Assembly: GCA_046154185.1 (NCBI GenBank)
Contig: JBJXGE010000094.1
Location: 1-64,000, forward strand
DNA length: 64,000 bases
Direction of reading: 5' to 3'
Origin: Planctomycetota bacterium
Lineage (GTDB): Bacteria; Planctomycetota; UBA8108; UBA1146; JAJFFE01
Within the stretch, counting starts at the first letter, position 1; each line of letters opens with the position of its first letter. Shown here piece after piece: positions 1 through 64,000 of this stretch. The translations under genes were made by a program, and so were the position numbers. The notes under the pieces were generated by a model, which did not search any database, had not been told where the DNA came from, and saw only the letters and a list, made by a program, of their open reading frames with translations.

Positions 1-1
1 G

Positions 2-199
2 CGCCGCGAGGTGCGATCGATGTCGCAACGTGAGTTCGGCCGCTCCGAGCCGGGCGAAGACTCGATCAATGATCGCGACGAAAAGCGCATGGACTTCCTG
101 CTGCAGAAAGTCTCGAGCGGCGGCCTCGACTCCCTCACGAACGAGGAACGCGAGTTCATGATCAATATGAGTAAGCGCTTCCGCGGCCGCCGGAATTGA
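2..199 (+). CDS. 3' end of an unidentified CDS that starts upstream of the window
   Basis: The reading frame is open from window position 2 to the stop at 199 (track ORF 11..199). No family is recognisable from the C-terminal 60 aa. Confidence 0.3.
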   Translation, partial: RREVRSMSQREFGRSEPGEDSINDRDEKRMDFLLQKVSSGGLDSLTNEEREFMINMSKRFRGRRN

Positions 200-569
200 A
201 GAAGTCTTTTCTCGCCGGCCTTTCGGCATGGTTGCGCGCGTGGCGATCGCGTCGACGCCTCGAGCGTGCGACGCGCGCGGTGCTGAGTTCGGCGTTTGCC
301 GACCCGGCGCTGCTCAAGGGCACTTCGCTGCGTCCGGACCATCGTCCACGAGTCGAAGCCATCGAGCCCGAGGTCGAGAGCAACGGCGAACTCCGCGCGA
401 TTCGGTTTGCGATCGCGCGCCACCCGCGGCCGTTTTCTTTTTCGCGCCAGTTTCACGAAGTCGTCGAATGGTATCGCTACGACCTCACCGCTCGCACCAT
501 CGTGCGGGCGGGAAGCGTGAATCTCACGAAGCTGCGCGGTCGCGAAACGGATGGCGCGATCTAACGGGG

Positions 570-1631
570 CTAATAACTGAGATCGACTTCGTGTGCCGTC
601 TCCAAGAAGCGCGCGAGTAGGTCGACGGTCGCTTCGAGATCGGGACCGTAGATCGTCTCGACGACCGAGTGGACGTAGCGCGTCGGCACCGAGAGCGTAA
701 TCGATGGCACGGCCTCGCCGGCGCGTTGGATGCCGCCGGCGTCGGTGCCGCCCTTCGGCAAGATCTCCATTTGGTAGGGGATCTCGTGCTTCTGCGCCAA
801 CTCGCGAAAATAGCGCACGAGCTTCGGTGAAGCGATGAACGAAGAATCGAGCACCTTGATCGCCGTGCCCTTTGTCAGATGCGTGATGTGCTCCTCGGGT
901 TTTGCGCCCGGCACGTCGCACGCCAGCGTGACATCGATCGCGACGCCCATATCGGGCCGGATGCGATGCGCGGCGGTCATTGCGCCGCGCAAGCCGACTT
1001 CTTCTTGGCTGGTCGCGACCGCGTAGATGTCGACCTTGTGGTCTTTCACGCGGCGCAGGACTTCAATCAGCGTGTAAATCGAAACACGGTTGTCCATCGA
1101 CTTCGCCGAGTAGTAGTCGCCGAGCTGGATGAAGTCTTGGAGCAACGTGACGGGGTCACCCGGCTGAATCTTGTCGCGCACTTTCGCGACCGGTAACCCG
1201 ACATCGACGAACAAGTCCTCGAGCTCGGGCAGTTTCTTCTTCTCTTCGGCGTTCATGATGTGCACGGGTTTAGTGCCGATGACGCCGACGATTTCCTCAT
1301 CCTGCGAATTGATGATGCGGACGCGTTTCGCGATCAAAGTCTTGGGGTCGAAACCGCCGAGCGCGTGCACCCGCAAGAAACCGTTGTCGTCGATGTGCCG
1401 CACGACGAAGCCGATTTCATCCATATGGCCGGCGAGCATCACCTTGCGGGGCGTGCCGGTGCTACCGCTCCCACGCTTGAGCGCGATCACGTTGCCGAGT
1501 CCGTCGGTCTCAACTTTGTGAACGTGCGGAGTGATCTCTTTCTTATAAATCGCTCGGATACGATCTTCGAAGCCAGGCGCACCGGAGGCCTCGCACAGTC
1601 TCTTCAACAGCTCCCGATTTATGAGCTCCAT
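570..1631 (-). CDS. M42 family metallopeptidase (glutamyl aminopeptidase / FrvX-like)
   Basis: The 353-aa protein shows typical M42 family features (GHMDEIGF, DNR, the EE pair in SQEEVGLRGA). There is an ATG at 1631 with an AAGGA Shine-Dalgarno about 8 nt upstream. Confidence 0.85.
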   Translation of the reverse strand: MELINRELLKRLCEASGAPGFEDRIRAIYKKEITPHVHKVETDGLGNVIALKRGSGSTGTPRKVMLAGHMDEIGFVVRHIDDNGFLRVHALGGFDPKTLIAKRVRIINSQDEEIVGVIGTKPVHIMNAEEKKKLPELEDLFVDVGLPVAKVRDKIQPGDPVTLLQDFIQLGDYYSAKSMDNRVSIYTLIEVLRRVKDHKVDIYAVATSQEEVGLRGAMTAAHRIRPDMGVAIDVTLACDVPGAKPEEHITHLTKGTAIKVLDSSFIASPKLVRYFRELAQKHEIPYQMEILPKGGTDAGGIQRAGEAVPSITLSVPTRYVHSVVETIYGPDLEATVDLLARFLETAHEVDLSY

Positions 1632-1649
1632 TGCTAATCCTTTACTTTG

Positions 1650-1824
1650 GGTCCGCGCAAAAACAACTTCGCATTTTGAGGCCGATCTCTAACCTACCTC
1701 CGCTCGCGGCTCAATCGCGTAATCCTCAACGTAGCCAGGCTACGCCTGCGGTTCCGCTCAATCGCCGCGAACGGACCTACGTCAGATCTCGACCTCCAAA
1801 TGTAAAGCTTTTTTTGCGCGGACC
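1650..1824 (+). mobile_element. MITE-like palindromic repeat, copy A (175 bp, terminal inverted repeat GGTCCGCGCAAAAA...TTTTTGCGCGGACC)
   Basis: It is about 94% identical to the reverse complement of 11251-11425. Internally it is a long imperfect palindrome. Flanks are CTTTG on the left and CTTAC on the right. It lies 18 bp upstream of the M42 start codon. Confidence 0.7.
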
Positions 1825-1908
1825 CTTACCCGTGCGCTTCCAAGCCCCCCGAAGCGTGAAGCGCGCATTGTGCCAGGAGCTTTCGTCTGCGTCAGCAACT
1901 TTGTTGCG

Positions 1909-3096
1909 TCACGACTCGGTCGCTTTGAAGAGCGCTATACCGCCGAGCACGATTGCCAACGAGAGCAGTACGGTGAGCGTGATCTTGATCCAGCTATAGG
2001 GTCGCTGTCCCTGCACTTCGCCGGTCGACGCATTCACTAACAGTTGATAGAGCTTCGCGTGGAACTTGTAGCTCAAGAGCCAAACGGGTAACAGCAGTAG
2101 TTTGTAGGTGACGGCGTCATAGTGCGTTTGGATCGCATGAATGCGTTGCTCATCACCGCCGATCCGCGCGCGCACGTCGGCTCGTATCGCAGCGTCGATT
2201 TGCCCGCGCGCGCTTTTGAATCCCTGTTCGAGACTTACCTCGTAGCGCCGCGCTTGGAAGCCGGCGATGACGTCCTGTTGAAACGGTGTGCAGAGATCGA
2301 GTCGCCACGGCTCGAGCTTCTCGACCAGCTTCGGCGGCAGTCCGCCGGCCGCCGGCACCAGCACATCATCGAAGAAGCGCTGAAACTTGCCGGCCGCCGG
2401 ATACCAACGCGTGTGGCGAACGCGTCGCCGGTTTTTACCCGTGCCGACGGTCACCCAATAGTGTTCACCGCGCTCGCCGCGATACGCATTCTGCGTCAGC
2501 GAGTCGTAGGTCCAGTACGGCATGTAGCAGCCGCTGAACTTGTCGGACACGCCGAGTTTCTTGAACTTGTTGGGCGCGAACCAACGCGAACGCACCCACG
2601 CGGCGAGCTGGGTGTGCGCGGCTTCTCGCGTGATGCGAAACGGCAACACGCCGTCGATGCGTACGCGCTCTTTGAACTCCTCGGCGCTATCGATCTGAAT
2701 GGGCGAGCCGCAATAGGCGCAATCGGTGCTGGTGATGCCGCCCATGAAGACGACTTTTGCGGCGCACGACTCACAGCGGACTTCACGCGCATCCGTGACG
2801 ACACTGGTGCCGGCCCCCGGGCTTTGTGAGTCGCGTCGCGCGTCGTGCTGTTTTTGCATCCGCGCGACCATCGCGTGAAAGTCTTGCTCGGGCAGCGTTT
2901 CGACCGCGAGCGCCAGCTCCTTCGTGAAGCCACAATGCTCGCATTGGAGCTTTTGCACGCCGACGTGAAAGCGCAGATCGGAGCCGCATCCCTCGCAGGG
3001 AAAGATGCGGCCCTTGCCATCGTCGGTGGTTTCGCCGGTCGCCGGTCGAGCGGAAGGCTGCGACGACGCCGAACTTTCCGCGGCCGCGCTCATGCG
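1909..3096 (-). CDS. double zinc-ribbon membrane protein (YdjG-like), probable partner of the adjacent SPFH protein
   Basis: Two CxxC...CxxC zinc ribbons (CEGCGS..CEHCGF and CESCAA..CAYCGS) and a C-terminal TM helix. The longest ORF starts at 3285 but overlaps the SPFH gene. An internal Met at about 3096 fits a stop/start junction with the SPFH stop at 3090. Confidence 0.55.
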   Translation of the reverse strand, partial: RMSAAAESSASSQPSARPATGETTDDGKGRIFPCEGCGSDLRFHVGVQKLQCEHCGFTKELALAVETLPEQDFHAMVARMQKQHDARRDSQSPGAGTSVVTDAREVRCESCAAKVVFMGGITSTDCAYCGSPIQIDSAEEFKERVRIDGVLPFRITREAAHTQLAAWVRSRWFAPNKFKKLGVSDKFSGCYMPYWTYDSLTQNAYRGERGEHYWVTVGTGKNRRRVRHTRWYPAAGKFQRFFDDVLVPAAGGLPPKLVEKLEPWRLDLCTPFQQDVIAGFQARRYEVSLEQGFKSARGQIDAAIRADVRARIGGDEQRIHAIQTHYDAVTYKLLLLPVWLLSYKFHAKLYQLLVNASTGEVQGQRPYSWIKITLTVLLSLAIVLGGIALFKATES

Positions 3097-4202
3097 CTCG
3101 CGGCGGGCGGCGGAGGTGGCGGCGACGCGCCCGCGAGCTGCGGCACTTGTCCCGCAGGCAACCACGCCGGCATACCGTGACACCACACCATCGTCGCCGC
3201 GGTGATGCGACCGGCGGCGAAATAGCTCGCAAGTTGGGCCGGATCGATTGGACCGACGGTGCGGCCCTGCTCGGCGATGTACCACGGCTGCGCGACCGGT
3301 GGCGGCGCGGGCGGCATCATTGGCGCCGCGCCGATACCTCCCATGTTGCGCGCCATCTGTTGCGCCATCACGTACCCCATTCCAAGCCCCATGCCTTCGG
3401 CGGCGCCGCCACCGCCACCGCCCGGATTCGCCGCGGCGGCCGTCATGGCATTCGCCATTTGATACTGCTGGTATCGGCCGAGGTCGCCGATCACGCCCAT
3501 GCTGGTGCGTTTGTCGAGCGCCTTCTCGACTTCTTCCGGGAACGAGATATTCACGATCTGCAGGGCTGGAATATCGAGACCGTACTCGTCGTCGACGCGC
3601 TCGACGACGTTGCGCCGCAGCTGATCGGAAAGGTCCTTGTAGCTCGCCGCTAAATCTAGCGCCGCGATCTTGCTCGATCCAATCACTTCGGCGAACGCCG
3701 TGTTGATCATCGAACGCAAGAGCTCGCTCACTTCGTCGGCCTCAAAGACGCCGTCCGTGCCGACTAGCTCCGTCAGCAGCGCGCGCGGATCGGTCGCTTG
3801 CAACGTGTAGGTGCCGAATGCGCGCAAGCGGATCGGGCCGAAATCCGGATCGCGCAGCATCACCGGGTTCGGCGTGCCCCACTTGAGATCCGTGACTTGC
3901 CGCGTGCTGACAAAATAAACTTCGGCCTTGAACGGGCTATCGAAGCCGTACTTCCAACCCTGCAGCGTGCTGAGAATCGGCAGGTTCTTGGTCGCCAACG
4001 TGTGGGTGCCCGGGTTGAAGATGTCCGCGATCTTGCCCTCATTGACGAAAATCGCCTGTTGGCCGGGGCGAACGATGAGCTGCGCGCCCATCTTGATTTG
4101 GTTGTGGTAGCGTGGAAAACGCCACACCAATGTGTGCCGCGTGTCATCGATCCACTCAACGATGTCGACGAATTCGCCGCGTAGTTTGTCGAGGAGTCCC
4201 AT
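3090..4202 (-). CDS. SPFH/band-7 family protein (Band_7_1 / YdjI-like) with a C-terminal GYF-like (DUF4339) domain
   Basis: The N-terminus (MGLLDKLRGEFVDIVEWID..WRFP) and the ..KWGTPNP.. core match PF13421-type SPFH proteins. A Gly/Pro-rich linker follows, then a C-terminal domain (GRTVGPIDPAQLASYFAAGRITAATMVWCHGMPAWLPAGQVPQL) that looks GYF/DUF4339-like. Confidence 0.8.
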   Translation of the reverse strand: MGLLDKLRGEFVDIVEWIDDTRHTLVWRFPRYHNQIKMGAQLIVRPGQQAIFVNEGKIADIFNPGTHTLATKNLPILSTLQGWKYGFDSPFKAEVYFVSTRQVTDLKWGTPNPVMLRDPDFGPIRLRAFGTYTLQATDPRALLTELVGTDGVFEADEVSELLRSMINTAFAEVIGSSKIAALDLAASYKDLSDQLRRNVVERVDDEYGLDIPALQIVNISFPEEVEKALDKRTSMGVIGDLGRYQQYQMANAMTAAAANPGGGGGGAAEGMGLGMGYVMAQQMARNMGGIGAAPMMPPAPPPVAQPWYIAEQGRTVGPIDPAQLASYFAAGRITAATMVWCHGMPAWLPAGQVPQLAGASPPPPPPAASA

Positions 4203-4322
4203 GAATGCTCCCGTCAGGATTGCTTTCCGAGCCAATTCTCGTGCGAGCGTTTGCGTTCGCGCCGCCGGTTTAAGGTGCGAAAATCACACTGCAGCGCGCC
4301 GCGCGCAAAACGCGCGCCATTG

Positions 4323-4922
4323 TTACCCAGTTCGCCGCCACAACACCAGCTTCGTGTCTCCGTAGCGCCGATCGACGCGCAGTTCGAGACCGACCGGCGC
4401 GCTCGGCGGTGTGAATTCGGATGGAATCTCGAGTCCGACGTGACCGCCGGGCTTCAAATGGCGAAGCCCCAGACTAAACGCGAGTTGCCAGGGATTCCGC
4501 CCTGGCGACGCGAGTTCGTAGTCGGCGAACGGTGGATCGAGAAACACGAGGTCGAGCGGTTCCGCGAGCGCACTCGCGATCGTCGATTCGGCGCCGTAAG
4601 CGTCGACCTCCAGCACCTGGCAGCGGCGTTCGAGCAACAGGCCTTGGAGATTCGCGCGCAAGACCGGTAAGACTTCCGCGCCGTTCTCGATCAACGTTGC
4701 GGCAATCGCGCCGCGTGAGATCGCTTCGATCGCGATGGCGCCGGAGCCGCTGAAGACATCCAAGACGCGCGCCGCCCGCAGATTTCCGCCGAGCATGTTA
4801 AAGAGCGCTTCGCGCACGCGACTGCGCATCGGCCGCACGGCGAGACCCGGTGGCACGGCGAGTCGCTTCCCGCGCAAGTCGCCGCCCGAGATGCGGAGTC
4901 CGGTGCCAGGCGCTGGTTTCAC
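4323..4922 (-). CDS. rsmD: 16S rRNA (guanine966-N2)-methyltransferase RsmD
   Basis: The 199-aa protein has the LDVFSGSGAIAIEAISRGA SAM-binding motif and the DPPF/DPPY motif. Length and layout match the RsmD family. Confidence 0.85.
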   Translation of the reverse strand: MKPAPGTGLRISGGDLRGKRLAVPPGLAVRPMRSRVREALFNMLGGNLRAARVLDVFSGSGAIAIEAISRGAIAATLIENGAEVLPVLRANLQGLLLERRCQVLEVDAYGAESTIASALAEPLDLVFLDPPFADYELASPGRNPWQLAFSLGLRHLKPGGHVGLEIPSEFTPPSAPVGLELRVDRRYGDTKLVLWRRTG

Positions 4923-6160
4923 GCGTGAACCGAAAACTCGAGCTCGGCGCTCGCCTCCGGCTCGTCGCCGGAACCATTTCGCACTTCGAGCACGAGTCGG
5001 TGCTTACCCGGCTTGAGCGTCGCCGGCAGTTCATACTTGAGTTGCAGCCGAATCTCGCGGTCCTCCGCTTCCGTGTGCTCGGTCCAGTTTTCTTCGGTTT
5101 GCGCCGATGGGACCTTTACGAGCCGTGCATCGTAAAGTCGAAACGCGAAGGACAACCGACGGCGCCAGCCGTTTCCTTCGCGGAGATTTGCGATGTTCTG
5201 GACGAGGACTTCGAGACGAATCGGCTGCCCCGCGCGCAACGTGGCGCCGCTGTAGTCGACATATTGTCCTTGTAACTTTACGCCGGAAATGCGCAGGTCT
5301 TTGGCGCGCAGCGCCGTCGTCGGCGCTTTCGACGATGCGGTCGGCGCGCCGGTGCGCTGTGAGTCGGCGATTCCGAGACCCAAGTCTTCGTAGAATGCCG
5401 CCGCGAGATGCTTGAGGAGTTGCGCCGGATGATAAAGCCGCTCGAGGTGGGCGAGCAGCGCGTCGCGATAACTTTCCTCCGCCGCCGAGTCGAGAAAGTG
5501 GCATGCAATCAAACGAATGAGCAGCTTGTGTTTTTGCAACCGGCGCGCATGCGTCAATTCCTCTTCGGGGGCGGCGCCGAATTCGTCGAGCGCGGCGAGT
5601 AGCTCGCGGACCTTCTGCTCTTCTCGTTGCGTGTCGACGCGCGAAACGTCGGCCTCCGACGCGCCGGCACTTTCCGCGAGGGTCGCCGTGTTCGCGCCAT
5701 CACCCGGATTCGCGCGTGCGACATCGCTGGCCGCGCCGCGCGCCGTCCGCACGGCGACGGTGGACGAACCATCCACCGACCGTTCGGGCGCGTTCGGCGC
5801 CAGTAGCTCCGCGTCGCGTAGTAGCACCGTGCGAGTCGGGGACTGGGTGCTCGTATCGCGGCTCGTCGAGTCATCGCTCGATGGGTCGAGTGGATCGTAG
5901 TCTAAGGCTGGAATCGGGCGGGCGGGTTGATCAGTCGTATGCGTCGCCGCGACGGGTTCCGTTCCGCCGCCGTTTGCCGTGTTCGAACTTGCACCGCCCG
6001 ACTCGTGCGAGCGAAAGTCGTTTTCGCTGGGGGGCATGCTGCAACCCGGCAGGCAAATCACCAGCAGAGAAGGCACTAGCAGACAGAGCAGCGCCGGCAG
6101 CCTGAGCACCCAGCCAGCAACAACTCTGCGCGCACACCAATGCGTGCTGCGTTCCGGCAT
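4919..6160 (-). CDS. hypothetical lipoprotein
   Basis: N-terminal signal with an LPGC lipobox, then a low-complexity Ser/Thr/Asp-rich region, then a C-terminal globular part. Its stop overlaps the rsmD start, suggesting an operon. Confidence 0.5.
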   Translation of the reverse strand: MPERSTHWCARRVVAGWVLRLPALLCLLVPSLLVICLPGCSMPPSENDFRSHESGGASSNTANGGGTEPVAATHTTDQPARPIPALDYDPLDPSSDDSTSRDTSTQSPTRTVLLRDAELLAPNAPERSVDGSSTVAVRTARGAASDVARANPGDGANTATLAESAGASEADVSRVDTQREEQKVRELLAALDEFGAAPEEELTHARRLQKHKLLIRLIACHFLDSAAEESYRDALLAHLERLYHPAQLLKHLAAAFYEDLGLGIADSQRTGAPTASSKAPTTALRAKDLRISGVKLQGQYVDYSGATLRAGQPIRLEVLVQNIANLREGNGWRRRLSFAFRLYDARLVKVPSAQTEENWTEHTEAEDREIRLQLKYELPATLKPGKHRLVLEVRNGSGDEPEASAELEFSVHA

Positions 6161-6259
6161 CGCTCCGTTACCTCGATTGTTTCAAGCGCGGCGTGGGACG
6201 CATTATGCGCGGCGCGTGCGCAGTTGGGTAGGGAAGTGCAAGCGGACGATTCGCCCCGT

Positions 6260-7045
6260 CTACTTCGTCGCCAAGATGTAGAAATGACTGTAGAAACTCG
6301 CGCACGGCAACACGTGGGTGAGTCCTTTCAACACGCCAAGCGCCACGCGCCGCGCGCCGCAAAAACTCTCATTCAGACTATGCCGGTATCGCACCTCAAC
6401 CTCGCGGAAGCCAACAGTGCGCAACACGCGTCGCAGCTGTTCGGGGTCGATTCCGCTCGTGTAGACATTGTGGTATTCGGCCATGTCGTCGTCGAGCGAG
6501 CCAAAACCGTGGCGGCGTCGATGTTTCAGACGGTACCAAAAGCGGTAGAAGCGTCCGAAGTAGTAGTTCGGATCGTGATCCGTGTAGAGCATGCCGCCGG
6601 GCTTGAGGACTCGATACGCTTCCGCGACGACGGGCGCGGGATCGACGATGTGATGCAAGAGCGCATACATGCCGGCAGCGTCGATCGATTGGTCGGCGAA
6701 CGGCAGTCGATGCGCTTGTCCCGAGGTCAGCGCACGCAGTCCCTCGCGGACGCGCACTTCGGCGAGCAGTTTTTCCGCTTGGTCAAGGCCCACGACTTCT
6801 GGAAAGACCTCGCGCGCCAGCCGCAGCAAGTTGCCGGTGCCGCAACCGATGTCGAGAAAGCGCGTGCCGCCAGTGCGAGCGCGCAGTTGCGTGAGGATGC
6901 CGAGCAGTCGCCGCGCCTGCGCGGCGTTGAAGATGCTCTTGTTCTCGTTGTATTGATCGAAGTTCTTCGAGTTGTAAACGCGGCGATTCGCGGCGCGCAC
7001 GTCCTCTTCGGTCGGCGGCGCCGCCGGCGCGATGGAGATCGACAT
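6260..7045 (-). CDS. class I SAM-dependent methyltransferase
   Basis: LDIGCGTGNL glycine-rich SAM motif and a Methyltransf_11-like core (VLKPGGMLY). Confidence 0.8.
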   Translation of the reverse strand: MSISIAPAAPPTEEDVRAANRRVYNSKNFDQYNENKSIFNAAQARRLLGILTQLRARTGGTRFLDIGCGTGNLLRLAREVFPEVVGLDQAEKLLAEVRVREGLRALTSGQAHRLPFADQSIDAAGMYALLHHIVDPAPVVAEAYRVLKPGGMLYTDHDPNYYFGRFYRFWYRLKHRRRHGFGSLDDDMAEYHNVYTSGIDPEQLRRVLRTVGFREVEVRYRHSLNESFCGARRVALGVLKGLTHVLPCASFYSHFYILATK

Positions 7046-7085
7046 GGCACAGACTCCCCGGATCTAGGTCCAGTGCGGCGCGCCG

Positions 7086-8918
7086 CTAGCGTTCGGCGAG
7101 CTGGTCGTGTACTTCGTTTTTGAGTTGCGTGAAGCGCCGCAGGAGTTCGCGAAACTCGCCGGGCGGTTGCTTGTAGATCTGTTCGCGTGAAACGCGCGCG
7201 AGCGATTCTTCAGCGCGGTGCAAATGCTCACGCCGATCGCCCGCCCCAGAGTAGTGCAGGTTCAAGTGCGCGCTCGCGAGGTCGAGCACGAAGGGCGCGT
7301 GCGCGGGCGCGAGCTGATACGCCTGTTCATAGCAAGTGAGCGCCTCCTGATGGCGACCGAGCATGCTGAGAATCACGCCGCGGTCGTGCCAGGCGGCGGA
7401 GTGTTCGGCGTCGTACAAGACCGCCATTTCGAGGCTTTCGAGCGCCGCGAGGAGTTGCTTGCGTTGCGCCATGTCGCGCGGATCGCCGCTCGAGCGCGCG
7501 AGCACGAGCGCGCGTTGATATCGTTCTTCGGCGACTTGCTTGGGATCGACGTGCGGATTGACGAGTTGGACCCGCGTCGCGCAATCAATGATCGAGCGGT
7601 TGTCGGCGAGATCGCGCAGTTTGAGCCGTAGTCGCAAGCTGTCGGCTTCAATGAGGGGTGGGCGCCACGAAAACGCGCCTCGACCCTCAGGCGCGGAGAG
7701 GCCGGTGGCCAGCGACTTCCACGTCTCGCCGCCATCGAGTGACACTTCGAGATCGCAACCGCCGGGCGCGAGATTGCGATCCTGACTCTCCCAAGTGATA
7801 TCGAGCCCAGCGCCCGCCGCGTGCGCGAGCTTTTCGCCGCCGGCGCCGACGATGAGCGTTCCTTCCGGCGAGTGGGCATCGACGACGACCTGCAAGTCGA
7901 ATGGGGTGTCGGGAGTCGGCTCGGCGCGGTCCGCGTTGCCATTGAGGTCAATGAGTCGCAGATAGAAAAAGTAACGCCCGTCGCCCGGCGCCGCAAAAAT
8001 GTAGGGCGAGGTCACGTCCGGATCCGTCAGCCGCTCCCAAGCCGCGACGCCGGGCCGCATCCAGATTTCCACTTCGCGCAGCTCGATCGGAGAAAAAGTT
8101 GCGCTGCGATAGTAGACCGGAAAGCGGCGAAACGCTGACACCGGTTGCGCGGTGATCGAGAGCCCGCCGCGAAAGCCATCGAAGGGCAACACATGAATGG
8201 GCGTCGGTGTCGTCCACGTCGTCACATTGTGCGCGAGGTCAACGACGGTGATGCGGAGTTCGAGTTCGCCCGCCGCGAGCGGACAAAACCATTGAATCGG
8301 CGACGCGGTGCGCGCGAACGGACCTTGCGTGAGGATGGCGCGCCACGGCTCGTCGCCGCTGCGTCGCCATTCGACGGTGACCGGGCGTTCGCCCAGATTG
8401 GCGTCGTCGCACTCGAAGCGAATGCGGACATCGCTGCCGCCGTAGACGGAAGTTCCGGCCACGGGGTCGCGCACTTCGAGGCTCGGTGAGGTGGTGTCGA
8501 CGATGATTTGCACATCCGGGACCGTGCCCGGTTGGGGGGGCGCGGTCTCCCGCCGCGCGCGATCGCGCGCGGTGACGAGGAAGCCGTAGTGACCGTCGGC
8601 CGGCGCGACGAACGAAATTGGTGACGCGCCGGTGTGCTCGCTCGGCGCGCGCTGCCAGTTTGCACCGCCATTGATCGTGTACCAAAGTTGATGGGCGGCG
8701 ACGGGCGCAGCGCCGGTTTCGACGGCGCTAAACGGAATCTCGAGCTCACGAGTATCGCTGTACGGAATTGCGGCGTCGCCGGTCGATGGAAGCTCTTCGC
8801 CGACGGCGACCCAGCCAAAAATGCATACGGCCAGCACCGCGCCGCCACCGCGCGCGAACCGAGTCGGTGACGCTGACAAGAAGTGACGCATGCGAATCCC
8901 CTCGGTCGTGTTTCGCAA
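7086..8918 (-). CDS. secreted protein with three Ig-like repeats and C-terminal TPR repeats
   Basis: Signal peptide after the second Met. Three internally similar roughly 100-aa beta-rich repeats (..SPxxFxAPGDGxYxF..). The last roughly 120 aa are TPR-like. Confidence 0.6.
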   Translation of the reverse strand: MRNTTEGIRMRHFLSASPTRFARGGGAVLAVCIFGWVAVGEELPSTGDAAIPYSDTRELEIPFSAVETGAAPVAAHQLWYTINGGANWQRAPSEHTGASPISFVAPADGHYGFLVTARDRARRETAPPQPGTVPDVQIIVDTTSPSLEVRDPVAGTSVYGGSDVRIRFECDDANLGERPVTVEWRRSGDEPWRAILTQGPFARTASPIQWFCPLAAGELELRITVVDLAHNVTTWTTPTPIHVLPFDGFRGGLSITAQPVSAFRRFPVYYRSATFSPIELREVEIWMRPGVAAWERLTDPDVTSPYIFAAPGDGRYFFYLRLIDLNGNADRAEPTPDTPFDLQVVVDAHSPEGTLIVGAGGEKLAHAAGAGLDITWESQDRNLAPGGCDLEVSLDGGETWKSLATGLSAPEGRGAFSWRPPLIEADSLRLRLKLRDLADNRSIIDCATRVQLVNPHVDPKQVAEERYQRALVLARSSGDPRDMAQRKQLLAALESLEMAVLYDAEHSAAWHDRGVILSMLGRHQEALTCYEQAYQLAPAHAPFVLDLASAHLNLHYSGAGDRREHLHRAEESLARVSREQIYKQPPGEFRELLRRFTQLKNEVHDQLAER

Positions 8919-8920
8919 AC

Positions 8921-9094
8921 TCAGTAGAGTTCGAGCTGCTTCGTGCGCGGCTCACCCTGTCCCCAATGAAACCAGCGGCGGAATTTTTCCCAACACTCTT
9001 GGCACAAAGTGTGGACCTTGTCGTCGAACTTCACGTATTGGTGCGTCGGTATCGCCTCTTGATGGAAGCACCGACTGCAAGTGGGCTTGGTCAT
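8921..9094 (-). CDS. small zinc-ribbon protein (CxxC-x21-CxxC)
   Basis: 57-aa ORF MTKPTCSRC...CQECWEK. A GAGGAG Shine-Dalgarno sits 8 nt upstream of the ATG at 9094. Its stop lies 2 bp from the start of the downstream TPR/Ig-like gene. Confidence 0.45.
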   Translation of the reverse strand: MTKPTCSRCFHQEAIPTHQYVKFDDKVHTLCQECWEKFRRWFHWGQGEPRTKQLELY

Positions 9095-9319
9095 CGCGCT
9101 CACTCCTCGTGCTCAAGCACTGCAAGTCCGAAGTTCCAATTCCATCCATCGGCTGAAGTCGAGCGGGAGTTGACGAGGAGCGCCAAAAATCTCGGCTCTG
9201 AGGTCGCGATCGCGCCACGACTGACCGCTTGCGAGCGCGGGAGCCGCGAAGTACGCTCCGCGCGGATACTTCGCTGCGACGAAAACGCGGGGTCAGCTCG
9301 ACGAGATCGGACTTTAGTC

Positions 9320-10213
9320 ATGAGCTACGACTTGTTCTTCAAGGGGCGCGACGCCGCCGCGGCGCCGCGGACCGCGGCGGAGTTCACCCAGTATTTTTCC
9401 TCGCGGCCGCGCTATCGAGTCGATGGCACGCAGGCGTGGTATGGCAATCCCGATACGGGCGTGAGCTTCTCGTTTCAGCTTGTCGAAGCGGACCAACCGG
9501 AAGATGGGGCCGAAGACGCAGACATGGCGGAGCCGGATGCCTGGGCGCATTTTGAGCTCGCCTATGCCCGTCCGCATTTCTTTGCGCTCGAAGCGATCGA
9601 GGAGCTAACGGCTTTCGTTGCGGCCTTTGATCTGGTCGTCGACGATCCGCAAGCCGAGGAGTCGGGCGTCGGTGAGTTCGTGGCCGCGCGCTTCATTGCG
9701 AACTGGACGGCCGGCAATCAAGCCGCGGTCAGTGCGATTGAGCTGCCGGAGGGCGCCCGGTTCTCGACGCTGCCGGCCGCAACACTCGAGGCGGTCTGGC
9801 GCTGGAACTTTCGCCGCGAAGCTTTTCAGCAGGAGCTCGGCGCGAAGATCTTCGTGCCGCGCATCGTGTTCTTCAAACGTGGTGAGCGGCCGCAGTCCGG
9901 CATCGTTTGGACCGACGCGATTCCCGCCGTGCTGCCGCAGACGGACTTCGTCGTGTTGTGGCGCGAGCGGCTCGCGCCGCGCAAATTCTTCATGCGCGCG
10001 ACCGATTTCGTGGTCGTCGATTGGAGCGTGATTGCGCCGTTCGTGTCGTCGTTTCCGCGCACCGAGACGCCGCTACCGTTTTACACGTTGCGCTATGAGA
10101 AGCCGCCGACGGCGCTCCTCGACTTCGTCACCGGCCAACCGCCGAGTACCGTCAAGCCCGAAGCGCTGCGCCACGAGCACGTCCTGAGCGACGAACTCGC
10201 CGCGCGCGCGTGA
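9320..10213 (+). CDS. hypothetical protein
   Basis: 297-aa ORF beginning MSYDLFFKG. The long track ORF from 8768 overlaps two minus-strand genes, so the internal ATG is the preferred start. No recognised domain. Confidence 0.5.
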   Translation: MSYDLFFKGRDAAAAPRTAAEFTQYFSSRPRYRVDGTQAWYGNPDTGVSFSFQLVEADQPEDGAEDADMAEPDAWAHFELAYARPHFFALEAIEELTAFVAAFDLVVDDPQAEESGVGEFVAARFIANWTAGNQAAVSAIELPEGARFSTLPAATLEAVWRWNFRREAFQQELGAKIFVPRIVFFKRGERPQSGIVWTDAIPAVLPQTDFVVLWRERLAPRKFFMRATDFVVVDWSVIAPFVSSFPRTETPLPFYTLRYEKPPTALLDFVTGQPPSTVKPEALRHEHVLSDELAARA

Positions 10214-10241
10214 CCGCAAGGCCGGGCCGCGGGTATTGCGA

Positions 10242-11261
10242 CTATTCGTTTTGCGCGGCGCACTCGACAGCCAGCGCCCACAGCGCGGCGAGATCGGGTG
10301 GCAGGGGCGCGTGAAAGTCGAGAGGCGCGCCCGTTCGCGGGTGCGTGATGGAGAGTCGAGAAGCGTGGAGCGCGTGACGCGCGAGGATGGGCTCAGCCGC
10401 CGCGGGCGGTTTGCGTCCTTCGAGTTCCGCGCGGAAAAGGCGCTTCTCGCGGCCGTACAGCGTGTCGCACAGAATCGGATGCCCGAGCGCTTTCAAATGC
10501 ACGCGAATCTGATGCGTGCGACCGGTCTCGGGAAAACAATGGAACCACGCAAAGCGATCGGCTAGCACGCGCACAAGTTGCCAGCGTGTCACCGAGCGCT
10601 TGCCTTGCTCGTCGTGGCGGATCGCCATTTTCTTGCGCTGCGTCAACGACCGCGCGATCGGCAAATCGATCGTGCCGTTCGTCGCGCGGGGCACGCCATG
10701 CGCAAGCGCGAGATATTCCTTGCGCACCGTGCGCGCTTTGAACTGCGCGGCGACCGTGCGATGCGCGTGGTCATTGCGCGCGATGAGCAACACGCCCGAC
10801 GTTTCCCGATCGAGACGATGCACGATACCTGGCCGTTCTTCCCCACCCGCGCCCGAAAGGTCGTCCGTGTAGTGAAGCAACGCATTGACGATCGTGCCGC
10901 CTGCCGCGTTACCGGCTCCCGGATGCACGACCATATCGGGCGACTTGTCGATCACGATGACGTCGTCGTCTTCATAGAGCACCGCGAGCGATATCGCTTC
11001 CGCGAGCGGCGTAGCGGACGGCGGCGCGGGCAGCTCGACTACCAACTCTTGGCCGGCGCGCAGAGTGCTACTGGGCTTGAGCGCCTGCGCGTCGCACACG
11101 ATGCGACCCTCCGCGATGTAGCGCTTCAATAAGCTGCGGGAAAGTTCGGGAAAGCGCGCGTGCAGGAACACATCCAGCCGCAAACCTGCATCACCGGGCG
11201 CAATGCTGATTCGAAAGACACCCTGGGGAATATTGACTTCGACCGCTTTGGGTCCGCGCAA
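10242..11261 (-). CDS. rluD: RluA-family 23S rRNA pseudouridine synthase (RluD-like) with an N-terminal S4 domain
   Basis: HRLDRETSGVLLIA catalytic motif and an S4-like N-terminus (GLRLDVFLHARFPELSRS). The annotated TTG start at 11261 lies inside the terminal repeat of the adjacent MITE-like element. Confidence 0.85.
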   Translation of the reverse strand: MRGPKAVEVNIPQGVFRISIAPGDAGLRLDVFLHARFPELSRSLLKRYIAEGRIVCDAQALKPSSTLRAGQELVVELPAPPSATPLAEAISLAVLYEDDDVIVIDKSPDMVVHPGAGNAAGGTIVNALLHYTDDLSGAGGEERPGIVHRLDRETSGVLLIARNDHAHRTVAAQFKARTVRKEYLALAHGVPRATNGTIDLPIARSLTQRKKMAIRHDEQGKRSVTRWQLVRVLADRFAWFHCFPETGRTHQIRVHLKALGHPILCDTLYGREKRLFRAELEGRKPPAAAEPILARHALHASRLSITHPRTGAPLDFHAPLPPDLAALWALAVECAAQNE

Positions 11262-11425
11262 AAATAACTTTCCATTTGGAGGTCGAGATCTGGCGTAGGT
11301 CCGTTCTCGGCGATTGAGCGGAACCGCAGGCGTAGCCTGGCTACGTTGAGGATTACGCGATTGAGCCGGGAGCGGAGATATGTTAGAGATCGGCCTCCAA
11401 ATGCGAAGTTATTTTTGCGCGGACC
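11251..11425 (-). mobile_element. MITE-like palindromic repeat, copy B (175 bp; inverted orientation relative to copy A)
   Basis: Its reverse complement is about 94% identical to 1650-1824. Perfect CTTTG direct repeats flank it at 11246-11250 and 11426-11430. The terminal repeat supplies the putative rluD TTG start and first codons. Confidence 0.7.
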
Positions 11426-11439
11426 CTTTGGGGTCCGCC

Positions 11440-12093
11440 TCAGTTGCCACCGGTTTTTGGCGCCGCCGCTCCCTCTTCGGGTGGCGGCACGGCCGGTGGT
11501 GTCACTCCCGGTGACGGCGTCGCTTCTGGCGTCGGCTTCACTTCGCCGACCGGCGCTTCGGCGGGCTTCGCCACTTCCGGTTTCGGCGCCGGCGCTGGCA
11601 CCGTGAACGGCTGGCGCGCCGCTTGATGTTGCAGCTCGAAGTTTTTCAAGAACGGATCGTTTTTGTGTTTCGCGCGCGCATCATCGAGCAGCTGCCAAGC
11701 TTCCGCGCGAAAGCCCTCGCCGTTTTTCTCGAACAACCACGCGACATATTGTGCCACCATCGGGGGAGCGCAGTTCTCGCTCAGCAGGCGCTGTAGAACC
11801 GCGCTCGTCGCCGCGCGAACTTCGGCGTCTGTCTTTCCTTCTTGAATGCGCTTCGTGAAGGCCTCGTAGAATTCGCCGTTCAACTCGGCGACGCGAGCGC
11901 GGCTCGAACTCTCAATGAAACTCGAGATGCCGAGCACGCCGAAGATGAGCGCAACCACGACCACGATGTGCACGCTGTACTGAGTCAGCTTCTTGCGGAC
12001 AACGTCCGTGGCCTGGGCAATGCTGTCTTCGAGGTGCGCTTCTTGCGTCCCGGGGGACTGCTTGATCGGCGCCGGCTTCTGTGCCTTCGTCAT
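11440..12093 (-). CDS. membrane-anchored hypothetical protein with a Pro/Ala-rich C-terminus
   Basis: One TM helix (HIVVVVALIFGVLGISSFI), a central helical domain, and a PAPAPKPEVAKPAEAP tail. Confidence 0.5.
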   Translation of the reverse strand: MTKAQKPAPIKQSPGTQEAHLEDSIAQATDVVRKKLTQYSVHIVVVVALIFGVLGISSFIESSSRARVAELNGEFYEAFTKRIQEGKTDAEVRAATSAVLQRLLSENCAPPMVAQYVAWLFEKNGEGFRAEAWQLLDDARAKHKNDPFLKNFELQHQAARQPFTVPAPAPKPEVAKPAEAPVGEVKPTPEATPSPGVTPPAVPPPEEGAAAPKTGGN

Positions 12094-12120
12094 CGGTGCG
12101 GTGGACTCTCTACAATGGTT

Positions 12121-12150
12121 CCGAGCCGGCGGCGAGCTCGTTGGAATGAA
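12121..12150 (+). repeat. 30-bp repeated motif CCGAGCCGG(C/A)GGCGAGCTCGTTGG(A/G)ATGAA, copy 1
   Basis: Matches 16353-16382 at 28 of 30 positions. It is intergenic. Confidence 0.6.
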
Positions 12151-12153
12151 AAA

Positions 12154-12690
12154 CTAGTTCGTCAGCGAAGGCGAAATGCGGACGGTCAGTCGCGTGATGT
12201 AGTACTTGTCGCGCTCGTCCGGAATACGCTCCATGCGTATCTCGGCATCCTCACCCGTCTTCTTGAAGACCATCCGCACGTCGTCGCGGTCGGTCGTGTC
12301 GGCGTGAGTCCAGCCTTCTTTCGGCATTTGATCGAGGAACCACAGCGACAACTCCGACAGCGGTTTGTCGCCATAGTACGTGAAGCGGCCGGTACGCAAA
12401 CCGAGCGGACCATCCTTGAACGTGATGTCCGCCCAAGTCTCGAATTCATTTTCGCTCACGCTAAAGCCGAGCGGCACGGGTATGTCGGAGGGCTGGTAGT
12501 TGTAGACCAGACCATCCGGCCCACGCGGCGGCGCCATGTAGGTGCCGCACCCCGCGAGCAACGAACCGCAAATCATCAACGCGCCGGCGGACAACGAGAT
12601 GAGTCCGCGCTTCCGCGCAGCACAAGCGTCTCGAACGGAAGCTCCCATCTTCGCCCTCCTCCCTCCGCGTGTGCGGAGTCCCACTGACAA
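12154..12690 (-). CDS. hypothetical lipoprotein
   Basis: Signal peptide with an LLAGC lipobox. The true start is probably an internal Met. Confidence 0.5.
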   Translation of the reverse strand: MSVGLRTRGGRRAKMGASVRDACAARKRGLISLSAGALMICGSLLAGCGTYMAPPRGPDGLVYNYQPSDIPVPLGFSVSENEFETWADITFKDGPLGLRTGRFTYYGDKPLSELSLWFLDQMPKEGWTHADTTDRDDVRMVFKKTGEDAEIRMERIPDERDKYYITRLTVRISPSLTN

Positions 12691-12864
12691 TTCATCTCAA
12701 CCCGTCAACACACCCGACTCGTCCTAGCACTTCGCGCGCGGACCTGGAATCATGCTCCTCGCATCGCTCCGAGCATCCTGCGGGATGCGCAAACGCGCGC
12801 TCACGCCCACGCCCGAAACCGGGCGCCGCCGTGAAGCCCGTCATTAAAGAGTTCTCGCGCGGGC

Positions 12865-14364
12865 TTGAAAAGAGGTTTTTCGGTGCGGATTCGCGTGTTC
12901 TCGACGGCCGTCGCTACCGCGTGGGGCGAATGCCGGCGTCATCCGTGGCGCACGGTGCTGCTTTCGCAAGGGGTTATTTGGGGCGTTGCGCTCGCGATCG
13001 TGCCGAGCGCGGTGATCGAGGCGTCGCGCGCGAGCGCAGTTTCGCGCGCGCGCGAACTCGACACGGACCTCATCCAGATAAGTCCTGGCGACGCGGCGCA
13101 ACCGCGATCCGTCCCGCAGGAGTCCGACTTGCCCGCGCTGCGCGCGACCTTGCCAGCAGCCGGCGCCGCCACTTTGTCTGCGCTGCGGACGACGGCCGCG
13201 GCGGTCTTCGCCGCGCCGACATCATCATCGGCGCCTTCGGCGGTGCCCGATGTGCCGGCGCCGGCAGTGGCTGCGTGGATCTTGGGGGCTGATGCGGAGC
13301 TTGCCGCTGGGCGCCGAATCGCGGTCCTGGCCGGCGACCTTTCGGCGTTCTTGTCCGCCGCGTCGGGCGTGGCGCCGGCGGTCGGCGCGAACGACGCGGT
13401 GGCGGTGTCGCCCGTTCTGCCCGTGGTGCTGGAATCCGGCCTCGCCCGGCGACTCCTCGGCATTGAGTCCGCGGAGGTCGACTCGGCGCGGTTTGCAGAA
13501 CTTATCGGTCGCGAGTTCGCGCTCGAATGGCGGACGAAATCGTCGGGGGCGGACTTCGCCGTCGTGACGGCGTCTGAACCCGCGCGCGCAGACTCCGCAT
13601 CGCCCGCTGTCGCCGCCCGCGCGCTGCGACTTCGCGTCACCGCGGTGGTCGCCGACGCAGCTCAGCGCAAAATAGACCGCTTCGGTTTCGAGTCCGGGCG
13701 CGCGCTTTCCGATGTGGTGAAAGATCTGTTGCAGCAACTCGGCTTCACGCCCGAGTTGCCACGGAGTCTAACAGAAGGACTCGGAGTTTATTTGCCGCGC
13801 GCCGAAGTGCCCGGCACGCACCTCAGTTGGATTTTCGTCCGTGTCGATCCGCTCGCGGTCGAGGCGACGGCGCAACGGCTCTATGACGCGCTCGTCGGCG
13901 CGAGCCGCGTTCCGAAAGTATCGAGCAACATGTTGCTCGGCGTCGTGACCAATCCGGAGATCGACGGCTACATGCGACTCAACGATGTGCTGGTATCGCT
14001 CTTCCTCGTTATCGGGCTGGTCGTGCTCGCTAATATTCTGCTGCTTGCGAGCCTCCGGCGACGGCGCGAGATTGCGCTTCGCCGCGCCGAGGGCGCGTCG
14101 CGAAGCGATATCTTTCTGCAGTTTGTCGTGGAGGGGTTCATCATCGCGCTTTTCGGTCTGGTCGCCGGGGTCGTCCTCGGCATGTTGCTCGCGTGGTTGC
14201 GAGTGAGTCTCGACGCGAACGCGGCGATGACCTTCTCGATGCCGTGGACGACGACGGGCAAAGCCGCGCTCGCGCTCGGCGTCGGCGCGCTCGTCGCGAG
14301 CGCGTACCCCGCGTGGCGCGCCGCGCAGGCGACTCCGATGGTGCTGTTCAGGAAAAGCGGATGA
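12865..14364 (+). CDS. ABC transporter permease, FtsX/MacB-like (large periplasmic domain)
   Basis: N-terminal TM helix, a roughly 300-aa periplasmic region, and a C-terminal FtsX-type 3-TM bundle (LASLRRRREIALRRAEGASRSDI...). Confidence 0.8.
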   Translation: MKRGFSVRIRVFSTAVATAWGECRRHPWRTVLLSQGVIWGVALAIVPSAVIEASRASAVSRARELDTDLIQISPGDAAQPRSVPQESDLPALRATLPAAGAATLSALRTTAAAVFAAPTSSSAPSAVPDVPAPAVAAWILGADAELAAGRRIAVLAGDLSAFLSAASGVAPAVGANDAVAVSPVLPVVLESGLARRLLGIESAEVDSARFAELIGREFALEWRTKSSGADFAVVTASEPARADSASPAVAARALRLRVTAVVADAAQRKIDRFGFESGRALSDVVKDLLQQLGFTPELPRSLTEGLGVYLPRAEVPGTHLSWIFVRVDPLAVEATAQRLYDALVGASRVPKVSSNMLLGVVTNPEIDGYMRLNDVLVSLFLVIGLVVLANILLLASLRRRREIALRRAEGASRSDIFLQFVVEGFIIALFGLVAGVVLGMLLAWLRVSLDANAAMTFSMPWTTTGKAALALGVGALVASAYPAWRAAQATPMVLFRKSG

Positions 14365-15638
14365 TACGCGCGTGGCTGCAGCAACCCGTGCGCGAAGCCG
14401 TCCGCGCGCTCGCGACTCACCCACTCCGCAGTGCGCTGATCGCGGCGACCTTCGCGGTCGGACTCGCGTCGGTGCTCGTCGTGATCGGCGCGGTCGAGGG
14501 CGGCCGCCAAGCCATCGTGCAGACTCTCAATAGCCTCGGCATCGATGTCATTGCGGCCCTCAATCCGTTGCAGCTCGATCAACTTCCCGGACTCAAGATC
14601 GGCGCCGGCGGCGACCGCCTGATCGATAATCCAGCGATTGCCGAACTCGAGGCGAAGTTGGGCGCAGCGGTCGCGAACGTCGTACCGTTGCGCATCGAGC
14701 TTGTGCAAGTGCGCTGCGAGGCGGGTGTGTCGAGCAACACGCTGATCGCGACGCGCCCAGAGTTTCAAGAGTTGATCAAAGTCGGTCTCGTCGCTGGTCG
14801 CTTTCTTACGGCGGATGATCGCTTCGTGCCCGGCCAAATCGCGAATGCCGTGCTCGATGAAGCGCTCGCGCAGACGTTGCACGGCGGCCCGCTCGAGGAA
14901 CTGATCGGCCAGGAGTTTCGCGGCGTGCGCAATTTCAAGCCCCTCAAGATTCGCGTCGTCGGAATACTGCGCGATCCGATTCTGCTGCGCAAACACATGA
15001 ACGCGTTTAGTAGTCAATCGCGGGCGCGCGAGCTCACTGCGAAGCGACTTGAGTTTCTAAACGTGTATGTGCTCTATGAACCGGAGCTCGACACACCGAG
15101 CGGCGTGCTCGTACAAGTCAACGACCCGCGCGATGTCGACGTATTCGGGCCACGGCTCGCGGAGTTTTTCGACGTGCGCGGTATTCTGCCTTATTACCAT
15201 GTGCAAAAGCGTTGGATCGCGTCGGTGATCAAAGTCGTCGAGACGTTCTCACTGCTCGCGAATTTCATCTGGATACTGAATCTCTGTGTCGTGTTGGTGG
15301 TCACCGCGACCATCACAACGCTCGCCATCGATGAACGATTCAGCGAGATCGCCATCCTGCGGGTCGAGGGTGCGAGCGTTGTGGCGGTCGTCTCGGCGCT
15401 TCTCGCCGAGGGGACCCTGCTCGTGTTGGTTGCGCTCGCGCCGGGCTACGCGCTTGCCGAGTTGATCGCGACGCAATACGTCAAACCCATTCTCGATTGG
15501 ACGCCGGAGTTTCCCGCGTGGACGCACGTGGGCGCGCCGCTCTTGCTGTTGGTCACAGGCCTGTTGTGCTACGCGATTCCGGCGCGCCGCGTGGCACGGC
15601 TCGATCCGGCGCGCGCGCTAGGGGAGTACGCGGAATGA
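14361..15638 (+). CDS. ABC transporter permease, FtsX/MacB-like (second copy)
   Basis: ATGA overlap with the upstream permease. Same architecture (TM1, periplasmic domain, FtsX C-terminus with ILRVEGASV). Confidence 0.8.
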   Translation: MIRAWLQQPVREAVRALATHPLRSALIAATFAVGLASVLVVIGAVEGGRQAIVQTLNSLGIDVIAALNPLQLDQLPGLKIGAGGDRLIDNPAIAELEAKLGAAVANVVPLRIELVQVRCEAGVSSNTLIATRPEFQELIKVGLVAGRFLTADDRFVPGQIANAVLDEALAQTLHGGPLEELIGQEFRGVRNFKPLKIRVVGILRDPILLRKHMNAFSSQSRARELTAKRLEFLNVYVLYEPELDTPSGVLVQVNDPRDVDVFGPRLAEFFDVRGILPYYHVQKRWIASVIKVVETFSLLANFIWILNLCVVLVVTATITTLAIDERFSEIAILRVEGASVVAVVSALLAEGTLLVLVALAPGYALAELIATQYVKPILDWTPEFPAWTHVGAPLLLLVTGLLCYAIPARRVARLDPARALGEYAE

Positions 15639-16327
15639 ATGACGACAAAGCGCGGCAAGCGCGCATCGTCGAGTTGCGGGGCATCGCGCGCGTTTATGGC
15701 AGCGGGGCAACGCGCGTCGATGCGCTACGTGGTCTCGATCTCGACATCGCGGCCGGCGAATTTGTCGCCGTGCGCGGCGCCTCTGGTTGCGGCAAGTCGA
15801 CGTTGTTGCAAGTGCTCGGTCTCCTCGATCGGCCGGACGCCGGAACGTATCGTCTGAACGATCGACTCGTCAGCGAGCTCTCTGACCGTGAACGAACGCG
15901 GCTTCGCAACGAAGAGATCGGCTTCGTATTTCAGACCTTTCAACTGCTCGCCGATCGCAGCGCGCTCGAAAACGCGCGACTCCCGCTCATCTATCGCCGC
16001 GATCCGGCCGGCGCGCGCGATCCGCGCGCGTTGCTCGAGCGCGTTGGTCTCGGCGCGCGGCTACGCCATCGGCCCGGCCAGCTTTCGGGCGGCGAAAAAC
16101 AGCGCGTCGCGATCGTGCGCGCGCTCGTCAAGAATCCGCGCCTGATCTTGCTCGACGAGCCAACGGGGAATCTCGACACGGCGACCGGCGAGTCCGTGCT
16201 CGATCTCCTCGATGAGATTCACCGCGAACTCGGTGCGACGCTGCTCCTCGTCACGCACGACGCGCACGTTGCGGCGCGGGCGCAGCGCATCCTCGAAATG
16301 CGCGACGGGAATCTGCTAGCGGGTTGA
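15635..16327 (+). CDS. ABC transporter ATP-binding protein (LolD/MacB-ATPase type)
   Basis: Walker [11 protein letters not shown]-loop, signature [15 protein letters not shown], and Walker [12 protein letters not shown]. Its ATG overlaps the upstream stop. Confidence 0.9.
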
Positions 16328-16352
16328 TTGCAGAGCGTGGAGAGTACGTCCG

Positions 16353-16382
16353 CCGAGCCGGAGGCGAGCTCGTTGGGATGAA
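16353..16382 (+). repeat. 30-bp repeated motif, copy 2, followed by GGAGCGG-type short tandem repeats
   Basis: Second copy. It is followed by (GCGGAGC)n-like imperfect tandem repeats at 16390-16420, upstream of the TIR gene. Confidence 0.6.
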
Positions 16383-16430
16383 GTGTTCGCGCGGCGGAGC
16401 GGAGCGGGGCGGAGCGGAGCCGTGAACACG

Positions 16431-16453
16431 AGGGGTGTTGGAGCAACACCCCT
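16431..16453. repeat. perfect hairpin AGGGGTGTTG-GAG-CAACACCCCT (REP-like), copy 1
   Basis: 10-bp stem with a 3-nt loop. A 21-nt exact match recurs at 45381-45401. It lies 24 bp upstream of the TIR start codon. Confidence 0.65.
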
Positions 16454-16476
16454 CAACAAGACGGAGATTGACGCGC

Positions 16477-17262
16477 ATGGCGAGTTTGTTCATCAATTAC
16501 CGCTGGCGGGATAGCGCCGGGCACGCGGGGCGGCTCTTCGATCGTTTGGCGGCGCACTTTGGCGCCGACCAGGTCTTCATGGATATCGATGACATCGAAC
16601 CCGGGCAGGATATTTTTCAGGTTGTCGACGCGAAGCTCGCGGCCTGCCGCACTCTGCTCGTCGTGATCGGCCGCGAATGGCTTGCCATGACCGACGACAA
16701 GGGACGCCGCCGGCTCGACGCGCCGGAGGATTTGGTGCGTGCCGAAATCGTCAGCGCGTTCGCGCACAATTTGCGCGTCATCCCGGTGCTCGTCGGCGGC
16801 GCTGCGATGCCGAGTGCCGCAGACTTGCCGGAGCCGTTGCGTGAACTGCCGCGGCGCCTAGCGCACACATTGCGCGATGAGCGTTTCGCGCTCGATGTCG
16901 CTGAGCTGATTCAATCCATCGATGACGCGATGACCGAGCGCGCGAGCGATGATGCGCTGCTCGACGGCGATTGGCGCGCCGACGTCAAAACCCGTGATGG
17001 CCACACGTACGTCATCCGTTTTCAGTTCGAGACGCTGGCGGACCGGGTCATCGGTACGGTCAGTTTTCCCACCGGCGATGGCGTGATCGTCGATGGCAAG
17101 CTCGATGGCGCACGCCTGACGTTTAGCACGCGCCACTTGCCGCAGTTCGACTCTGTCACCGCGACCACAAACTTCCACGGCCAACTCGCCGCCGATCGCT
17201 TGGATCTGCTCATGCAAGGACCCGCGAGCTCCGCGAAATTTACGGCGAGGCGAGTTCGATGA
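16477..17262 (+). CDS. TIR-domain protein with an uncharacterised C-terminal domain
   Basis: The N-terminal roughly 145 aa match the bacterial TIR_2 pattern (FINYRWRDS...VFMDIDDIEPGQD...LLVVIGREWL...RRRLDAPEDLVRAEI...VIPVLVGG), including the conserved Glu in the VRAEI region. The C-terminal roughly 110 aa are beta-rich and match no family I recognise. The start is taken at MASLF, preceded by a GGAG. Confidence 0.75.
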   Translation: MASLFINYRWRDSAGHAGRLFDRLAAHFGADQVFMDIDDIEPGQDIFQVVDAKLAACRTLLVVIGREWLAMTDDKGRRRLDAPEDLVRAEIVSAFAHNLRVIPVLVGGAAMPSAADLPEPLRELPRRLAHTLRDERFALDVAELIQSIDDAMTERASDDALLDGDWRADVKTRDGHTYVIRFQFETLADRVIGTVSFPTGDGVIVDGKLDGARLTFSTRHLPQFDSVTATTNFHGQLAADRLDLLMQGPASSAKFTARRVR

Positions 17263-17303
17263 CGAGAAACCTGAGCGAGCCAAGCCCCGAAAGGGCGCGA
17301 CTC

Positions 17304-18347
17304 ATGTCCGAGAAACAGATGATCCCCATTCCCGCCGGCCTCCTCGCCGGTCTCGTGCTCGGCTCGATCCTGATCGCGGCGTCGGTGTTCGTTTCGCGCA
17401 GCTGGGGTCCACGCGCGGAGGTGGTCGTCTACACCGCGCTCGACCCCGCGTATAGCCGACTCGTGTTCGCCGAATTCGAGCAAACGACCGGCATTCGCGT
17501 GCAGGCGGTGTTCGACACGGAAGCGACGAAAACCGCCGGTCTCGTCGAACGACTGCGCCGTGAGAGCGCGGCGCCGCGCTGCGACGTGTTTTGGAACAAC
17601 GAAACACTGCGCACCATATTGCTCGCGCGCGAAGGTCACTTCGAGCCGTATCGCGCCGGCTCGGCGAACGACATCCCCGCGGAGTTTCGCGAAGCGACAG
17701 GACTGTGGACCGGTTTTGCGGCGCGCGCGCGCGCCGTCGCGTTCAATCCAGCGCGGGTCTCGAGCGGCGACGCGCCGGCCTCGCATGCGGCGCTCTTGAA
17801 TACGCGCTGGCGCGGCCAACTCGCGATCGCCAATCCGCAATTCGGCACGACCGGCAGCCACTTCGCGATGTTGTTCGCGGGCTGGGGCGAAGCGCGGACG
17901 CGCGCATGGCTCGTCGGTCTCAAGACGAACGAAGTGCGCATCGTCGCCAGCAATTCGGCAACGTGTGAGCGGGCGGTGACTGGTGAGGCGCTGCTCGGAC
18001 TCACCGATACGGACGACATCGAAGTCGTGCGCCGGCGCGGCTCGTCCATCGCCGAGTCGCTGCTTGCTGCCGATGGCGTCGTCGTGCTGCCAAATACGGT
18101 GGCGCTGCTAAAGGGCGCGCCGAATCCCGACGCGGCGCGGCGCTTCATCGATTTCGTACTCAATCCGCGCGTCGAGGCACTGCTTGCCGCGTCACCGTCG
18201 CGACAAATTCCGGTACGCGCAAGCGTGCCGGTGCCGGCGGGTGGTTTGCGGCTCGCTGACATTCCGCGCTTCGCCGTCAGTTACGAGGCGGCGGCCGACG
18301 CGCTCGAGCCAGCGCTTCGACTCGCGCGCGAGCTTTGGGGGCTGTGA
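17304..18347 (+). CDS. ABC transporter substrate-binding protein (Fe3+/FbpA-like, SBP family 1)
   Basis: N-terminal anchor or signal (MIPIPAGLLAGLVLG), then a periplasmic binding-protein fold with VVVYTALDP..FNP..NPQFGTTGSH motifs. It could instead start at the 17259 ATG that overlaps the TIR stop. Confidence 0.7.
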   Translation: MSEKQMIPIPAGLLAGLVLGSILIAASVFVSRSWGPRAEVVVYTALDPAYSRLVFAEFEQTTGIRVQAVFDTEATKTAGLVERLRRESAAPRCDVFWNNETLRTILLAREGHFEPYRAGSANDIPAEFREATGLWTGFAARARAVAFNPARVSSGDAPASHAALLNTRWRGQLAIANPQFGTTGSHFAMLFAGWGEARTRAWLVGLKTNEVRIVASNSATCERAVTGEALLGLTDTDDIEVVRRRGSSIAESLLAADGVVVLPNTVALLKGAPNPDAARRFIDFVLNPRVEALLAASPSRQIPVRASVPVPAGGLRLADIPRFAVSYEAAADALEPALRLARELWGL

Positions 18348-18357
18348 GCGGAGTCGC

Positions 18358-19953
18358 ATGGCAGCTAAACCGCGGAAGCGCGACAACCAAAAAACCTCGA
18401 ACGACGCCAACTCGCTGCGCGCGCTCACCGAGCGCGGCGCGCTTTTGCATCGGCGCGGTGACCTGGCGGAAGCCGAGGCGCTCTATCGGCAAGCGCTCGC
18501 GCACGCGCCGCAACACCCGGACGTGCTCAATCTGGTGGGATTGCTCTGCGCGCAACGCAGCGATCGCGTGAGTGCGCTCGAGTTTTTCGAGCGCGCATTG
18601 CGCGCGACACCCGATCACATCGATGCGCTGATCAACTCTGGCAATGTGCTGCGCGAACTCGGTCGCCTCGACGCTGCCGAGCGCGCGTTTCTGCGCGTCG
18701 TAAAGCTCGCGCCACAGCACGCCGTCGCGTGGAACAATCTCGGTGTGACGCTCAAAGCCGCCGACAAACTCGCCGAAGCCGAGGAGGCGCTGCGCTGCGC
18801 GGTGACATTAGCTCCTGACTATGGAGAAGCGCACTACAACTACGCGAACGCGCTGCGCCGCTTAGCGCGACACGACGAGGCGCTGATCGCGTGCGAACGC
18901 GCGCTCGAGCTGCGAGCGGACGACGCTGAGTGTCACTTCACACTCGGGCTCATCCGGCGCGCACGCGACGAGCTTCCCGCGGCCGTGGCGGCGTATAGTC
19001 GCGCGATTGCACTCAAGCCCGAGCACGCGGCGGCGCACTATTATTTGGCAAGTGCGCTGCGACTGCTCGGAGAACTCGACGCCGCGATCGCGGCGTATCG
19101 TCGCGCGCTCGAGCTGCGCCCGGGCTATTTGGATGTCTACGAAGGTTTCGGCATCGCTTGCTACAAGGCGGGCCGTCTGAGCGATGCGTGTGACGTGTAT
19201 CGCGAGTGGAGTCAGTACGAGCCGACCCACCCCGTGCCGCGGCACATGCTCGCGGCGATTTCCGGTGAAGCGGTGCCGACGCGCGCCGACGACGAGTATG
19301 TCGCCCGCGTCTTCGATGCCTTCGCGGAGAGTTTTGAAGCGGATCTCGAGCGACTCGACTACCGAGCGCCGCTACTCGTGGCGGAAGCCATCACCGCCGA
19401 ATGCGGCGCGGCCGCGGCGCAATTCGACATCATCGATGCCGGCTGCGGCACGGGTTGGTGCGGGCCGTACCTGCGCCCGTATGCGCGCCGGCTCCTCGGC
19501 ATCGATTTGTCCGCCGGGATGGTCGCGAAGGCGCGGGCGCGTGAAGTCTATGACGAACTCGTCGTCGCCGAACTTTGCACGTACCTTGCGGACGCGCGCG
19601 GGTGGGATGTCATCGCCTCGGCGGACACACTGAACTATTTTGGGGAGCTCGCACCGGTTTTCGCGGCAGCGGCGGTCGCGCTGCGACCCGCCGGGCTATT
19701 CGTTTTCACGCTGGAAGCGCGCGTGCCAAGCGGGGCGCCTGACTTGCGCGCTTATGCGCTCGAACCGCATGGTCGCTACAGTCATGAGCGCAGCTCTGTG
19801 CTCGAATCACTGGGGCGCGCCGGCTTCGAGCTGCGATCGGCGCGCGATGTCGCGTTGCGCATGGAAGGTGGGAAACCAGTGAACGGCTATCTACTCGTCG
19901 CGCGGCGTCGCGCGCACGAGCGCGTGAGCGCGGCGATCGGCGGGGCGAATTAG
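18358..19953 (+). CDS. TPR-repeat protein fused to a class I SAM-dependent methyltransferase domain
   Basis: Seven or eight TPR repeats, then a C-terminal methyltransferase core (FDIIDAGCGTGWCG...LLGIDLS..M...). Confidence 0.7.
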   Translation: MAAKPRKRDNQKTSNDANSLRALTERGALLHRRGDLAEAEALYRQALAHAPQHPDVLNLVGLLCAQRSDRVSALEFFERALRATPDHIDALINSGNVLRELGRLDAAERAFLRVVKLAPQHAVAWNNLGVTLKAADKLAEAEEALRCAVTLAPDYGEAHYNYANALRRLARHDEALIACERALELRADDAECHFTLGLIRRARDELPAAVAAYSRAIALKPEHAAAHYYLASALRLLGELDAAIAAYRRALELRPGYLDVYEGFGIACYKAGRLSDACDVYREWSQYEPTHPVPRHMLAAISGEAVPTRADDEYVARVFDAFAESFEADLERLDYRAPLLVAEAITAECGAAAAQFDIIDAGCGTGWCGPYLRPYARRLLGIDLSAGMVAKARAREVYDELVVAELCTYLADARGWDVIASADTLNYFGELAPVFAAAAVALRPAGLFVFTLEARVPSGAPDLRAYALEPHGRYSHERSSVLESLGRAGFELRSARDVALRMEGGKPVNGYLLVARRRAHERVSAAIGGAN

Positions 19954-21515
19954 TGGTCGCGTTCGAATCACGATCCCATCACCACACGGGCGATGCTTGG
20001 GGCTGGTGGCCGGTGTTGCTCGTCGTCTGCGGGTTTTATGTGCCGGCGGCGATGTGGATTTCGAGTGCGGCGGCGCGTGGCGGCGGACGCGGCGATTTGG
20101 CGACGCTTGCCGCCGCAACGGTCGACGCCGGCGCTCTCATCGGCAACACGCTGGTGATTGCCGCCGGTGGCGCGATCGTCGCGGGTGTCATTGGCACCGC
20201 GTGCGCGCTCGTTCTCGCTGCTTGGCCGACGCGGGGCGCACGCGCGCTCCACGTGATCTTGTTGCTGCCGATGTTGTTGCCGACGGTCGTGCTGACTTGC
20301 GCGGCCAATGCGCTGTTCGCCGGCACATCGCTGCGATTCTTGGTGCGCGATTTGACGGGCGCCGTGTTTCTCTCGAGCGTCTCGATGGCGCCGCTCGTGT
20401 TGTGGGGCGTTGCCCGCGCGCTCGCGGCAATGCCGCCCGCCGAGGCAGCTGCACTCGCAATGCACCTCGCACCGCGCACTGCGGCGTTGCGGGTGCTGTT
20501 GCCGCGCGCGGCGGCGCCGGCGCTCGCACTCACTCTGCTCGCTTTCGCGTTGCTCGTGCCGCGCCTCGAGATTCCGGGGTATACCGGCGTGACACAAGTC
20601 ATCGGGTATCGCGTACTCGCCGCGTTCTCCATCGGCGGGAACGATCTCGAAGGCTGGGGCTGGACGCTCGCCGCGTGCGCGCCGGCGGCGATCGTGTGCG
20701 TTTTACTCGGTCGACCGCTCGCTGCATTGGGGACGGAAACTCCGCTCGCGCTCGCGCGCGTGAACCGAGTCGCGCGGCGCGCGCGTTGGAGCACGGCGAG
20801 TGGATGTCTGTGGGTCATCGCGCTCGCCGGCTGCGGCGCGCTCGTTGTGATGGCGGTGCGCGCGCAAACAGCACTCGAAGCGACGCTCGCCGGCTACGCG
20901 GCGCGCGAACTTGCGCTCGATAGTGTGCGTGCATTGTGTGTCAGCGTAGTCGTCGCCGTTTGTGGACTTCGTCTCGCGCTGTGGGTGGACGCGACGGCCG
21001 CGCTCCATCCGCGGCGTAGTCGAGTCATCGCCTGGCTCTTTCTGGCGCCAATGCTGTTGCCGGGCAGTGTGCCGGGATTGGCACTCGCCGGCGAAGCGCA
21101 GTCGTTGTTGTCGACGGAACTCTTGCGCTGGCCGGTGTTGATGTCTCTCGCGCAGGCGGTGCGATTCGCGGGGCTCGCTTACTTGCTCGGTTGGCTGGCG
21201 CTCCGCAGTGTGCCGGCGGCGGAGCGCGCTGCGGCGCAATTGCTTCCGCCGGCGACGCGACGCGCGCGGGTGCTCGGGCCGCGCGCCGCGGGGCTCGGGC
21301 TTGGTTTTTCGACGCTGTTACTCTTCGCGTTGATGGCGGGCGAAGTGGAATCGGCGGTGTTGTTGTCGCCACCTGGCTATGTTTCGCCCGCGGTCGAAGT
21401 GCATCAGCTCCTCCACTTCCGCGCCGACGAGCAAGCGTTCTTGTTCGCGTCGGCGCTCGCGCTCATCGGGATTGTCGTGGCGGTCGTTGCGAACCGACTC
21501 GGCGTGGAAAGATGA
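19953..21515 (+). CDS. iron(III)-type ABC transporter permease (FbpB-like, duplicated transmembrane domain)
   Basis: 520-aa polytopic membrane protein with two tandem binding-protein-dependent permease modules. Confidence 0.7.
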   Translation: MVAFESRSHHHTGDAWGWWPVLLVVCGFYVPAAMWISSAAARGGGRGDLATLAAATVDAGALIGNTLVIAAGGAIVAGVIGTACALVLAAWPTRGARALHVILLLPMLLPTVVLTCAANALFAGTSLRFLVRDLTGAVFLSSVSMAPLVLWGVARALAAMPPAEAAALAMHLAPRTAALRVLLPRAAAPALALTLLAFALLVPRLEIPGYTGVTQVIGYRVLAAFSIGGNDLEGWGWTLAACAPAAIVCVLLGRPLAALGTETPLALARVNRVARRARWSTASGCLWVIALAGCGALVVMAVRAQTALEATLAGYAARELALDSVRALCVSVVVAVCGLRLALWVDATAALHPRRSRVIAWLFLAPMLLPGSVPGLALAGEAQSLLSTELLRWPVLMSLAQAVRFAGLAYLLGWLALRSVPAAERAAAQLLPPATRRARVLGPRAAGLGLGFSTLLLFALMAGEVESAVLLSPPGYVSPAVEVHQLLHFRADEQAFLFASALALIGIVVAVVANRLGVER

Positions 21516-22150
21516 GGATCCAGATGCCGCCGGGATCGCTGATCGTCGAGGACTTGGTGGTCGAGCGCGGCCCGTTTCGGCTTGGGCCGATCAGTTTGCG
21601 CGTCGACAGCGGCACGGCACTCTACCTGCGTGGCGCGAACGGCGCCGGCAAGAGCACGCTGCTCGCCGCGATCGCGGGGCTTGTGCCGTTGCGACAGGGC
21701 CGCGTGCGACTCGGCGATCGCACGCTTTCGAGCGCTGAGACTTTCGTGGCGCCGCACGCGCGCGGAATCGCCGTGCTGCTGCAAGACCTCGGGCTGTGGC
21801 CGCATCTCACGGTGCGCCGTCAAGCGTTGCTGGTCGCGGAGGCGGAACTCGCCGCACGCGCGCTCGCGCGGCTCGACGAACTCGCGGCAGCGCTCGGCGT
21901 CGCGCACTTGCTCGATCGCAAACCGCAGGCGCTCTCGGGCGGCGAAGCGCAACGTTGTGCGCTTGTGCGTTCGCTCATGCGCCGCGACGCCGCATTGTTG
22001 CTCGATGAACCGTGCGCGCGACAAAACGCTGACGGCGCGCGCCGTGTCGATGCGGTGATCCGCAGCGAACTCGCGCGCGGCGCTGTCGTATTGGTCGCCG
22101 GCCATCTCGCGCCGCCCGGCGCGCGCGAATATGAATTGCCGAGTGTGTAG
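21512..22150 (+). CDS. ABC transporter ATP-binding protein
   Basis: Walker A GANGAGKST, signature LSGGEAQRCALVRSL, and Walker B LLLDEP. ATGA overlap with the permease. Confidence 0.85.
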   Translation: MRIQMPPGSLIVEDLVVERGPFRLGPISLRVDSGTALYLRGANGAGKSTLLAAIAGLVPLRQGRVRLGDRTLSSAETFVAPHARGIAVLLQDLGLWPHLTVRRQALLVAEAELAARALARLDELAAALGVAHLLDRKPQALSGGEAQRCALVRSLMRRDAALLLDEPCARQNADGARRVDAVIRSELARGAVVLVAGHLAPPGAREYELPSV

Positions 22151-22162
22151 AGCGCGCTGGTG

Positions 22163-23751
22163 CTATTCCCGCGCGATTGGCGCTTCGGCCGTGTCGTTGC
22201 GGGCCGCCGCGCGGCGAAGGTCATTCGGCAGCATCGCGCGCAATTTGACGATCGCATCCCAATTGACCCAGGCGGCGGCGCACGCGCACACGGCAAACAC
22301 GATGGGCATCGCGAAGTTGATGTTGGCGATCAGCTCGGCATCCACGCGGGCGTTGACCAGGTACTCAGAGAGAATCAGCGCAAACGGATTGAGGTTTGCG
22401 TAGCCGACGAGGCCGAGCGTCAAAGTCGGCGACATTTGGCTTTGAAGGTGTGAGTTACCCAACAAGATCAGAAAGACGACGGCGGGACCCCAGAACAAAA
22501 CAAAGATCGACACGCGCCCGATAATCTTCGCCAAGCGAGCTGAGAGTCGGAGTTGCAACGCCTGTCCGGTCAGCACGCAGGCGACGAGGTAGACGAGAAC
22601 GACGAACAACCCGATGCTCGTGCTCTGCATCGGATGCGTGGCCGAAAAAATCATGAACGCAAAGGCGAGCAACACCGTGACGATGGGCAGCAGACGGTAG
22701 GACGGCGCGAAGCTGCTCAATAAGTAAGCCCGGATTCGGCCGTCACGGCGAGCGAGTTCGCGCAGGATCGAGGAACGGTCGCGACTATTGACGTGTAGGA
22801 GCAAGCGGGCGATGAAGAAGTAGCTCAACATCAAGATGAACAGCGCGCGCTCCGGCGCGACCGAGCTTTGCCAGTAGTAACCCAAGATCAATACACACAG
22901 CCAGGTGAGCATCGCGAGCACGTCGGCGTCGTGGAGCGGTTTCAAGACTGAGAGCCGCACCCAGCGTGATGCGCTACGGGAGAGCACGACCATCGGCGGG
23001 AGCAACGCAATCACACTCATCAACGGTAGCGGAACGCTCAGTTGGAAGAACGGCACTTCGAGGATATCCCGGCCGCTTTCGGCGTGATTCAAGAGCCCGG
23101 AGATCGCCGGATACACAGCGAAGACCTGAATGAGCGCGTCGGGTAACCAACTCGGCACGCCGGCGAGCAAATAGATATTTAACCCCCACAACGCGGCGCC
23201 AAGCACAACGGTGAACATCCTCTGCTCGCTGGGGCGCACACTCCACAAGCCAAGATTGGCGAGGATCAAACTCAGGGCAAGCGCGTAGAAAGCGAGCATT
23301 CCTTCGATGGCCAGGTAGCTGAAGAAATTGGCCTGACCCATCCAAGCGCATAGGGCGAGTATCGGTAGGACCACGAGCTGAAGGAAAAAGGCGGGCATGA
23401 GGCCGTGACCGATGAAGCCCCAAATCATCGCGCTCGGCCGCATCGCCGAAAGGCGGAGAAAATCAATTGTGCCACGCTCACGCTCCTGACTGCATGTCGA
23501 GGCCAAGCGCGGCAAGCCATGAAAAATGAATGCGGCCGAGTTGTAGACAATCAGCCACGACCCGAGCAACTGCCACCAAAAATTCTGTCGTGGCGATGAT
23601 GCAAAGGTTGCCAACAAGTACACGACGCCGAGGATCAGCACCAACGCGAGCCACCAAATGGTGAGGTTGAAACCGGCCTTGCCCGGTCGGAAGCCGGTGC
23701 GCAATGTGCGCCAAATCAGCGGGTTTTCCAACGCGTCGATGAACCCGGGCA

Positions 23752-23755
<4 letters not shown>
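22163..23755 (-). CDS. ABC-2 family transporter permease (large, multi-TM)
   Basis: At least 10 predicted TM helices and the QERERGTIDFL motif typical of ABC-2 permeases. Overlaps the upstream ATPase gene by 4 bp. Confidence 0.7.
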
Positions 23756-24726
<971 letters not shown>

Positions 24727-24891
24727 GGCCGCGGATATTCACACATGCATCCGCGCGGCGCAACGACCTCGTCGGTCGCGCGCATTCCGTCGCGTCAGCT
24801 CGAGCGCCGCTCCGGTAGGCGTCTTCTCGCGAGGGCAGATATCCTGCGCGCGTCGACGTGTGCCTCTGAGTTGCGGGCAAGAAGGCCGAAA

Positions 24892-25710
24892 ATGACGACA
24901 TTGCAAAAACCGAGCGTGGTTCTGCTCGCTGGCCCGAATGGCGCCGGCAAGTCGACTTCGGCGCAGCAACTTCTCGCGGGTACGCTTTCGGTTCGTGAGT
25001 TCGTCAACGCCGATACGATCGCTCACGGTCTCTCGAGTTTCGACGCGGAGCGCGCGGCCGTCGCCGCCGGCCGGGTAATGCTAGCGAGATTGCATGAACT
25101 CGCGGCGTAGCGGATCAGTTTCGCGTTTGAGACCACGCTGGCGAGCCGGAGTTTTGCACCCTGGATCGCAGATCTCACTCGGAGCGGATACCAGTTTCAT
25201 TTGATTTACCTTTGGCTCTCGAGCGTCGACCTGGCCATTGCGCGGGTGGCCGCTCGCACCAGCTCAGGCGGGCACCACGTGCCGCCCGCGACGATTCGCC
25301 GCCGCTATCACGCCGGCATCGCAAATTTCTTCGGCCTCTATAGCCCGTTAGCGGTGACGTGGCGATTCTGCGATAATTCCGGCACTCCGCCTCCGAAACC
25401 AATGGCTCAAGGAGAACGTAATATCACGACGGTTGTGACTGATCGAGAACGCTGGAAGCGACTTCAAGATGACTACACATGCACTGCCAGACGAGCCGGT
25501 CGATATCACGAAACTCTTCCAGGAAGGCACGGCCATCGACGCGGCTCTCGATCGTGCCGTGCGCGCGGCCCTCATCCGCCACAAAAAACTCGGCGAGCGC
25601 GTGGTGATCGAGCGCGATGGCAAAGTTGTCTGGATCCCGCCCGAAGAGATCGAAGACGACGGCAGCATCCGGCCGCCCGCGGCTGCTGCAGCGACAAGGA
25701 ACGGTCATGA
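24892..25710 (+). pseudogene. zeta-toxin/COG4185-like P-loop ATPase interrupted by an in-frame TAG at 25108-25110, possibly with a lost C-terminal stop
   Basis: MTTLQKPSVVLLAGPNGAGKST..FVNADTIA..[TAG]..FETTLASRSFAPWIADL..GYQFHLIYLWLSSVDLAIARV..GGHHVP..IRRRY...DNSG. The halves before and after the stop are in the same frame. The family normally ends near the DNSG motif (about 25460), but the frame stays open to 25710. Confidence 0.6.
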
Positions 25711-25726
25711 AACAGAGTCCGGTTAG
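25469..25726 (+). CDS. small hypothetical ORF (85 aa) overlapping the 3' extension of the zeta-like gene
   Basis: ORF MTTHALPDEPVDITKLFQEGTAID...VVIERDGKVVWIPPEEI. I could not place it in a family. It could be a cognate partner of the upstream ATPase or a spurious ORF. Confidence 0.3.
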   Translation: MTTHALPDEPVDITKLFQEGTAIDAALDRAVRAALIRHKKLGERVVIERDGKVVWIPPEEIEDDGSIRPPAAAAATRNGHETESG

Positions 25727-26141
25727 CTGCCGATGCTTCGCCGCGATTCTCTTTTTCGCCATCCTCTTGGGTTGCACGGCGTCGCGGACGTTGACTCGTG
25801 AAAATGTTGACGAGTTGAATTTCGTGCATGTCTTCGGCGCAATCGATGTTCAGACCGAGGTCGTGAATAGCAGTTTGACGACCTACGGTTTTTGGCACAC
25901 CGATGATTGGGAATTCGAGCTCCTCACGACGAAGGAATGGGTGGCGCACCAGATACGGGACGGGTTGGGACCAATACGGTTTTCGGATGCGTTGATTCGA
26001 CGAGAGTGGTCCCCGTGGTACACTCCCACCAGCGAGGGTTTCGATGCGTTCGCGCTCTACTTGACGTCTATACCGTACGTGCACATGTTTGTAAGTCGAG
26101 GCGAATCGGCGAAGAAACACGTTTTCATCCGAAAGGACTAA
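25707..26141 (+). CDS. small hypothetical lipoprotein
   Basis: MKQSPVSCRCFAAILFFAILLGC lipobox. The gene is lower-GC than its surroundings. Confidence 0.5.
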   Translation: MKQSPVSCRCFAAILFFAILLGCTASRTLTRENVDELNFVHVFGAIDVQTEVVNSSLTTYGFWHTDDWEFELLTTKEWVAHQIRDGLGPIRFSDALIRREWSPWYTPTSEGFDAFALYLTSIPYVHMFVSRGESAKKHVFIRKD

Positions 26142-26169
26142 CCCCAGTCAGATCTTTCCGCCATCCGGG

Positions 26170-27597
26170 TTAGCGACGGCTTTCGGTCTTCCACATCTTC
26201 AGCACATACTCGCGCCATTCGTTCTCGAAGGCTGACATGTTGACTTTGCCGAAACTGTTGTCAAAGGCTTCCGCCTGACTCTTGCCGCCGATCAGCGACT
26301 TGAAGTACTTTCGCATTGTCGGCCGGTATTTACCGTCGGCGCCATCCGCGCAGAAATTGCAAATGGACCACGCCTGGCTGTAATGAAGCTGCATCTTGCT
26401 CGGCTCATACATTTCTGTCTGCGACATATGCATAAGCTCCTTGATCGTAGGATACTGGTTCGCTTCGATTGCGGTGGCGATGGAATGGAGTCGCCAGGGA
26501 TGGGGACCCATCTCGATCAAGCGTTTGTTCTTCTTGACGGTGATTTTTGAAGCCGCGAAGTACTCGGCGAGCCCTTCATTGAACCACTGCGGGATGTCCT
26601 CTAGGTACTGGTGGCAGTACTGGTGAAATCCCTCGTGCTTGAGCACCATCAGCGTTTCTTCTTCGTTGCCGCGCCAAGAGACATTGAGATGCTTGAAGAG
26701 CGGATCGTAAAAGCCAGCCGTGCCATCCGGGGCGCCGTCGCGCATGTAGTCGGCGAGCTCGCGATAAATGAGCACGCAATATTTGCGATCCGGTTGCGCC
26801 AGATCCGGGAACGCTGCGTCATAGACTTCGCGAATCAATTCGGCGGTTTCCCCGGCGCGCTCCGCGAATTCCTGCGAGACGTCTGTACGTAGGAAGTAGT
26901 TCTTGGTTTCGACCGTGTAGGTTTTGTCCCACTTTGGGCCTTTGGTAAGGAGGTCGAGCTCGGCGGACACTTTGAGTAGCCGGTCTTCTTGCCAGATCGC
27001 GAGCGCGCGATCGACGTAGCCGCGCGCTTCATCGAAGCGACCCGTTTGTATCAAGGCGATCGAACCTTGATAGACAGCGTTGAGCGAGCGCGGCGCCAGC
27101 TCGAGCGCGCGTTGGTAATGCGGGATCGACTTCTCAGGTTTGTGCTCGCGAAACCAAGTATCGCCGAGCGCGGTGTGCGCCTCGTGAAGCGCCGGCAGGA
27201 TTCCCGTCGCTTTGGTCAGCGCCGCGCGCGCCTTGCCGAATTCGCGTTGGTCCAGTTGCAACATGCCGATGTAAAAGTGCGGGAGCGCGGAAGCGCCGAC
27301 CGACTGCTTGGTGGCCTCCATAACGGCGATGGCCTTGCGGATGTCATCTTTTTGGCGCGACACGTGGGCGTTGCGATACGCGACCAGCGCCTGTTCGAAC
27401 CCGGCCCGCACGTCGGGAGCCCAATCTTCTGGAATCTGCAAGTTGTCGGGAGTCGGCTCGACTTGGTCTGCGTCTTCGTTCTTTCCGCCGCCACCTTCTG
27501 CGCCCCCGCCGCAAGCTCGCCCTTGACCTGGCGCGACGCCCATCGTGATGAGCGTCAAGGAGTAGACCAGCAACCACTCTGCAAAGCAGCGCTTCAT
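26170..27597 (-). CDS. secreted TPR-repeat protein with a C-terminal DUF1570-like domain carrying an HExxH motif (putative zinc metallopeptidase)
   Basis: Signal peptide, then TPR-like helical repeats, then a C-terminal region with HEGFH (HExxH) and downstream Glu/aromatic residues. About 58% GC. Confidence 0.65.
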   Translation of the reverse strand: MKRCFAEWLLVYSLTLITMGVAPGQGRACGGGAEGGGGKNEDADQVEPTPDNLQIPEDWAPDVRAGFEQALVAYRNAHVSRQKDDIRKAIAVMEATKQSVGASALPHFYIGMLQLDQREFGKARAALTKATGILPALHEAHTALGDTWFREHKPEKSIPHYQRALELAPRSLNAVYQGSIALIQTGRFDEARGYVDRALAIWQEDRLLKVSAELDLLTKGPKWDKTYTVETKNYFLRTDVSQEFAERAGETAELIREVYDAAFPDLAQPDRKYCVLIYRELADYMRDGAPDGTAGFYDPLFKHLNVSWRGNEEETLMVLKHEGFHQYCHQYLEDIPQWFNEGLAEYFAASKITVKKNKRLIEMGPHPWRLHSIATAIEANQYPTIKELMHMSQTEMYEPSKMQLHYSQAWSICNFCADGADGKYRPTMRKYFKSLIGGKSQAEAFDNSFGKVNMSAFENEWREYVLKMWKTESRR

Positions 27598-27829
27598 GGT
27601 GAGCCTCTCGATGTGTATTGGGCGCTCGCCCGCCGGTTCGCGACTCTCGGGAATTAGCGCACAGCATAATTAAAACGATCACGTATGCATCTGTTCTTTC
27701 GAATTCGAGCCCTGCGTCGTCTCGCCACAATTCTACGATCCGGAATTCTGTGGCGTTCGTTAGACCTGGTTGCAGCGACGCGCAGCCTTTCTGAGCGGCA
27801 TCCTGCGAGATCCGAAGGACGGCGTCGCG

Positions 27830-28480
27830 ATGAACTATTCGGAAGGGCCTCTTTTCGATCCACTGAGTACTTACCTCGTCCGCAGTGGACTCGAGCCCGC
27901 ACCGATTCCCGCGGACAAAAAGTGGCCCATTGCCTTTGGCTGCCGCATGCGCATCGTTGGTGTGCTCGACTTTCGTGGGTATGAGAAGTTCGGATGCCCC
28001 GGAAGGTCTTTGGTGATATTCGCGGCGCGGACTGCGCGCGAAGACACTGAATTGGGTCTGTGGATTGGCCCTGCGGAAACGTGCAAACTCAAGGGAGGCC
28101 AGCTCGGCGACATTGTGATGGTGGGAACCGCAACACCGATCGTCGATTATTTATGGGCTGAAGAAGCTCTCGATGAAGCGAGGCGTCGAGAACCATTGCT
28201 CAAGTTTGAACACCAAATGCGGTACTTGCTAGTCTGCGACATTTCGAAGATCGGCGGAACGCCGACTTGGCGCCATGAACTCCTGGAGCATCAGGTCGTG
28301 ATCGATGGCGCCCCCTACCAGATTTTTGGGGAATTCGTCGACTCGGACGTCCTCAGTAAATCCGGCTCGGCCCTTCACATCATCTGGCAGCCGAAAACGG
28401 ATGCGCTCCACCTCGCGCATGAAGAAATCTGTTCGAGCGATGGCGGATCGATCGTCACGGTGGATGCGTCACGTGGTTAG
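27830..28480 (+). CDS. hypothetical protein (lower-GC, no recognised domain)
   Basis: ORF from MNYSEGPLF. The track ORF starts at 27770. About 56% GC. Confidence 0.45.
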   Translation: MNYSEGPLFDPLSTYLVRSGLEPAPIPADKKWPIAFGCRMRIVGVLDFRGYEKFGCPGRSLVIFAARTAREDTELGLWIGPAETCKLKGGQLGDIVMVGTATPIVDYLWAEEALDEARRREPLLKFEHQMRYLLVCDISKIGGTPTWRHELLEHQVVIDGAPYQIFGEFVDSDVLSKSGSALHIIWQPKTDALHLAHEEICSSDGGSIVTVDASRG

Positions 28481-28628
28481 CGCTCGTTGACGAGGTTGAC
28501 GGTCAAAGGCGGAGCGCCACCCGATTTTGAATCCGCGCCGATCACCGTCGAGGGCTTCCCGTGGTAAAGAAATAGACGAAATCGCCGGTGACGTCGGACC
28601 CCCTCGGCGATGCTTGGTCACTGCAAGC

Positions 28629-31253
28629 CTAGTCGAGATTGATCTTGGTTTGCTCGCCGGCAGCAATCGTGAATCGCACGGCAGCCGTGTGGCCGGTCGA
28701 TGCCAAGACCCGGGCCTGATAGATTCCTGGCGGGAGCGGCGTCGAGGATTTGCCTGCGCCGGAACTCCAAGCGGTAGTCACCCAGACCGGCGTCACTCGA
28801 CCGAGCCACTCGATGGCTATTCGTCTTCGCACGTGCTCGGGCGTCACTCGTTGCGAGAATTCTGCGAGCACCGTGCCGCAGCGCTCGAATGTGAGCGCGA
28901 CTTCCGAGGCACCCGCCGGAACTTCGAAGATGCTTGCGGAAACTCCGTCGCTCGCGTAGCCGAATCGCACGCCGCCCGGCCAGGAGGTGAAGAGCGGATC
29001 TTCGTCGATCTGCGGTCGCTCAAGCATTTCGGCACGCTCTGGGCACGCCCCGGCTCGCAGCATATCGAACTTCACTCCTTGGGGAATCACTCCGTCAGGA
29101 AGTACGAGGCGGAGACTCGCGACTCGTTCCAGCGTGAGTGTGCCAGTCGCATTGGCATGGAGCGTGACTTTCAACGGAGGTGCGTAGTACCCCGCGGGTG
29201 CGACCGCCTGCAAACGATACTCAGCGGGACAGACAGCTACGAGCGCGATCCGACCGGCAGCGTCGGTCCGGCCGTTGTATTTTGCTAAGCCATCTTCGGC
29301 AAGCAAGGTCCATGGCACGCCACCCGCTGGACTGCCATCGGGAAGTAACACTTCGCCAGCAAAGCGCACCGCGTGAAAATCGAGATCCAATTCAAGCGAT
29401 TTCGCAACGACGCATGGTCCCGCTTGCAGCGCGACATTTCCCTCATTTCTAAACCGAACCATAAACTCGCCGGGCTCTGCGACAACGACGCCATACAAAC
29501 CCAACCGATCAATGGTGCCCGCACTGCCAGTGCGCCTCGAAATGAAATTCAGCTTTCCACCGACTACGGGCTCGCCGTTAATAGTGATCTTGCCGTGGAC
29601 CTGTATCGCGGGATCCACCGACAACTCAAAAGTCTTCGATTCGCCAGCAGAAAGTTCGAATTCACTCTTGTGCAGTTCGACCGTCGCGCGCCACAGGCGG
29701 AGACAATACTCTCCCGGTGAGAGAACATCGAATTGGAACTCGCCGCTCTCGGCGGAAAGATGCGGAGTTCGTGGCTGTCGCAGCGTTCCGGATTCGCGAT
29801 CGCCGAGGTCAACAGGTTCGAGTTCAGCATGCACCGAAGAGTCAACGTTCCCAGCGTGGTCGCGGACTCGGACCAACAAGCTCGCCGCTGGCTTGAGCAC
29901 AGATTCCAACCGCATTGCCGTCCTCGTCATTTCGAAGCGCGGCACGTGCTCCGCCGGATATCCGCGCGCTTCGATCGTCAGATCGACTGCGAGACCGCTC
30001 GGGACCCGAAACGCGCATGCGCCGCTTTCGTCGCTCATCCCTAGCGAAGTCGCTGGGTCCTGCGACGCGGGCGGGACATCCACGAAACTGCAGATCACCC
30101 TTGCGCCCGCGATCGGCGCGCGCGACGGACTCAGTACCACAATTGTCAGAAGTATTCCCGGCGCGCCGAGCGCGATCGCTAGACTCGTCGTCTCACCGAC
30201 CGCCACCTCAACTTCCTCAACCATCGTTGACCGGAATCCTTCGACAGTAACGCACATCGCATAGGATCCAGCTTCGAGTCCCACAATCCGAACGCGTTCG
30301 GCTTCGACTTGATAGTTGCGCGAGCTCGCATGCGTCCGCGCGCCAGCGGCTGAATCGACGATTCGTTCCAAAGTTACTGCGACTGCCTTTGGCAGCCCGT
30401 GGCCTGCAGGCGCATGTAAGACAATTTCAATCGTGGCGTCGCGAGGAAGGAAGATTTCCTTCTGCAACTCTCCGACTCCGCGCGCCCGGAGTTCTCTTGC
30501 GAGGAGGCCGCGGTCGCCCCGAGTGCGAACGTGGATGACGGTTGCTCCCACCGGGATTCCTTGGAAGTCGAAGTACCCCCCGCTGTCCGTGCAAGCCCAG
30601 GATTCGAATAGCGGACCACCGGCGTCGAAGGAGACGATTATTTGAACGTCCGCTCCCTCGACCGGCTCGCCGTCGATAGTCAGGACTCGCGCTTCATAAG
30701 GGAGTCCGGCTTCGAGAACGAGATGAACTTCGGGTGCAAAGCCGGCCGTCACTTCAATCGATTGATGCGTGCGTCCGACGTATCCCACTGCGCTGCAGAA
30801 GACCTCGTACGAGCCGTCGCGCACTCCCCTAGTCGTGAATCGTCCTTTGCTGTCGCTCGTCTCGCTCACTACTTCTTGCCGCACTTCGTCATTCGGCAGA
30901 TTGGTCTCCGAGATGGTGATCTGCGCGTTGTAGATGGGATTTCCCAGGGCATCTGTGACCGAGCCGAGGACCTGCGTACCGATTCGGAGTGTGATCGCGG
31001 TCATTGGTAACTCGACGTGGCTTAAGTTGAAGTGAAGCGGGACTCCTGCCGGCGACGATTTCAACTCGAGCGCACCATCGGCTGAAATCGACTGCAAAGC
31101 TTGGGATGTTTGAGCGGCAGTTCGCGGATCCGCGCTTGCGAAAATAAGAACCACGAACCCCGCGCAGATGGGGATTGCGATCATCGCCGCGGCGAAGAGC
31201 AGCACTCTACCTGACCGGCTTCGCCGTCGATTCCGGTGCCGTTCGCGCTCCAT
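28629..31253 (-). CDS. large secreted protein with tandem carboxypeptidase-regulatory-like (prealbumin-fold) repeats
   Basis: N-terminal TM or signal, then at least 7 repeats of roughly 90 aa (..G.V.D..G.P..GA.V....). It is paralogous in repeat type to the periplasmic part of 45591-48524. Confidence 0.65.
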   Translation of the reverse strand: MERERHRNRRRSRSGRVLLFAAAMIAIPICAGFVVLIFASADPRTAAQTSQALQSISADGALELKSSPAGVPLHFNLSHVELPMTAITLRIGTQVLGSVTDALGNPIYNAQITISETNLPNDEVRQEVVSETSDSKGRFTTRGVRDGSYEVFCSAVGYVGRTHQSIEVTAGFAPEVHLVLEAGLPYEARVLTIDGEPVEGADVQIIVSFDAGGPLFESWACTDSGGYFDFQGIPVGATVIHVRTRGDRGLLARELRARGVGELQKEIFLPRDATIEIVLHAPAGHGLPKAVAVTLERIVDSAAGARTHASSRNYQVEAERVRIVGLEAGSYAMCVTVEGFRSTMVEEVEVAVGETTSLAIALGAPGILLTIVVLSPSRAPIAGARVICSFVDVPPASQDPATSLGMSDESGACAFRVPSGLAVDLTIEARGYPAEHVPRFEMTRTAMRLESVLKPAASLLVRVRDHAGNVDSSVHAELEPVDLGDRESGTLRQPRTPHLSAESGEFQFDVLSPGEYCLRLWRATVELHKSEFELSAGESKTFELSVDPAIQVHGKITINGEPVVGGKLNFISRRTGSAGTIDRLGLYGVVVAEPGEFMVRFRNEGNVALQAGPCVVAKSLELDLDFHAVRFAGEVLLPDGSPAGGVPWTLLAEDGLAKYNGRTDAAGRIALVAVCPAEYRLQAVAPAGYYAPPLKVTLHANATGTLTLERVASLRLVLPDGVIPQGVKFDMLRAGACPERAEMLERPQIDEDPLFTSWPGGVRFGYASDGVSASIFEVPAGASEVALTFERCGTVLAEFSQRVTPEHVRRRIAIEWLGRVTPVWVTTAWSSGAGKSSTPLPPGIYQARVLASTGHTAAVRFTIAAGEQTKINLD

Positions 31254-31367
31254 GTCTCACCTTCAGTCTCGCAACGCACACGTCGGACGGTCGACGGCGC
31301 CTCCTTTTGCTGCGCGTTCAATCTGAGGTGAACGATCGCGCAAAAGGAGGTGCTGATTTCGCCCCTA

Positions 31368-32222
31368 CTACGGGGCGGGCTGAGTAACCGTACTCGAATC
31401 GAGGGTGACCGCCGTCTGTGCCAGGAGTCTGCCGTTCACCGATGCGCCGGTATTCGCGACAATCGATGTCTGGGAGAGAAGAATTCCTTCGAGATGGGAA
31501 GTCGTTCCGATCTCCGCGGCACCGAACACCTGCCAGAAGATGTTCTTCGACAGCGCGCCACCGGCGAGGACAATCTGCGTCGAGGAACTCATTGTTAGAC
31601 TCTGCGCAATTTGGAAGATCCAGACATCATTGGGGCCACCGGAGAGAGTGACATCCGTCGGGATGAGAACAGCGGTACCCCATTTGTAAACCGCGGGCGG
31701 GAGAGTGAGTCCGCCGATGTTCCCTGCACCCAGCTCGATGTGGTCAGGGGCTCGTCCTGCGGCGTCCGCGTAGGCGGCTTCCATGTCGAGTACGGCGACG
31801 GTGAGATCGGCAGGCGCTGGGTCTGTATAGTCGGCCGCTACGACGTGTCCACTGACCTGAGTCGAAGTCGAGAACGTGCCCGATGGATCCAGATTCAATG
31901 AGAACCCCGTGATGAAGCTCGCGGCGGCCGGGCTCAGTCCAAGGCTCCCAGTGACGACGGAGGCTGGAACAGTTGAGATTGCGGACTTGGCCAAGATCGT
32001 GTGGTTCTCGGCCGTGCCAAGATCCACGGGCGCCGGACCACGTCCCAAGCCGCCAACGCCAGTGCCAGCACCGGCAAGAATTGGTGGGCTTGCACCTGCG
32101 CCTGCAACACCGCGGTGACTTCTGTGATTCTTGCAGCCTGCAACCATCGCAACTAGCAGCAGCGCTATGACCACGCCGCAGACTGCGGCGGAAATACGTT
32201 TACAGTTACTCATTCTCGTCAT
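31368..32222 (-). CDS. ice-binding-family-like (DUF3494) lipoprotein
   Basis: VAGC lipobox and a C-terminal region (NIFWQVFGAAEIGTTSHLEGILLSQTSIVANTGASVNGRLLAQTAVTLD) that matches DUF3494 repeats. Confidence 0.7.
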   Translation of the reverse strand: MTRMSNCKRISAAVCGVVIALLLVAMVAGCKNHRSHRGVAGAGASPPILAGAGTGVGGLGRGPAPVDLGTAENHTILAKSAISTVPASVVTGSLGLSPAAASFITGFSLNLDPSGTFSTSTQVSGHVVAADYTDPAPADLTVAVLDMEAAYADAAGRAPDHIELGAGNIGGLTLPPAVYKWGTAVLIPTDVTLSGGPNDVWIFQIAQSLTMSSSTQIVLAGGALSKNIFWQVFGAAEIGTTSHLEGILLSQTSIVANTGASVNGRLLAQTAVTLDSSTVTQPAP

Positions 32223-32987
32223 CTTTCATCTTGTAGACCTTTTTCGCTGATCGTGAGCTGGCCGTTTTCTAAACCTTGACCGACGCGAGCAACTAAGAGT
32301 TTGACCCGTTCAATTCGACGCTCCTATCACAACGTGTGCATTCTGAGGCGCTCGCCGCATCGGCAACCCGCATGCGCAGTTTCGAGCTGACATGATTCTT
32401 GTGGAGATGTTAGACCCGCGGTGAAGAGTGTCCTATGGGGTTCAACCCTACTAAAATTCGCAAGAATCGGATTTAACTGGAGAGCGCGCTGTTCTCGTGT
32501 CCGCTCCTTCAACCTGAAAGATTGAATAGGGAAATGCCCAGGGCAACCGTCTGCTCCGGCAGACCGGACCAGCCGGCCGCCCTTGTATGTTGCCGAACGC
32601 CGTCGAAACTACCTTCGCACGAACCAGACTCGCCGACAACAATGCCGACCAGCCACGGATCGGCCCTTCGGGCCGTGGGAAATGGATTGGCCGCGCGACC
32701 ACTTCTCGTGAAACTCGATAGTTGTCAGAATCTGCAAACTCACCGCGAACTCGAAGTAGTTCAGCTGCGGCGCAGAGAACTGCGCACTCGCCAGGATTCA
32801 AGGATTCTCAAACAACGGGCGGCTCAGGGTTCGATCGGGCACTGTCCGTTCTCGCGGGACCCGCACACTTCGTCGTTCAGCGTGCGTTCCCGCCGTCCGA
32901 TAACGAAGACTGAGTGTCCAGAGGGTTTTCGCTCGGCAGTCGAGCTGTGAAGCGCGGACCGCGCGGCACAGGCGAGCGGGGTGTCGC

Positions 32988-34448
32988 GTGAAGTTCAATT
33001 CCATCGAGTTTCTGCTCTATTTTCCGCTCGTGGCGTTGAGCTACTTCCTGCTGCCCCAACGACACCGCTGGCTCTTGCTCCTCGCCGCGAGCTACTATTT
33101 CTATATGTGTTGGGAGCCGGTCTACGCGCTCCTCATCGTCGCGTCGACCGTGGTCGACTACGCGGCCGGACGCCTGATGGGCGCGAGCGCCGACCGCGCG
33201 CAGCGCCGCAAGTATTTGTTCGTCAGCATGGCGCTCAATCTCGGGCTCCTCTTCACGTTTAAGTACCTGGACTTCACATTGGCATCTTTGAAAGCGGCCT
33301 TCGCGCCCTTCAACTTGCTCGAAGACCTGCCGCTCTTTCACTTGGTGTTGCCCGTCGGGATCTCGTTCTACACATTTCAAACGTTGAGCTACACGATCGA
33401 TGTCTATCGCGGCACGGCGCCGGCGGAGCGACACCTCGGCTACTTCGCGCTCTACGTCGTGTACTTCCCGCAACTCGTCGCCGGCCCCATTGAGCGCACG
33501 GACCGCCTGTTGCCGCAACTGCGGGCGACGCACGCATTCGATTTGCAGCGCATCTATTCGGGCGCGCTCTGCATGCTGTGGGGATTCTTCAAGAAGCTCG
33601 CCATCGCCGATCCGCTCGGGCTCATCGTCGACCCGGTCTACAACAACCCGCAAGCGTTCGAAGGGCCGGCGTTCGTGGTCGCGACCGTGGCGTTCGCGAT
33701 TCAGATCTACTGCGACTTCTCCGGCTACTCGGACATCGCGATCGGCGCGTCGCGAATTCTTGGCATCGAGCTCATGCAGAACTTTCGCCGCCCTTACCTC
33801 GCACGCTCGCTCGTCGAGTTTTGGCAGCGTTGGCATATCTCGCTCTCCCAGTGGTTTCGCGACTACGTGTATGTTCCGCTCGGCGGCAATCGCGGTTCGA
33901 CGGCGCGCGTGTGCGTCAACCTGTTCATTGTGTTTCTCGTCAGCGGCCTCTGGCACGGGGCGAGTTGGACCTTCGTCGCGTGGGGCGCGCTCCACGGCAC
34001 GTATTTAATCGTCGGTCGACTCACACGCGCGCCGCGTGCTGCGCTCGCCGCCGCGCTGCGACTCGAGCGCGTGCCGCGCCTCCACCTTGCCGCGCAAATC
34101 GCCACGACTTTCACCCTCGTCTTAGCCGCGTGGGTGTTCTTCCGTGCCGCCTCGGTCGCGGACGCTTGCTACATCTTCGCGAGCCTCGGCACCGGCTGGC
34201 AGTCATTCACGGTGTCCGTGCTCGAACCGTTCGCCAACGTGGGAGTTCCCCTCGACCAGCTCGTCGCGGCGCTCATCGCCATCCTGTGTCTCGAACTCGT
34301 GCAGCTCGCGCAAGAGTATACGCGACTCAGCGCGTGGTTCTTTCAGCGACCGGTCGCGCTCCGCTGGGGCGCGTACCAATTGCTCTTACTCGGGGTGTTT
34401 CTCCTCGGAGACTTCCATGAGCGTGCCTTCATCTACTTCCAGTTCTGA
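32988..34448 (+). CDS. MBOAT family O-acyltransferase (AlgI/DltB-like)
   Basis: Polytopic protein with a conserved His in the WHISLSQWFRDYVYVPLGGNRG region and a typical AlgI-like N-terminus. Confidence 0.9.
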   Translation: MKFNSIEFLLYFPLVALSYFLLPQRHRWLLLLAASYYFYMCWEPVYALLIVASTVVDYAAGRLMGASADRAQRRKYLFVSMALNLGLLFTFKYLDFTLASLKAAFAPFNLLEDLPLFHLVLPVGISFYTFQTLSYTIDVYRGTAPAERHLGYFALYVVYFPQLVAGPIERTDRLLPQLRATHAFDLQRIYSGALCMLWGFFKKLAIADPLGLIVDPVYNNPQAFEGPAFVVATVAFAIQIYCDFSGYSDIAIGASRILGIELMQNFRRPYLARSLVEFWQRWHISLSQWFRDYVYVPLGGNRGSTARVCVNLFIVFLVSGLWHGASWTFVAWGALHGTYLIVGRLTRAPRAALAAALRLERVPRLHLAAQIATTFTLVLAAWVFFRAASVADACYIFASLGTGWQSFTVSVLEPFANVGVPLDQLVAALIAILCLELVQLAQEYTRLSAWFFQRPVALRWGAYQLLLLGVFLLGDFHERAFIYFQF

Positions 34449-35418
34449 CGTGTGGCGAGGAGTGCGGACGATCGCACGGCGCGCGACTTTGTTCGCCGCG
34501 ATCTTCGCACTCGTGCTCGCGGCGCTCGATTGGCGACTCGGCGCCAACGTCTTCACGTCGTACGCGCTCGGGTATCGTGCGCTCACCGCCGCCGTCGGTG
34601 CGCCGCCCGACGAAGTCTTGCTGCTCGGGACATCGCATGTCGCGCGCGGCGTCGATCCGACGCAGCTCGGCGCGCCAGCCGAGCGCGCTTTCAATTTCGC
34701 GCTCGACGCCGCACCGCCGAGCTTCTTTGTCGACTGGTACACGCGGCTCTATCGCAAGTACCGGCCGGCGCCGAAGCGCGTCGTCATCGACGCGGCGAGT
34801 TTCATCTTCGACGGCCAGCGGCTCTATCGCCGCTATGCGCACGACAGCGAATACTTTCCTGCCGACCACTTTTGGCGCGAGCTCGAAGCCGGTGAAGTGT
34901 CGCGCGAGCTGCTCATTAAGCACCGATGGCCGCTTCTCAAATACCGCCGCAACTATTCGCTACTCCTGCGGCACGAGAATCTGAACATGGACAGTCTCGA
35001 TCGTTATAGCTTCGGTTGGATGCCGCTCGTCGGCACGAACCCGCATCACGATCGCGTGCAGTATCCGCCGACCCACATCGAAGAGACGGAGGTGCGCGCA
35101 CTCGAGCGCCTGCTCGAGGTCTTGGCGAGCGATCGGGTCGAGGTCGTGCTCGTGCAGACGCCGGTCTATCTCCCGAAGTTTCCGCTCGACGACGCGACGA
35201 CCCGGCGCATCGCCGCAATCGCCGCGGCGCGCGGAATCCCGTTCCTCAACTACAACGCAGAACGTCGCAGCGACCTGAATAGCGAGCTGCAACATTTTCA
35301 TGACTACGGACACCTGAACGTCGATGGCGGCAAGATCTTCAGCGCCCGATTGGGCGTCGACCTCCATCGACTCCGCCTCGGCGGCTTGCGCGCCGAACGC
35401 ACTGGAAACAGAGACTGA
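34417..35418 (+). CDS. MBOAT accessory protein (DltD/AlgJ-like, single N-terminal TM)
   Basis: Overlaps the MBOAT 3' end. TM anchor, then a periplasmic domain ending in the HFHDYGHLNVDGGKIFSARL motif seen in DltD-type partners. Confidence 0.55.
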   Translation: MSVPSSTSSSDVWRGVRTIARRATLFAAIFALVLAALDWRLGANVFTSYALGYRALTAAVGAPPDEVLLLGTSHVARGVDPTQLGAPAERAFNFALDAAPPSFFVDWYTRLYRKYRPAPKRVVIDAASFIFDGQRLYRRYAHDSEYFPADHFWRELEAGEVSRELLIKHRWPLLKYRRNYSLLLRHENLNMDSLDRYSFGWMPLVGTNPHHDRVQYPPTHIEETEVRALERLLEVLASDRVEVVLVQTPVYLPKFPLDDATTRRIAAIAAARGIPFLNYNAERRSDLNSELQHFHDYGHLNVDGGKIFSARLGVDLHRLRLGGLRAERTGNRD

Positions 35419-35419
35419 A

Positions 35420-36856
35420 TTGCACACTGAATCGCTGGTTTCATCCTCGCAAACGGCGGCCACGTCGCATCCCGCGTCGTTCCGGGATCCAAGCGGCGTC
35501 GTCTTTCACGTCGCGGGCGAGTTGTATCGACAGGTGAATCTGGTCTATCGAGACGACTACGAACGGCTGGAAAGCTCCGGCCTCCTCGAGCAACTCTGGT
35601 CGGATCGCCTTCTCATTCCGCATGCCGACGCCGCGAACGTGGCGCCGAAGGACTTGAGCGCGGCATGGCGCGTCATCAAACCTGAGCTCGTGCCGTTCAT
35701 CTCTTATCCGTATGAGTGGAGCTTCAGTCAGCTCCAAGACGCCGCGCTTCTCACGCTCGAGATACAGCGCCGCGCGCTCCTTGCCGGCCTGTCGCTCAAA
35801 GATGCGAGCGCGTACAACGTGCAGTTCGTCGGCGGTCGACCGATACTCATCGACACGCTCTCGTTCGAGCGTTATCGCGAAGGCGCGCCGTGGCCCGCGT
35901 ACGCGCAGTTCTGCCGGCACTTCCTCGCGCCGCTGATGTTGATGGCGCTCAAGGACATCCGACTCGGTCAATTGTTGCGCGTGCATCTCGACGGCGTGCC
36001 GCTCGATCTCGCGAGCACGCTGTTGCCGCGGCGCAGTTGGTGGCGCTTTTCGTGGCTCGCTCACGTCCATTTGCACGCGCTCGCGCAGCGGCGCTTCGCG
36101 AGCGCCGCTGCGTCGCCGCGAACGACCGGCGGCCACCGGCACTTCTCCCGCACTGCGATGGAGGGACTCATCGCGAGCCTCGAGCGCGGCGTGCGCGCGC
36201 TCAAGTGGCAGCCGCGCGGCACGGAGTGGTGCGACTACTACGACGCGACGAACTACAGCGATGACGCGGCGCGCTCGAAGGGCGCGTTGGTCGAGGCGAT
36301 GCTGGCGGAGTTCGCGCCCCGCACGGTTTGGGATCTCGGCGCTAACACCGGCGTCTACAGTCGGCTCGCGGCGCAGCGCGGCATTCAAACCGTCGCCTTC
36401 GATATCGATCCCGCGGCCGTCGAGAAGAACTATCGGCAGGTGCGCGCCCAGCACGAATCGATGCTACTGCCGCTCCTCCTCGACCTCACGAATCCGAGCG
36501 CGGCGCAAGGCTGGGGGCACGCGGAGCGCGACTCGCTCGCGGCGCGCGGTCCGTGCGACTTGGCGCTCGCGCTCGCGCTCGTGCATCACCTGGCGATTGC
36601 GAACAACGTACCGCTCGCGCGCGTTGCGGAGTTCTTCGCTTCGATTGCGCGGGCGCTGATCATCGAGTTTGTGCCGAAGGAAGATTCGCAGGTCGAGCGT
36701 TTGTTGAGTTCGCGCGCGGATGTTTTTCCGGACTATCACGCCGCGGGATTTGTCGCCGCGTTCAGCCGCTACTTTCGAATCGTGCGACAGGCGCCGGTCG
36801 CGGGCACGGCGCGCACGCTTTACGCGATGACGGCGCTCAACGCCGACGCGCCGTAA
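35420..36856 (+). CDS. putative SAM-dependent methyltransferase with an N-terminal domain of unknown function
   Basis: The C-terminal half has a methyltransferase-like VWDLGANTGVYS...AFDIDPAAV core. Start is uncertain; a TTG just after the upstream stop is plausible. Confidence 0.5.
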   Translation: MHTESLVSSSQTAATSHPASFRDPSGVVFHVAGELYRQVNLVYRDDYERLESSGLLEQLWSDRLLIPHADAANVAPKDLSAAWRVIKPELVPFISYPYEWSFSQLQDAALLTLEIQRRALLAGLSLKDASAYNVQFVGGRPILIDTLSFERYREGAPWPAYAQFCRHFLAPLMLMALKDIRLGQLLRVHLDGVPLDLASTLLPRRSWWRFSWLAHVHLHALAQRRFASAAASPRTTGGHRHFSRTAMEGLIASLERGVRALKWQPRGTEWCDYYDATNYSDDAARSKGALVEAMLAEFAPRTVWDLGANTGVYSRLAAQRGIQTVAFDIDPAAVEKNYRQVRAQHESMLLPLLLDLTNPSAAQGWGHAERDSLAARGPCDLALALALVHHLAIANNVPLARVAEFFASIARALIIEFVPKEDSQVERLLSSRADVFPDYHAAGFVAAFSRYFRIVRQAPVAGTARTLYAMTALNADAP

Positions 36857-38450
36857 TCCACGCGGCGATGTCGGTCGTGAGTATCGCTTCGCCGACGTCG
36901 ACGCGCTCCCGTTGACCTGGGAGTTTGATCACGAGCGGCACCGCCGTGCTGCGCGCGCGCGCGTCGTCGTGATCGTGCGACGCAGTCCCATGCGCGAGCG
37001 TGCCGTGGTCGCCCGTCATGATGATCGAGCACGTCTCCCAGTGGCCGGCGGCGCGGATCGCGGCGACGATTTCGCCGATGAGACGATCGAGGTACGCGAG
37101 ATTGTCGCGATAGCCGGGATGTTGCGGCGGTTCGTTGGTGCGAAAGTTCGGACGCACGCCATTCGCCGTGTAGTAGAAGGGCGGGTGCGGCAGCAAGTAG
37201 TGGATGAACGCCGTGAGTTGCGCGCCGCCACGGCTGATCGCCGTGAGCGTTTGCCGATGCGTCGCCTCGGTCGCGAACACGTGAAACTCCGCGTGGTAGT
37301 GGCTGAGGCCAAAGAGACGATGAATCGGCAGGTGACTGTAGAAGCAGGATTTGAAAAGGAGCGCGCGGAATTGTTCGCGCAGCCCGAGCTGTTGACCGTT
37401 GTCGTAGGGGAGTTCGAACACCCAATCGACTTGCGAACCGAGCATCCGGCGATAGGGGAGCGCGCGTCCGATCACGATGCGCAAGTCGTCCGGACTCGCG
37501 AGCTGGGCGTGAATAGGACGAAGCGTGGTCGTGTCGGCGAACTGTCCGTTTCGCTCGATCCAAGTGCTGCCGTCTGCGTCGAGCCGGACATCGCCATTCG
37601 CTTGAAACAAAATGTTCGGGATCGACTTCTCCGTGAAGACCTGCGTCGAATGCGCATTCGAAAACAGGTGACTCGTACTCGCGAGCGCCGTGAGATTCGG
37701 AAACTCAGTGCGCGCGTCGCTGCGGCGAAACGTCTCATCGTAGTCCCACTCGTCGAACACGAAGAAATAGACGGGGCCGGTCCGCGCGGCGATCGCGACC
37801 GCGGGCGGTGTTGCCGCGGCGGCGAGATACGGCGCAGGGGTGGGTGGCGCGCCGATGGCGGAGAATTGCGCGAAGTAGGCCAAGAGGACGACCGGCATCG
37901 GCGCGAACATGAGTAGCGCAGTCTGGCCAATTCGCGCGAAGCACGGCCAGGCGCCGGGCACGCCGATGAGCGCCAGCGTGACGACAAGCCACAGCAGTTT
38001 GTATTGATGATGGTAGAGCGAAATGAGCTGGCCGAGTTGCGGCAGCGGCAAGTGGATGAGGATCATGTAGCAGGCCGTCAACACGGCGCAGGCGCAGACC
38101 GGCGCCTTGAGGACGCGCGCCACGAGCTGTCGACGGGATGGATAGACGCGCACGATGACCGCATCGGCGAGGCCGCTGAGCGTCGCGATCAGCAACGCGA
38201 GCGCGCCGACGAGCAGGTAGCTCACCAACACGCCATCGAAACTATACGAAAGATCGCGTCGATTCTTGGTGCTCGCGAGCGTGTTGAAGTATGGGAGAAA
38301 AAGCAAGTAGGCGAAGAGGAACGACAGGCCGAGTCGTCGCCCAAGGGATGCGAGGCGGCTTTGGCGCTTCGGAACGGCGACCTTCGCCCATGGAATCGTG
38401 GAGTCGACGGCCGGCACGAAGCGCTCGGTCGGTGAAGCGACGATGGTCAC
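36837..38450 (-). CDS. sulfatase-like / LTA-synthase-family membrane protein (alkaline phosphatase superfamily)
   Basis: Five or six N-terminal TM helices, then an extracytoplasmic domain with the IIMTGDHG sulfatase-type motif. Confidence 0.7.
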   Translation of the reverse strand: MTIVASPTERFVPAVDSTIPWAKVAVPKRQSRLASLGRRLGLSFLFAYLLFLPYFNTLASTKNRRDLSYSFDGVLVSYLLVGALALLIATLSGLADAVIVRVYPSRRQLVARVLKAPVCACAVLTACYMILIHLPLPQLGQLISLYHHQYKLLWLVVTLALIGVPGAWPCFARIGQTALLMFAPMPVVLLAYFAQFSAIGAPPTPAPYLAAAATPPAVAIAARTGPVYFFVFDEWDYDETFRRSDARTEFPNLTALASTSHLFSNAHSTQVFTEKSIPNILFQANGDVRLDADGSTWIERNGQFADTTTLRPIHAQLASPDDLRIVIGRALPYRRMLGSQVDWVFELPYDNGQQLGLREQFRALLFKSCFYSHLPIHRLFGLSHYHAEFHVFATEATHRQTLTAISRGGAQLTAFIHYLLPHPPFYYTANGVRPNFRTNEPPQHPGYRDNLAYLDRLIGEIVAAIRAAGHWETCSIIMTGDHGTLAHGTASHDHDDARARSTAVPLVIKLPGQRERVDVGEAILTTDIAAWITARRR

Positions 38451-38633
38451 GACGAGTGGCTTTCTGCTGCGGTGTCTCGTTGCAAGCGTTGGACCCTATA
38501 TATATCGGCCGATCCCGCGCCGATCCGCAACGGGCAGCGGGCGTTCGAGGCGTGCGCGCTTGTTGCGGCGCGATCGGCTGAGTAGCATTCGCCGACGCGT
38601 GCCGCTCCGCGTGCGCAGAAGGGTTTTCGTCGC

Positions 38634-39437
38634 ATGGATCGCTATCGCGTCAAGCCGGGTTCGAAAGTGAGTCTCGCCGAGTGCGACCCGGATGATCGCG
38701 ATACGTTTGACGGGTCAAAGGAGGAGGGGATCGCGCGCGGCGTCGAACTCGCGAGCGAACTCGAAGCGCTACAGGAATTGCTCTACGCCGAGCGCAAGCA
38801 CAAGCTGCTCATCGTGCTGCAGGCCATGGACACCGGCGGCAAGGACGGCACGATTCGCAGCGTCTTCGATGGGGTCAATCCGGTCGGCGTCAAAGTCGCG
38901 AGCTTCAAGGTGCCGACGCCCGACGAGCGCGACCGCGATTTCCTATGGCGCGTGCACAAGCACGTTCCGGGCGCCGGCGAACTCGTGATCTTCAACCGCA
39001 GTCACTATGAAGATGTGCTCGTCGTGCGCGTGCACGAGTTGGCGCCGCCGGCGATCTGGAAGCGCCGGTACGAGCACATCAACGCATTCGAGAAATTACT
39101 TGGTGACGAAGGCACGACGATTTTGAAGTTCTTTCTTCACATCAGCAAAGACGAGCAACGCAAGCGCCTGCAGGCTCGACTGGACGACCGCGACAAACTG
39201 TGGAAGTTCGCGAAGGGCGATCTCGCCGAGCGCGAGCGTTGGGATTCCTATATGGAAGCGTACGAAGAAGCGCTCGCGAAAACCTCGACCGATCACGCGC
39301 CGTGGTACATCGTCCCGGCCAACCGCAAGTGGTACCGCAATCTCGTCGTCGGCACGGTGATCGTCGACACCCTCAAGAAACTCGACATGCAACATCCCGC
39401 CGCCGCGCCAGGCCTCGAGGATCTCGTCGTTGAGTGA
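38634..39437 (+). CDS. ppk2: polyphosphate kinase 2 (PPK2 family)
   Basis: LLIVLQAMDTGGKDGTIR Walker A-like motif, FNRSHYEDV, and the full PPK2 core at the typical length of about 267 aa. Confidence 0.9.
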   Translation: MDRYRVKPGSKVSLAECDPDDRDTFDGSKEEGIARGVELASELEALQELLYAERKHKLLIVLQAMDTGGKDGTIRSVFDGVNPVGVKVASFKVPTPDERDRDFLWRVHKHVPGAGELVIFNRSHYEDVLVVRVHELAPPAIWKRRYEHINAFEKLLGDEGTTILKFFLHISKDEQRKRLQARLDDRDKLWKFAKGDLAERERWDSYMEAYEEALAKTSTDHAPWYIVPANRKWYRNLVVGTVIVDTLKKLDMQHPAAAPGLEDLVVE

Positions 39438-39464
39438 CAATGCGCTGCGGACCGCAGCCGCCGG

Positions 39465-41018
39465 CTAGAAGCACTCGTTGAGGAGCACGGTCACGGTGCT
39501 CGGAGCCAAGAATATAAGAAACGTGGTGGTCAAGGCGTCCAGATCACCATCGCCGTCCAAATCGCCGAGCGCCACATCGATGGGTGTGGTCCCGGCCGCG
39601 TACTGCACGTGCGAAGCGAATGTCCCGTCGCCGTTGCCGAACAGGAAGCTCGCGCTGTTCGAAGAGTAGTTCGCGGTGACGGCATCGAGACTGCCATCGC
39701 CATCCACGTCGCCGAGCGCAACGGAGTGCGGAGCGTTTCCGACGGTCTGAGTGACTTGCGTCGCGAAAGTTCCGTCACCGTTGCCCGACAATAGGCTGAC
39801 GGTAGTACCCGGAGTTTCGCCCGGCATGGGGCTGTACGAGAATTCGCCGGTATTGGTCGCCAAAACATCGACATCTCCATCGCCGTCCACGTCGCCGAGA
39901 GTGGCGCTTCGAGGACGCAGGCCGACTTCGAGAATCGATTGCGCGGCGAGAGTCCCGTCACCGTTTCCGAGCAGAATGCTGACGGTGCTACCCGGGGTGT
40001 CGCCAACCGAGAACAGGCCGGTGTTGGCGGTCAATGCGTCGAGGTCGCCGTCGCCGTTCACGTCACCGAGCGTGACGGTTTGGGGATTGCTTTCGACCGC
40101 GTGCTGCACCGGCGCGGCAAAGGTGCCATCACCAAAATTAGACACTACGCTCACACTGCCGGAATCGGCGGAGATGCTGTTCGCGGCGACGACGTCGAGA
40201 TCGCCGTCGCCGTCTACGTCGCCGAGCGCCGCATAGTGACTACCGGCACCGGCATCATAAGACCCGGAAGCGGCAAACGTCCCGTCGTTGTTTCCGAGGA
40301 GCAGATTTACACTGAGAAAACCCGAATTCGCGAGCACCGCATCGAGATCGCCGTCGGCGTCGATGTCGCCGAGCTTGATAGATTGTGGGTTACCGCCGAC
40401 TTGGTAATGCACGACCGGCGCAAGCGTGCCGTCACCATCGCCCAAGAACATACTCACACCGTTGGACGGGAAACTATTCGCAGTCAGCACGTCGAGATCG
40501 CCGTCGCCGTCCACATCGCCAAGCGCCAGCGATAGAGTGAAGTTGCCTGCTCCGTAAGCCACGGGTGGCGCGAATCTGCACGGGCCCGGAGGACAACTCG
40601 CCACCGGACCTGCGCATCCGATTGCGTCGGCCGTGGGATCCTGGCCGCACGCCGGAAACGGTTCCAAGGGTGAAGTTCCCGCGCTGAAGAGATAGCTGAG
40701 TATGTAAATCGCATCGCCGATGTCGACCAGGCCGGAGTCGGCGGCGTCCATCGCATCGAGGCAGAACCCCGGACCGCCTTGGAATAGAAAGCTGAGCACG
40801 ACGATGGGGTCGTTGATCTGTATGACTCCATCGCCGTTGGCGTCGCCGCGCACAAACATCCAATTTGCGCGCGCGATCTCACCGCCGGACAACAGCAACG
40901 TTCCTGCAACGATCCAGCACAAAGCGATTGGGCGACGATTGGATTCGTTTGCTGCCGACATCTGAGTCACATCCTTCGAGTTGGAGTTGCGATCAAGAAT
41001 GGGTGCTCGGCTCTCCAC
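39465..41018 (-). CDS. secreted FG-GAP/VCBS repeat protein with an N-terminal dockerin-like module
   Basis: GDANGDGVIQINDPIVVLSFLF plus a second DxxDxGxVDIGDAIYILSYLF pair, followed by at least 7 FG-GAP-like repeats (LGDVDGDGDLD...). Confidence 0.7.
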   Translation of the reverse strand: MESRAPILDRNSNSKDVTQMSAANESNRRPIALCWIVAGTLLLSGGEIARANWMFVRGDANGDGVIQINDPIVVLSFLFQGGPGFCLDAMDAADSGLVDIGDAIYILSYLFSAGTSPLEPFPACGQDPTADAIGCAGPVASCPPGPCRFAPPVAYGAGNFTLSLALGDVDGDGDLDVLTANSFPSNGVSMFLGDGDGTLAPVVHYQVGGNPQSIKLGDIDADGDLDAVLANSGFLSVNLLLGNNDGTFAASGSYDAGAGSHYAALGDVDGDGDLDVVAANSISADSGSVSVVSNFGDGTFAAPVQHAVESNPQTVTLGDVNGDGDLDALTANTGLFSVGDTPGSTVSILLGNGDGTLAAQSILEVGLRPRSATLGDVDGDGDVDVLATNTGEFSYSPMPGETPGTTVSLLSGNGDGTFATQVTQTVGNAPHSVALGDVDGDGSLDAVTANYSSNSASFLFGNGDGTFASHVQYAAGTTPIDVALGDLDGDGDLDALTTTFLIFLAPSTVTVLLNECF

Positions 41019-41479
41019 TAGGACTACGCGAACTTTTTACCACCGATGTTTGAGGCGCCCGAAACGCTGGGGAAGAAATGGCACGACATCTTTGCACGAA
41101 TCGCCGGCAGGCGCTCACTGAATTTATTTCTTGTGAGATCGCGAATGCGATCGGCGGATCGATGAGAAGGGGAACAGATGGAGCCGGCGGGCGAGCGACT
41201 GGCTCTGGCTCGCGAACTGAACCCTTGGGCATGGGAGCGTCTCGACATCCCGGACCACGCGAGCGGCGATCGTAAGTGGTCGACCTGGCCCGCCGAGCCG
41301 ATGCGAGCAACGCCGAGCTGATCGCCGCCCTGCGACGGGAGCCTAGTCCTGGAACACCGCATCCCCCACCCATTTCGTACTCGAGGGCTTCAGCGTTTGC
41401 GTCTGGCTATACCTGAGATTGTAGAAGTTTGAGCGATCTCCGGCGGCTCCCTGCGGGATCCTCGCCGTCAATATGCGGT

Positions 41480-42073
41480 TCAGGGAGCGGTGCGCCGTCG
41501 CGGATCGATGTGGCGAAGCAGATGGCTATCGAGCACGCCGAACCGCGACTGTAGCGCCGAGAGGAGGGCCGATTTGAAAATATAATTCTCGGCTAACGCG
41601 TTTCCTGCACGATCAAAAAACTGCGAGTACTTCATGGTGTATTCATCGCGTCCGTAGCGCATGAACAACTCCTCTCCGCGACGCTCTAAGGACAAGCCTG
41701 TCTGATTAATGTCCAATTGCAGCTTGGTCGTCTGGCACATCACTTTCAATACACGCTCCCATTCGCGCTGGTCAGAGAAGCACTCTTCGCCGCCGAACAA
41801 ATAGTCTGCGCCATCTAGGAAAACGAAGCCTCCGAGCAACGAACCGTCGGTTCCTGCCTCCGTCGCGTGGAAGAAAAACTCCGCGACCAATGGCAATTCT
41901 CTGAGAATGTCACTCGCTCGGTAGGTCCGAACTGGCCCCAACCTATTCGCCGAAGCCAACGAACTCCCGCCCAGAATGCGATCGAATAGTGCATCGACTT
42001 CCGAGTCCAAGAACAGACTGGAATCAAGCGACAAGGCCGGAATGATGTTGAGATCGGTGATTATTCTGGGCAT
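41480..42073 (-). CDS. hypothetical protein (lower-GC)
   Basis: 197-aa ORF with no recognised family. About 55% GC. Confidence 0.4.
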   Translation of the reverse strand: MPRIITDLNIIPALSLDSSLFLDSEVDALFDRILGGSSLASANRLGPVRTYRASDILRELPLVAEFFFHATEAGTDGSLLGGFVFLDGADYLFGGEECFSDQREWERVLKVMCQTTKLQLDINQTGLSLERRGEELFMRYGRDEYTMKYSQFFDRAGNALAENYIFKSALLSALQSRFGVLDSHLLRHIDPRRRTAP

Positions 42074-42184
42074 CGTTCTCGGTTCCTCCCAACACGATCA
42101 TCCTCGCGACGCGAACCTTTTTGCGAAGGTCGAACGCATTCGGAGCCCGAGTGCGGGAACTCGGCGTCAAGCCGCGCAGTCGAT

Positions 42185-42216
42185 GAAGAATGCCGCGGAA
42201 CTCCGCGGCATTCTTC
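42185..42216. terminator. perfect 14-bp stem hairpin (GAAGAATGCCGCGG-AACT-CCGCGGCATTCTTC), putative intrinsic terminator or structural element
   Basis: Perfect inverted repeat 50 bp downstream of the stop of the 42270-44507 gene. The flanking sequence is only weakly T-rich. Confidence 0.35.
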
Positions 42217-42269
42217 GCGTCTCGATCGTGTCGTGTGTTCGAACAAATTCTAGCCGTCGGATATGACCA

Positions 42270-44507
42270 TCAGTGTTCGAGCACATTACGCAAAATGCGT
42301 TGAATGTTCACGTCCGCTGGGATGCTTCCGCCAAAGGTGATCGATCCCGCCGAGAAGACGAAACCGCCGCCGGGGTGATCGTAATACGTCATGTCCGCGC
42401 CAGGTCCGCCCGATGGCAAGCCGCGCGCGAGCCAGACCAACCCGGCGGGCGGAGTCGTCGGCCCGGCGGAAAAGCTGCAGTCTGTTCCCGGACTATCAAC
42501 GCGCGTGTCGATCTCATGGCCGCTCGCTCCTCCGCTGAGCGAGCCACCGTTGGTGTTGAAGCCGGTCGCGCCGAAGGTCTGAAACAAGCCGAGGCCTGTG
42601 CCGGCGAACACGAAGTGACCCGGCTCAAGAACCTCGAACGGCATGCCGGGAGCGCTGCACCGTTGCGTCGAGATGCCCAAGATCTCGCGCTCATGACGCG
42701 GTGGCGCCAGATTGCGGAAGAGCGACGGCTCGCGCGGTCCATCCTCCACGCCGTTCAAAAACGTCATCTGAGTTCTGTCACTCGAGTAGACACCCCGCTC
42801 GAAGAGGCCATTGCCGCCGAGGTACAAGACCTTCCCGCCGCCCGCCAGAAAGTTTTCGAGTTTGTCGTACGCTCGACTCGACCAATATTCGGGGTGAGTT
42901 CCAAAAACAAGCATCTCGTACGGCGGCCTGCCGTTATGGAAGCCGTTGTGGAAATCGATATCCGTGTAGACATGAGGCTCGTATCCCTGATCCTCGAGCC
43001 ATGTGAGGATCCAAAGCTCGGCGCGCGTTTGGTGATGGGGCCCACCACCCTCCGCGACCGGCGACGTGTCGGGTGCTGGTCGCAAGAAGGAAGTCAACGC
43101 GGCCCCGTCGTATTTTCCCTTGCCGCCCCATGAATTATATGCGAGCCAGGTATTCACGCTGGCAAGTACAGCCACCTTCGATTGGGCAGTTCGGGCAGGT
43201 TTGACAATGAAGGTGATGTGGTAATCCGGTCCGCCCATCGCCGGCCGCAATGCCGCTGAGTAGATTCCGGACGGCCAACCCGCCGGGATGGTATGGGTGA
43301 AACTGGTCGACCAACCGGCGCCATTTCGCCACGGTTTTTCGTTGAGCGGCTTGCCAACTGAAGTGTGAGTGAGCGTGGCAATCAGCGTGCTGCTGACGCT
43401 CGCGCCAGTGGAACGATGGCGGTAGAGACGCACTGTCGGTAGCGCGGCTCCGGAAGTCATGAACGAAATCGTCTCGCCGGGTGCGGCGGACAGCGGCCAA
43501 GCATATCCTTCCGGCTTTTCGCCCTGGTTGCGCCCGACCCACACGGATCCATCGATCGGGTGATAGGCGAACAGATCTGGGAGGTTGTCGCTCGTGAAGT
43601 TGGTTCCGGGCGCAAACTGCCAACCCGAAGCCGGCGCGACTTGAGCGGCCTTCTCAGTGAAGTAGAAGGTCGAGACTGCGTTGCGGCCCACGAAGATCTC
43701 GCCGTTCCCAGAATAGTACGCAGCCACATCCGCGGTACCGGCGCCCGAAAATCCGCCCGGAATGATGGACCAGCCTGCAACCGGATCCAATGTAAACCAC
43801 TGGGACCATACGAACGATGTGAGCGTGTTGGCTCCGACAAAGAGGCTGCCGTCGGTCGGATGGTATGCGAAGACATCCACGACGCCGTCGCGCGTGAAAT
43901 CGCCCGGGCCGAAACTCCAGCCTGACGGAGGTGACACCGTTGCGAACAGCTGCCAGATGAACTGGTTCGATAGATTGTTGCGGCCGACCCAGACCGAACC
44001 ATCGTTGTGGTACGCGCCGACGTCGGTTCTTCCGTCCGCGGTGAAATCGCCGGTCCAAAAACTCCAACCCGACGGAGGGCTTACGCTTGCCCACTGCGAC
44101 CACACGAACGTAGAGCTACCGCTGTTCGTACCCACCCACACCGAGCCGTCGCTGGAGTGGTAGGCGAGCACATCCATGAGACCGTCGCCCGTGAACTCTC
44201 CACTCTTGATCGTCCAACCGGATGCCGGAATCAACGTCGCCCAAAGAGTGAAGGTGAACGATGCAAAGTCGGTGTTGCTGCCGACCCAGACCGAGCCATC
44301 TTGATGGTAACCGACGACATCGGTGCGCCCGTCGCCCGTGAAATCGCCGGCTTCGAAGCTCCATCCGGTAGCGGGAGTGACAGTTCCCCATTGCGTGAAG
44401 TTAATAGTCGCGTTCGCGCGGTTCGCCGCGATGACCAGAAAAGCTAGAACGTATCGAACGAGAAGCCACCGAACGGCGCGCTGCCGTTGAGTTTTTGTTC
44501 CGTTCAT
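42270..44507 (-). CDS. secreted beta-propeller (FG-GAP-like repeat) protein with a large uncharacterised C-terminal domain
   Basis: Signal peptide from MNGTKTQ. Seven repeats of W[ST]..GDFTGDGRTDV.AYH..DGSVWVG.N. The C-terminal roughly 400-aa domain is unrecognised. Confidence 0.6.
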   Translation of the reverse strand: MNGTKTQRQRAVRWLLVRYVLAFLVIAANRANATINFTQWGTVTPATGWSFEAGDFTGDGRTDVVGYHQDGSVWVGSNTDFASFTFTLWATLIPASGWTIKSGEFTGDGLMDVLAYHSSDGSVWVGTNSGSSTFVWSQWASVSPPSGWSFWTGDFTADGRTDVGAYHNDGSVWVGRNNLSNQFIWQLFATVSPPSGWSFGPGDFTRDGVVDVFAYHPTDGSLFVGANTLTSFVWSQWFTLDPVAGWSIIPGGFSGAGTADVAAYYSGNGEIFVGRNAVSTFYFTEKAAQVAPASGWQFAPGTNFTSDNLPDLFAYHPIDGSVWVGRNQGEKPEGYAWPLSAAPGETISFMTSGAALPTVRLYRHRSTGASVSSTLIATLTHTSVGKPLNEKPWRNGAGWSTSFTHTIPAGWPSGIYSAALRPAMGGPDYHITFIVKPARTAQSKVAVLASVNTWLAYNSWGGKGKYDGAALTSFLRPAPDTSPVAEGGGPHHQTRAELWILTWLEDQGYEPHVYTDIDFHNGFHNGRPPYEMLVFGTHPEYWSSRAYDKLENFLAGGGKVLYLGGNGLFERGVYSSDRTQMTFLNGVEDGPREPSLFRNLAPPRHEREILGISTQRCSAPGMPFEVLEPGHFVFAGTGLGLFQTFGATGFNTNGGSLSGGASGHEIDTRVDSPGTDCSFSAGPTTPPAGLVWLARGLPSGGPGADMTYYDHPGGGFVFSAGSITFGGSIPADVNIQRILRNVLEH

Positions 44508-45380
44508 CGGACCCCTTCTTTCCGTGGGTGAGAGTGGTACGTCATGACCTAGTTCCCCAGCGAGCGTCGCCGCGCACAAGTCGTCGCCAGTCATCCGCGA
44601 AATTGGGCCGCCACCCGACAAGTTTTTTTTGGGGTCATCAGGAAGTCGAGTGGGCGTGCTCGAAAGGGGGGTGAGAGAAGCTCCACCGGCCCGTCAGGCC
44701 GGGTCTCTCTTCTTGATCGTGACCCGGGATCGGCCGCAGGGCCGGCCAACCCCGGGCTGAATCCCGTCGGGGCTTTCTGGCCCTCTCGGAAAGCAGGGAC
44801 AGCAGATCGATCCCCGCGTTTGAATAGGTGCCGCCTTAGCGCGGGCGCAAACTGGCACAATCGTGACGGCCGATTTAGTCCACACTCCAGCCGTAATAGT
44901 GCAGCTCGTGCTGATCTGCCAAAGCTGCGAGTATGCGTGAGGACGCGAACACGGACGCAAGATCTCGAAGTACGAGGCGCTTAGTGACGGTGAGTACCCA
45001 ATACGGTTTCCCTTCGGCGTCGTCCTAGTTCAAGAGCCGCGGGTTCGAACCGCGCTTTAGCTGTGAACCGAAATCTGGAGAAGCAACTCTTCGAAACACC
45101 AAGTCGAAACTGCCTGGTCCGGGTGACTGCGACAACACCCCTGGCCTTCGAGGCCGACGGCGAGATTGCAGCACCTGTGCCGGACGGATCTCAACCTGCA
45201 GCGTGTCGCCTTTGCGCGGCACAATAAGACTGCGAATGGAAGCACGCAGAGACTTGGACTTCGTAAGACGCGCCCACAGGATTGCCGGACACCGCAGAGA
45301 AGCGCAGCGCGAAATCACAGACGCTCAGGCGTACGAAGGTCGGCCACCACGTTGGACTTGATGTCGGAGCCCTCTCATGG

Positions 45381-45403
45381 AAGGGGTGTTGGAGCAACAC
45401 CCT
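45381..45403. repeat. hairpin repeat AGGGGTGTTGGAGCAACACCC, copy 2
   Basis: Identical over 21 nt to 16431-16451. It sits inside the roughly 1-kb noncoding stretch at 44.5-45.6 kb. Confidence 0.65.
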
Positions 45404-45590
45404 TAGGAAAAACCGCCGATGAGATGTTGCCAACGGCCAATCGCCAGCGGTCGCCTCTGCTAATCAAAACACTCACGCTTGCGCGCGACGGGTCGACCGC
45501 GAGCCCGAGCCCGACTTCGTGCGCGCGCCCGCATCCATTGTTAAACGGCGAACTCGCCCCACCGTTTCCATTAGGTCAGGACAGTCCCCA

Positions 45591-48524
45591 CTACTGCGCC
45601 GCTTTCCGCGGCGCCGTAATCCGGACGACGGTTGGCGCGCCAACGTCGAGTTTGCAATCGGCGGTCGTTGGCTCGCGGCCCTCCGCGATGACGCGGATCG
45701 TGTAGGCGCCGGGGTCGAGGCTCGAGAAGCGGTAGGCGCCGTCGTTGCCCGTCTCTTGCTGAAGTCCCATGTTCTTCGGCACGCCCGCCGAGTCGACGAT
45801 GTGAATCTGTGCGTCCGGCACCGGGGCGCCGTTTTCATCGAAGACCAGCACGTGCACGGCCGCGCCGCGACTCAGTTCGAAGTTGACCTCAATGTTGTCC
45901 TTGAGTTCGAGATCGAGTTCGACTTCGGCCGACGCTTGTTGGCGATAGCCGCTCGACCGCGAGAGCAAGCGGTACTTGCCGGGCGCCATGCTCGAGATGT
46001 TGTACGCGCCTTTCTCATCCGTGAGCGCGCGACCGCTGAACTGCGTGAGCTTGCCGTCACTTCCGGCGCCAAGCACGATGATTTCCGTTTCAGGCACGCC
46101 CGCCTGCGTGAGCGCATCGCGCACCACGCCGCGGAAAGTGAGTTCGTAGAGCGTGAGGTCGACTTGGTAGTCTTCCGCCGCGCTGCAGTCGATCTCGGTC
46201 GCGACGCCGAAACTCTGTGAGTAGCCGCGCGCGAGTGCCACCGTCCACTTGCCAAGTTTCAGGTTGCGAATCTCGAACGTGCCATCGCTGTTCGTCGTCG
46301 CGCTCTCGAACGTGTAGCCTTGACGGCCGGTGTCTGGGTCGCGCGTCAATTGCGTGAGCGTCACCGCGACACCCGCCACTGGCGTTCCACCCTCGTCCTT
46401 GATTTGACCATGGACCGTCGCCAGCACGGAGACATCGTTGAAGTCCAGAATCGTGTCCTCGGTCGCCTTGAGAGTCGCCATCTTCACCACGGTGGCATCT
46501 TCTTCCGCGACCGCCGCCATGTTCTTGATCCACACCATGACATACGCGCCGGGGTTGAGATTGCGAATGTGGTAGTTACCGTCGGCGTCGACCGGGTCCC
46601 AGCTCGTTTGCGCGAGGTCAGGATTCAAGTTCATGCTGACGGCGAGGATCGTCGCACCGACCATTGGCTCGCCGTTGGTGTCGAGCACGCGGCCGCGAAA
46701 ACCGGTCCCTTCCTCGAGTTCAAACTCCAGATCATTCGGGCCAGTCTCGGACACTTCTACCCAGCGATCGATCGGCTGATAGTCCGGGTGCAGGACGCGC
46801 AACAACACGCGCCCCGTCGGCAGGTCGGCGAGCGCAAACGCGCCATCTCCTTCCGTGCGCTTCGCGTTGCGGACGCGCGGGTCGACCGCGCTGCGCGTGA
46901 AAAACTCAACGGTGCCAGCCAAGTGTTCCAAGTGCGGATACACGATCGCGTCGGCGACCGGCCGGCGCGTGCGCTTGTCGAAGACCACGCCCGAACATTC
47001 GTTGCCCGGCTCGAGCGTCATGTTGACGTCCCGCAAGAACTGATGATCCGCGACCTCCACTTTGAGTTCCGGCGTGCGCTGATACCCCACCTCGTAGGCC
47101 CATACGCGATAGCTGCCGGCTTCGATGCCGCCGAAATAGTAACTGCCATCCGCGCTCTCGAACTCGCGAACGACCGGTTCTCCGCGTCGGTAAACGTCAT
47201 AAAAAATCTGAATACCGACGAGACATTTCGGCACCGGATTGCCGGTCGCGTCGACGACGATGCCGGCGATCGCCGTCTCGTGATCCAGCACGACGCGCAC
47301 GTCGGGTTCGACCGCCGCGTCGACGATGGCGCCGGAGACTTTTTTTTCCGCACTGGTCTCGCTCGGTTCCTCCGCCGTTGCCGTGGTTGTCGCGCCGCCG
47401 GACTCCGCCTCCGCGATCGGCCACGGCATTGTCGCGGTGACGTGGCGATCGCAACTCGCTTCGATCGCGCCACGCGCTGCTTTCGCGACGCGCAACACAA
47501 AGCGCCCGTCGTCTTCCGTCACCGCATGGCTCACGCTCAGCGGATCCACCGCCGTCGATTCCGACTCGCTTTTGAACACGACGCGCGCCGCGCGCACTGG
47601 CTTCTGATCGCGGTCCTCCACCACGCCGCGCACTTCGACGAGCGCCGATAAATCAACACCTTCCGGCACGGCGACAACCGGCGGCTTAGCCGTTGCCCCG
47701 GTCGCCGTTGGCGCCGCCGGCGCGGATTGACTCACGCCGCCGCCGGCGTTGAACACTGCGGTCGTGCCGTTCTGCAACTGAACCTTTTTGTCGCCAATCG
47801 TGACTTCGACCGGTTTGTCGGGCGACGACACGAACACGGTGATGGTCACGGCGATCACGGCGACGGCCGCAACTCCGGCGAAATGCTTGCGATTCATGAG
47901 AAGCTCCTGCGCGACGGGCGCGCTCGATTCCGTGGAAAGTGCGACGCGGTACTGCGCGGCGCACGCATTCACAATGAGAAAGGGCGTCGCGAGCGTATGA
48001 GTCGCATCGCTCGCCGCGCTGACTAAACCGCCGCCGCGCCAAAACATCATCGCGTCGTGCGCGCGCGACTCGAGGCTAACGAGGCTCACCGTATCGAGCT
48101 CGATCCGATGACCCGAATCCCAAATGATCTGTGCGCGCGTGACTTCGTGCGTCGCGATGCGATCGCCGCGCTCGAGTTCGAAGGCGTCACGAACTTCTCG
48201 GAGCGGCGCGCCTTCCCGCGCGAGCAACAACACGCCGTCGCCGAGCGGCATCGCGCGCGGTGGCCCGTCGGCGCGCAACGCAATGACCAGCGTGGCGACA
48301 AGCGCGAGGAGCGCGGCGGCGGCGGGCAGTGCGCGCACCGCCAGTCGCGCGCGCGATCGTGCGGCGCTCGACTCCCTCTGCGCGCTCTGCATCGCTTGCA
48401 ACAGGCGCGATTGAAATTCGCGCGCGGGTTCGACCGGGCGGTAGGCGCGCGAGAGGAGTGCGCGCAGATTGCGCTCGAAGATTTCGCTCTCCGGCGCGGG
48501 CGGCGGCTGGCGATTTTCATCCAT
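45591..48524 (-). CDS. anti-sigma factor (FecR-like) fused to a giant extracytoplasmic carboxypeptidase-regulatory-like repeat region
   Basis: N-terminal cytoplasmic segment, a TM helix (AAAALLALVATLVIAL), a FecR-like segment, then at least 8 prealbumin-fold repeats. Overlaps the upstream ECF sigma gene by 8 bp. Confidence 0.65.
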   Translation of the reverse strand: MDENRQPPPAPESEIFERNLRALLSRAYRPVEPAREFQSRLLQAMQSAQRESSAARSRARLAVRALPAAAALLALVATLVIALRADGPPRAMPLGDGVLLLAREGAPLREVRDAFELERGDRIATHEVTRAQIIWDSGHRIELDTVSLVSLESRAHDAMMFWRGGGLVSAASDATHTLATPFLIVNACAAQYRVALSTESSAPVAQELLMNRKHFAGVAAVAVIAVTITVFVSSPDKPVEVTIGDKKVQLQNGTTAVFNAGGGVSQSAPAAPTATGATAKPPVVAVPEGVDLSALVEVRGVVEDRDQKPVRAARVVFKSESESTAVDPLSVSHAVTEDDGRFVLRVAKAARGAIEASCDRHVTATMPWPIAEAESGGATTTATAEEPSETSAEKKVSGAIVDAAVEPDVRVVLDHETAIAGIVVDATGNPVPKCLVGIQIFYDVYRRGEPVVREFESADGSYYFGGIEAGSYRVWAYEVGYQRTPELKVEVADHQFLRDVNMTLEPGNECSGVVFDKRTRRPVADAIVYPHLEHLAGTVEFFTRSAVDPRVRNAKRTEGDGAFALADLPTGRVLLRVLHPDYQPIDRWVEVSETGPNDLEFELEEGTGFRGRVLDTNGEPMVGATILAVSMNLNPDLAQTSWDPVDADGNYHIRNLNPGAYVMVWIKNMAAVAEEDATVVKMATLKATEDTILDFNDVSVLATVHGQIKDEGGTPVAGVAVTLTQLTRDPDTGRQGYTFESATTNSDGTFEIRNLKLGKWTVALARGYSQSFGVATEIDCSAAEDYQVDLTLYELTFRGVVRDALTQAGVPETEIIVLGAGSDGKLTQFSGRALTDEKGAYNISSMAPGKYRLLSRSSGYRQQASAEVELDLELKDNIEVNFELSRGAAVHVLVFDENGAPVPDAQIHIVDSAGVPKNMGLQQETGNDGAYRFSSLDPGAYTIRVIAEGREPTTADCKLDVGAPTVVRITAPRKAAQ

Positions 48525-49218
48525 GCTCGTATCCTCCCACCGGCCGTTCCGTCGTCGGCCGCGACTCGCCAGCGAGGCGACCAGCGATGAGTTTCCAAGT
48601 GGCGCGAAACGCCGCCCGCGCGCGCGCCAGAGTCGACTCGACCGCTTTCCGCGATGTGCCGAGCTCCGCCGCGATTTCCGCGACAGAACTCTCGCCGAGG
48701 TACTTGCGCGCCAGCACTTGTTGATAGCTCACCGGCAGCGCGGACATCGTCGCACCGACGAGGTCGTGCGTTTCCGCGCGCTCGATGACTTCGTCGGCGA
48801 GCGGTGCGTTGTCGATTGCCGCCAACGCACGGTCGAGTTCTTCGTCGACGCTGTCGAGAGTGACCGCGAGCCGCGCGCGATAGTCGTCGCGTCGCGCGTG
48901 CGAAAGCAAATGACGCGCGATTCCACACAACCACGTGTAGAGCGACGATTCACCGCGGAAACGATGAAAACCTTTCAGCGCGGCGAGGAAAGTTTCCTGC
49001 ACGAGTTCTTCGACGTCGCGCTCTTTGCCGCCGAGCCGAAAGAACACGAAGCGATAAAGCGGAGCGCTGTAGAGCGCGTGGAGTTTTTCGAGCGCGGCGC
49101 GATCGCCGCGAACGACCGCGCGCGCGAGTTCACGTTCGGCTGCTGGATCATCGAGCGGCACGGGGTGCGCGCCGCTCGACTTGACAACGCGATTCGGTGG
49201 ATCGTTGGAGTCCGTCAT
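48517..49218 (-). CDS. ECF (sigma-70 family) RNA polymerase sigma factor
   Basis: Region 2 (LYRFVFFRL..EDLVQETFLAALK) and region 4 (LPVSYQQVLARKYLGESSVAEIAAELGTSRKAVESTLARAR). Confidence 0.9.
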   Translation of the reverse strand: MTDSNDPPNRVVKSSGAHPVPLDDPAAERELARAVVRGDRAALEKLHALYSAPLYRFVFFRLGGKERDVEELVQETFLAALKGFHRFRGESSLYTWLCGIARHLLSHARRDDYRARLAVTLDSVDEELDRALAAIDNAPLADEVIERAETHDLVGATMSALPVSYQQVLARKYLGESSVAEIAAELGTSRKAVESTLARARAAFRATWKLIAGRLAGESRPTTERPVGGYEHG

Positions 49219-49275
49219 GCCGCTCCTTCCTACCGTTGGTGCCGGAAGGAGTCGACATCATTCGCGGTTTTTGCC

Positions 49276-49779
49276 CTACTTGGCCGCGGCGCCGAGCACT
49301 GCGGCAAAATTCGGCTGTTCGGCGATCTCGCCGACGTACTCGACGTGCTTGACCATGTGATCGGGACCCACGACAAAGACCGCGCGGCACAGCATGCGAT
49401 CGAGCGCACCGCCGGCGATGAGGCAGCCAAAGGCTTTACCAAAGGAAGCGTCGCGGTGGTCGCTGGCGGTCTTGATGTTCCCCGCGCTCGCGGCGCCGCA
49501 CCAGCGTTTGCCGGCCATCGGCAAGTCCATACTGACACAGACGACCTCGGTGTTCTTCAATTTGGCGGCCTCGTCGTTGAAGCGCTTCATCTCGAGATCG
49601 CACACCGGAGTGTCGAGCGACGGCACCGCGCAGAGAATGCGCGTTTTGCCGGCGCCGGATTCGAGCGTGTAGTCGCTCATGTCGGCGAGTTGGAGTTTGA
49701 AGCTCGGCGCCTTCTTGCCGGCGCGCACTTCTTCGCCGACCACGCTGACCGGCTTGCCTTTGAGTGTGACGTTGGGCAT
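49276..49779 (-). CDS. tpx: thiol peroxidase (Tpx, atypical 2-Cys peroxiredoxin)
   Basis: VPSLDTPVC peroxidatic Cys motif and the Tpx-type overall sequence. Start at MPNVTLKG. Confidence 0.85.
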   Translation of the reverse strand: MPNVTLKGKPVSVVGEEVRAGKKAPSFKLQLADMSDYTLESGAGKTRILCAVPSLDTPVCDLEMKRFNDEAAKLKNTEVVCVSMDLPMAGKRWCGAASAGNIKTASDHRDASFGKAFGCLIAGGALDRMLCRAVFVVGPDHMVKHVEYVGEIAEQPNFAAVLGAAAK

Positions 49780-49932
49780 GGAGATTCCTTTCGATTCGGA
49801 CGGAAGCATGAGAGCAAATTGGCAGCGGAATCTTGTGCCCAAGCGCGCGCGGATTCAAGACCGATCGAAGCGGGAAGTGGTCGGCAACCGCGAATACCCG
49901 CGGCTGCCGACCATCGCCGATGGCCGTGACAG

Positions 49933-50544
49933 CTACTTTGCTTTCACGCGGCTGAACGCCATCTCGATGACCTTGGTATTGGTCTCGCCGATCGCTGGGT
50001 CGTGCACTTCAAAGCTGTAGTGATCGGCGTCCTTCCAACGCGTCACATAACGCACCATTTTGTCGTTCTCGCCCGAGAGCGGCTCGTCCATGGTTCCGAA
50101 CGACTGGAAGAGTTTGCCTTCCATGTCGGGTGTGCCTTCGGCCGTGAGCATCGCCGTCGAGAAACTGTCGACGCTGCACGTCACGTACTTCTGCTTGAAA
50201 TTGTCGTAGCCGATGATCATGAAGCCGTCGACTTTCATCCCCATCATGGAGCCGTGCGTCTCGCGGATCAGCCAGCGACCCTCGATGAGCCAGCGGCAAT
50301 CCGCCGTGCCGGCCGATTCGGGCGCACCCATCATGCTCATCTTCATGTCCCACTTGCCGAGCAGCGCTTCGAGCTGTTTGTGACACTTGCCGGGTTTGCA
50401 CGAATCTTCCCAGCGTTTTATCCCGGCCGCATCCGGCGGCGCGTGGTGCGGATCGCCTTGGTTTTGTTGCGAGACCGCGATGCCGGTCGCCGCGCAGAAG
50501 AGCGTTGCGAGCAGCGCGGTGAGCTTCCAATTTGCGATGGTCAT
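49933..50544 (-). CDS. secreted DUF1579-like protein
   Basis: Signal peptide and a roughly 170-aa beta-rich domain. The family assignment is tentative. Confidence 0.5.
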   Translation of the reverse strand: MTIANWKLTALLATLFCAATGIAVSQQNQGDPHHAPPDAAGIKRWEDSCKPGKCHKQLEALLGKWDMKMSMMGAPESAGTADCRWLIEGRWLIRETHGSMMGMKVDGFMIIGYDNFKQKYVTCSVDSFSTAMLTAEGTPDMEGKLFQSFGTMDEPLSGENDKMVRYVTRWKDADHYSFEVHDPAIGETNTKVIEMAFSRVKAK

Positions 50545-50592
50545 GAGACGAGACTCCTTCCGAAGAGTTTGAGGGTGCGAGTCGGGTGACGC

Positions 50593-51777
50593 TTACGAGC
50601 CAGGGAGTTTTCGTTGGTTCGCTTCGGCTTGCACGGCGATGAGTGCGTAACGGAGACGGACGCAGTCGCGTTGTCCATTTGCGACGCCGCTCAAGACTTC
50701 TTGTGCGAAGGCGCGCGCCGTGATCGGGACTTCCGACACCGAAGACATCGAGTTCTCGGCGCCGCCGACGTGTTCGGACACTTCTTTCGAGTGCGACATC
50801 GGCAGCAAGCAAACGATCGCGGCGAAGGCGGCGCCGCACCCCGCGCGGAGCGGCCACTTGCCGAGTCGCCAGGGTCGGCGTTCGAGCCGTTCGATGCGCG
50901 CCAAGATGTCGCTGCCGCGTCCGATGACGCCAATGCCCGTCGACGACGGACGCGCAAAAAATTGTTGTGCCGCGAGCTCTAACAGTGTGTGTCGATAGGC
51001 GGGCGTCGCCTCACGCAGAAGGCGCGCGACATCCGCGTCACAGCACATCTCGCGGACGGCGCTCGCGCGGCGCGCCGCCCAAGCGACGAGCGGGTGAAAC
51101 CAATAGGCGGCGCACACGAGGCGCGTTCCCGCTTCGATCCAGAGATCGCCGCGCCGCACGTGCATCAACTCATGCAAGAAAATGTGAGCGAGCGACTCGC
51201 GCGAGAATGTCGCGACGCTGGAGAGCGGCAACAAGACGCGAGTGCGGACGAGCCCCGTGATCGCCGGCGACGTGACGCGATCCGTGACGACGAGCCGCGG
51301 AATTCGGCGGAGGCCGACGCGACGCGCACAATCGACAAGCAGTGTGCGCTGCCACGTTGGGATCGCGTGTGTCGTGGCGTCGCGCGCGAGTGCGCGCGCG
51401 AGCGCGCAGTTTCGCAGCGCGCTGAGAATAACAAGCCCGAGCGCGCCAACTGCCCACAAGGTGGCGAACGTGATGAGGACGGCGTCACTCCGTGCCCCGA
51501 GTACATTCGTCACGAGCGCCGTCGGGGTTGTTGGCGCCGCAGTAGTAGCCGGTAGCACGAGCGCGGCGATGCTCACCGGCGAAGAGAGTGTCGGCGGGAG
51601 CAGCAACTTGATGAGGATGACGGTCCAGAGCGCGGCGCGCACTTGCGGCCAGAGTCGCCGCCCGCACAGGCGATCGACGAGCGCGACGAACGCGACGAGC
51701 AGCGCGACTTGCCACGTCATCGCGACCATCCACTGCGACCAGTCGTGAACCAGAAGTTTGACACCGGCGCTGGTCAC
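50593..51777 (-). CDS. BlaR1/MecR1-type M56 peptidase signal transducer
   Basis: Four TM helices and the M56 HExxH motif (FLHELMHVRRGD). The start is probably the GTG overlapping the blaI stop. Confidence 0.8.
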   Translation of the reverse strand: MTSAGVKLLVHDWSQWMVAMTWQVALLVAFVALVDRLCGRRLWPQVRAALWTVILIKLLLPPTLSSPVSIAALVLPATTAAPTTPTALVTNVLGARSDAVLITFATLWAVGALGLVILSALRNCALARALARDATTHAIPTWQRTLLVDCARRVGLRRIPRLVVTDRVTSPAITGLVRTRVLLPLSSVATFSRESLAHIFLHELMHVRRGDLWIEAGTRLVCAAYWFHPLVAWAARRASAVREMCCDADVARLLREATPAYRHTLLELAAQQFFARPSSTGIGVIGRGSDILARIERLERRPWRLGKWPLRAGCGAAFAAIVCLLPMSHSKEVSEHVGGAENSMSSVSEVPITARAFAQEVLSGVANGQRDCVRLRYALIAVQAEANQRKLPGS

Positions 51778-52181
51778 GAATGTTTCGCTTTCTTCCGCGA
51801 TGTCGTGGCGGGGGCCGCCGCCGCGCTCTCGTCGAGGAGCTTCCGCAGTTGCGCGCACTCTGCCGCGCTGAGTTTTTCATCGGCGATCAAACAACTGACG
51901 AGCGGTGCGACGGCGCCCTCGTAAACGCGCTCGACGAGCGAGCGCACGGCCGACGTGCTCGCATTGGAGCGCGTTATGAGCGGCGTGTAGAGACTCGTAT
52001 TGAGTCGCTTTTCGGCCCGCAACGCGCCTTTTTCGACGAGACGCGCCAGCATCGTCTTCACCGTCGTATAAGCCCAATCTGTTTCGCCGGCAACTTGCGT
52101 GAGCACGTCCCGCGCACTCGCCGGGCGCGGGCTGTTCCACACGCAGTGCATGACTTTCCACTCGGCATCGGTCAGTTGCAT
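51774..52181 (-). CDS. BlaI/MecI/CopY family transcriptional repressor
   Basis: Winged-helix N-terminus (MQLTDAEWKVMHCVWN...ARDV...DWAYTTVKTMLARLVEKG) and a C-terminal dimerisation helix. Confidence 0.8.
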   Translation of the reverse strand: MQLTDAEWKVMHCVWNSPRPASARDVLTQVAGETDWAYTTVKTMLARLVEKGALRAEKRLNTSLYTPLITRSNASTSAVRSLVERVYEGAVAPLVSCLIADEKLSAAECAQLRKLLDESAAAAPATTSRKKAKHS

Positions 52182-52632
52182 GTTGGTTCTCTCGTCGTTG
52201 CTCTTGCCACAAGTGTAGAGGTTATTACTACAGGTGTAGCAGAAGGTCAAGGGTGTCTTTGGGAGCCGAGTTGTCGCGCCACCGCGCAGGCGCTAGGGTG
52301 CCGTCATGGAAATCGTGACGCCCGCGCAAATTCGACAGATATTGGGAGTGACCGACGCGCTCGGAATTCACCGCGAGGCGGTCGTGGTGCCGCTCGGCAC
52401 GGAAGGCGATGGGTGCGCGCGCCTCAAGTCGCCGACGAGCCTCGAACTCATCGCGCCAGCCGATGCCGCGTTCGAACCCTGGCTCGCGCGCTTGCCGGCG
52501 TTGATCGCGCAACTCGACCTCTCGCAACTTCTGCGCGCGTGAGGAGCGGCGCGATCTGAAGAGTGCGCCGGTCTCGGCGCCGCAGCCGTATGGTCTTTCC
52601 GGATAGTCGGAGCCGGGCGCTCTTGCGGCGGG

Positions 52633-54285
52633 CTATTGATGTTCGAGGTAGCTTTGCGCGAGCAATTCCCCGAGTCGCACAATGCCCGCCGTGCTGATGA
52701 CCAGCTTCTCCTCCTGCGGCGGAAGGTGAAACGCCTTGACGTGAATGAACGCTGCGTCTACGGCGGCGATGGCTGCCAGGTCCGCGGTGACATCAATGGT
52801 GTTGAGTCCCTTCTCATCGGTGGGCGGTTGCTGGCTGACATGCCATTTCAATTTCGGCTGCGCCAAGTCCACGCGGCTTTGCGCGACAGTGGCTTGCAGC
52901 CACTTGGCCGCATCGCGCCGGTAAGGGCCGAAGGACATCTCGTTCTCTCCAACATGATAAAAAATCCCCGCCAGTTCCACCTGATGACCTTTGGCTTGGA
53001 GTTCTCTCATAGACTCCTGAATGAACGCTAGAAACTGCGGGTAGAGATGGCGGTCTTTCGCGCTCGTGCCCTGCGGCGTCCAGTCGTTCATCTGCGAGCC
53101 ACTGTGCGTGAATTTGGCGATGGCGATGTTGTTGCCAGCCACCTTGCTTAGCAGCGAATGGGCGAAGCTGAGTTCTGGGCCGAAGGTGTCGTAGCATCCG
53201 GCGGGGCCGAGCGGCTCCCATCCCTGCGAGGTTTTGTAGCCGCCGCCGAGGCTGTATTTGAAAGCGACCTTCCGATTGTCTTGCGCCAGCGCTTGGTGTC
53301 CGGCAAGCGTTTTGAGTTCCTGCGTGAAAGCGCGCTCACCCTCCATGTTGCGGTGTCCGGCGAGGACGAAGAGCTTTATCGCGGTGCCCTTCGCATACGG
53401 CCACACTTTGAGCGCGCGCTCAGCGGCCGACTTTTTTCCGATCGTTCGCAGATAGGCGTCTGCGTAATTCACGCCGTGCTCCAATTGGCCGAGCGTGCCG
53501 TAGTGATAATGCAATCCCTCCCCGCCACCAATCTCGACGGCAACATGCGAAGTCGGGATGTACTCCGCGAGCGGGTCAGAATCGGCGACGGCCTTTTGCC
53601 CCGCGCGGATGGCGTACATGTTCTCCCGGTTGTCCATGCCCCACACCGTCTTGGTGCAAAGCTCACCGATGTAAAATTTGAGCTGGGGCGTCTTGAGGTC
53701 ACGACGCCAGCTGGCCACGAAGTTCTTCAGGTTCAGGCCGTAGGCCGGCTTGAACTTTCCGTCGAACATATCGTTCTCCCCCTGATGCCACATGAAGCCT
53801 TCGATGCGGTAAGGCACTTTCTTCTGGTCGAGTTCGGCCAGTGACTTCCGCACCCACTCCAAGGCGAGCGGGTAAAGCTTGAAGCCGGTCGGCGTGTCAG
53901 GATTCCAATCGCCGCCCAGCGTCGTGCCACCGGCGGCGCACTTGATGATCGCGATCGGCGCCTTGGTTTCTTGCGTGACTCGCCGGGCAAAGCTGAGTTC
54001 CGGCCCGACCTTCCCATCCACCGGCTGCAACGCGACCCAGCCTGTAGAAGCTGACTTCTCCTCGCGCCCGATGTTGTAGGAAAACAGCACCTTGTCCTGC
54101 GGTAGGTCCAAGCCGGCAAAAGGCGGGAAGCGATGGATGTCCTGCGCTTTTGAATCCGCGCCTTCCATGTTGGACTGGCCCGCAAAGATAAAGATGCGCA
54201 ACGTCCTGGTGTCGGTATCCGGTGCCACGGCGCTCAGGACTGCCAATGGGGCGAGCAGCAACGCAACGAAAAGTAAGCGTTTCAT
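52633..54285 (-). CDS. secreted tandem sialate O-acetylesterase (SASA/CE6-like, two DUF303 domains)
   Basis: Signal peptide and two copies of the GQSNMEG/GHRNMEG catalytic Ser motif with matching downstream blocks. Confidence 0.8.
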   Translation of the reverse strand: MKRLLFVALLLAPLAVLSAVAPDTDTRTLRIFIFAGQSNMEGADSKAQDIHRFPPFAGLDLPQDKVLFSYNIGREEKSASTGWVALQPVDGKVGPELSFARRVTQETKAPIAIIKCAAGGTTLGGDWNPDTPTGFKLYPLALEWVRKSLAELDQKKVPYRIEGFMWHQGENDMFDGKFKPAYGLNLKNFVASWRRDLKTPQLKFYIGELCTKTVWGMDNRENMYAIRAGQKAVADSDPLAEYIPTSHVAVEIGGGEGLHYHYGTLGQLEHGVNYADAYLRTIGKKSAAERALKVWPYAKGTAIKLFVLAGHRNMEGERAFTQELKTLAGHQALAQDNRKVAFKYSLGGGYKTSQGWEPLGPAGCYDTFGPELSFAHSLLSKVAGNNIAIAKFTHSGSQMNDWTPQGTSAKDRHLYPQFLAFIQESMRELQAKGHQVELAGIFYHVGENEMSFGPYRRDAAKWLQATVAQSRVDLAQPKLKWHVSQQPPTDEKGLNTIDVTADLAAIAAVDAAFIHVKAFHLPPQEEKLVISTAGIVRLGELLAQSYLEHQ

Positions 54286-54286
54286 A

Positions 54287-56695
54287 TCAATTGATTCGAA
54301 TGAGTTCCGGCGCGTCCGTGGCGGCTTCTATCTTGGCCATCGCCTCGCGCACGTTTGCGGCTTTTTGCAAACTGAGTTTTTCTGGGAAGTCCTCCTCGCC
54401 CTGCTCGAACATGGCGGCGGTTTCGCGTAGCAGCGGCAACGCGCGCTGCGCGTGGGCGCCGTATTTGAGCAGAATTTTCAGCACGTCGGGCGTGCGATGT
54501 TCGCTGGCCCATTTCGTCTGCGAGCGGAGGTAGTCGGCGCAGGCTTGGATGCCTTCTTCAACGTGATGAATGGCGAGCACTTCGAGGCCGGCGAGGCGCA
54601 CGCCGTCGGCAAACATCTCGCCGCTCGGCGCTGGCTCGACCACGGCTTTGAGGATGACGGGCAGCAGCGGTTTGATTTCTTCGAGCGAGAGCCGCTCGTA
54701 AATGCGGCTGACTTTGCTGCGCGCGTGGCCGTCCTGATTTTGCAGGCCGTGCGCGATCGCTTTGCGGAGTTGGTCGCGATCCACGCCTTCGAGCTGCTTC
54801 GTCCCGGTGAGCATCTTGTCGAAGATCGCGCCGCACAAATACCGCTGTTCCATGCCGCGCGGGTCGTCCTTCGTGGGGCCGACGGCGAGGCGTTCGAGCA
54901 TCTCGGGTAGAGCGGGCAGCGCCGGTTTGCCGATGGCGGCGAGGGCTTCGGCGGCTTTCACGCGCAGCCAAAGGTCGGGGTGTTGAAGCGTTTTGCGAAG
55001 CTGCGGAATGGCGGGAGCGGCGGCGGCTTTGAGCGCCTCGAGTGCCTGACTCGCGCCGATGCGCGCATCGATCTGCGGCGCTTCGAGCATCGCGATGAGG
55101 GCGGACACGGGCGCGGGCTCGCGGGTGGCAACTTCGTTGGCGGCGCGCTCGCGCACGATGGGCGACCACGAGCCGAGGCGCATGAGCAGTTCGGCGTCGG
55201 TGAGCTGCTTATAAGCGCTGTCGCGGTCTTTGTTCGTCCAGCCGCGGCCGTCGGCGATGACGCGCTGCGCGGCGGCGGCATTGAGATGCGGCGTCACGCC
55301 GCGTTGCCTGCCGGTGAGCGCAATTTTTTTCAGCGGCAGTGCGTAGCCGAGCAGGTAGGCGCCGGTGCAGTCCCAGCCCGCGTAGCTGTCGTCGTTCGGC
55401 TCCGGTGGGCCTTGATGCGTGAACGCGCCATCCCAGCGCCGCGCAAGGTCGTGATACCAAGCGCCAAATTCTTCCATCCACGCGCCCGTCGCGTGCGGGC
55501 CGTTCTGCGCGATGGCGGGCAGCGACCACGTCATGTTGAAAAAATTGCCCGTGTGCCCGCAGTCGCGCTCGTTGCCGTGGGACGCAAGGGCCATGCGCGA
55601 GAAATACTCCGCGCCCTTCACCTCGCCGAGCCGCTGGAAAAGCACGGCGGCCATGCCGCATTTGCCATTGTCCTCATGCGTCTCCGTCCACGCCGGATGG
55701 TCGCCGTAGGGCACCGCGCCTTTGCCGATGTAGAAACGCATGAGTCGCGCACTCATCTCGATGGCGCGCGCCACTTCCGCGTCTTTCACACCCGCGTCGC
55801 GCGCCATCACGAGCGCGATGGTGAGCGGCAGGCCCGGCGCGTTCATCATGCCGTAGCCGTTCAGCCGTCCGTCGGGTCGCGCAAAACCATGTCCCCACGA
55901 ACCGACCGAGCTTTGTCCTTTCGCCGCCTCCAGCGCGAGCCGCCGCAAGCCGGGCAGCACCGACTGGTCGCTTGTCGCCGTGATGTACTCCGCGAGCAAC
56001 ATCATCACGTAGCCATAGTGCCATGTTTGGAAATCTCTCGCCGTGAACTCCGCCGCCCACCGCGCCTCCTTTTTCACGAGCGGCAAGAGCGACGCTTCGC
56101 CGCTCGCCAAGAGCGCGAGCGCATTGAGCGCGCGCGTGATGGCTTCTTGATTTTTCGCGTAGTCCGGCTCGGCGACCCGCGCCGCGAGCACCTTGATTCC
56201 CTGCTCGAAAATGCGGCGCGACTTCGCGCAATCATACGGTGCAGTGGCGGAGAACGAGCCCAGCACCGGCAGCTTCACGACGACCTCGCTCGATTGCCCC
56301 GCGCGCCAACGCGTGAGCGCGAGTTTGCCGCCGCCCGCTTTCGTCTCCGCCGCCGTGATGGCTCGGCCCAACTCCGTGCGTGGGTCGAACGAGAACGCGT
56401 TCCCACCCGCGCCGAGCAACACATCGCCCACCGCGAGCACGTGCTCCGCCGGCGACCCTTTTTCCACGGCCGTGATGGCAATCTGCCGCGCATCCGTGGT
56501 TACGAGCTTGTCGCAGAACATCCAGCCGCGCGCGCCGGTGGGTCCGAGATTCCAGTCATGCTTGGCGGCCGCGGGAATGGCGTCGCCCTTAGTAAAATCA
56601 GGCATCGCGAGCTGCTTGTCATCGCCCGCTGCCAACGCGGACGGCGCGAAGCCCAGCAGTGCAATGAAGGTGAGAGACAGCAAAGAGGTCGTCAT
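54287..56695 (-). CDS. secreted DUF6288-like protein with PDZ-like, (alpha/alpha)-barrel-like and C-terminal HEAT-repeat regions
   Basis: Signal peptide, a PDZ-like segment (AVEKGSPAEHVLAVGDVLLGAGGNAF), and C-terminal PBS-lyase-type HEAT repeats. Only 1 bp separates it from the esterase gene. Confidence 0.5.
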   Translation of the reverse strand: MTTSLLSLTFIALLGFAPSALAAGDDKQLAMPDFTKGDAIPAAAKHDWNLGPTGARGWMFCDKLVTTDARQIAITAVEKGSPAEHVLAVGDVLLGAGGNAFSFDPRTELGRAITAAETKAGGGKLALTRWRAGQSSEVVVKLPVLGSFSATAPYDCAKSRRIFEQGIKVLAARVAEPDYAKNQEAITRALNALALLASGEASLLPLVKKEARWAAEFTARDFQTWHYGYVMMLLAEYITATSDQSVLPGLRRLALEAAKGQSSVGSWGHGFARPDGRLNGYGMMNAPGLPLTIALVMARDAGVKDAEVARAIEMSARLMRFYIGKGAVPYGDHPAWTETHEDNGKCGMAAVLFQRLGEVKGAEYFSRMALASHGNERDCGHTGNFFNMTWSLPAIAQNGPHATGAWMEEFGAWYHDLARRWDGAFTHQGPPEPNDDSYAGWDCTGAYLLGYALPLKKIALTGRQRGVTPHLNAAAAQRVIADGRGWTNKDRDSAYKQLTDAELLMRLGSWSPIVRERAANEVATREPAPVSALIAMLEAPQIDARIGASQALEALKAAAAPAIPQLRKTLQHPDLWLRVKAAEALAAIGKPALPALPEMLERLAVGPTKDDPRGMEQRYLCGAIFDKMLTGTKQLEGVDRDQLRKAIAHGLQNQDGHARSKVSRIYERLSLEEIKPLLPVILKAVVEPAPSGEMFADGVRLAGLEVLAIHHVEEGIQACADYLRSQTKWASEHRTPDVLKILLKYGAHAQRALPLLRETAAMFEQGEEDFPEKLSLQKAANVREAMAKIEAATDAPELIRIN

Positions 56696-56905
56696 TGTTT
56701 CGTCGGCCTAAGTTCTATGCTCCGGTGCGGGAGCGCACGCTAGACAAGCAGCGGGTCGCTGCTCTTATCGTCGAGCGCCTTCGCGAGCTAATGCCGCAAC
56801 GCGTGCGCCGTTCGATTCCGGATCAGTTCAACTACGCATCGAATAGGCGCTGCGCTTGCCGAGAGCCCAACGGACACGCGCTACCAGTTCTGCTACGGCT
56901 ACTCG

Positions 56906-57412
56906 CTAGCCGCCGAACTTCTTCCACAGGCGCGGCACGATGCGGCGCAGTTCGGCGTCGTCTTCTTCCCAACTCTCGCCGGCCGGTTCGGCCGGGCGGG
57001 TGACGCCGCTCGCCGGGAGCAGTTCGCCGGTTTTCACTTTGTAGACTCGGCCCGCGAGATTGAGCAGTTCTTCGAGCTCGCACTCGCCGTCGTCGCCTTC
57101 GAGGTAATCGGCGAGATTGTCGGGATCGTCGAGCGCCGCCTCATAAACTTCCCGGCCCCGCGAGATGAGCCACGCCCGAAAATAATCGAAGCCGTCATCG
57201 CTGCAGCCACCATTGATGACATACGCCGCGGCCCACAGATCCCAGCGGTAGGCGTCGTTGTGCAACTCGGTGCAGATGCGATCAAAGTCGCTAATGCCGG
57301 TGGCTGGCAACTTGAGAAGTTGCTCCTCGATGTTCTTGAGCTGCTTCTCGACATCGTCTTCGCTTGCGACCAACGAAGTGTCGATGATCTTCCAAAAAGT
57401 TTTCTCGTTCAT
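56906..57412 (-). CDS. DUF4240 domain protein
   Basis: FWKII...YRWDLWAAAYVINGGCSDDGFDYFRAWLISRG...DPDNL matches DUF4240. Confidence 0.7.
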   Translation of the reverse strand: MNEKTFWKIIDTSLVASEDDVEKQLKNIEEQLLKLPATGISDFDRICTELHNDAYRWDLWAAAYVINGGCSDDGFDYFRAWLISRGREVYEAALDDPDNLADYLEGDDGECELEELLNLAGRVYKVKTGELLPASGVTRPAEPAGESWEEDDAELRRIVPRLWKKFGG

Positions 57413-57628
57413 GACGATCTCCAGCGTGTGGGCGGCTGAACTGGTGGCCGCGCGCTATCCTGCACAAGACGACACCGCTTCTCAAGCGCTTTGTTGGCGC
57501 CCGCCACGCGACGAATTCACCGTTTGCAAAGCTCGTCGCCACTGCTAACTTGTTGGGCTCCGAAAGTCTCCCTTTACGCCTTTCGATCCATCCCCGTCGC
57601 GGCCCGTGTGCCGCACGAAGAGAGCGCC

Positions 57629-58789
57629 ATGAGCCGAGAGATTTCCGAACTCGCCGCGCGTGTCCGTGAGCAAGTCATCGCGTGGCAGCGCGACATCCAC
57701 GCGCATCCGGAGATCGGCTTCGACACCGTGCGCACCGCCGCGCTCGCGGCGGCGCAACTGCGCAAAGTCGGTCTCAAAGTGCGCGAAGGCGTCGGCCGCA
57801 CCGGCGTCGTCGCCGATCTCGACGTGCCGGGCGCGCGGCGCCGCATCGCGTTTCGCGCCGACATGGACGCGCTGCCGATGGACGAGGAGAACGAACTTTC
57901 CTATCGCAGCACGATTCCGGGCCGTGCGCACATGTGCGGTCACGACGCGCACACCGCGATGCTACTCGGCGCGGCGACGGCGCTCGCGAGTTCCGGCGCA
58001 AAGTTGCCAACGTCGGTGCGCTTCATATTTCAACCGAACGAAGAGGCGTTGCCGGGTGGCGCGCCGGCGATGATCGCCGATGGGTGTCTCGACGGCGTCG
58101 ATCGCATTTTCGGCATGCACGTGTGGCCGATCATCGACACGGGCGCGGTCGGGATCGTCGAAGGCCCAGCGCTCGCGCAGCCGGATACCTTTCGCATCGT
58201 GCTCGATGGCACAGGCGGCCACGCCGCCGCGCCGCACGCTTGCGCGGACATCGTGTTGGCCGCCGCGCAAATCGTGACGGCGCTCCAGAGCATCGTCGCG
58301 CGCAATGTCGATCCGATGGAGAGCGCGGTCGTGAGCGTGACCACGCTGCGTTTCGGCACCGCCGACAATATTCTGCCCGCGCACGGCGAGATGCGCGGCA
58401 CGATCCGATCGTTCAAGTCGCCGGTCGGCGAGCTCGCACGCACGCGCCTCTGCGAAATCGCGACCGGTGTCGCGTCGGCGCTGGGCGTGAAAGCAACCGT
58501 CGAAGTCGCGCTCGGCTATCCCGTCACGAACAATGATCCGGAAAGCTGTCGCATCGCGGCGCGCGCGCTCGCCGGCAGTATTCCGCAAACACCGGCGACG
58601 CCAGTTTTGGGCGGCGAAGACTTCGCGTACTACCAGCAGAAGATCCCCGGCGCGTTCTTGTTTCTCGGTACGCGCAATACCGCGAAGGGACTGATTTACT
58701 TCTGCCATCACCCACGTTTTCAAGTCGATGATCCGGCGCTGGAAGTCGGCGTTCGCACCTGGCTCCACATCGCGCTGAGTGGCGGGTAG
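57629..58789 (+). CDS. M20 family amidohydrolase (hippurate hydrolase / N-acyl-amino-acid amidohydrolase-like)
   Basis: HAHPE, MCGHDAH, NEEALPGGA and the other blocks typical of M20D enzymes. Confidence 0.85.
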   Translation: MSREISELAARVREQVIAWQRDIHAHPEIGFDTVRTAALAAAQLRKVGLKVREGVGRTGVVADLDVPGARRRIAFRADMDALPMDEENELSYRSTIPGRAHMCGHDAHTAMLLGAATALASSGAKLPTSVRFIFQPNEEALPGGAPAMIADGCLDGVDRIFGMHVWPIIDTGAVGIVEGPALAQPDTFRIVLDGTGGHAAAPHACADIVLAAAQIVTALQSIVARNVDPMESAVVSVTTLRFGTADNILPAHGEMRGTIRSFKSPVGELARTRLCEIATGVASALGVKATVEVALGYPVTNNDPESCRIAARALAGSIPQTPATPVLGGEDFAYYQQKIPGAFLFLGTRNTAKGLIYFCHHPRFQVDDPALEVGVRTWLHIALSGG

Positions 58790-58799
58790 CGGTGCGCGC

Positions 58800-60011
58800 T
58801 TATTCTCGGAGCGAAGCGTGGGCGACTTGCGCAAGGCGAGCGAGTTCGCTCGGCGTCATGTCGTTCCCCACCGGCAGATAAACGAGTCGAGCCAGCGCTT
58901 GTTCCATATCGGGAGTCTTGTTCTCCGTCGGCGTGACGGGCTGTGTGCGTGACATCACGGCGAGTGTCGCGCGCGTGTGGGCGTCGAAACCGGCGGCGCG
59001 CAAACGTTGGACGAGTGGACCCGGATTCGGCGCCATCACCGGCACAACCCAATGCGAATGATGTTGGAGCGCTGCGCCGAGCAGCTTGATCGACGGCGGC
59101 AATTGTGCCGCGAGCGTGGTAGCGCGCTCGGCGCGCGCCTGCAATCGCCGTGCGTGCGATTGTCGCGATCGGCGATCGAGTAGCCGCAATAGCGCGAGCG
59201 GCGGACGGCGGCGAAGTTGCGCGAGCAAATCCGCGCCGGGGAAACCGCGCACCGTTTTTTGTACGGTGGTATCGAGATCGCGACCCAGCGCCCGCAACAA
59301 GGCGACATATCCTCCGAAGCGGCGCGGACCGGCGATCGCTTGAATCACCGCCGCGCGAGCGAGCTTGCGGACAAACGCAAGGGTCGAGGCGGTTTCGTAC
59401 TCCTGCTCGCGACGGCGCATCGCGGCGAGCACTTGCGGATCTCCGACGATCGCGATGGCGCCGCCGAGCGCAGTCGCGGTCTTGATCGTGCCAAAACTAA
59501 AGAGCGCGAGAGCGGCGGCGGCGTGGCCGGTGAAACCGCGACCGACAAAGGCCTGCGCGCAATCTTCGATCAGCGCGAGGCCATGTCGTTCGGCAAACTC
59601 GACAACCGATGCGAGCGGCGTTTGCCCGCCAAACAGATGCGCGACGAGAATGGCGCGGGTGCGCTCGGTGCGCAATCTGTCGAGCACGCCTGAGTGCGGT
59701 GCGAGTGTCGCAGGATCGAGATCGACCGGCACGACAACCAACCCGTGCGCTTCAATCACTTTCGCCATATCCGGGATGTTGAGCGCGGTGACTAGCACTT
59801 CGCTGCCCGGCGGCCACGCGCGCGCCGCCAGATAGAGATCGAGCGCCGTCCGCACCGAAAGACAAACGAAGGCGCGACCGGTCGTCGACCAGCGGTGCTC
59901 GATGCGGTCGCGCACGCGCGCGTTGTCGTCACCGCGCCAAAGTGCGCCGGTGAATCCGCACGCGAGATCGCGCCAGGAGAGATCGAGTCGCATGCGCGGG
60001 TGTGTCTTCAT
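58800..60011 (-). CDS. PLP-dependent aminotransferase, DegT/DnrJ/EryC1/StrS-like
   Basis: SFGTIK putative Lys-PLP site and a fold-type I layout. The match is diverged, so the specific family is tentative. Confidence 0.55.
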   Translation of the reverse strand: MKTHPRMRLDLSWRDLACGFTGALWRGDDNARVRDRIEHRWSTTGRAFVCLSVRTALDLYLAARAWPPGSEVLVTALNIPDMAKVIEAHGLVVVPVDLDPATLAPHSGVLDRLRTERTRAILVAHLFGGQTPLASVVEFAERHGLALIEDCAQAFVGRGFTGHAAAALALFSFGTIKTATALGGAIAIVGDPQVLAAMRRREQEYETASTLAFVRKLARAAVIQAIAGPRRFGGYVALLRALGRDLDTTVQKTVRGFPGADLLAQLRRRPPLALLRLLDRRSRQSHARRLQARAERATTLAAQLPPSIKLLGAALQHHSHWVVPVMAPNPGPLVQRLRAAGFDAHTRATLAVMSRTQPVTPTENKTPDMEQALARLVYLPVGNDMTPSELARLAQVAHASLRE

Positions 60012-60240
60012 GCGATAACTCCGCCGAGTCGGAAATGGGTTGCGCTGTCAGTTCACTCGGGAGAATAGGTGTCGCGTCGACGCGTCGCAAGCAATGACCG
60101 AATCCGGTGACGACTCGTCGTGCATGCGCGTCCCGCGATTCGTGGGCCGCACCTTGACCTGGCGCGGTCTCGTCCTAACATTGGCGCTGATCTGATCCGG
60201 GCAAAGACTCTCGCGGACAAGCCAATTCAAGGAGAGAGGT

Positions 60241-61149
60241 GTGGAGATGTTCCATCGGTCAAGAAACGCTGGGTGGCGAGCCGTGACTTTGGCGGGCATT
60301 CTCGCGTGCGCGACGCTCGCCGCGCAGACGCCATGCCCGGAAGAGCCGCCGCTCAATAATCACTTGGGACCCGGCACGACCGCGGTCGCGGGATTCGTCG
60401 CCGGCGAGCAAGGCGGCGCCGTGTTTCAGGCGCCAGCCGGCGACTACCCGATTGAGATTCTACGCGTCGGCATCGGCTGGGGTTCGCTTCTTGGTGGCGC
60501 GCCGCAGAGTCTCGAAGAGTCGGTCAACATCTACGACGGCGTGCCGCCGTCACCTGGCGCGCCGATCGCGCAGTTACTCGGTCCCGTCATGACCGACGGC
60601 GCGATCAACGAGTTCAATTTTGCACCGCTACCGGGCGAGGTTGTCATCAGCTCCGGTCCGTTCTTGGTGAGTCTGACTTTCGCCAACGATACGCCGCCGT
60701 TGTTTGGACCGTCGATGGTGCACGACGGCGCCGGTTGCATATTCGGTCGCAATTACGTGTTCAATAGCTTGACTGGAACTTGGCAGGATCTCTGTTCTTT
60801 CGGCGCCGGTGGCAACTGGGTCATCCACGTCGTCTATCGCCCGGTCAATTGCGGACCGCCGCCGGCGGACGAGTTCAAACGCGGCGAATGCAACAACGAC
60901 GGTGGTATCGATATCGCAGATGCGATCTTCACGCTGTCGATCTTGTTCACGCCGGGTTCGGGTCCGGCGGCGTGCGACGACGCGTGCGACTCCAACAATG
61001 ACGGGGCCGTGAACATCGCGGACGCGATCGCGCTCTTGAGTTCGCTCTTTGGCTCGCCGGCGATGCCGTTGCCGGCGCCGTACCCCGGGTGCGGCGAAGA
61101 CACCGGTGCCGACTCGCTCGACTGCGAAGGGTATGCGAATTGTCCGTGA
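60241..61149 (+). CDS. secreted hypothetical protein with a C-terminal dockerin-like calcium-binding module
   Basis: Signal peptide and C-terminal CNNDGGIDIADAIFTLSILF...NNDGAVNIADAIALLSSLF. Confidence 0.55.
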   Translation: MEMFHRSRNAGWRAVTLAGILACATLAAQTPCPEEPPLNNHLGPGTTAVAGFVAGEQGGAVFQAPAGDYPIEILRVGIGWGSLLGGAPQSLEESVNIYDGVPPSPGAPIAQLLGPVMTDGAINEFNFAPLPGEVVISSGPFLVSLTFANDTPPLFGPSMVHDGAGCIFGRNYVFNSLTGTWQDLCSFGAGGNWVIHVVYRPVNCGPPPADEFKRGECNNDGGIDIADAIFTLSILFTPGSGPAACDDACDSNNDGAVNIADAIALLSSLFGSPAMPLPAPYPGCGEDTGADSLDCEGYANCP

Positions 61150-61796
61150 CCACTCGGTCGCTGCTGCGCGAGCTGAGAACACGGCTCGCGCAGCTCCGCG
61201 TTGTCGACACACCGACCTTGCGCACACTGCGCCGCGGCTACTCGACGCGACTCCAACACGCATCGGCCGCTCAAGTCATCGAGCTTGCGCTCGCGCTCGC
61301 CGAAGGCACCGAAGCCGAGTATTTGTTCGTCGCGGCGGAACTCATCAATTCTCACGCCGGCGCACGGGCCGCGCTGCGGCCGCAAGATCTCGCGCCGTTC
61401 TTGAGAGCGCTTTCGAGTTGGGGCGCCGTTGATATGGTCGGTTGCATTCTGACCGGGCCCGCCTGGCGCGAGCATCAACTTCCTGAGTCGCTCCTCGAAA
61501 AATGGACGCGCAGCGCAAATCGCTGGCTGCGGCGGCTCGCGCTCGTGAGCACGGTGCCGCTCAATTCGAAGGCGCGCGGCGGCCGGGGCGATGCGCCGCG
61601 CACTTTGCGTGTCTGCGAAGCGTTACTCGACGATCGCGATGACATGGTCGTGAAAGCGCTGTCGTGGGCGCTGCGCGAACTCGCGAAGCGCGATCCCGCC
61701 GTCGTCAAGAAGTTCCTCGCGCGACATCGTGAGCGGTTGCCGGCGCGCGTGCGACGCGAAACAGAAAAGAAAATAACCACGGGTCGCAAGGTCTGA
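61146..61796 (+). CDS. DNA alkylation repair protein (AlkD-like HEAT-repeat fold)
   Basis: Similar to the DNA_alkylation family (..VSTVPLN..DDRDDMVVKALSWALRELAKRDPAVVKKFL). GTG start overlaps the upstream stop. Confidence 0.65.
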   Translation: MTTRSLLRELRTRLAQLRVVDTPTLRTLRRGYSTRLQHASAAQVIELALALAEGTEAEYLFVAAELINSHAGARAALRPQDLAPFLRALSSWGAVDMVGCILTGPAWREHQLPESLLEKWTRSANRWLRRLALVSTVPLNSKARGGRGDAPRTLRVCEALLDDRDDMVVKALSWALRELAKRDPAVVKKFLARHRERLPARVRRETEKKITTGRKV

Positions 61797-61817
61797 ACGC
61801 TGTGCGCGCGACAGCGA

Positions 61818-62666
61818 TTACTTCGCTGCCAAACGAGACGTCAAGAACTCCCTGATCGCGCGGACGTATTCCTCGGTGTGACTGTACGCCAGATAGTTGT
61901 GGTCAGCGCCCGCCAGCTCGCGCCATTCGACATCGCCGCGCGCGGCGGCGAAGAGGCGGCGACCGGCGGTGATGGGAATGATCTCGTCCTGCGTGCCGTG
62001 TATGAACAGCATCGGCGCCGCGACCGCGGCAATTTTTTTGTCGTTGTCGAAGCGGTCCTTCAGAAGGAGCCCCACCGGCAAGAAGAAGTAGACGCGCTGG
62101 GCGATATTCGCGACCGAATCAAAAGCGCTTTGCAAAATGAGCGCGGCCGGTGGCGCGCGCCGCGCCAACTCGACCGCCACACCACTGCCGAGCGACTCGC
62201 CGAAGTACACGACGCGACCGGTTGTGTTCGCTTTGAGCCACGCGAGCGCCGCCTCGGCATCGCGGTAAAGCCCATCCTCCGTCGGCGTGCCGGGATTTCC
62301 TCCGTAGCCGCGATAGTCGATCAGCAACAGGCCGTAACCCAACGGCCGCAAGATTTCCAGCCAGCCGAGCCGGTGCACGCGACTCCCGGCATTGCCGTGG
62401 AGCAGCAACAGTGTTTCAGGTTTGGCGCCCGGCCAATACCACGCTTTGTGAACGAGTCCGTCGCTGGTCGTGTACTCGATTTCGCGTAGAGTCGGATCCG
62501 CGCTCTGCGGCAGTGCTGACTCGGCGCTCGGCATGTACAGCATGCGACGCTGGAGCAGATACACCGCCACGACGATGATCACGTACCCGATTCCGAGAGT
62601 GCGCAGGGCGAGAAAGCCGAGCTGCCGCAAAGATTTCTTGGGCGGACCCGACGCGGCGGTCGTCAC
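61818..62666 (-). CDS. alpha/beta hydrolase
   Basis: N-terminal TM, GESLG nucleophile elbow, HG oxyanion motif (LLLHGNAG), and downstream Asp/His. Confidence 0.8.
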   Translation of the reverse strand: MTTAASGPPKKSLRQLGFLALRTLGIGYVIIVVAVYLLQRRMLYMPSAESALPQSADPTLREIEYTTSDGLVHKAWYWPGAKPETLLLLHGNAGSRVHRLGWLEILRPLGYGLLLIDYRGYGGNPGTPTEDGLYRDAEAALAWLKANTTGRVVYFGESLGSGVAVELARRAPPAALILQSAFDSVANIAQRVYFFLPVGLLLKDRFDNDKKIAAVAAPMLFIHGTQDEIIPITAGRRLFAAARGDVEWRELAGADHNYLAYSHTEEYVRAIREFLTSRLAAK

Positions 62667-63394
62667 TTTTGCTCCACTGGCGGCGTCGATCCAGCCGGCG
62701 CCGGTTTGCTCTCGATCCTCGCGAGCGTCCGCTCGATCGCGCGCCCGATCTCCGCGACGAGATCTTGGGTCGGCAAGTCCGCGGGAATCTCGACGACGTC
62801 GGCCGCCGTCTTGGCTTCCGCGACGAGCGTCCGCAACTCTTCATCCGTGAGTTTCTCTTTGAACTGCATCTCGTGCGGCGCAGTGCCGGGCACGCGGATC
62901 TTCGCGACGATCAACTCGATTGTCTCGCGCGAGATCGACTCCTTGGCGCAGCCGTGCGCGAAACGCTGGAGCGACTTGGTCGCGGCCGCCTTCTCCTCCG
63001 CGCCGAGCTTCGACGATTCCAAGGCGCCCGCGACGATTCCGGCCGAAACCGCGACGTCGAGATGCGGCTTGATATCGGCAAACAACTCCGTGAGCTGCTC
63101 CAAGTCCAGCCGGTTCGCTTTGTAGTCTTCGGTCAGTCGATTCACATGACCGACTATGGCGTCGCGCTGCTCGGACGAGAGACCCTGTTCGCGCATCTTG
63201 TCGACCATCGCGATCACGACCGCGCGGCCGGCTTCGCCGCTAATGGCTCGAAAGTTCATCCACACGACTACGGCGCCGATGATCCCGAGCAGGACCGCGA
63301 CCATGCAGCCGATGCCGCCGACGATCAGGCAACCATTCATCGTGCTGCGACTTCGCGGCGGGGCGACGGGGTTGGGATTCACTTCGTTTTCCAT
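62663..63394 (-). CDS. membrane-anchored hypothetical protein
   Basis: Start at MENEV, one TM helix, then a helical soluble domain. Its stop overlaps the hydrolase start. Confidence 0.45.
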   Translation of the reverse strand: MENEVNPNPVAPPRSRSTMNGCLIVGGIGCMVAVLLGIIGAVVVWMNFRAISGEAGRAVVIAMVDKMREQGLSSEQRDAIVGHVNRLTEDYKANRLDLEQLTELFADIKPHLDVAVSAGIVAGALESSKLGAEEKAAATKSLQRFAHGCAKESISRETIELIVAKIRVPGTAPHEMQFKEKLTDEELRTLVAEAKTAADVVEIPADLPTQDLVAEIGRAIERTLARIESKPAPAGSTPPVEQK

Positions 63395-63432
63395 GCATTC
63401 CTGTCTAACTGTGTTGCTGTCTATTCGGCGCG

Positions 63433-63978
63433 CTAATCGAACAACGCGGTCACCAAACCGCTTTGCACCTTCGGCACGAACCACGTCGACTTCGGCGGCA
63501 TCATTCTATTCTGGCGGCAAACGGCCGCAAACTGCTCGAGCGTCACCGGCGGCAGCGTCACGGCGAACCCGTATTGGCCGGCGTTGACCTGCTGCTGCAA
63601 GTAGGCGGCATCTCGATTGCCGCCGACGAACGTGAACTTCGGATCGCGCGGGTTGGTGAGCTGGAAAATCGGCGCGAACACACAGCGTTGCACAATGTCG
63701 GCGTCGATATCCTGCGCCGCATTCTTGGGGTCGTAGCTGCTTGGCTTCGGCCGCAGCTTGTACCAAGTCTTCGCGGTGTAGAGTCCGATCTCGTGCGTGC
63801 GCTCGGGTTGGAAACCGTTCGGTTGCGCGCCGAGCTTTTCGACGAGGAAGCTCTCACCGAGTGCGCGCTCGAGCGCCGTGGGTTCAAGCTGCGCCGCCTT
63901 GACGAGACGATTGTAGGGTGCGATGCGCATGGTGCGCATGGGAAAGAACACAGTCAAAAAATCGGCGCGCCCGAGCAT
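63433..63978 (-). CDS. hypothetical protein (may extend beyond the window end)
   Basis: 181-aa ORF with no recognised family. Confidence 0.35.
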   Translation of the reverse strand: MLGRADFLTVFFPMRTMRIAPYNRLVKAAQLEPTALERALGESFLVEKLGAQPNGFQPERTHEIGLYTAKTWYKLRPKPSSYDPKNAAQDIDADIVQRCVFAPIFQLTNPRDPKFTFVGGNRDAAYLQQQVNAGQYGFAVTLPPVTLEQFAAVCRQNRMMPPKSTWFVPKVQSGLVTALFD

Positions 63979-64000
63979 GGCGGCGGCCGCGCTGCGGTGA

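Follow-up and report, generated by a model that had tools for sequence, protein, structure and literature searches.

A 64,000-nucleotide stretch of a Planctomycetota genome (the window) contains two nearly identical palindromes, each adjoining the 5' end of a gene, and raises the question of what these sequences are, how they came to lie there, and whether they have a product of their own. The G+C content of the window is 62.7%, and the nearest relatives of its proteins are proteins of Planctomycetota MAGs. A repeat search of the window identified the two sequences, copies A and B, as reverse complements with 177-nt arms that are 94% complementary, and a base-by-base comparison counted 10 differences over 177 bp. 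The original prediction gave the same identity and mismatch count for a length of 175 bp; the counts hold, but the length becomes 177 bp once the terminal G and C are included. The copies and their ends are as follows.

Positions 1649 to 1825, minus strand: copy A of the putative MITE, 177 bp; the minus strand folds better and has the same sense as the minus-strand genes on either side.
Positions 1649 to 1669: left terminal inverted repeat of copy A, GGGTCCGCGCAAAAACAACTT.
Positions 1805 to 1825: right terminal inverted repeat of copy A.
Positions 1646 to 1648: left target-site duplication of copy A, TTT, partner of positions 1826 to 1828.
Positions 1826 to 1828: right target-site duplication of copy A, TTA.
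Positions 11250 to 11426, plus strand: copy B of the putative MITE, 177 bp; the plus strand folds better and runs antisense to the minus-strand genes on either side.
Positions 11250 to 11270: left terminal inverted repeat of copy B, GGGTCCGCGCAAAAATAACTT, which also forms the ends of ISAzo13-type insertion sequences from Vicinamibacterales MAGs.
Positions 11406 to 11426: right terminal inverted repeat of copy B.
Positions 11247 to 11249: left target-site duplication of copy B, TTT.
Positions 11427 to 11429: right target-site duplication of copy B, TTT.

Both copies are imperfect palindromes over their entire length, as had been proposed, with Watson-Crick pairs at 62 to 63 of 88 positions. The perfect terminal inverted repeats, predicted at 14 to 15 bp, extend over 15 bases in copy A and 21 bases in copy B. 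Exact matches to the 15-mer GGGTCCGCGCAAAAA number four in the window, one at each end of each copy; a further match, with 2 mismatches, is at chance level. Searches with nhmmer and blastn returned no copies beyond A and B in the 64-kb window, and the copies of this genome visible in these 64 kb number two only. Each lies between minus-strand genes, and the two are inverted relative to each other and 9.4 kb apart, which gives them opposite orientations with respect to the surrounding transcription. The 177-bp element has no coding capacity, with stops in most frames, and its six-frame translation, which could also have revealed miscalled ORFs in other copies, had no match among 5.8 billion proteins.

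Copy A was also found at the same site, adjoining a 99%-identical M42 peptidase gene, in an independent Logan assembly (L002), so the element did not originate as an assembly artefact; the sequencing sample SRR28962011 carries copy A. The Logan contig (L002:1-80) begins mid-element, the palindrome centre being a break point for short-read assembly, and features of the element explain assembly breaks of this kind. The window contains other repeats as well. Positions 39522 to 40535 hold seven copies of a 60-nt unit at 147- to 183-nt spacing (family D1), rich in GTCGCCGTCGCC and presumably representing a repeated protein domain encoded on the minus strand, and positions 43976 to 44395 hold two 123-nt direct repeats that are 72% identical and 297 nt apart (family D2).

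A single-arm scan of the genome collection with the pattern GGTCCGCGCAAAAANANCTT detected 71 loci, compared with about 17 expected by chance. Approximately 59 of these have the preceding G, a TWA flank, and sequence likeness beyond the pattern; the remaining 12 or so, which have no preceding G, TWA flank, or common extension, look like chance matches. Most of the arm loci came from Vicinamibacterales (Acidobacteriota) MAGs, with several per genome, and in these MAGs the arm forms the left end of a roughly 1.8- to 1.9-kb element whose right end reads TTTTTGCG[T/C]CGACCC. An ISAzo13-type transposase gene was identified by tblastn beside the arm in at least 33 loci. One of these genes (L036:1104-2864) encodes 586 aa and matches PF07592, the ISAzo13-type DDE transposase, with an E value of 3.8e-117. 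The 21 terminal bases of copy B are the left ends of this element, of the one in L033, and of others. Within the 64-kb window, tblastn detected no ISAzo13-type transposase, and there is no autonomous copy in these 64 kb.

Short non-coding elements with these ends, 157 to 330 bp long, were found in five phyla or more. They occur in Acidobacteriota (L024, L066, L069, L043, and L054), a Gemmatimonadota MAG (L039), Desulfobacteraceae (L046 and L057), Verrucomicrobiales (L070), and a Planctomycetota MAG (L061). In L024, L066, and L069, the central ~60 nt are a nearly exact match to the window element, and homologous copies in other phyla are located at unrelated loci. A search for both 12-nt repeat cores 135 to 165 nt apart had no matches in the genome collection, which does not include the source genome, and the arm pattern had none in viral contigs. 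The only metagenome contig that matched the two-core pattern (L001) was rejected: it starts with a perfect long fold-back (L001:1-260) whose flanks are palindromic too, and this chance match is unrelated to the window element and probably an assembly artefact. We found no description of ISAzo13 MITEs or of this terminal sequence in the literature searched.

Other arrangements of the same ends were observed. In a Pedosphaera (Verrucomicrobiota) MAG, a 39-bp mini-palindrome (L042:7065-7103) with TTA on one flank and TTG on the other is nothing more than a pair of back-to-back terminal repeats, GGGTCCGCGCAAAATCGGAAGTGATTTTTGCGCGGACCC, and might represent either a minimal element or the remains of a deletion. 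At L046:4425-4600, two head-to-tail elements have one TTA in common (...GAACCC TTA GGGTCCGCGC...) and are followed by a run of N, an arrangement that suggests insertion beside a pre-existing end. A composite of about 298 bp in a Vicinamibacterales MAG (L016:4217-4514), with a second, internal GGGTCCGTGCAAAAACAACTTCC arm, appears to be two related short elements, nested or in tandem. At L011:7647-7740, half an element, from the left arm to the centre, adjoins the 3' end of a host gene, and the stop codon of that gene lies in the element's central region.

The family also bears on the length of the target-site duplication. With the element bounded as GGGTCC...GGACCC, the two flanking triplets match, as TTA or TAA, in 12 of the 15 complete family members. 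The flanks CTTTG/CTTTG of copy B and CTTTG/CTTAC of copy A had been read as a 5-bp duplication. They are present as described, but the 5-bp length is ruled out by comparison with the family: in L036 (GTTAG/CTTAC), L018, L033, and L063, the outer flank positions disagree, the left flank always ending in G and the right always starting with C. The outer G and C therefore belong to the element, outside the duplication, which is 3 bp with the family consensus TTA/TAA; at C-TWA-G targets the 5-bp and 3-bp readings look alike. The window departs from the family pattern in having TTT instead of TTA/TAA, with TTT/TTT around copy B and an imperfect pair, TTT/TTA (2 of 3 bases matching), around copy A. 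A duplication of 3 bp is within the range of 0 to 4 bp given by ISfinder for ISAzo13.

Copy A lies between the following two genes.

Positions 570 to 1631, minus strand: M42 peptidase gene; copy A occupies part of its 5' leader and stops 17 nt short of the ATG.
Positions 1909 to 3285, minus strand: 458-aa ORF with coding-like codon composition, on the other flank of copy A.

An AAGGA ribosome-binding site is kept between copy A and the M42 ATG. In two M42 relatives (L075 and L076), the corresponding spacers are 84 and 113 nt long and have no element. The motif GGCACAAT(N7-8)TCACGC upstream of the M42 gene is common to window positions 1850 to 1885 (minus strand) and to L075:2920-2960, from the 75%-identical relative, and may be a promoter or operator. 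It had been argued that the promoter of the M42 gene must lie inside the element. Because the motif lies upstream of the insertion, copy A is most simply part of the 5' leader, and a promoter within the element is not required.

Copy B has a more intimate relationship with its neighbor, as set out below.

Positions 10242 to 11261, minus strand: RluD/RluA-family pseudouridine synthase gene (rluD), with the putative MITE at codon 8/9.
Positions 11259 to 11261, minus strand: TTG in the terminal repeat, the annotated rluD start; it gives M-R-G-P, then K from the duplication.
Positions 11448 to 11450, minus strand: probable pre-insertion GTG start of rluD (MATEADPK...), overlapping the upstream TGA, as read from the sequence.
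Positions 11440 to 12093, minus strand: 217-aa ORF upstream of rluD, on the other flank of copy B.

When copy B and one TTT are removed, the minus strand reads GTG GCA ACT GAG GCG GAC CCC AAA GCG GTC..., which encodes MATEADPK-AVEVN..., and this restored N terminus resembles those of the RluD homologues P0130 (MGTEAPDP...) and P0129 (MGEADPP...). Today the GTG frame reaches a TAA inside the element after 13 codons, and the open frame of rluD begins only at the TTG of the distal terminal repeat. The gene thus stays open because the repeat supplies an in-frame TTG, and we infer that rluD is now translated from it. The prediction that the terminal repeat provides the rluD start agrees with NCBI protein P0121 (339 aa, 100% identical), which uses this TTG; of the five residues M-R-G-P-K attributed to the repeat, M-R-G-P do come from it, but the K comes from the duplication. 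Just past the right TTT of copy B, positions 11430 to 11439 read GGGGTCCGCC, which encodes E-A-D-P of the probable original RluD N terminus and is similar to the start of the terminal repeat (GGGTCCGCGC); this likeness may be a coincidence, target mimicry, or an old footprint.

Comparison of orthologous loci, which had been suggested as a check for empty sites, found none of the relatives examined (L078, the P0122 contig, L075, and L076) to carry the insertion. In L078, a syntenic relative, no element is present, and only 3 nt lie between rluD and the end of the homologue (E = 7e-22) of the 217-aa gene. In P0122, the closest relative (76% identity), the distance from the upstream gene to the codon before RLD is 76 nt; the equivalent spacing in the window is 256 nt, exactly 76 + 177 + 3, an indirect comparison based on distances. 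Searches for exact-protein records of the M42 protein, the 217-aa protein, and P0121 found none.

The elements had originally been described as non-autonomous MITEs, and the evidence supports that description: their ends are common to transposase-carrying insertion sequences, syntenic relatives have empty sites, and the window has no transposase. Length, lack of coding capacity, terminal repeats, target duplication, autonomous-element ends, and empty sites are all as expected of MITEs. We therefore consider it highly probable (about 0.88) that the window elements are MITEs of the ISAzo13 family, presumably mobilized in trans by an ISAzo13 transposase.

The palindrome raises the further question of whether the interior of the element has a function. 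The original prediction had considered a long stem-loop possible, and RNA folding favored this strongly: both copies were much more stable than their shuffled counterparts (z = -9.4 to -15.2, with 0 of 200 shuffles as good). The two strands do not fold equally well, an asymmetry that the original prediction had not noted. Copy A gave -109.5 kcal/mol on the minus strand versus -82.5 on the plus strand, and copy B gave -119.9 kcal/mol on the plus strand versus -88.4 on the minus strand. The relatives, given here as the homologous strand versus the other strand in kcal/mol, behaved similarly: L024, -102/-67; L066, -87/-68; L069, -114/-82; L039, -127/-78; L046, -76/-49; and L057, -77/-65. The asymmetry is 19 to 49 kcal/mol in 7 of the 8 elements. 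The better strand has 7 to 15 G.U pairs and the other 0 to 2, with the exception of L057 (7 versus 6).

These eight elements, two of which are the window copies, represent about five lineages, and their alignment yielded a consensus rod of 66 pairs, 26 of which have changes on both sides. Paired cells made up 91.7% of the alignment, versus 82.6 +/- 0.9 in shuffles and 34 to 44% when the partners were slid, and the observed covariation was reached by 0 of 500 shuffles. Read on the complementary strand, the consensus pairs are about 81% canonical. The non-window elements were chosen for having one perfect terminal arm, which biases the terminal 21 nt. In a strand-neutral self-alignment from which those positions were excluded, the ratios of G.U to A.C were 8:0, 5:1, 5:1, 3:2, 7:2, 9:0, 6:1, and 6:6; the last is L057, which has no G.U bias. 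Counted by alignment column, G.U outnumbered A.C by 21 to 10 (p = 0.07), and counted by cell, with shared ancestry ignored, by 36 to 9 (p = 7e-5). Strand-specific deamination could mimic part of this wobble bias.

Some features of the rod are conserved in detail. G.U pairs are retained in most of the eight elements at columns 34:150, 43:140, 44:139, 82:101, and 83:100, and at pair 58:120 one window copy has G-C where its counterpart has U.G, an exchange confined to the better-folding strand. Most members have two symmetric 2x2 internal loops with GA opposite GA (xAGATx in both arms), located 11 nt apart, a spacing of one helical turn. A K-turn motif was considered for these G.A loops and rejected, since they are symmetric 2x2 loops without the 3-nt bulge. 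No Rfam family matched anywhere in the window at the gathering threshold; in a permissive search (E <= 10), copy B scored 16.4 bits at best, where the gathering score is 45.

The G.U pairs and G.A loops favor one strand, which hints at selection on a single-stranded form. The asymmetry was also present with DNA energy parameters (-60.9 versus -50.3 kcal/mol), so RNA and single-stranded DNA are indistinguishable by this measure. We tentatively suggest that the rod has been selected in single-stranded form, most simply as RNA, a proposal to which we would give even odds at best. The broader proposal, that the interior is a conserved single-stranded structure (RNA, or possibly single-stranded DNA) between ISAzo13 ends in at least four phyla and no passive filler, is on balance unlikely.

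One extension of the MITE reading takes the rod RNA of the better-folding strand as the selected product, which the terminal repeats merely carry; such a mobile structured-RNA module might act as an RNase III substrate, an mRNA stabilizer, or a regulator of the ISAzo13 transposase. The strong covariation, the five conserved G.U positions, the GA/GA loops one helical turn apart, the strand advantage in 7 of 8 elements, and the one-strand variation at pair 58:120 all argue for it, as does the finding that the better-folding strand is sense to co-directional neighbors in about 6 of 7 contexts. Copy B is the exception to that orientation, lying antisense to its flanking genes, and three elements with the same ends (L054, L061, and L070) have unrelated interiors and no strand asymmetry, which suggests that the ends can move any cargo. 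Add to these the lack of an Rfam family even at E <= 10, the lack of a promoter consensus within the element, and the limited size and ascertainment of the sample, and we regard the structured-RNA extension as possible but on balance unlikely.

Less probable again is a role of the elements as portable promoter or terminator modules for adjacent genes, which the original prediction had proposed. Both copies do lie directly upstream of a gene start, and the TTGCGC in the terminal repeat is a possible outward-facing -35-like hexamer. However, scans of the 700-bp region around each copy detected no sigma-70-like promoter (-35/-10 with 16- to 18-nt spacing) and no intrinsic-terminator-like site (a G+C-rich stem followed by a U-run) on either strand, and the U-run that is present is within the stem rather than behind it. 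The 17 nt from copy A to the ATG have no -10-like hexamer, the M42 motif conserved in L075 is upstream of the insertion, and the two copies are oppositely oriented with respect to their own genes. Mobilization as single-stranded DNA by a Y1 (RAYT/TnpA) transposase, as for REPIN- or IS200/IS605-type palindromes, would explain the one-strand bias, which extends to hairpin stability under DNA parameters. We nonetheless consider it very improbable: the terminal inverted repeats of the elements are genuine and match exactly those of insertion sequences with DDE transposases, most copies are surrounded by a 3-bp duplication, and the window copies are in opposite orientations 9.4 kb apart. Elements mobilized by Y1 transposases leave no target duplication. 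The least credible alternative is a fixed, non-mobile regulatory palindrome at orthologous positions, with which the intergenic position agrees and nothing more; the sequence is absent from syntenic relatives at both loci, other phyla have homologous copies at unrelated loci, and the target duplications and the ends common to insertion sequences also speak against it.

Returning to the MITE reading, we propose that an ISAzo13-type DDE transposase acting in trans would recognize the 21-bp ends (GGGTCCGCGCAAAAATAACTT) and that each insertion would duplicate an A/T-rich target triplet, which is TTT in the window and TTA/TAA across the wider family. A/T-rich triplets cluster at gene boundaries in a genome of 63% G+C, so both copies would come to adjoin gene starts. 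Copy B would have entered rluD after its eighth codon, at an operon junction where the genes are closely packed, and copy A would have entered the M42 leader between the conserved upstream motif and the ribosome-binding site. The M42 and rluD transcripts would then carry the hairpin. The hairpin is kept by compensatory changes, and we speculate that its candidate product is an RNA co-transcribed with the host genes, with a role such as that of a processing or stability hairpin.

ISAzo13 is among the least studied insertion-sequence families, and the MITE reading would define for it a terminal repeat and a 3-bp target of the TWA type, and would add a group of non-autonomous derivatives. For annotation, the value lies in an rluD start codon that comes from a transposon end. 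The two insertions are also natural experiments: one places a hairpin of about -110 kcal/mol 17 nt upstream of the M42 start codon, and the other leaves rluD without its first eight codons, apparently restarting at a TTG that the terminal repeat provides. If the interior is indeed a conserved single-stranded structure, it would be either a mobile gene for a structured RNA or, in a mechanistically unstudied DDE family, a transposition intermediate with a structure of its own. Should the one-strand bias hold in a larger sample, the family would offer a tractable structured RNA or single-stranded DNA spread across phyla by a DDE transposon.

Among known systems, the ISAzo13 family (PF07592, "Rhodopirellula transposase DDE domain") is the closest, since its 1.8- to 1.9-kb elements have the same terminal 21 bp, and its element ends likewise begin with GG. 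Unlike those insertion sequences, the window element is 177 bp long and has no open reading frame, and its interior shows no relationship to the subterminal regions of the insertion sequences from Vicinamibacterales. REPINs are likewise intergenic palindromes of about 100 to 200 bp that form long hairpins and whose structure is maintained, but they have neither terminal inverted repeats shared with DDE elements nor a target duplication; the window element has both, and its 3-bp duplication and DDE insertion-sequence ends place it outside the REPIN/RAYT group.

The Correia/NEMIS elements of Neisseria and the ERIC elements of enterobacteria are similar in being short and non-coding, in having terminal inverted repeats and a small duplication rich in A/T, and in their insertion at gene boundaries, co-transcription, and possible long hairpins. 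Orientation-dependent RNA effects have been reported for both ERIC and NEMIS. The window element has no sequence relationship to either and has a different partner transposase family; it differs also in being palindromic over its entire length, in having relatives in several phyla, and in the tandem G.A loops and one-strand wobble bias measured here for its family. By analogy, and with no sequence in common, the window element may work in the same way as Correia/NEMIS or ERIC.

What the first reader, a model, noticed from the sequence alone, without database searches (positions are those of the whole stretch)
16477..17262. Stand-alone TIR-domain protein with an unrecognised C-terminal domain, wedged between two ABC transporter operons
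The N-terminal 145 aa are a clear bacterial TIR_2 domain, including the Glu in the VRAEI motif that in characterised TIR NADases sits at the catalytic position. The C-terminal 110 aa (DGDWRADVKTRDGHTYVIRFQFETLADRVIGTVSFPTGDGVIVDGKLDGARLTFSTRH...) are beta-rich and match no family I know. TIR proteins of this size are effectors or sensors in Thoeris-type and other NAD+-depleting antiphage systems, but no SIR2, SLOG, Macro or other partner domain is present in the window. The gene is set off by its own upstream features (30-bp repeat motif, GGAGCGG microsatellite, perfect hairpin). It is followed directly, on the same strand, by an Fe3+-type ABC importer operon, and an ATG at 17259 even overlaps the TIR stop as ATGA. 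It may be a single-gene defence or abortive-infection module, or a TIR signalling protein of unknown role.
Basis: partly seen in the sequence, partly recalled or inferred. Interest (0 to 1): 0.65.

Follow-up and report, generated by a model that had tools for sequence, protein, structure and literature searches.

The report
TIR enzyme fused to small β-barrel
This gene encodes a SARM1-like TIR domain, probably NAD+-cleaving, joined to a small ligand-binding-type β-barrel; it is a soluble member of a widespread, undescribed bacterial family whose other members mostly look like single-pass membrane receptors, and nothing found here ties it to phage defence.

Summary
The ORF at 16477-17262 (+) is real and encodes 261 aa. 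It is identical to NCBI MFN0060666.1, "TIR domain-containing protein", from a Planctomycetota MAG. The N-terminal half passes Pfam TIR_2. By sequence and by fold its closest solved relative is the SARM1 TIR NADase. Glu90 of VRAEI aligns with catalytic E642 and is invariant in 45 homologs.

The C-terminal 100 aa match no Pfam, NCBIfam or PADLOC model. They are confidently predicted as an eight-strand meander β-barrel of the avidin/calycin/Cap15 kind. This barrel is a mobile module: it occurs mostly as ~125-aa secreted proteins, and also in tandem repeats.

About 90% of TIR+barrel homologs carry a transmembrane helix between the two domains, with the TIR inside and the barrel outside. The same TIR subfamily is fused through a TM helix to PASTA and PD40 domains, and to FGE-sulfatase domains with or without one. 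The window protein is a TM-less variant with three unusual active-site-region substitutions.

No partner gene is conserved. There is no defence-island context and no viral copy. Contexts are housekeeping or catabolic.

Most likely it is a self-contained sensor-coupled TIR NADase. The defence reading is unsupported but not excluded. Interest is moderate: a new variant of a known kind.

The parts
16477..17262 (+). Complete gene for the 261-aa TIR + beta-barrel protein (identical to NCBI MFN0060666.1)
16477..16953 (+). SARM1-like TIR domain (aa 1-133) plus its long C-terminal helix (aa 134-159)
   Evidence: Pfam TIR_2 36.3 bits. AF2 model. Foldseek best hits are SARM1 TIR, E 5e-9, TM 0.84-0.89. 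The only PDB sequence hits at E <= 0.02 are SARM1.
16744..16746 (+). Codon of Glu90 (VRAEI), at the position of SARM1 catalytic E642
   Evidence: Alignment. Invariant in 45/45 homologs.
16504..16506 (+). Codon of Trp10, where 44/45 homologs and SARM1 (R570) have Arg. Unusual substitution in the box-1 motif (FINYRW instead of FISYRR).
16954..17259 (+). C-terminal eight-strand meander beta-barrel (aa 160-261). Has GxW in strand 1 (G164, W166) and Arg259 in the last strand. No curated family.
16430..16454 (.). Perfect palindromic hairpin (11-bp arms, 3-nt loop), 103 nt after the stop of the upstream ABC ATPase gene and 23 nt before the TIR start. Repeated at 45381-45405.
16389..16420 (.). GCGGA / 15-mer microsatellite in the intergenic region

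Best explanation
The gene encodes a self-contained, cytoplasmic sensor-effector with two parts. The first is a SARM1-type TIR domain that most likely cleaves NAD+. The second is a small avidin/calycin/Cap15-like eight-strand beta-barrel that acts as the ligand-binding and/or oligomerising input module.

Shown here:
- the two domains and their folds;
- conservation of the catalytic Glu, the BB-loop Gly and box 1;
- the barrel is a mobile module found mainly in secreted proteins;
- most TIR+barrel relatives are single-pass membrane proteins with the TIR inside and the barrel outside;
- the same TIR subfamily is joined through a TM helix to PASTA and PD40 domains, and to FGE-sulfatase domains with or without a TM helix, as in receptor Ser/Thr kinases;
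- no partner gene is conserved.

Inferred:
- occupancy or clustering of the barrel brings TIR domains together, as in all characterised TIR NADases, and this switches on NAD+ hydrolysis or cyclisation;
- the output is NAD+ depletion (growth arrest) or an ADPR-derived signal;
- the window protein, lacking the TM helix, would respond to a cytoplasmic cue.

The physiological trigger is unknown. The contexts suggest chromosomal, vertically kept envelope or metabolite sensing and not a mobile antiphage module.
For: TIR identity and SARM1 likeness.

Invariant residues F5, Y8, R9, D36, G43, V87, E90, P103 correspond to SARM1 F565, Y568, R569, D594, G601, V639, E642, P655. PMC7075850 states that this Glu and the BB loop matter for NADase activity.

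Barrel fold.

Conserved barrel loops YPTGxG and HxPQF, and the G164/W166/R259 signature.

Barrel as a mobile, mainly secreted module.

TM helix in 43/45 homologs and a positive-inside bias in 52/55 (p 2e-10).

Receptor-like fusions of the same TIR: PASTA x4, Ig+PASTA, PD40, FGE-sulfatase.

Soluble forms arose several times.

No conserved partner.
Against: No biochemical data exist for any family member.

The window protein alone has Trp at the SARM1 R570 position (44/45 homologs have Arg) and Asn at the S567 position. It has Leu where SARM1 has W638; the family has F/Y there. This copy could therefore be weakly active or inactive.

PMC7075850 notes that the conserved Glu does not always predict NADase activity.

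The barrel fold is generic: designed barrels and avidins score almost as high as Cap15. Ligand binding is therefore inferred from fold class and conserved loops, not demonstrated.

It is unexplained how the same barrel could serve as sensor on either side of the membrane.
Confidence: 0.5

Rival explanations
1. Single-gene antiphage abortive-infection module. Infection is sensed, the TIR depletes NAD+ and the cell dies before phage release.
For: TIR with catalytic Glu. Stand-alone TIR proteins are treated as likely NAD+-depleting effectors in the defence literature (10.64898/2025.12.03.692087). There are weak PADLOC/NCBIfam hits to ThsB/ThcB4 TIR models. Some loci hold several diversified TIR paralogs side by side.
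Against: All defence-model scores are far below cutoffs (23.9 bits against 220). No defence genes were seen in the neighbourhoods examined. There are no viral copies and no compositional anomaly. Synteny is stable next to purL or catabolic genes. In about 90% of relatives the sensor domain is outside the cytoplasm.
Confidence: 0.17
2. Orphan nucleotide-gated effector. The barrel is a true relative of the S-2TMbeta/Cap15 cyclic-nucleotide-binding barrel, and the soluble protein works like TIR-STING or TIR-SAVED, activated by a signal made by a cyclase encoded elsewhere.
Against: There is no sequence-level link: PADLOC, Pfam and PDB profile searches find nothing. No cyclase gene recurs as a neighbour in the clustered loci, and the window flanks carry none. 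Generic barrels score nearly as well. Most family barrels are extracytoplasmic or secreted.
Confidence: 0.12
3. Non-catalytic TIR. The domain serves only as a homotypic interaction scaffold, or this copy is a decaying enzyme.
For: The window-specific substitutions R->W10 and S->N7, and the Leu at the SARM1 W638 position. The conserved Glu does not always correlate with activity (PMC7075850).
Against: Eight pocket and box residues are invariant across 45 homologs, including this one. The ORF is intact, the model is confident, and the barrel motifs are conserved.
Confidence: 0.13
4. Accessory or regulatory component of the adjacent ABC importer. The barrel binds the transported compound or a related metabolite.
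For: Same strand and an ATGA overlap with the SBP gene. 10 of 30 assessable TIR+barrel loci have a homolog of this SBP within 10 kb, against 0 of 48 loci with other TIR fusions. A stand-alone barrel gene sits upstream of TonB-dependent-receptor-like genes.
Against: Nine of the ten loci belong to one subclade (>=68% identity), so there are only two independent occurrences. Their SBPs are only 22-26% identical to the window's. 20 of the 30 assessable loci have none. The SBP start may be at 17304, which would remove the overlap.
Confidence: 0.08

Closest known systems
SARM1 TIR domain (animal NAD+ hydrolase) and its bacterial sister lineage
   Same: The only PDB sequence hits at E <= 0.02, and the top 30 Foldseek hits. 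Shared features are box 1 (F-I-S-Y-R-R in the family), the BB-loop Gly, the D-x-V-x-x-E-I motif with the catalytic Glu, and a Pro after beta-D. PMC13142454 reports that SARM1's TIR branches inside a bacterial lineage.
   Different: The TIR is N-terminal here. There are no ARM or SAM domains. The Trp four residues before the Glu is F/Y/L. The window copy has W10 for R570. Regulation would come from a C-terminal barrel and not from an ARM domain binding NMN/NAD+.
Cap15 / OptE (S-2TMbeta effectors of CBASS and Panoptes)
   Different: No detectable sequence similarity. No cyclase operon. The barrel is fused to a TIR and not to a 2TM pore module. In TM relatives the barrel lies on the outer side of the membrane.
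Avidin / calycin (lipocalin-like) small-ligand-binding barrels
   Different: Below every Pfam threshold. No known ligand. It has its own conserved loops (YPTGxG, HxPQF).
Receptor-type bacterial Ser/Thr kinases (PknB-like: kinase-TM-PASTA; kinase-TM-FGE-sulfatase)
   Same: The wider TIR subfamily has the same layout and the same extracytoplasmic sensor domains: PASTA x4, PD40, FGE-sulfatase.
   Different: The cytoplasmic module is a TIR and not a kinase. The window protein lacks the TM helix.
Thoeris ThsB and TIR effectors of CBASS/Pycsar (TIR-STING, TIR-SAVED, PycTIR)
   Same: TIR domain with the catalytic Glu. The sensor-plus-TIR single-polypeptide logic.
   Different: No ThsA-type effector or cyclase neighbour. 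Model scores are far below cutoffs. The sensor domain is different.

Membership tests
Pfam TIR_2 (PF13676) | Score at or above the gathering threshold (28 bits) | tested here: met
   36.3 bits, aa 5-112
Catalytic (NADase-type) TIR domains, SARM1-like | Glu at the catalytic position (SARM1 E642) | tested here: met
   E90 aligns with E642; 45/45 conserved
Catalytic (NADase-type) TIR domains, SARM1-like | BB-loop Gly (G601) and box-1 Tyr-Arg (Y568, R569) | tested here: met
   G43, Y8, R9 invariant
Catalytic (NADase-type) TIR domains, SARM1-like | Second box-1 Arg (R570) and the aromatic Trp four residues before the Glu (W638) | tested here: not met
   The window has W10 and L86. The family has R (44/45) and F/Y (42/45).
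Catalytic (NADase-type) TIR domains, SARM1-like | NAD+ cleavage dependent on the Glu | not testable with these tools
   Needs an enzyme assay
Thoeris (ThsB-type TIR) | Adjacent ThsA-type effector gene (SIR2/SLOG, Macro, TM and others) | tested here: not met
   The window flanks are ABC transporter genes. No recurrent partner in homolog loci.
Thoeris (ThsB-type TIR) | Match to curated ThsB/ThcB models above cutoff | tested here: not met
   NCBIfam ThcB4 23.9 bits against 220; PADLOC ThsB 18.4 bits
S-2TMbeta / Cap15 effectors | Beta-barrel of the Cap15 fold | tested here: inconclusive
S-2TMbeta / Cap15 effectors | Sequence homology to the family models | tested here: not met
   No hit in PADLOC, Pfam or the PDB profile search, even at E up to 10
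S-2TMbeta / Cap15 effectors | Two N-terminal TM helices, and an operon with a CD-NTase/SMODS/mCpol cyclase | tested here: not met
   No TM segment in the window protein. No cyclase in the scanned flanks, and none recurs among clustered neighbours.
Calycin superfamily (lipocalin/avidin-like) | Eight-strand up-and-down barrel with GxW in strand 1 and a basic residue in the last strand | tested here: met
   Model strands. G164 and W166 invariant, R259 in 42/45. W-R packing not checked because no coordinates were available.
Calycin superfamily (lipocalin/avidin-like) | Match to a curated lipocalin/avidin family model | tested here: not met
   Lipocalin_4 matches only 4 of 30 relatives, best E 0.041
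TIR - TM - extracytoplasmic-sensor 'receptor-like' family (defined here) | N-terminal TIR of this subfamily (about 200 bits to the family HMM) | tested here: met
   210 bits
TIR - TM - extracytoplasmic-sensor 'receptor-like' family (defined here) | Transmembrane helix between TIR and sensor domain | tested here: not met
   After the TIR the maximum hydropathy is 0.93 and the linker is 11 aa. The window protein is one of the soluble derivatives.

The most novel reading that the evidence does not exclude
The window protein is a soluble offshoot of an unrecognised class of bacterial single-pass TIR receptors. An extracytoplasmic sensor (calycin-like barrel, PASTA, PD40, FGE-sulfatase) would control a cytoplasmic SARM1-type TIR NADase across the membrane. 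This would be a prokaryotic counterpart of Toll/IL-1-receptor logic with an enzymatic output. It may belong to the bacterial lineage from which the SARM1 TIR was acquired, and it would be used for envelope or environmental sensing and not for phage defence.
Probability: 0.3. Interest if true: 0.75.

Novelty: new variant of a known kind. Interest (0 to 1): 0.5.

Why it matters
Characterised bacterial TIR proteins are almost all studied as antiphage components (Thoeris, CBASS, Pycsar, pAgo, Avs). A recent systematic survey explicitly set stand-alone TIRs aside.

This gene points to a large, chromosomally stable family in soil and water bacteria. There are 255 loci in 185,579 species genomes for the TIR subfamily. 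In it, a SARM1-like TIR is wired to envelope-type sensor domains, or, as here, directly to a small barrel.

If the TIR is active, these proteins would couple an external or metabolic cue to NAD+ turnover without any partner gene. That would widen the known uses of TIR enzymology in bacteria. It would also offer simple soluble models, such as this 261-aa protein, for ligand control of a SARM1-type TIR.

The barrel itself is a Pfam-less domain family with hundreds of secreted members.

Tried and rejected
- Pfam, NCBIfam and PADLOC on the C-terminal domain and on ten further barrel-family proteins gave nothing usable, even at E up to 10.
- A barrel profile against PDB sequences gave only noise.
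- The afdb50 fold library was not available, so no search of AlphaFold-database relatives could be made.
- The 45-sequence alignment was too diverse for the locus finder. A 9-sequence alignment worked.
- Viral contigs hold no relatives.
- Looking for a conserved partner by clustering all neighbour ORFs found only shadow ORFs, generic His-kinase/response-regulator hits, and lineage-specific synteny.
- The SBP association looked striking (10/30 against 0/48) but collapses to two independent lineages.
- Hairpin as intrinsic terminator: no T-run follows it, and the scan did not call it. I leave it as a repeated palindrome of unknown role.
- Five literature searches for TIR-TM, TIR-PASTA or TIR-barrel architectures found no description. 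The library lacks most subscription journals, so this is not proof of absence.
- Most 170-210-aa 'TM+barrel' hits turned out to be N-terminally truncated TIR-TM-barrel fragments.

Full report
**1. The observation**

The + strand carries an ORF from ATG 16477 to TGA 17260-17262, 261 aa. A longer reading from GTG 16435 is possible mechanically. The protein is identical to NCBI MFN0060666.1, [quoted passage not shown], on an 84-kb contig.

Pfam TIR_2 matches aa 5-112 at 36.3 bits against a gathering score of 28. The last 110 aa match nothing in Pfam, NCBIfam or PADLOC.

Upstream lie two FtsX-type permease genes and an ABC ATPase, a MacB-like exporter. Downstream lie a solute-binding protein gene, a TPR+methyltransferase ORF and a 520-aa ORF with no Pfam hit. 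Beyond it is an ORF that reads like an ABC ATPase, which I did not scan.

The intergenic microsatellite (16389-16420) and the perfect hairpin (16430-16454) are real. The 46-nt stretch around the hairpin folds at dG -25.1 kcal/mol, z -5.4. The hairpin core recurs at 45381-45405, with none expected by chance. GC content of the gene (0.63-0.65) matches its neighbours. There is only one TIR or barrel copy in the window.

**2. The TIR domain**

AlphaFold2 with a 45-sequence alignment gives a confident model: pLDDT 93.6, pTM 0.72. It has an alpha/beta TIR fold, a long helix at 134-159, then eight beta strands.

Foldseek against the PDB puts human SARM1 TIR structures in the first 30 places (E 5e-9, target TM 0.84-0.89, about 22% identity). 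These rank ahead of plant, TLR, MyD88, AbTir and TIR-STING TIRs. By sequence alone the only PDB matches at E <= 0.02 are again SARM1 (E 0.016).

That alignment places window EDLVRAEIV on SARM1 KDWVHKEIV. I counted from G601 and H685, which PDB titles name as mutated residues. On that count the Glu is E642, the residue mutated in the "E642A" entry 7cm7. This is the NADase Glu discussed in PMC7075850.

In 45 homologs the following are invariant: F5, Y8, R9, D36, G43, V87, E90 and P103. They correspond to SARM1 F565, Y568, R569, D594, G601, V639, E642 and P655.

Three caveats are specific to this copy:
- W10 replaces an Arg present in 44/45 homologs and in SARM1 (R570).
- N7 replaces Ser (43/45; SARM1 S567).
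- L86 stands where the family has F/Y and SARM1 has W638.

The domain therefore belongs to the SARM1-like branch of TIRs. It keeps the core catalytic residues, but this particular protein may be an attenuated enzyme.

**3. The C-terminal domain**

- a designed barrel: 13.0
- zebavidin: 12.5
- a quinohemoprotein amine dehydrogenase domain: 12.3
- streptavidins: about 11.7
- outer-membrane eight-strand barrels: 10-11
- YceI: 9
- lipocalins: about 8

In the viral structure library the second hit is a protein annotated as an S-2TMbeta effector, the Cap15 family. The fold class is therefore clear. A specific relationship to Cap15 is only a lead. No sequence method links them.

The family conserves G164-x-W166 in strand 1 and R259 in the last strand. 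To my knowledge this is the calycin signature. It also conserves two loops, YPTGxG and HxPQF. By meander topology these lie at the same end of the barrel, distal to the N-terminus. That placement is inference, because I had no coordinates.

**4. The barrel is a mobile, mostly extracytoplasmic module**

An exhaustive HMMER search with the barrel alone found 197 cluster representatives at E <= 1e-3. A profile search found 702 proteins. Most are ~125-aa "hypothetical proteins" of Acidobacteriota with classical signal peptides ending in AxA just before the GxW. Others are tandem arrays of two to seven barrels in secreted proteins, a TIR-barrel-FGE-sulfatase protein, and barrels behind N-terminal anchors. 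None has a Pfam family. Lipocalin_4 appears below threshold in 4 of 30.

**5. The window protein is the minority, TM-less form**

In 43 of 45 full-length homologs a ~20-residue hydrophobic segment lies between the TIR and the barrel. In 55 such proteins the 15 residues before it hold on average 4.33 Lys+Arg, against 1.85 after it. In 52 of 55 there are more before than after (p 2e-10). With no signal peptide ahead of the TIR, this gives a cytoplasmic TIR and an external barrel.

Soluble forms with 6-14-residue linkers are: the window protein; P0002, P0122 and P0123; L009 and L054; L012; L094; L109; and a few others. That is 6 of 68 TIR+barrel loci. On a rough NJ tree they fall in several places, so the helix was lost or gained repeatedly.

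**6. The wider TIR subfamily is receptor-like**

A pattern scan of one genome per species found 255 loci. In nearly all of the 80 retrieved loci the TIR is N-terminal. It scores about 200 bits against my family HMM. In most, a TM-like segment follows, then a variable C-terminal region. Pfam identifies these regions as PASTA x4, Ig+PASTA and PD40 propeller behind a TM segment, and as FGE-sulfatase with or without one. Sel1 and WD40 fusions appear among the protein hits.

These are the sensor domains of receptor-type bacterial Ser/Thr kinases, with a TIR in the kinase's place. I found no paper describing this. A recent systematic TIR survey discarded stand-alone TIRs. Another preprint reports SARM1's TIR branching inside a bacterial lineage.

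**7. Genomic context**

Four homolog neighbourhoods from protein look-ups show no shared partner and no defence genes. Clustering all neighbour ORFs of 86 loci gave only the TIR genes themselves, their shadow ORFs, a generic His-kinase/response-regulator cluster, and lineage synteny.

In Hydrogenophaga and relatives the order is purL - DUF808 - TIR - hydrolase - HGSNAT_cat - PPIase. purL also directly precedes the TIR gene in Rhodocyclaceae. This is a core-genome setting.

One TIR+barrel subclade (>=68% identity; L027, L062, L125, L137, L142, L145, L147-149, L163) lies near homologs of the window's SBP. In L062, and in the same gene order in L027, the TIR gene is followed by creatinase/M24, MR_MLE, octopine-DH and luciferase-like genes, two SBPs and a permease. 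Across loci with at least 7 kb of flank, 10 of 30 TIR+barrel loci have a homolog of the window's SBP, against 0 of 48 TIR-other loci. Nine of the ten belong to that single subclade, and their SBPs are only 22-26% identical to the window's. The link to transport is therefore two independent occurrences: suggestive, not established.

No relative exists in 2.9 million viral contigs.

**8. Mechanism**

Shown: a SARM1-type TIR with its catalytic Glu; a ligand-binding-type barrel; no partner gene; a family-wide receptor layout.

Inferred from what is established for TIR NADases (SARM1, TIR-STING, AbTir filaments): activity needs TIR self-association. Here the barrel would provide it, on ligand binding or clustering. 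The result would be NAD+ depletion or an ADPR-derived signal. In the window protein both domains are cytoplasmic, so the cue would be intracellular.

I put this at about 0.5. The rivals are:
- dedicated antiphage Abi: 0.17
- orphan Cap15-like nucleotide-gated effector: 0.12
- non-catalytic scaffold or decaying copy: 0.13
- transporter accessory: 0.08

**9. Verdict**

The defence interpretation is not supported but not excluded. The gene is a new variant of a known kind: a TIR sensor-effector with a new sensor domain. It is a soluble derivative of an apparently undescribed receptor-like family. Interest is moderate (0.5). It would be higher (0.75) if transmembrane control of a TIR NADase by external sensor domains were demonstrated.

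Noticed in passing
window 16430-16454 and 45381-45405: The palindrome core GGGGTGTTGGAGCAACACCC occurs twice in 64 kb (0 expected). Each copy is preceded about 10 nt upstream by CGGAGCC. Each lies about 100-190 nt beyond the 3' end of a gene, with no T-run. It is a repeated intergenic element of unknown role (terminator without U-tract, operator or REP-like).
   Followed up: partly
window 16389-16420: GCGGA x5.4 (or a 15-mer x2.1) microsatellite just upstream of the hairpin.
   Followed up: partly
window 17259-17320: The SBP gene start is ambiguous. ATG 17259 gives the ATGA overlap with the TIR stop. ATG 17304 sits directly before the hydrophobic signal/anchor segment and would leave a 41-bp gap.
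   Followed up: partly
window 18358-19953 and 19953-21515: A TPR + SAM-methyltransferase ORF sits inside the putative ABC importer cluster. The 520-aa hydrophobic ORF that follows has no Pfam hit at all, which is unusual for an ABC permease.
   Followed up: no
L014:10001-11752, L073:11342-13390, L057:9965-12166, L050:9266-11542, L084:1614-3383, L061:9974-11476: The same TIR subfamily is fused through a TM-like segment to four PASTA repeats, Ig+PASTA, a PD40 propeller or an FGE-sulfatase domain. This is the layout of receptor Ser/Thr kinases with a TIR in place of the kinase.
   Followed up: partly
L019:2762-14639 and about 14-20 other betaproteobacterial loci (L031, L037, L038, L041, L043, L048 and others): Conserved synteny purL - DUF808 - TIR-TM-X - alpha/beta hydrolase - HGSNAT_cat - PPIase across Hydrogenophaga. 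purL also directly precedes the TIR gene in Rhodocyclaceae. This is a core-genome context, not a defence island.
   Followed up: partly
L062:6279-16065, L027:9776-19838, L125, L137, L142, L145, L147-L149, L163: One TIR+barrel subclade lies near homologs of the window's SBP. In L062 (and in the same order in L027) the TIR gene precedes a catabolic/transport cluster: creatinase/M24, MR_MLE, octopine dehydrogenase, luciferase-like monooxygenase, two SBPs, permease.
   Followed up: partly
L009:7338-9983 and L012:7341-9905: Hybrid sensor histidine kinases lie immediately next to two of the soluble TIR+barrel genes. In L009 the kinase is on the same strand with an 11-bp gap.
   Followed up: no
L021:9956-12033, L073:10001-13390, L014:5925-11752, L023, L085, L125, L004:5423-8912: Two or more TIR-family paralogs with different C-terminal regions lie side by side or within a few kb, suggesting local diversification.
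   Followed up: no
L087-L090 (gene at 5001-5375 or 2157-2531): A stand-alone secreted barrel homolog (P0279) sits directly upstream of two TonB-dependent-receptor-like outer-membrane protein genes. This is reminiscent of ligand-capture proteins such as hemophilin.
   Followed up: no
protein P0144 (192 aa; no locus fetched): A barrel-family member with two N-terminal TM helices, the same layout as S-2TMbeta/Cap15 effectors. It has no sequence match to those models.
   Followed up: partly
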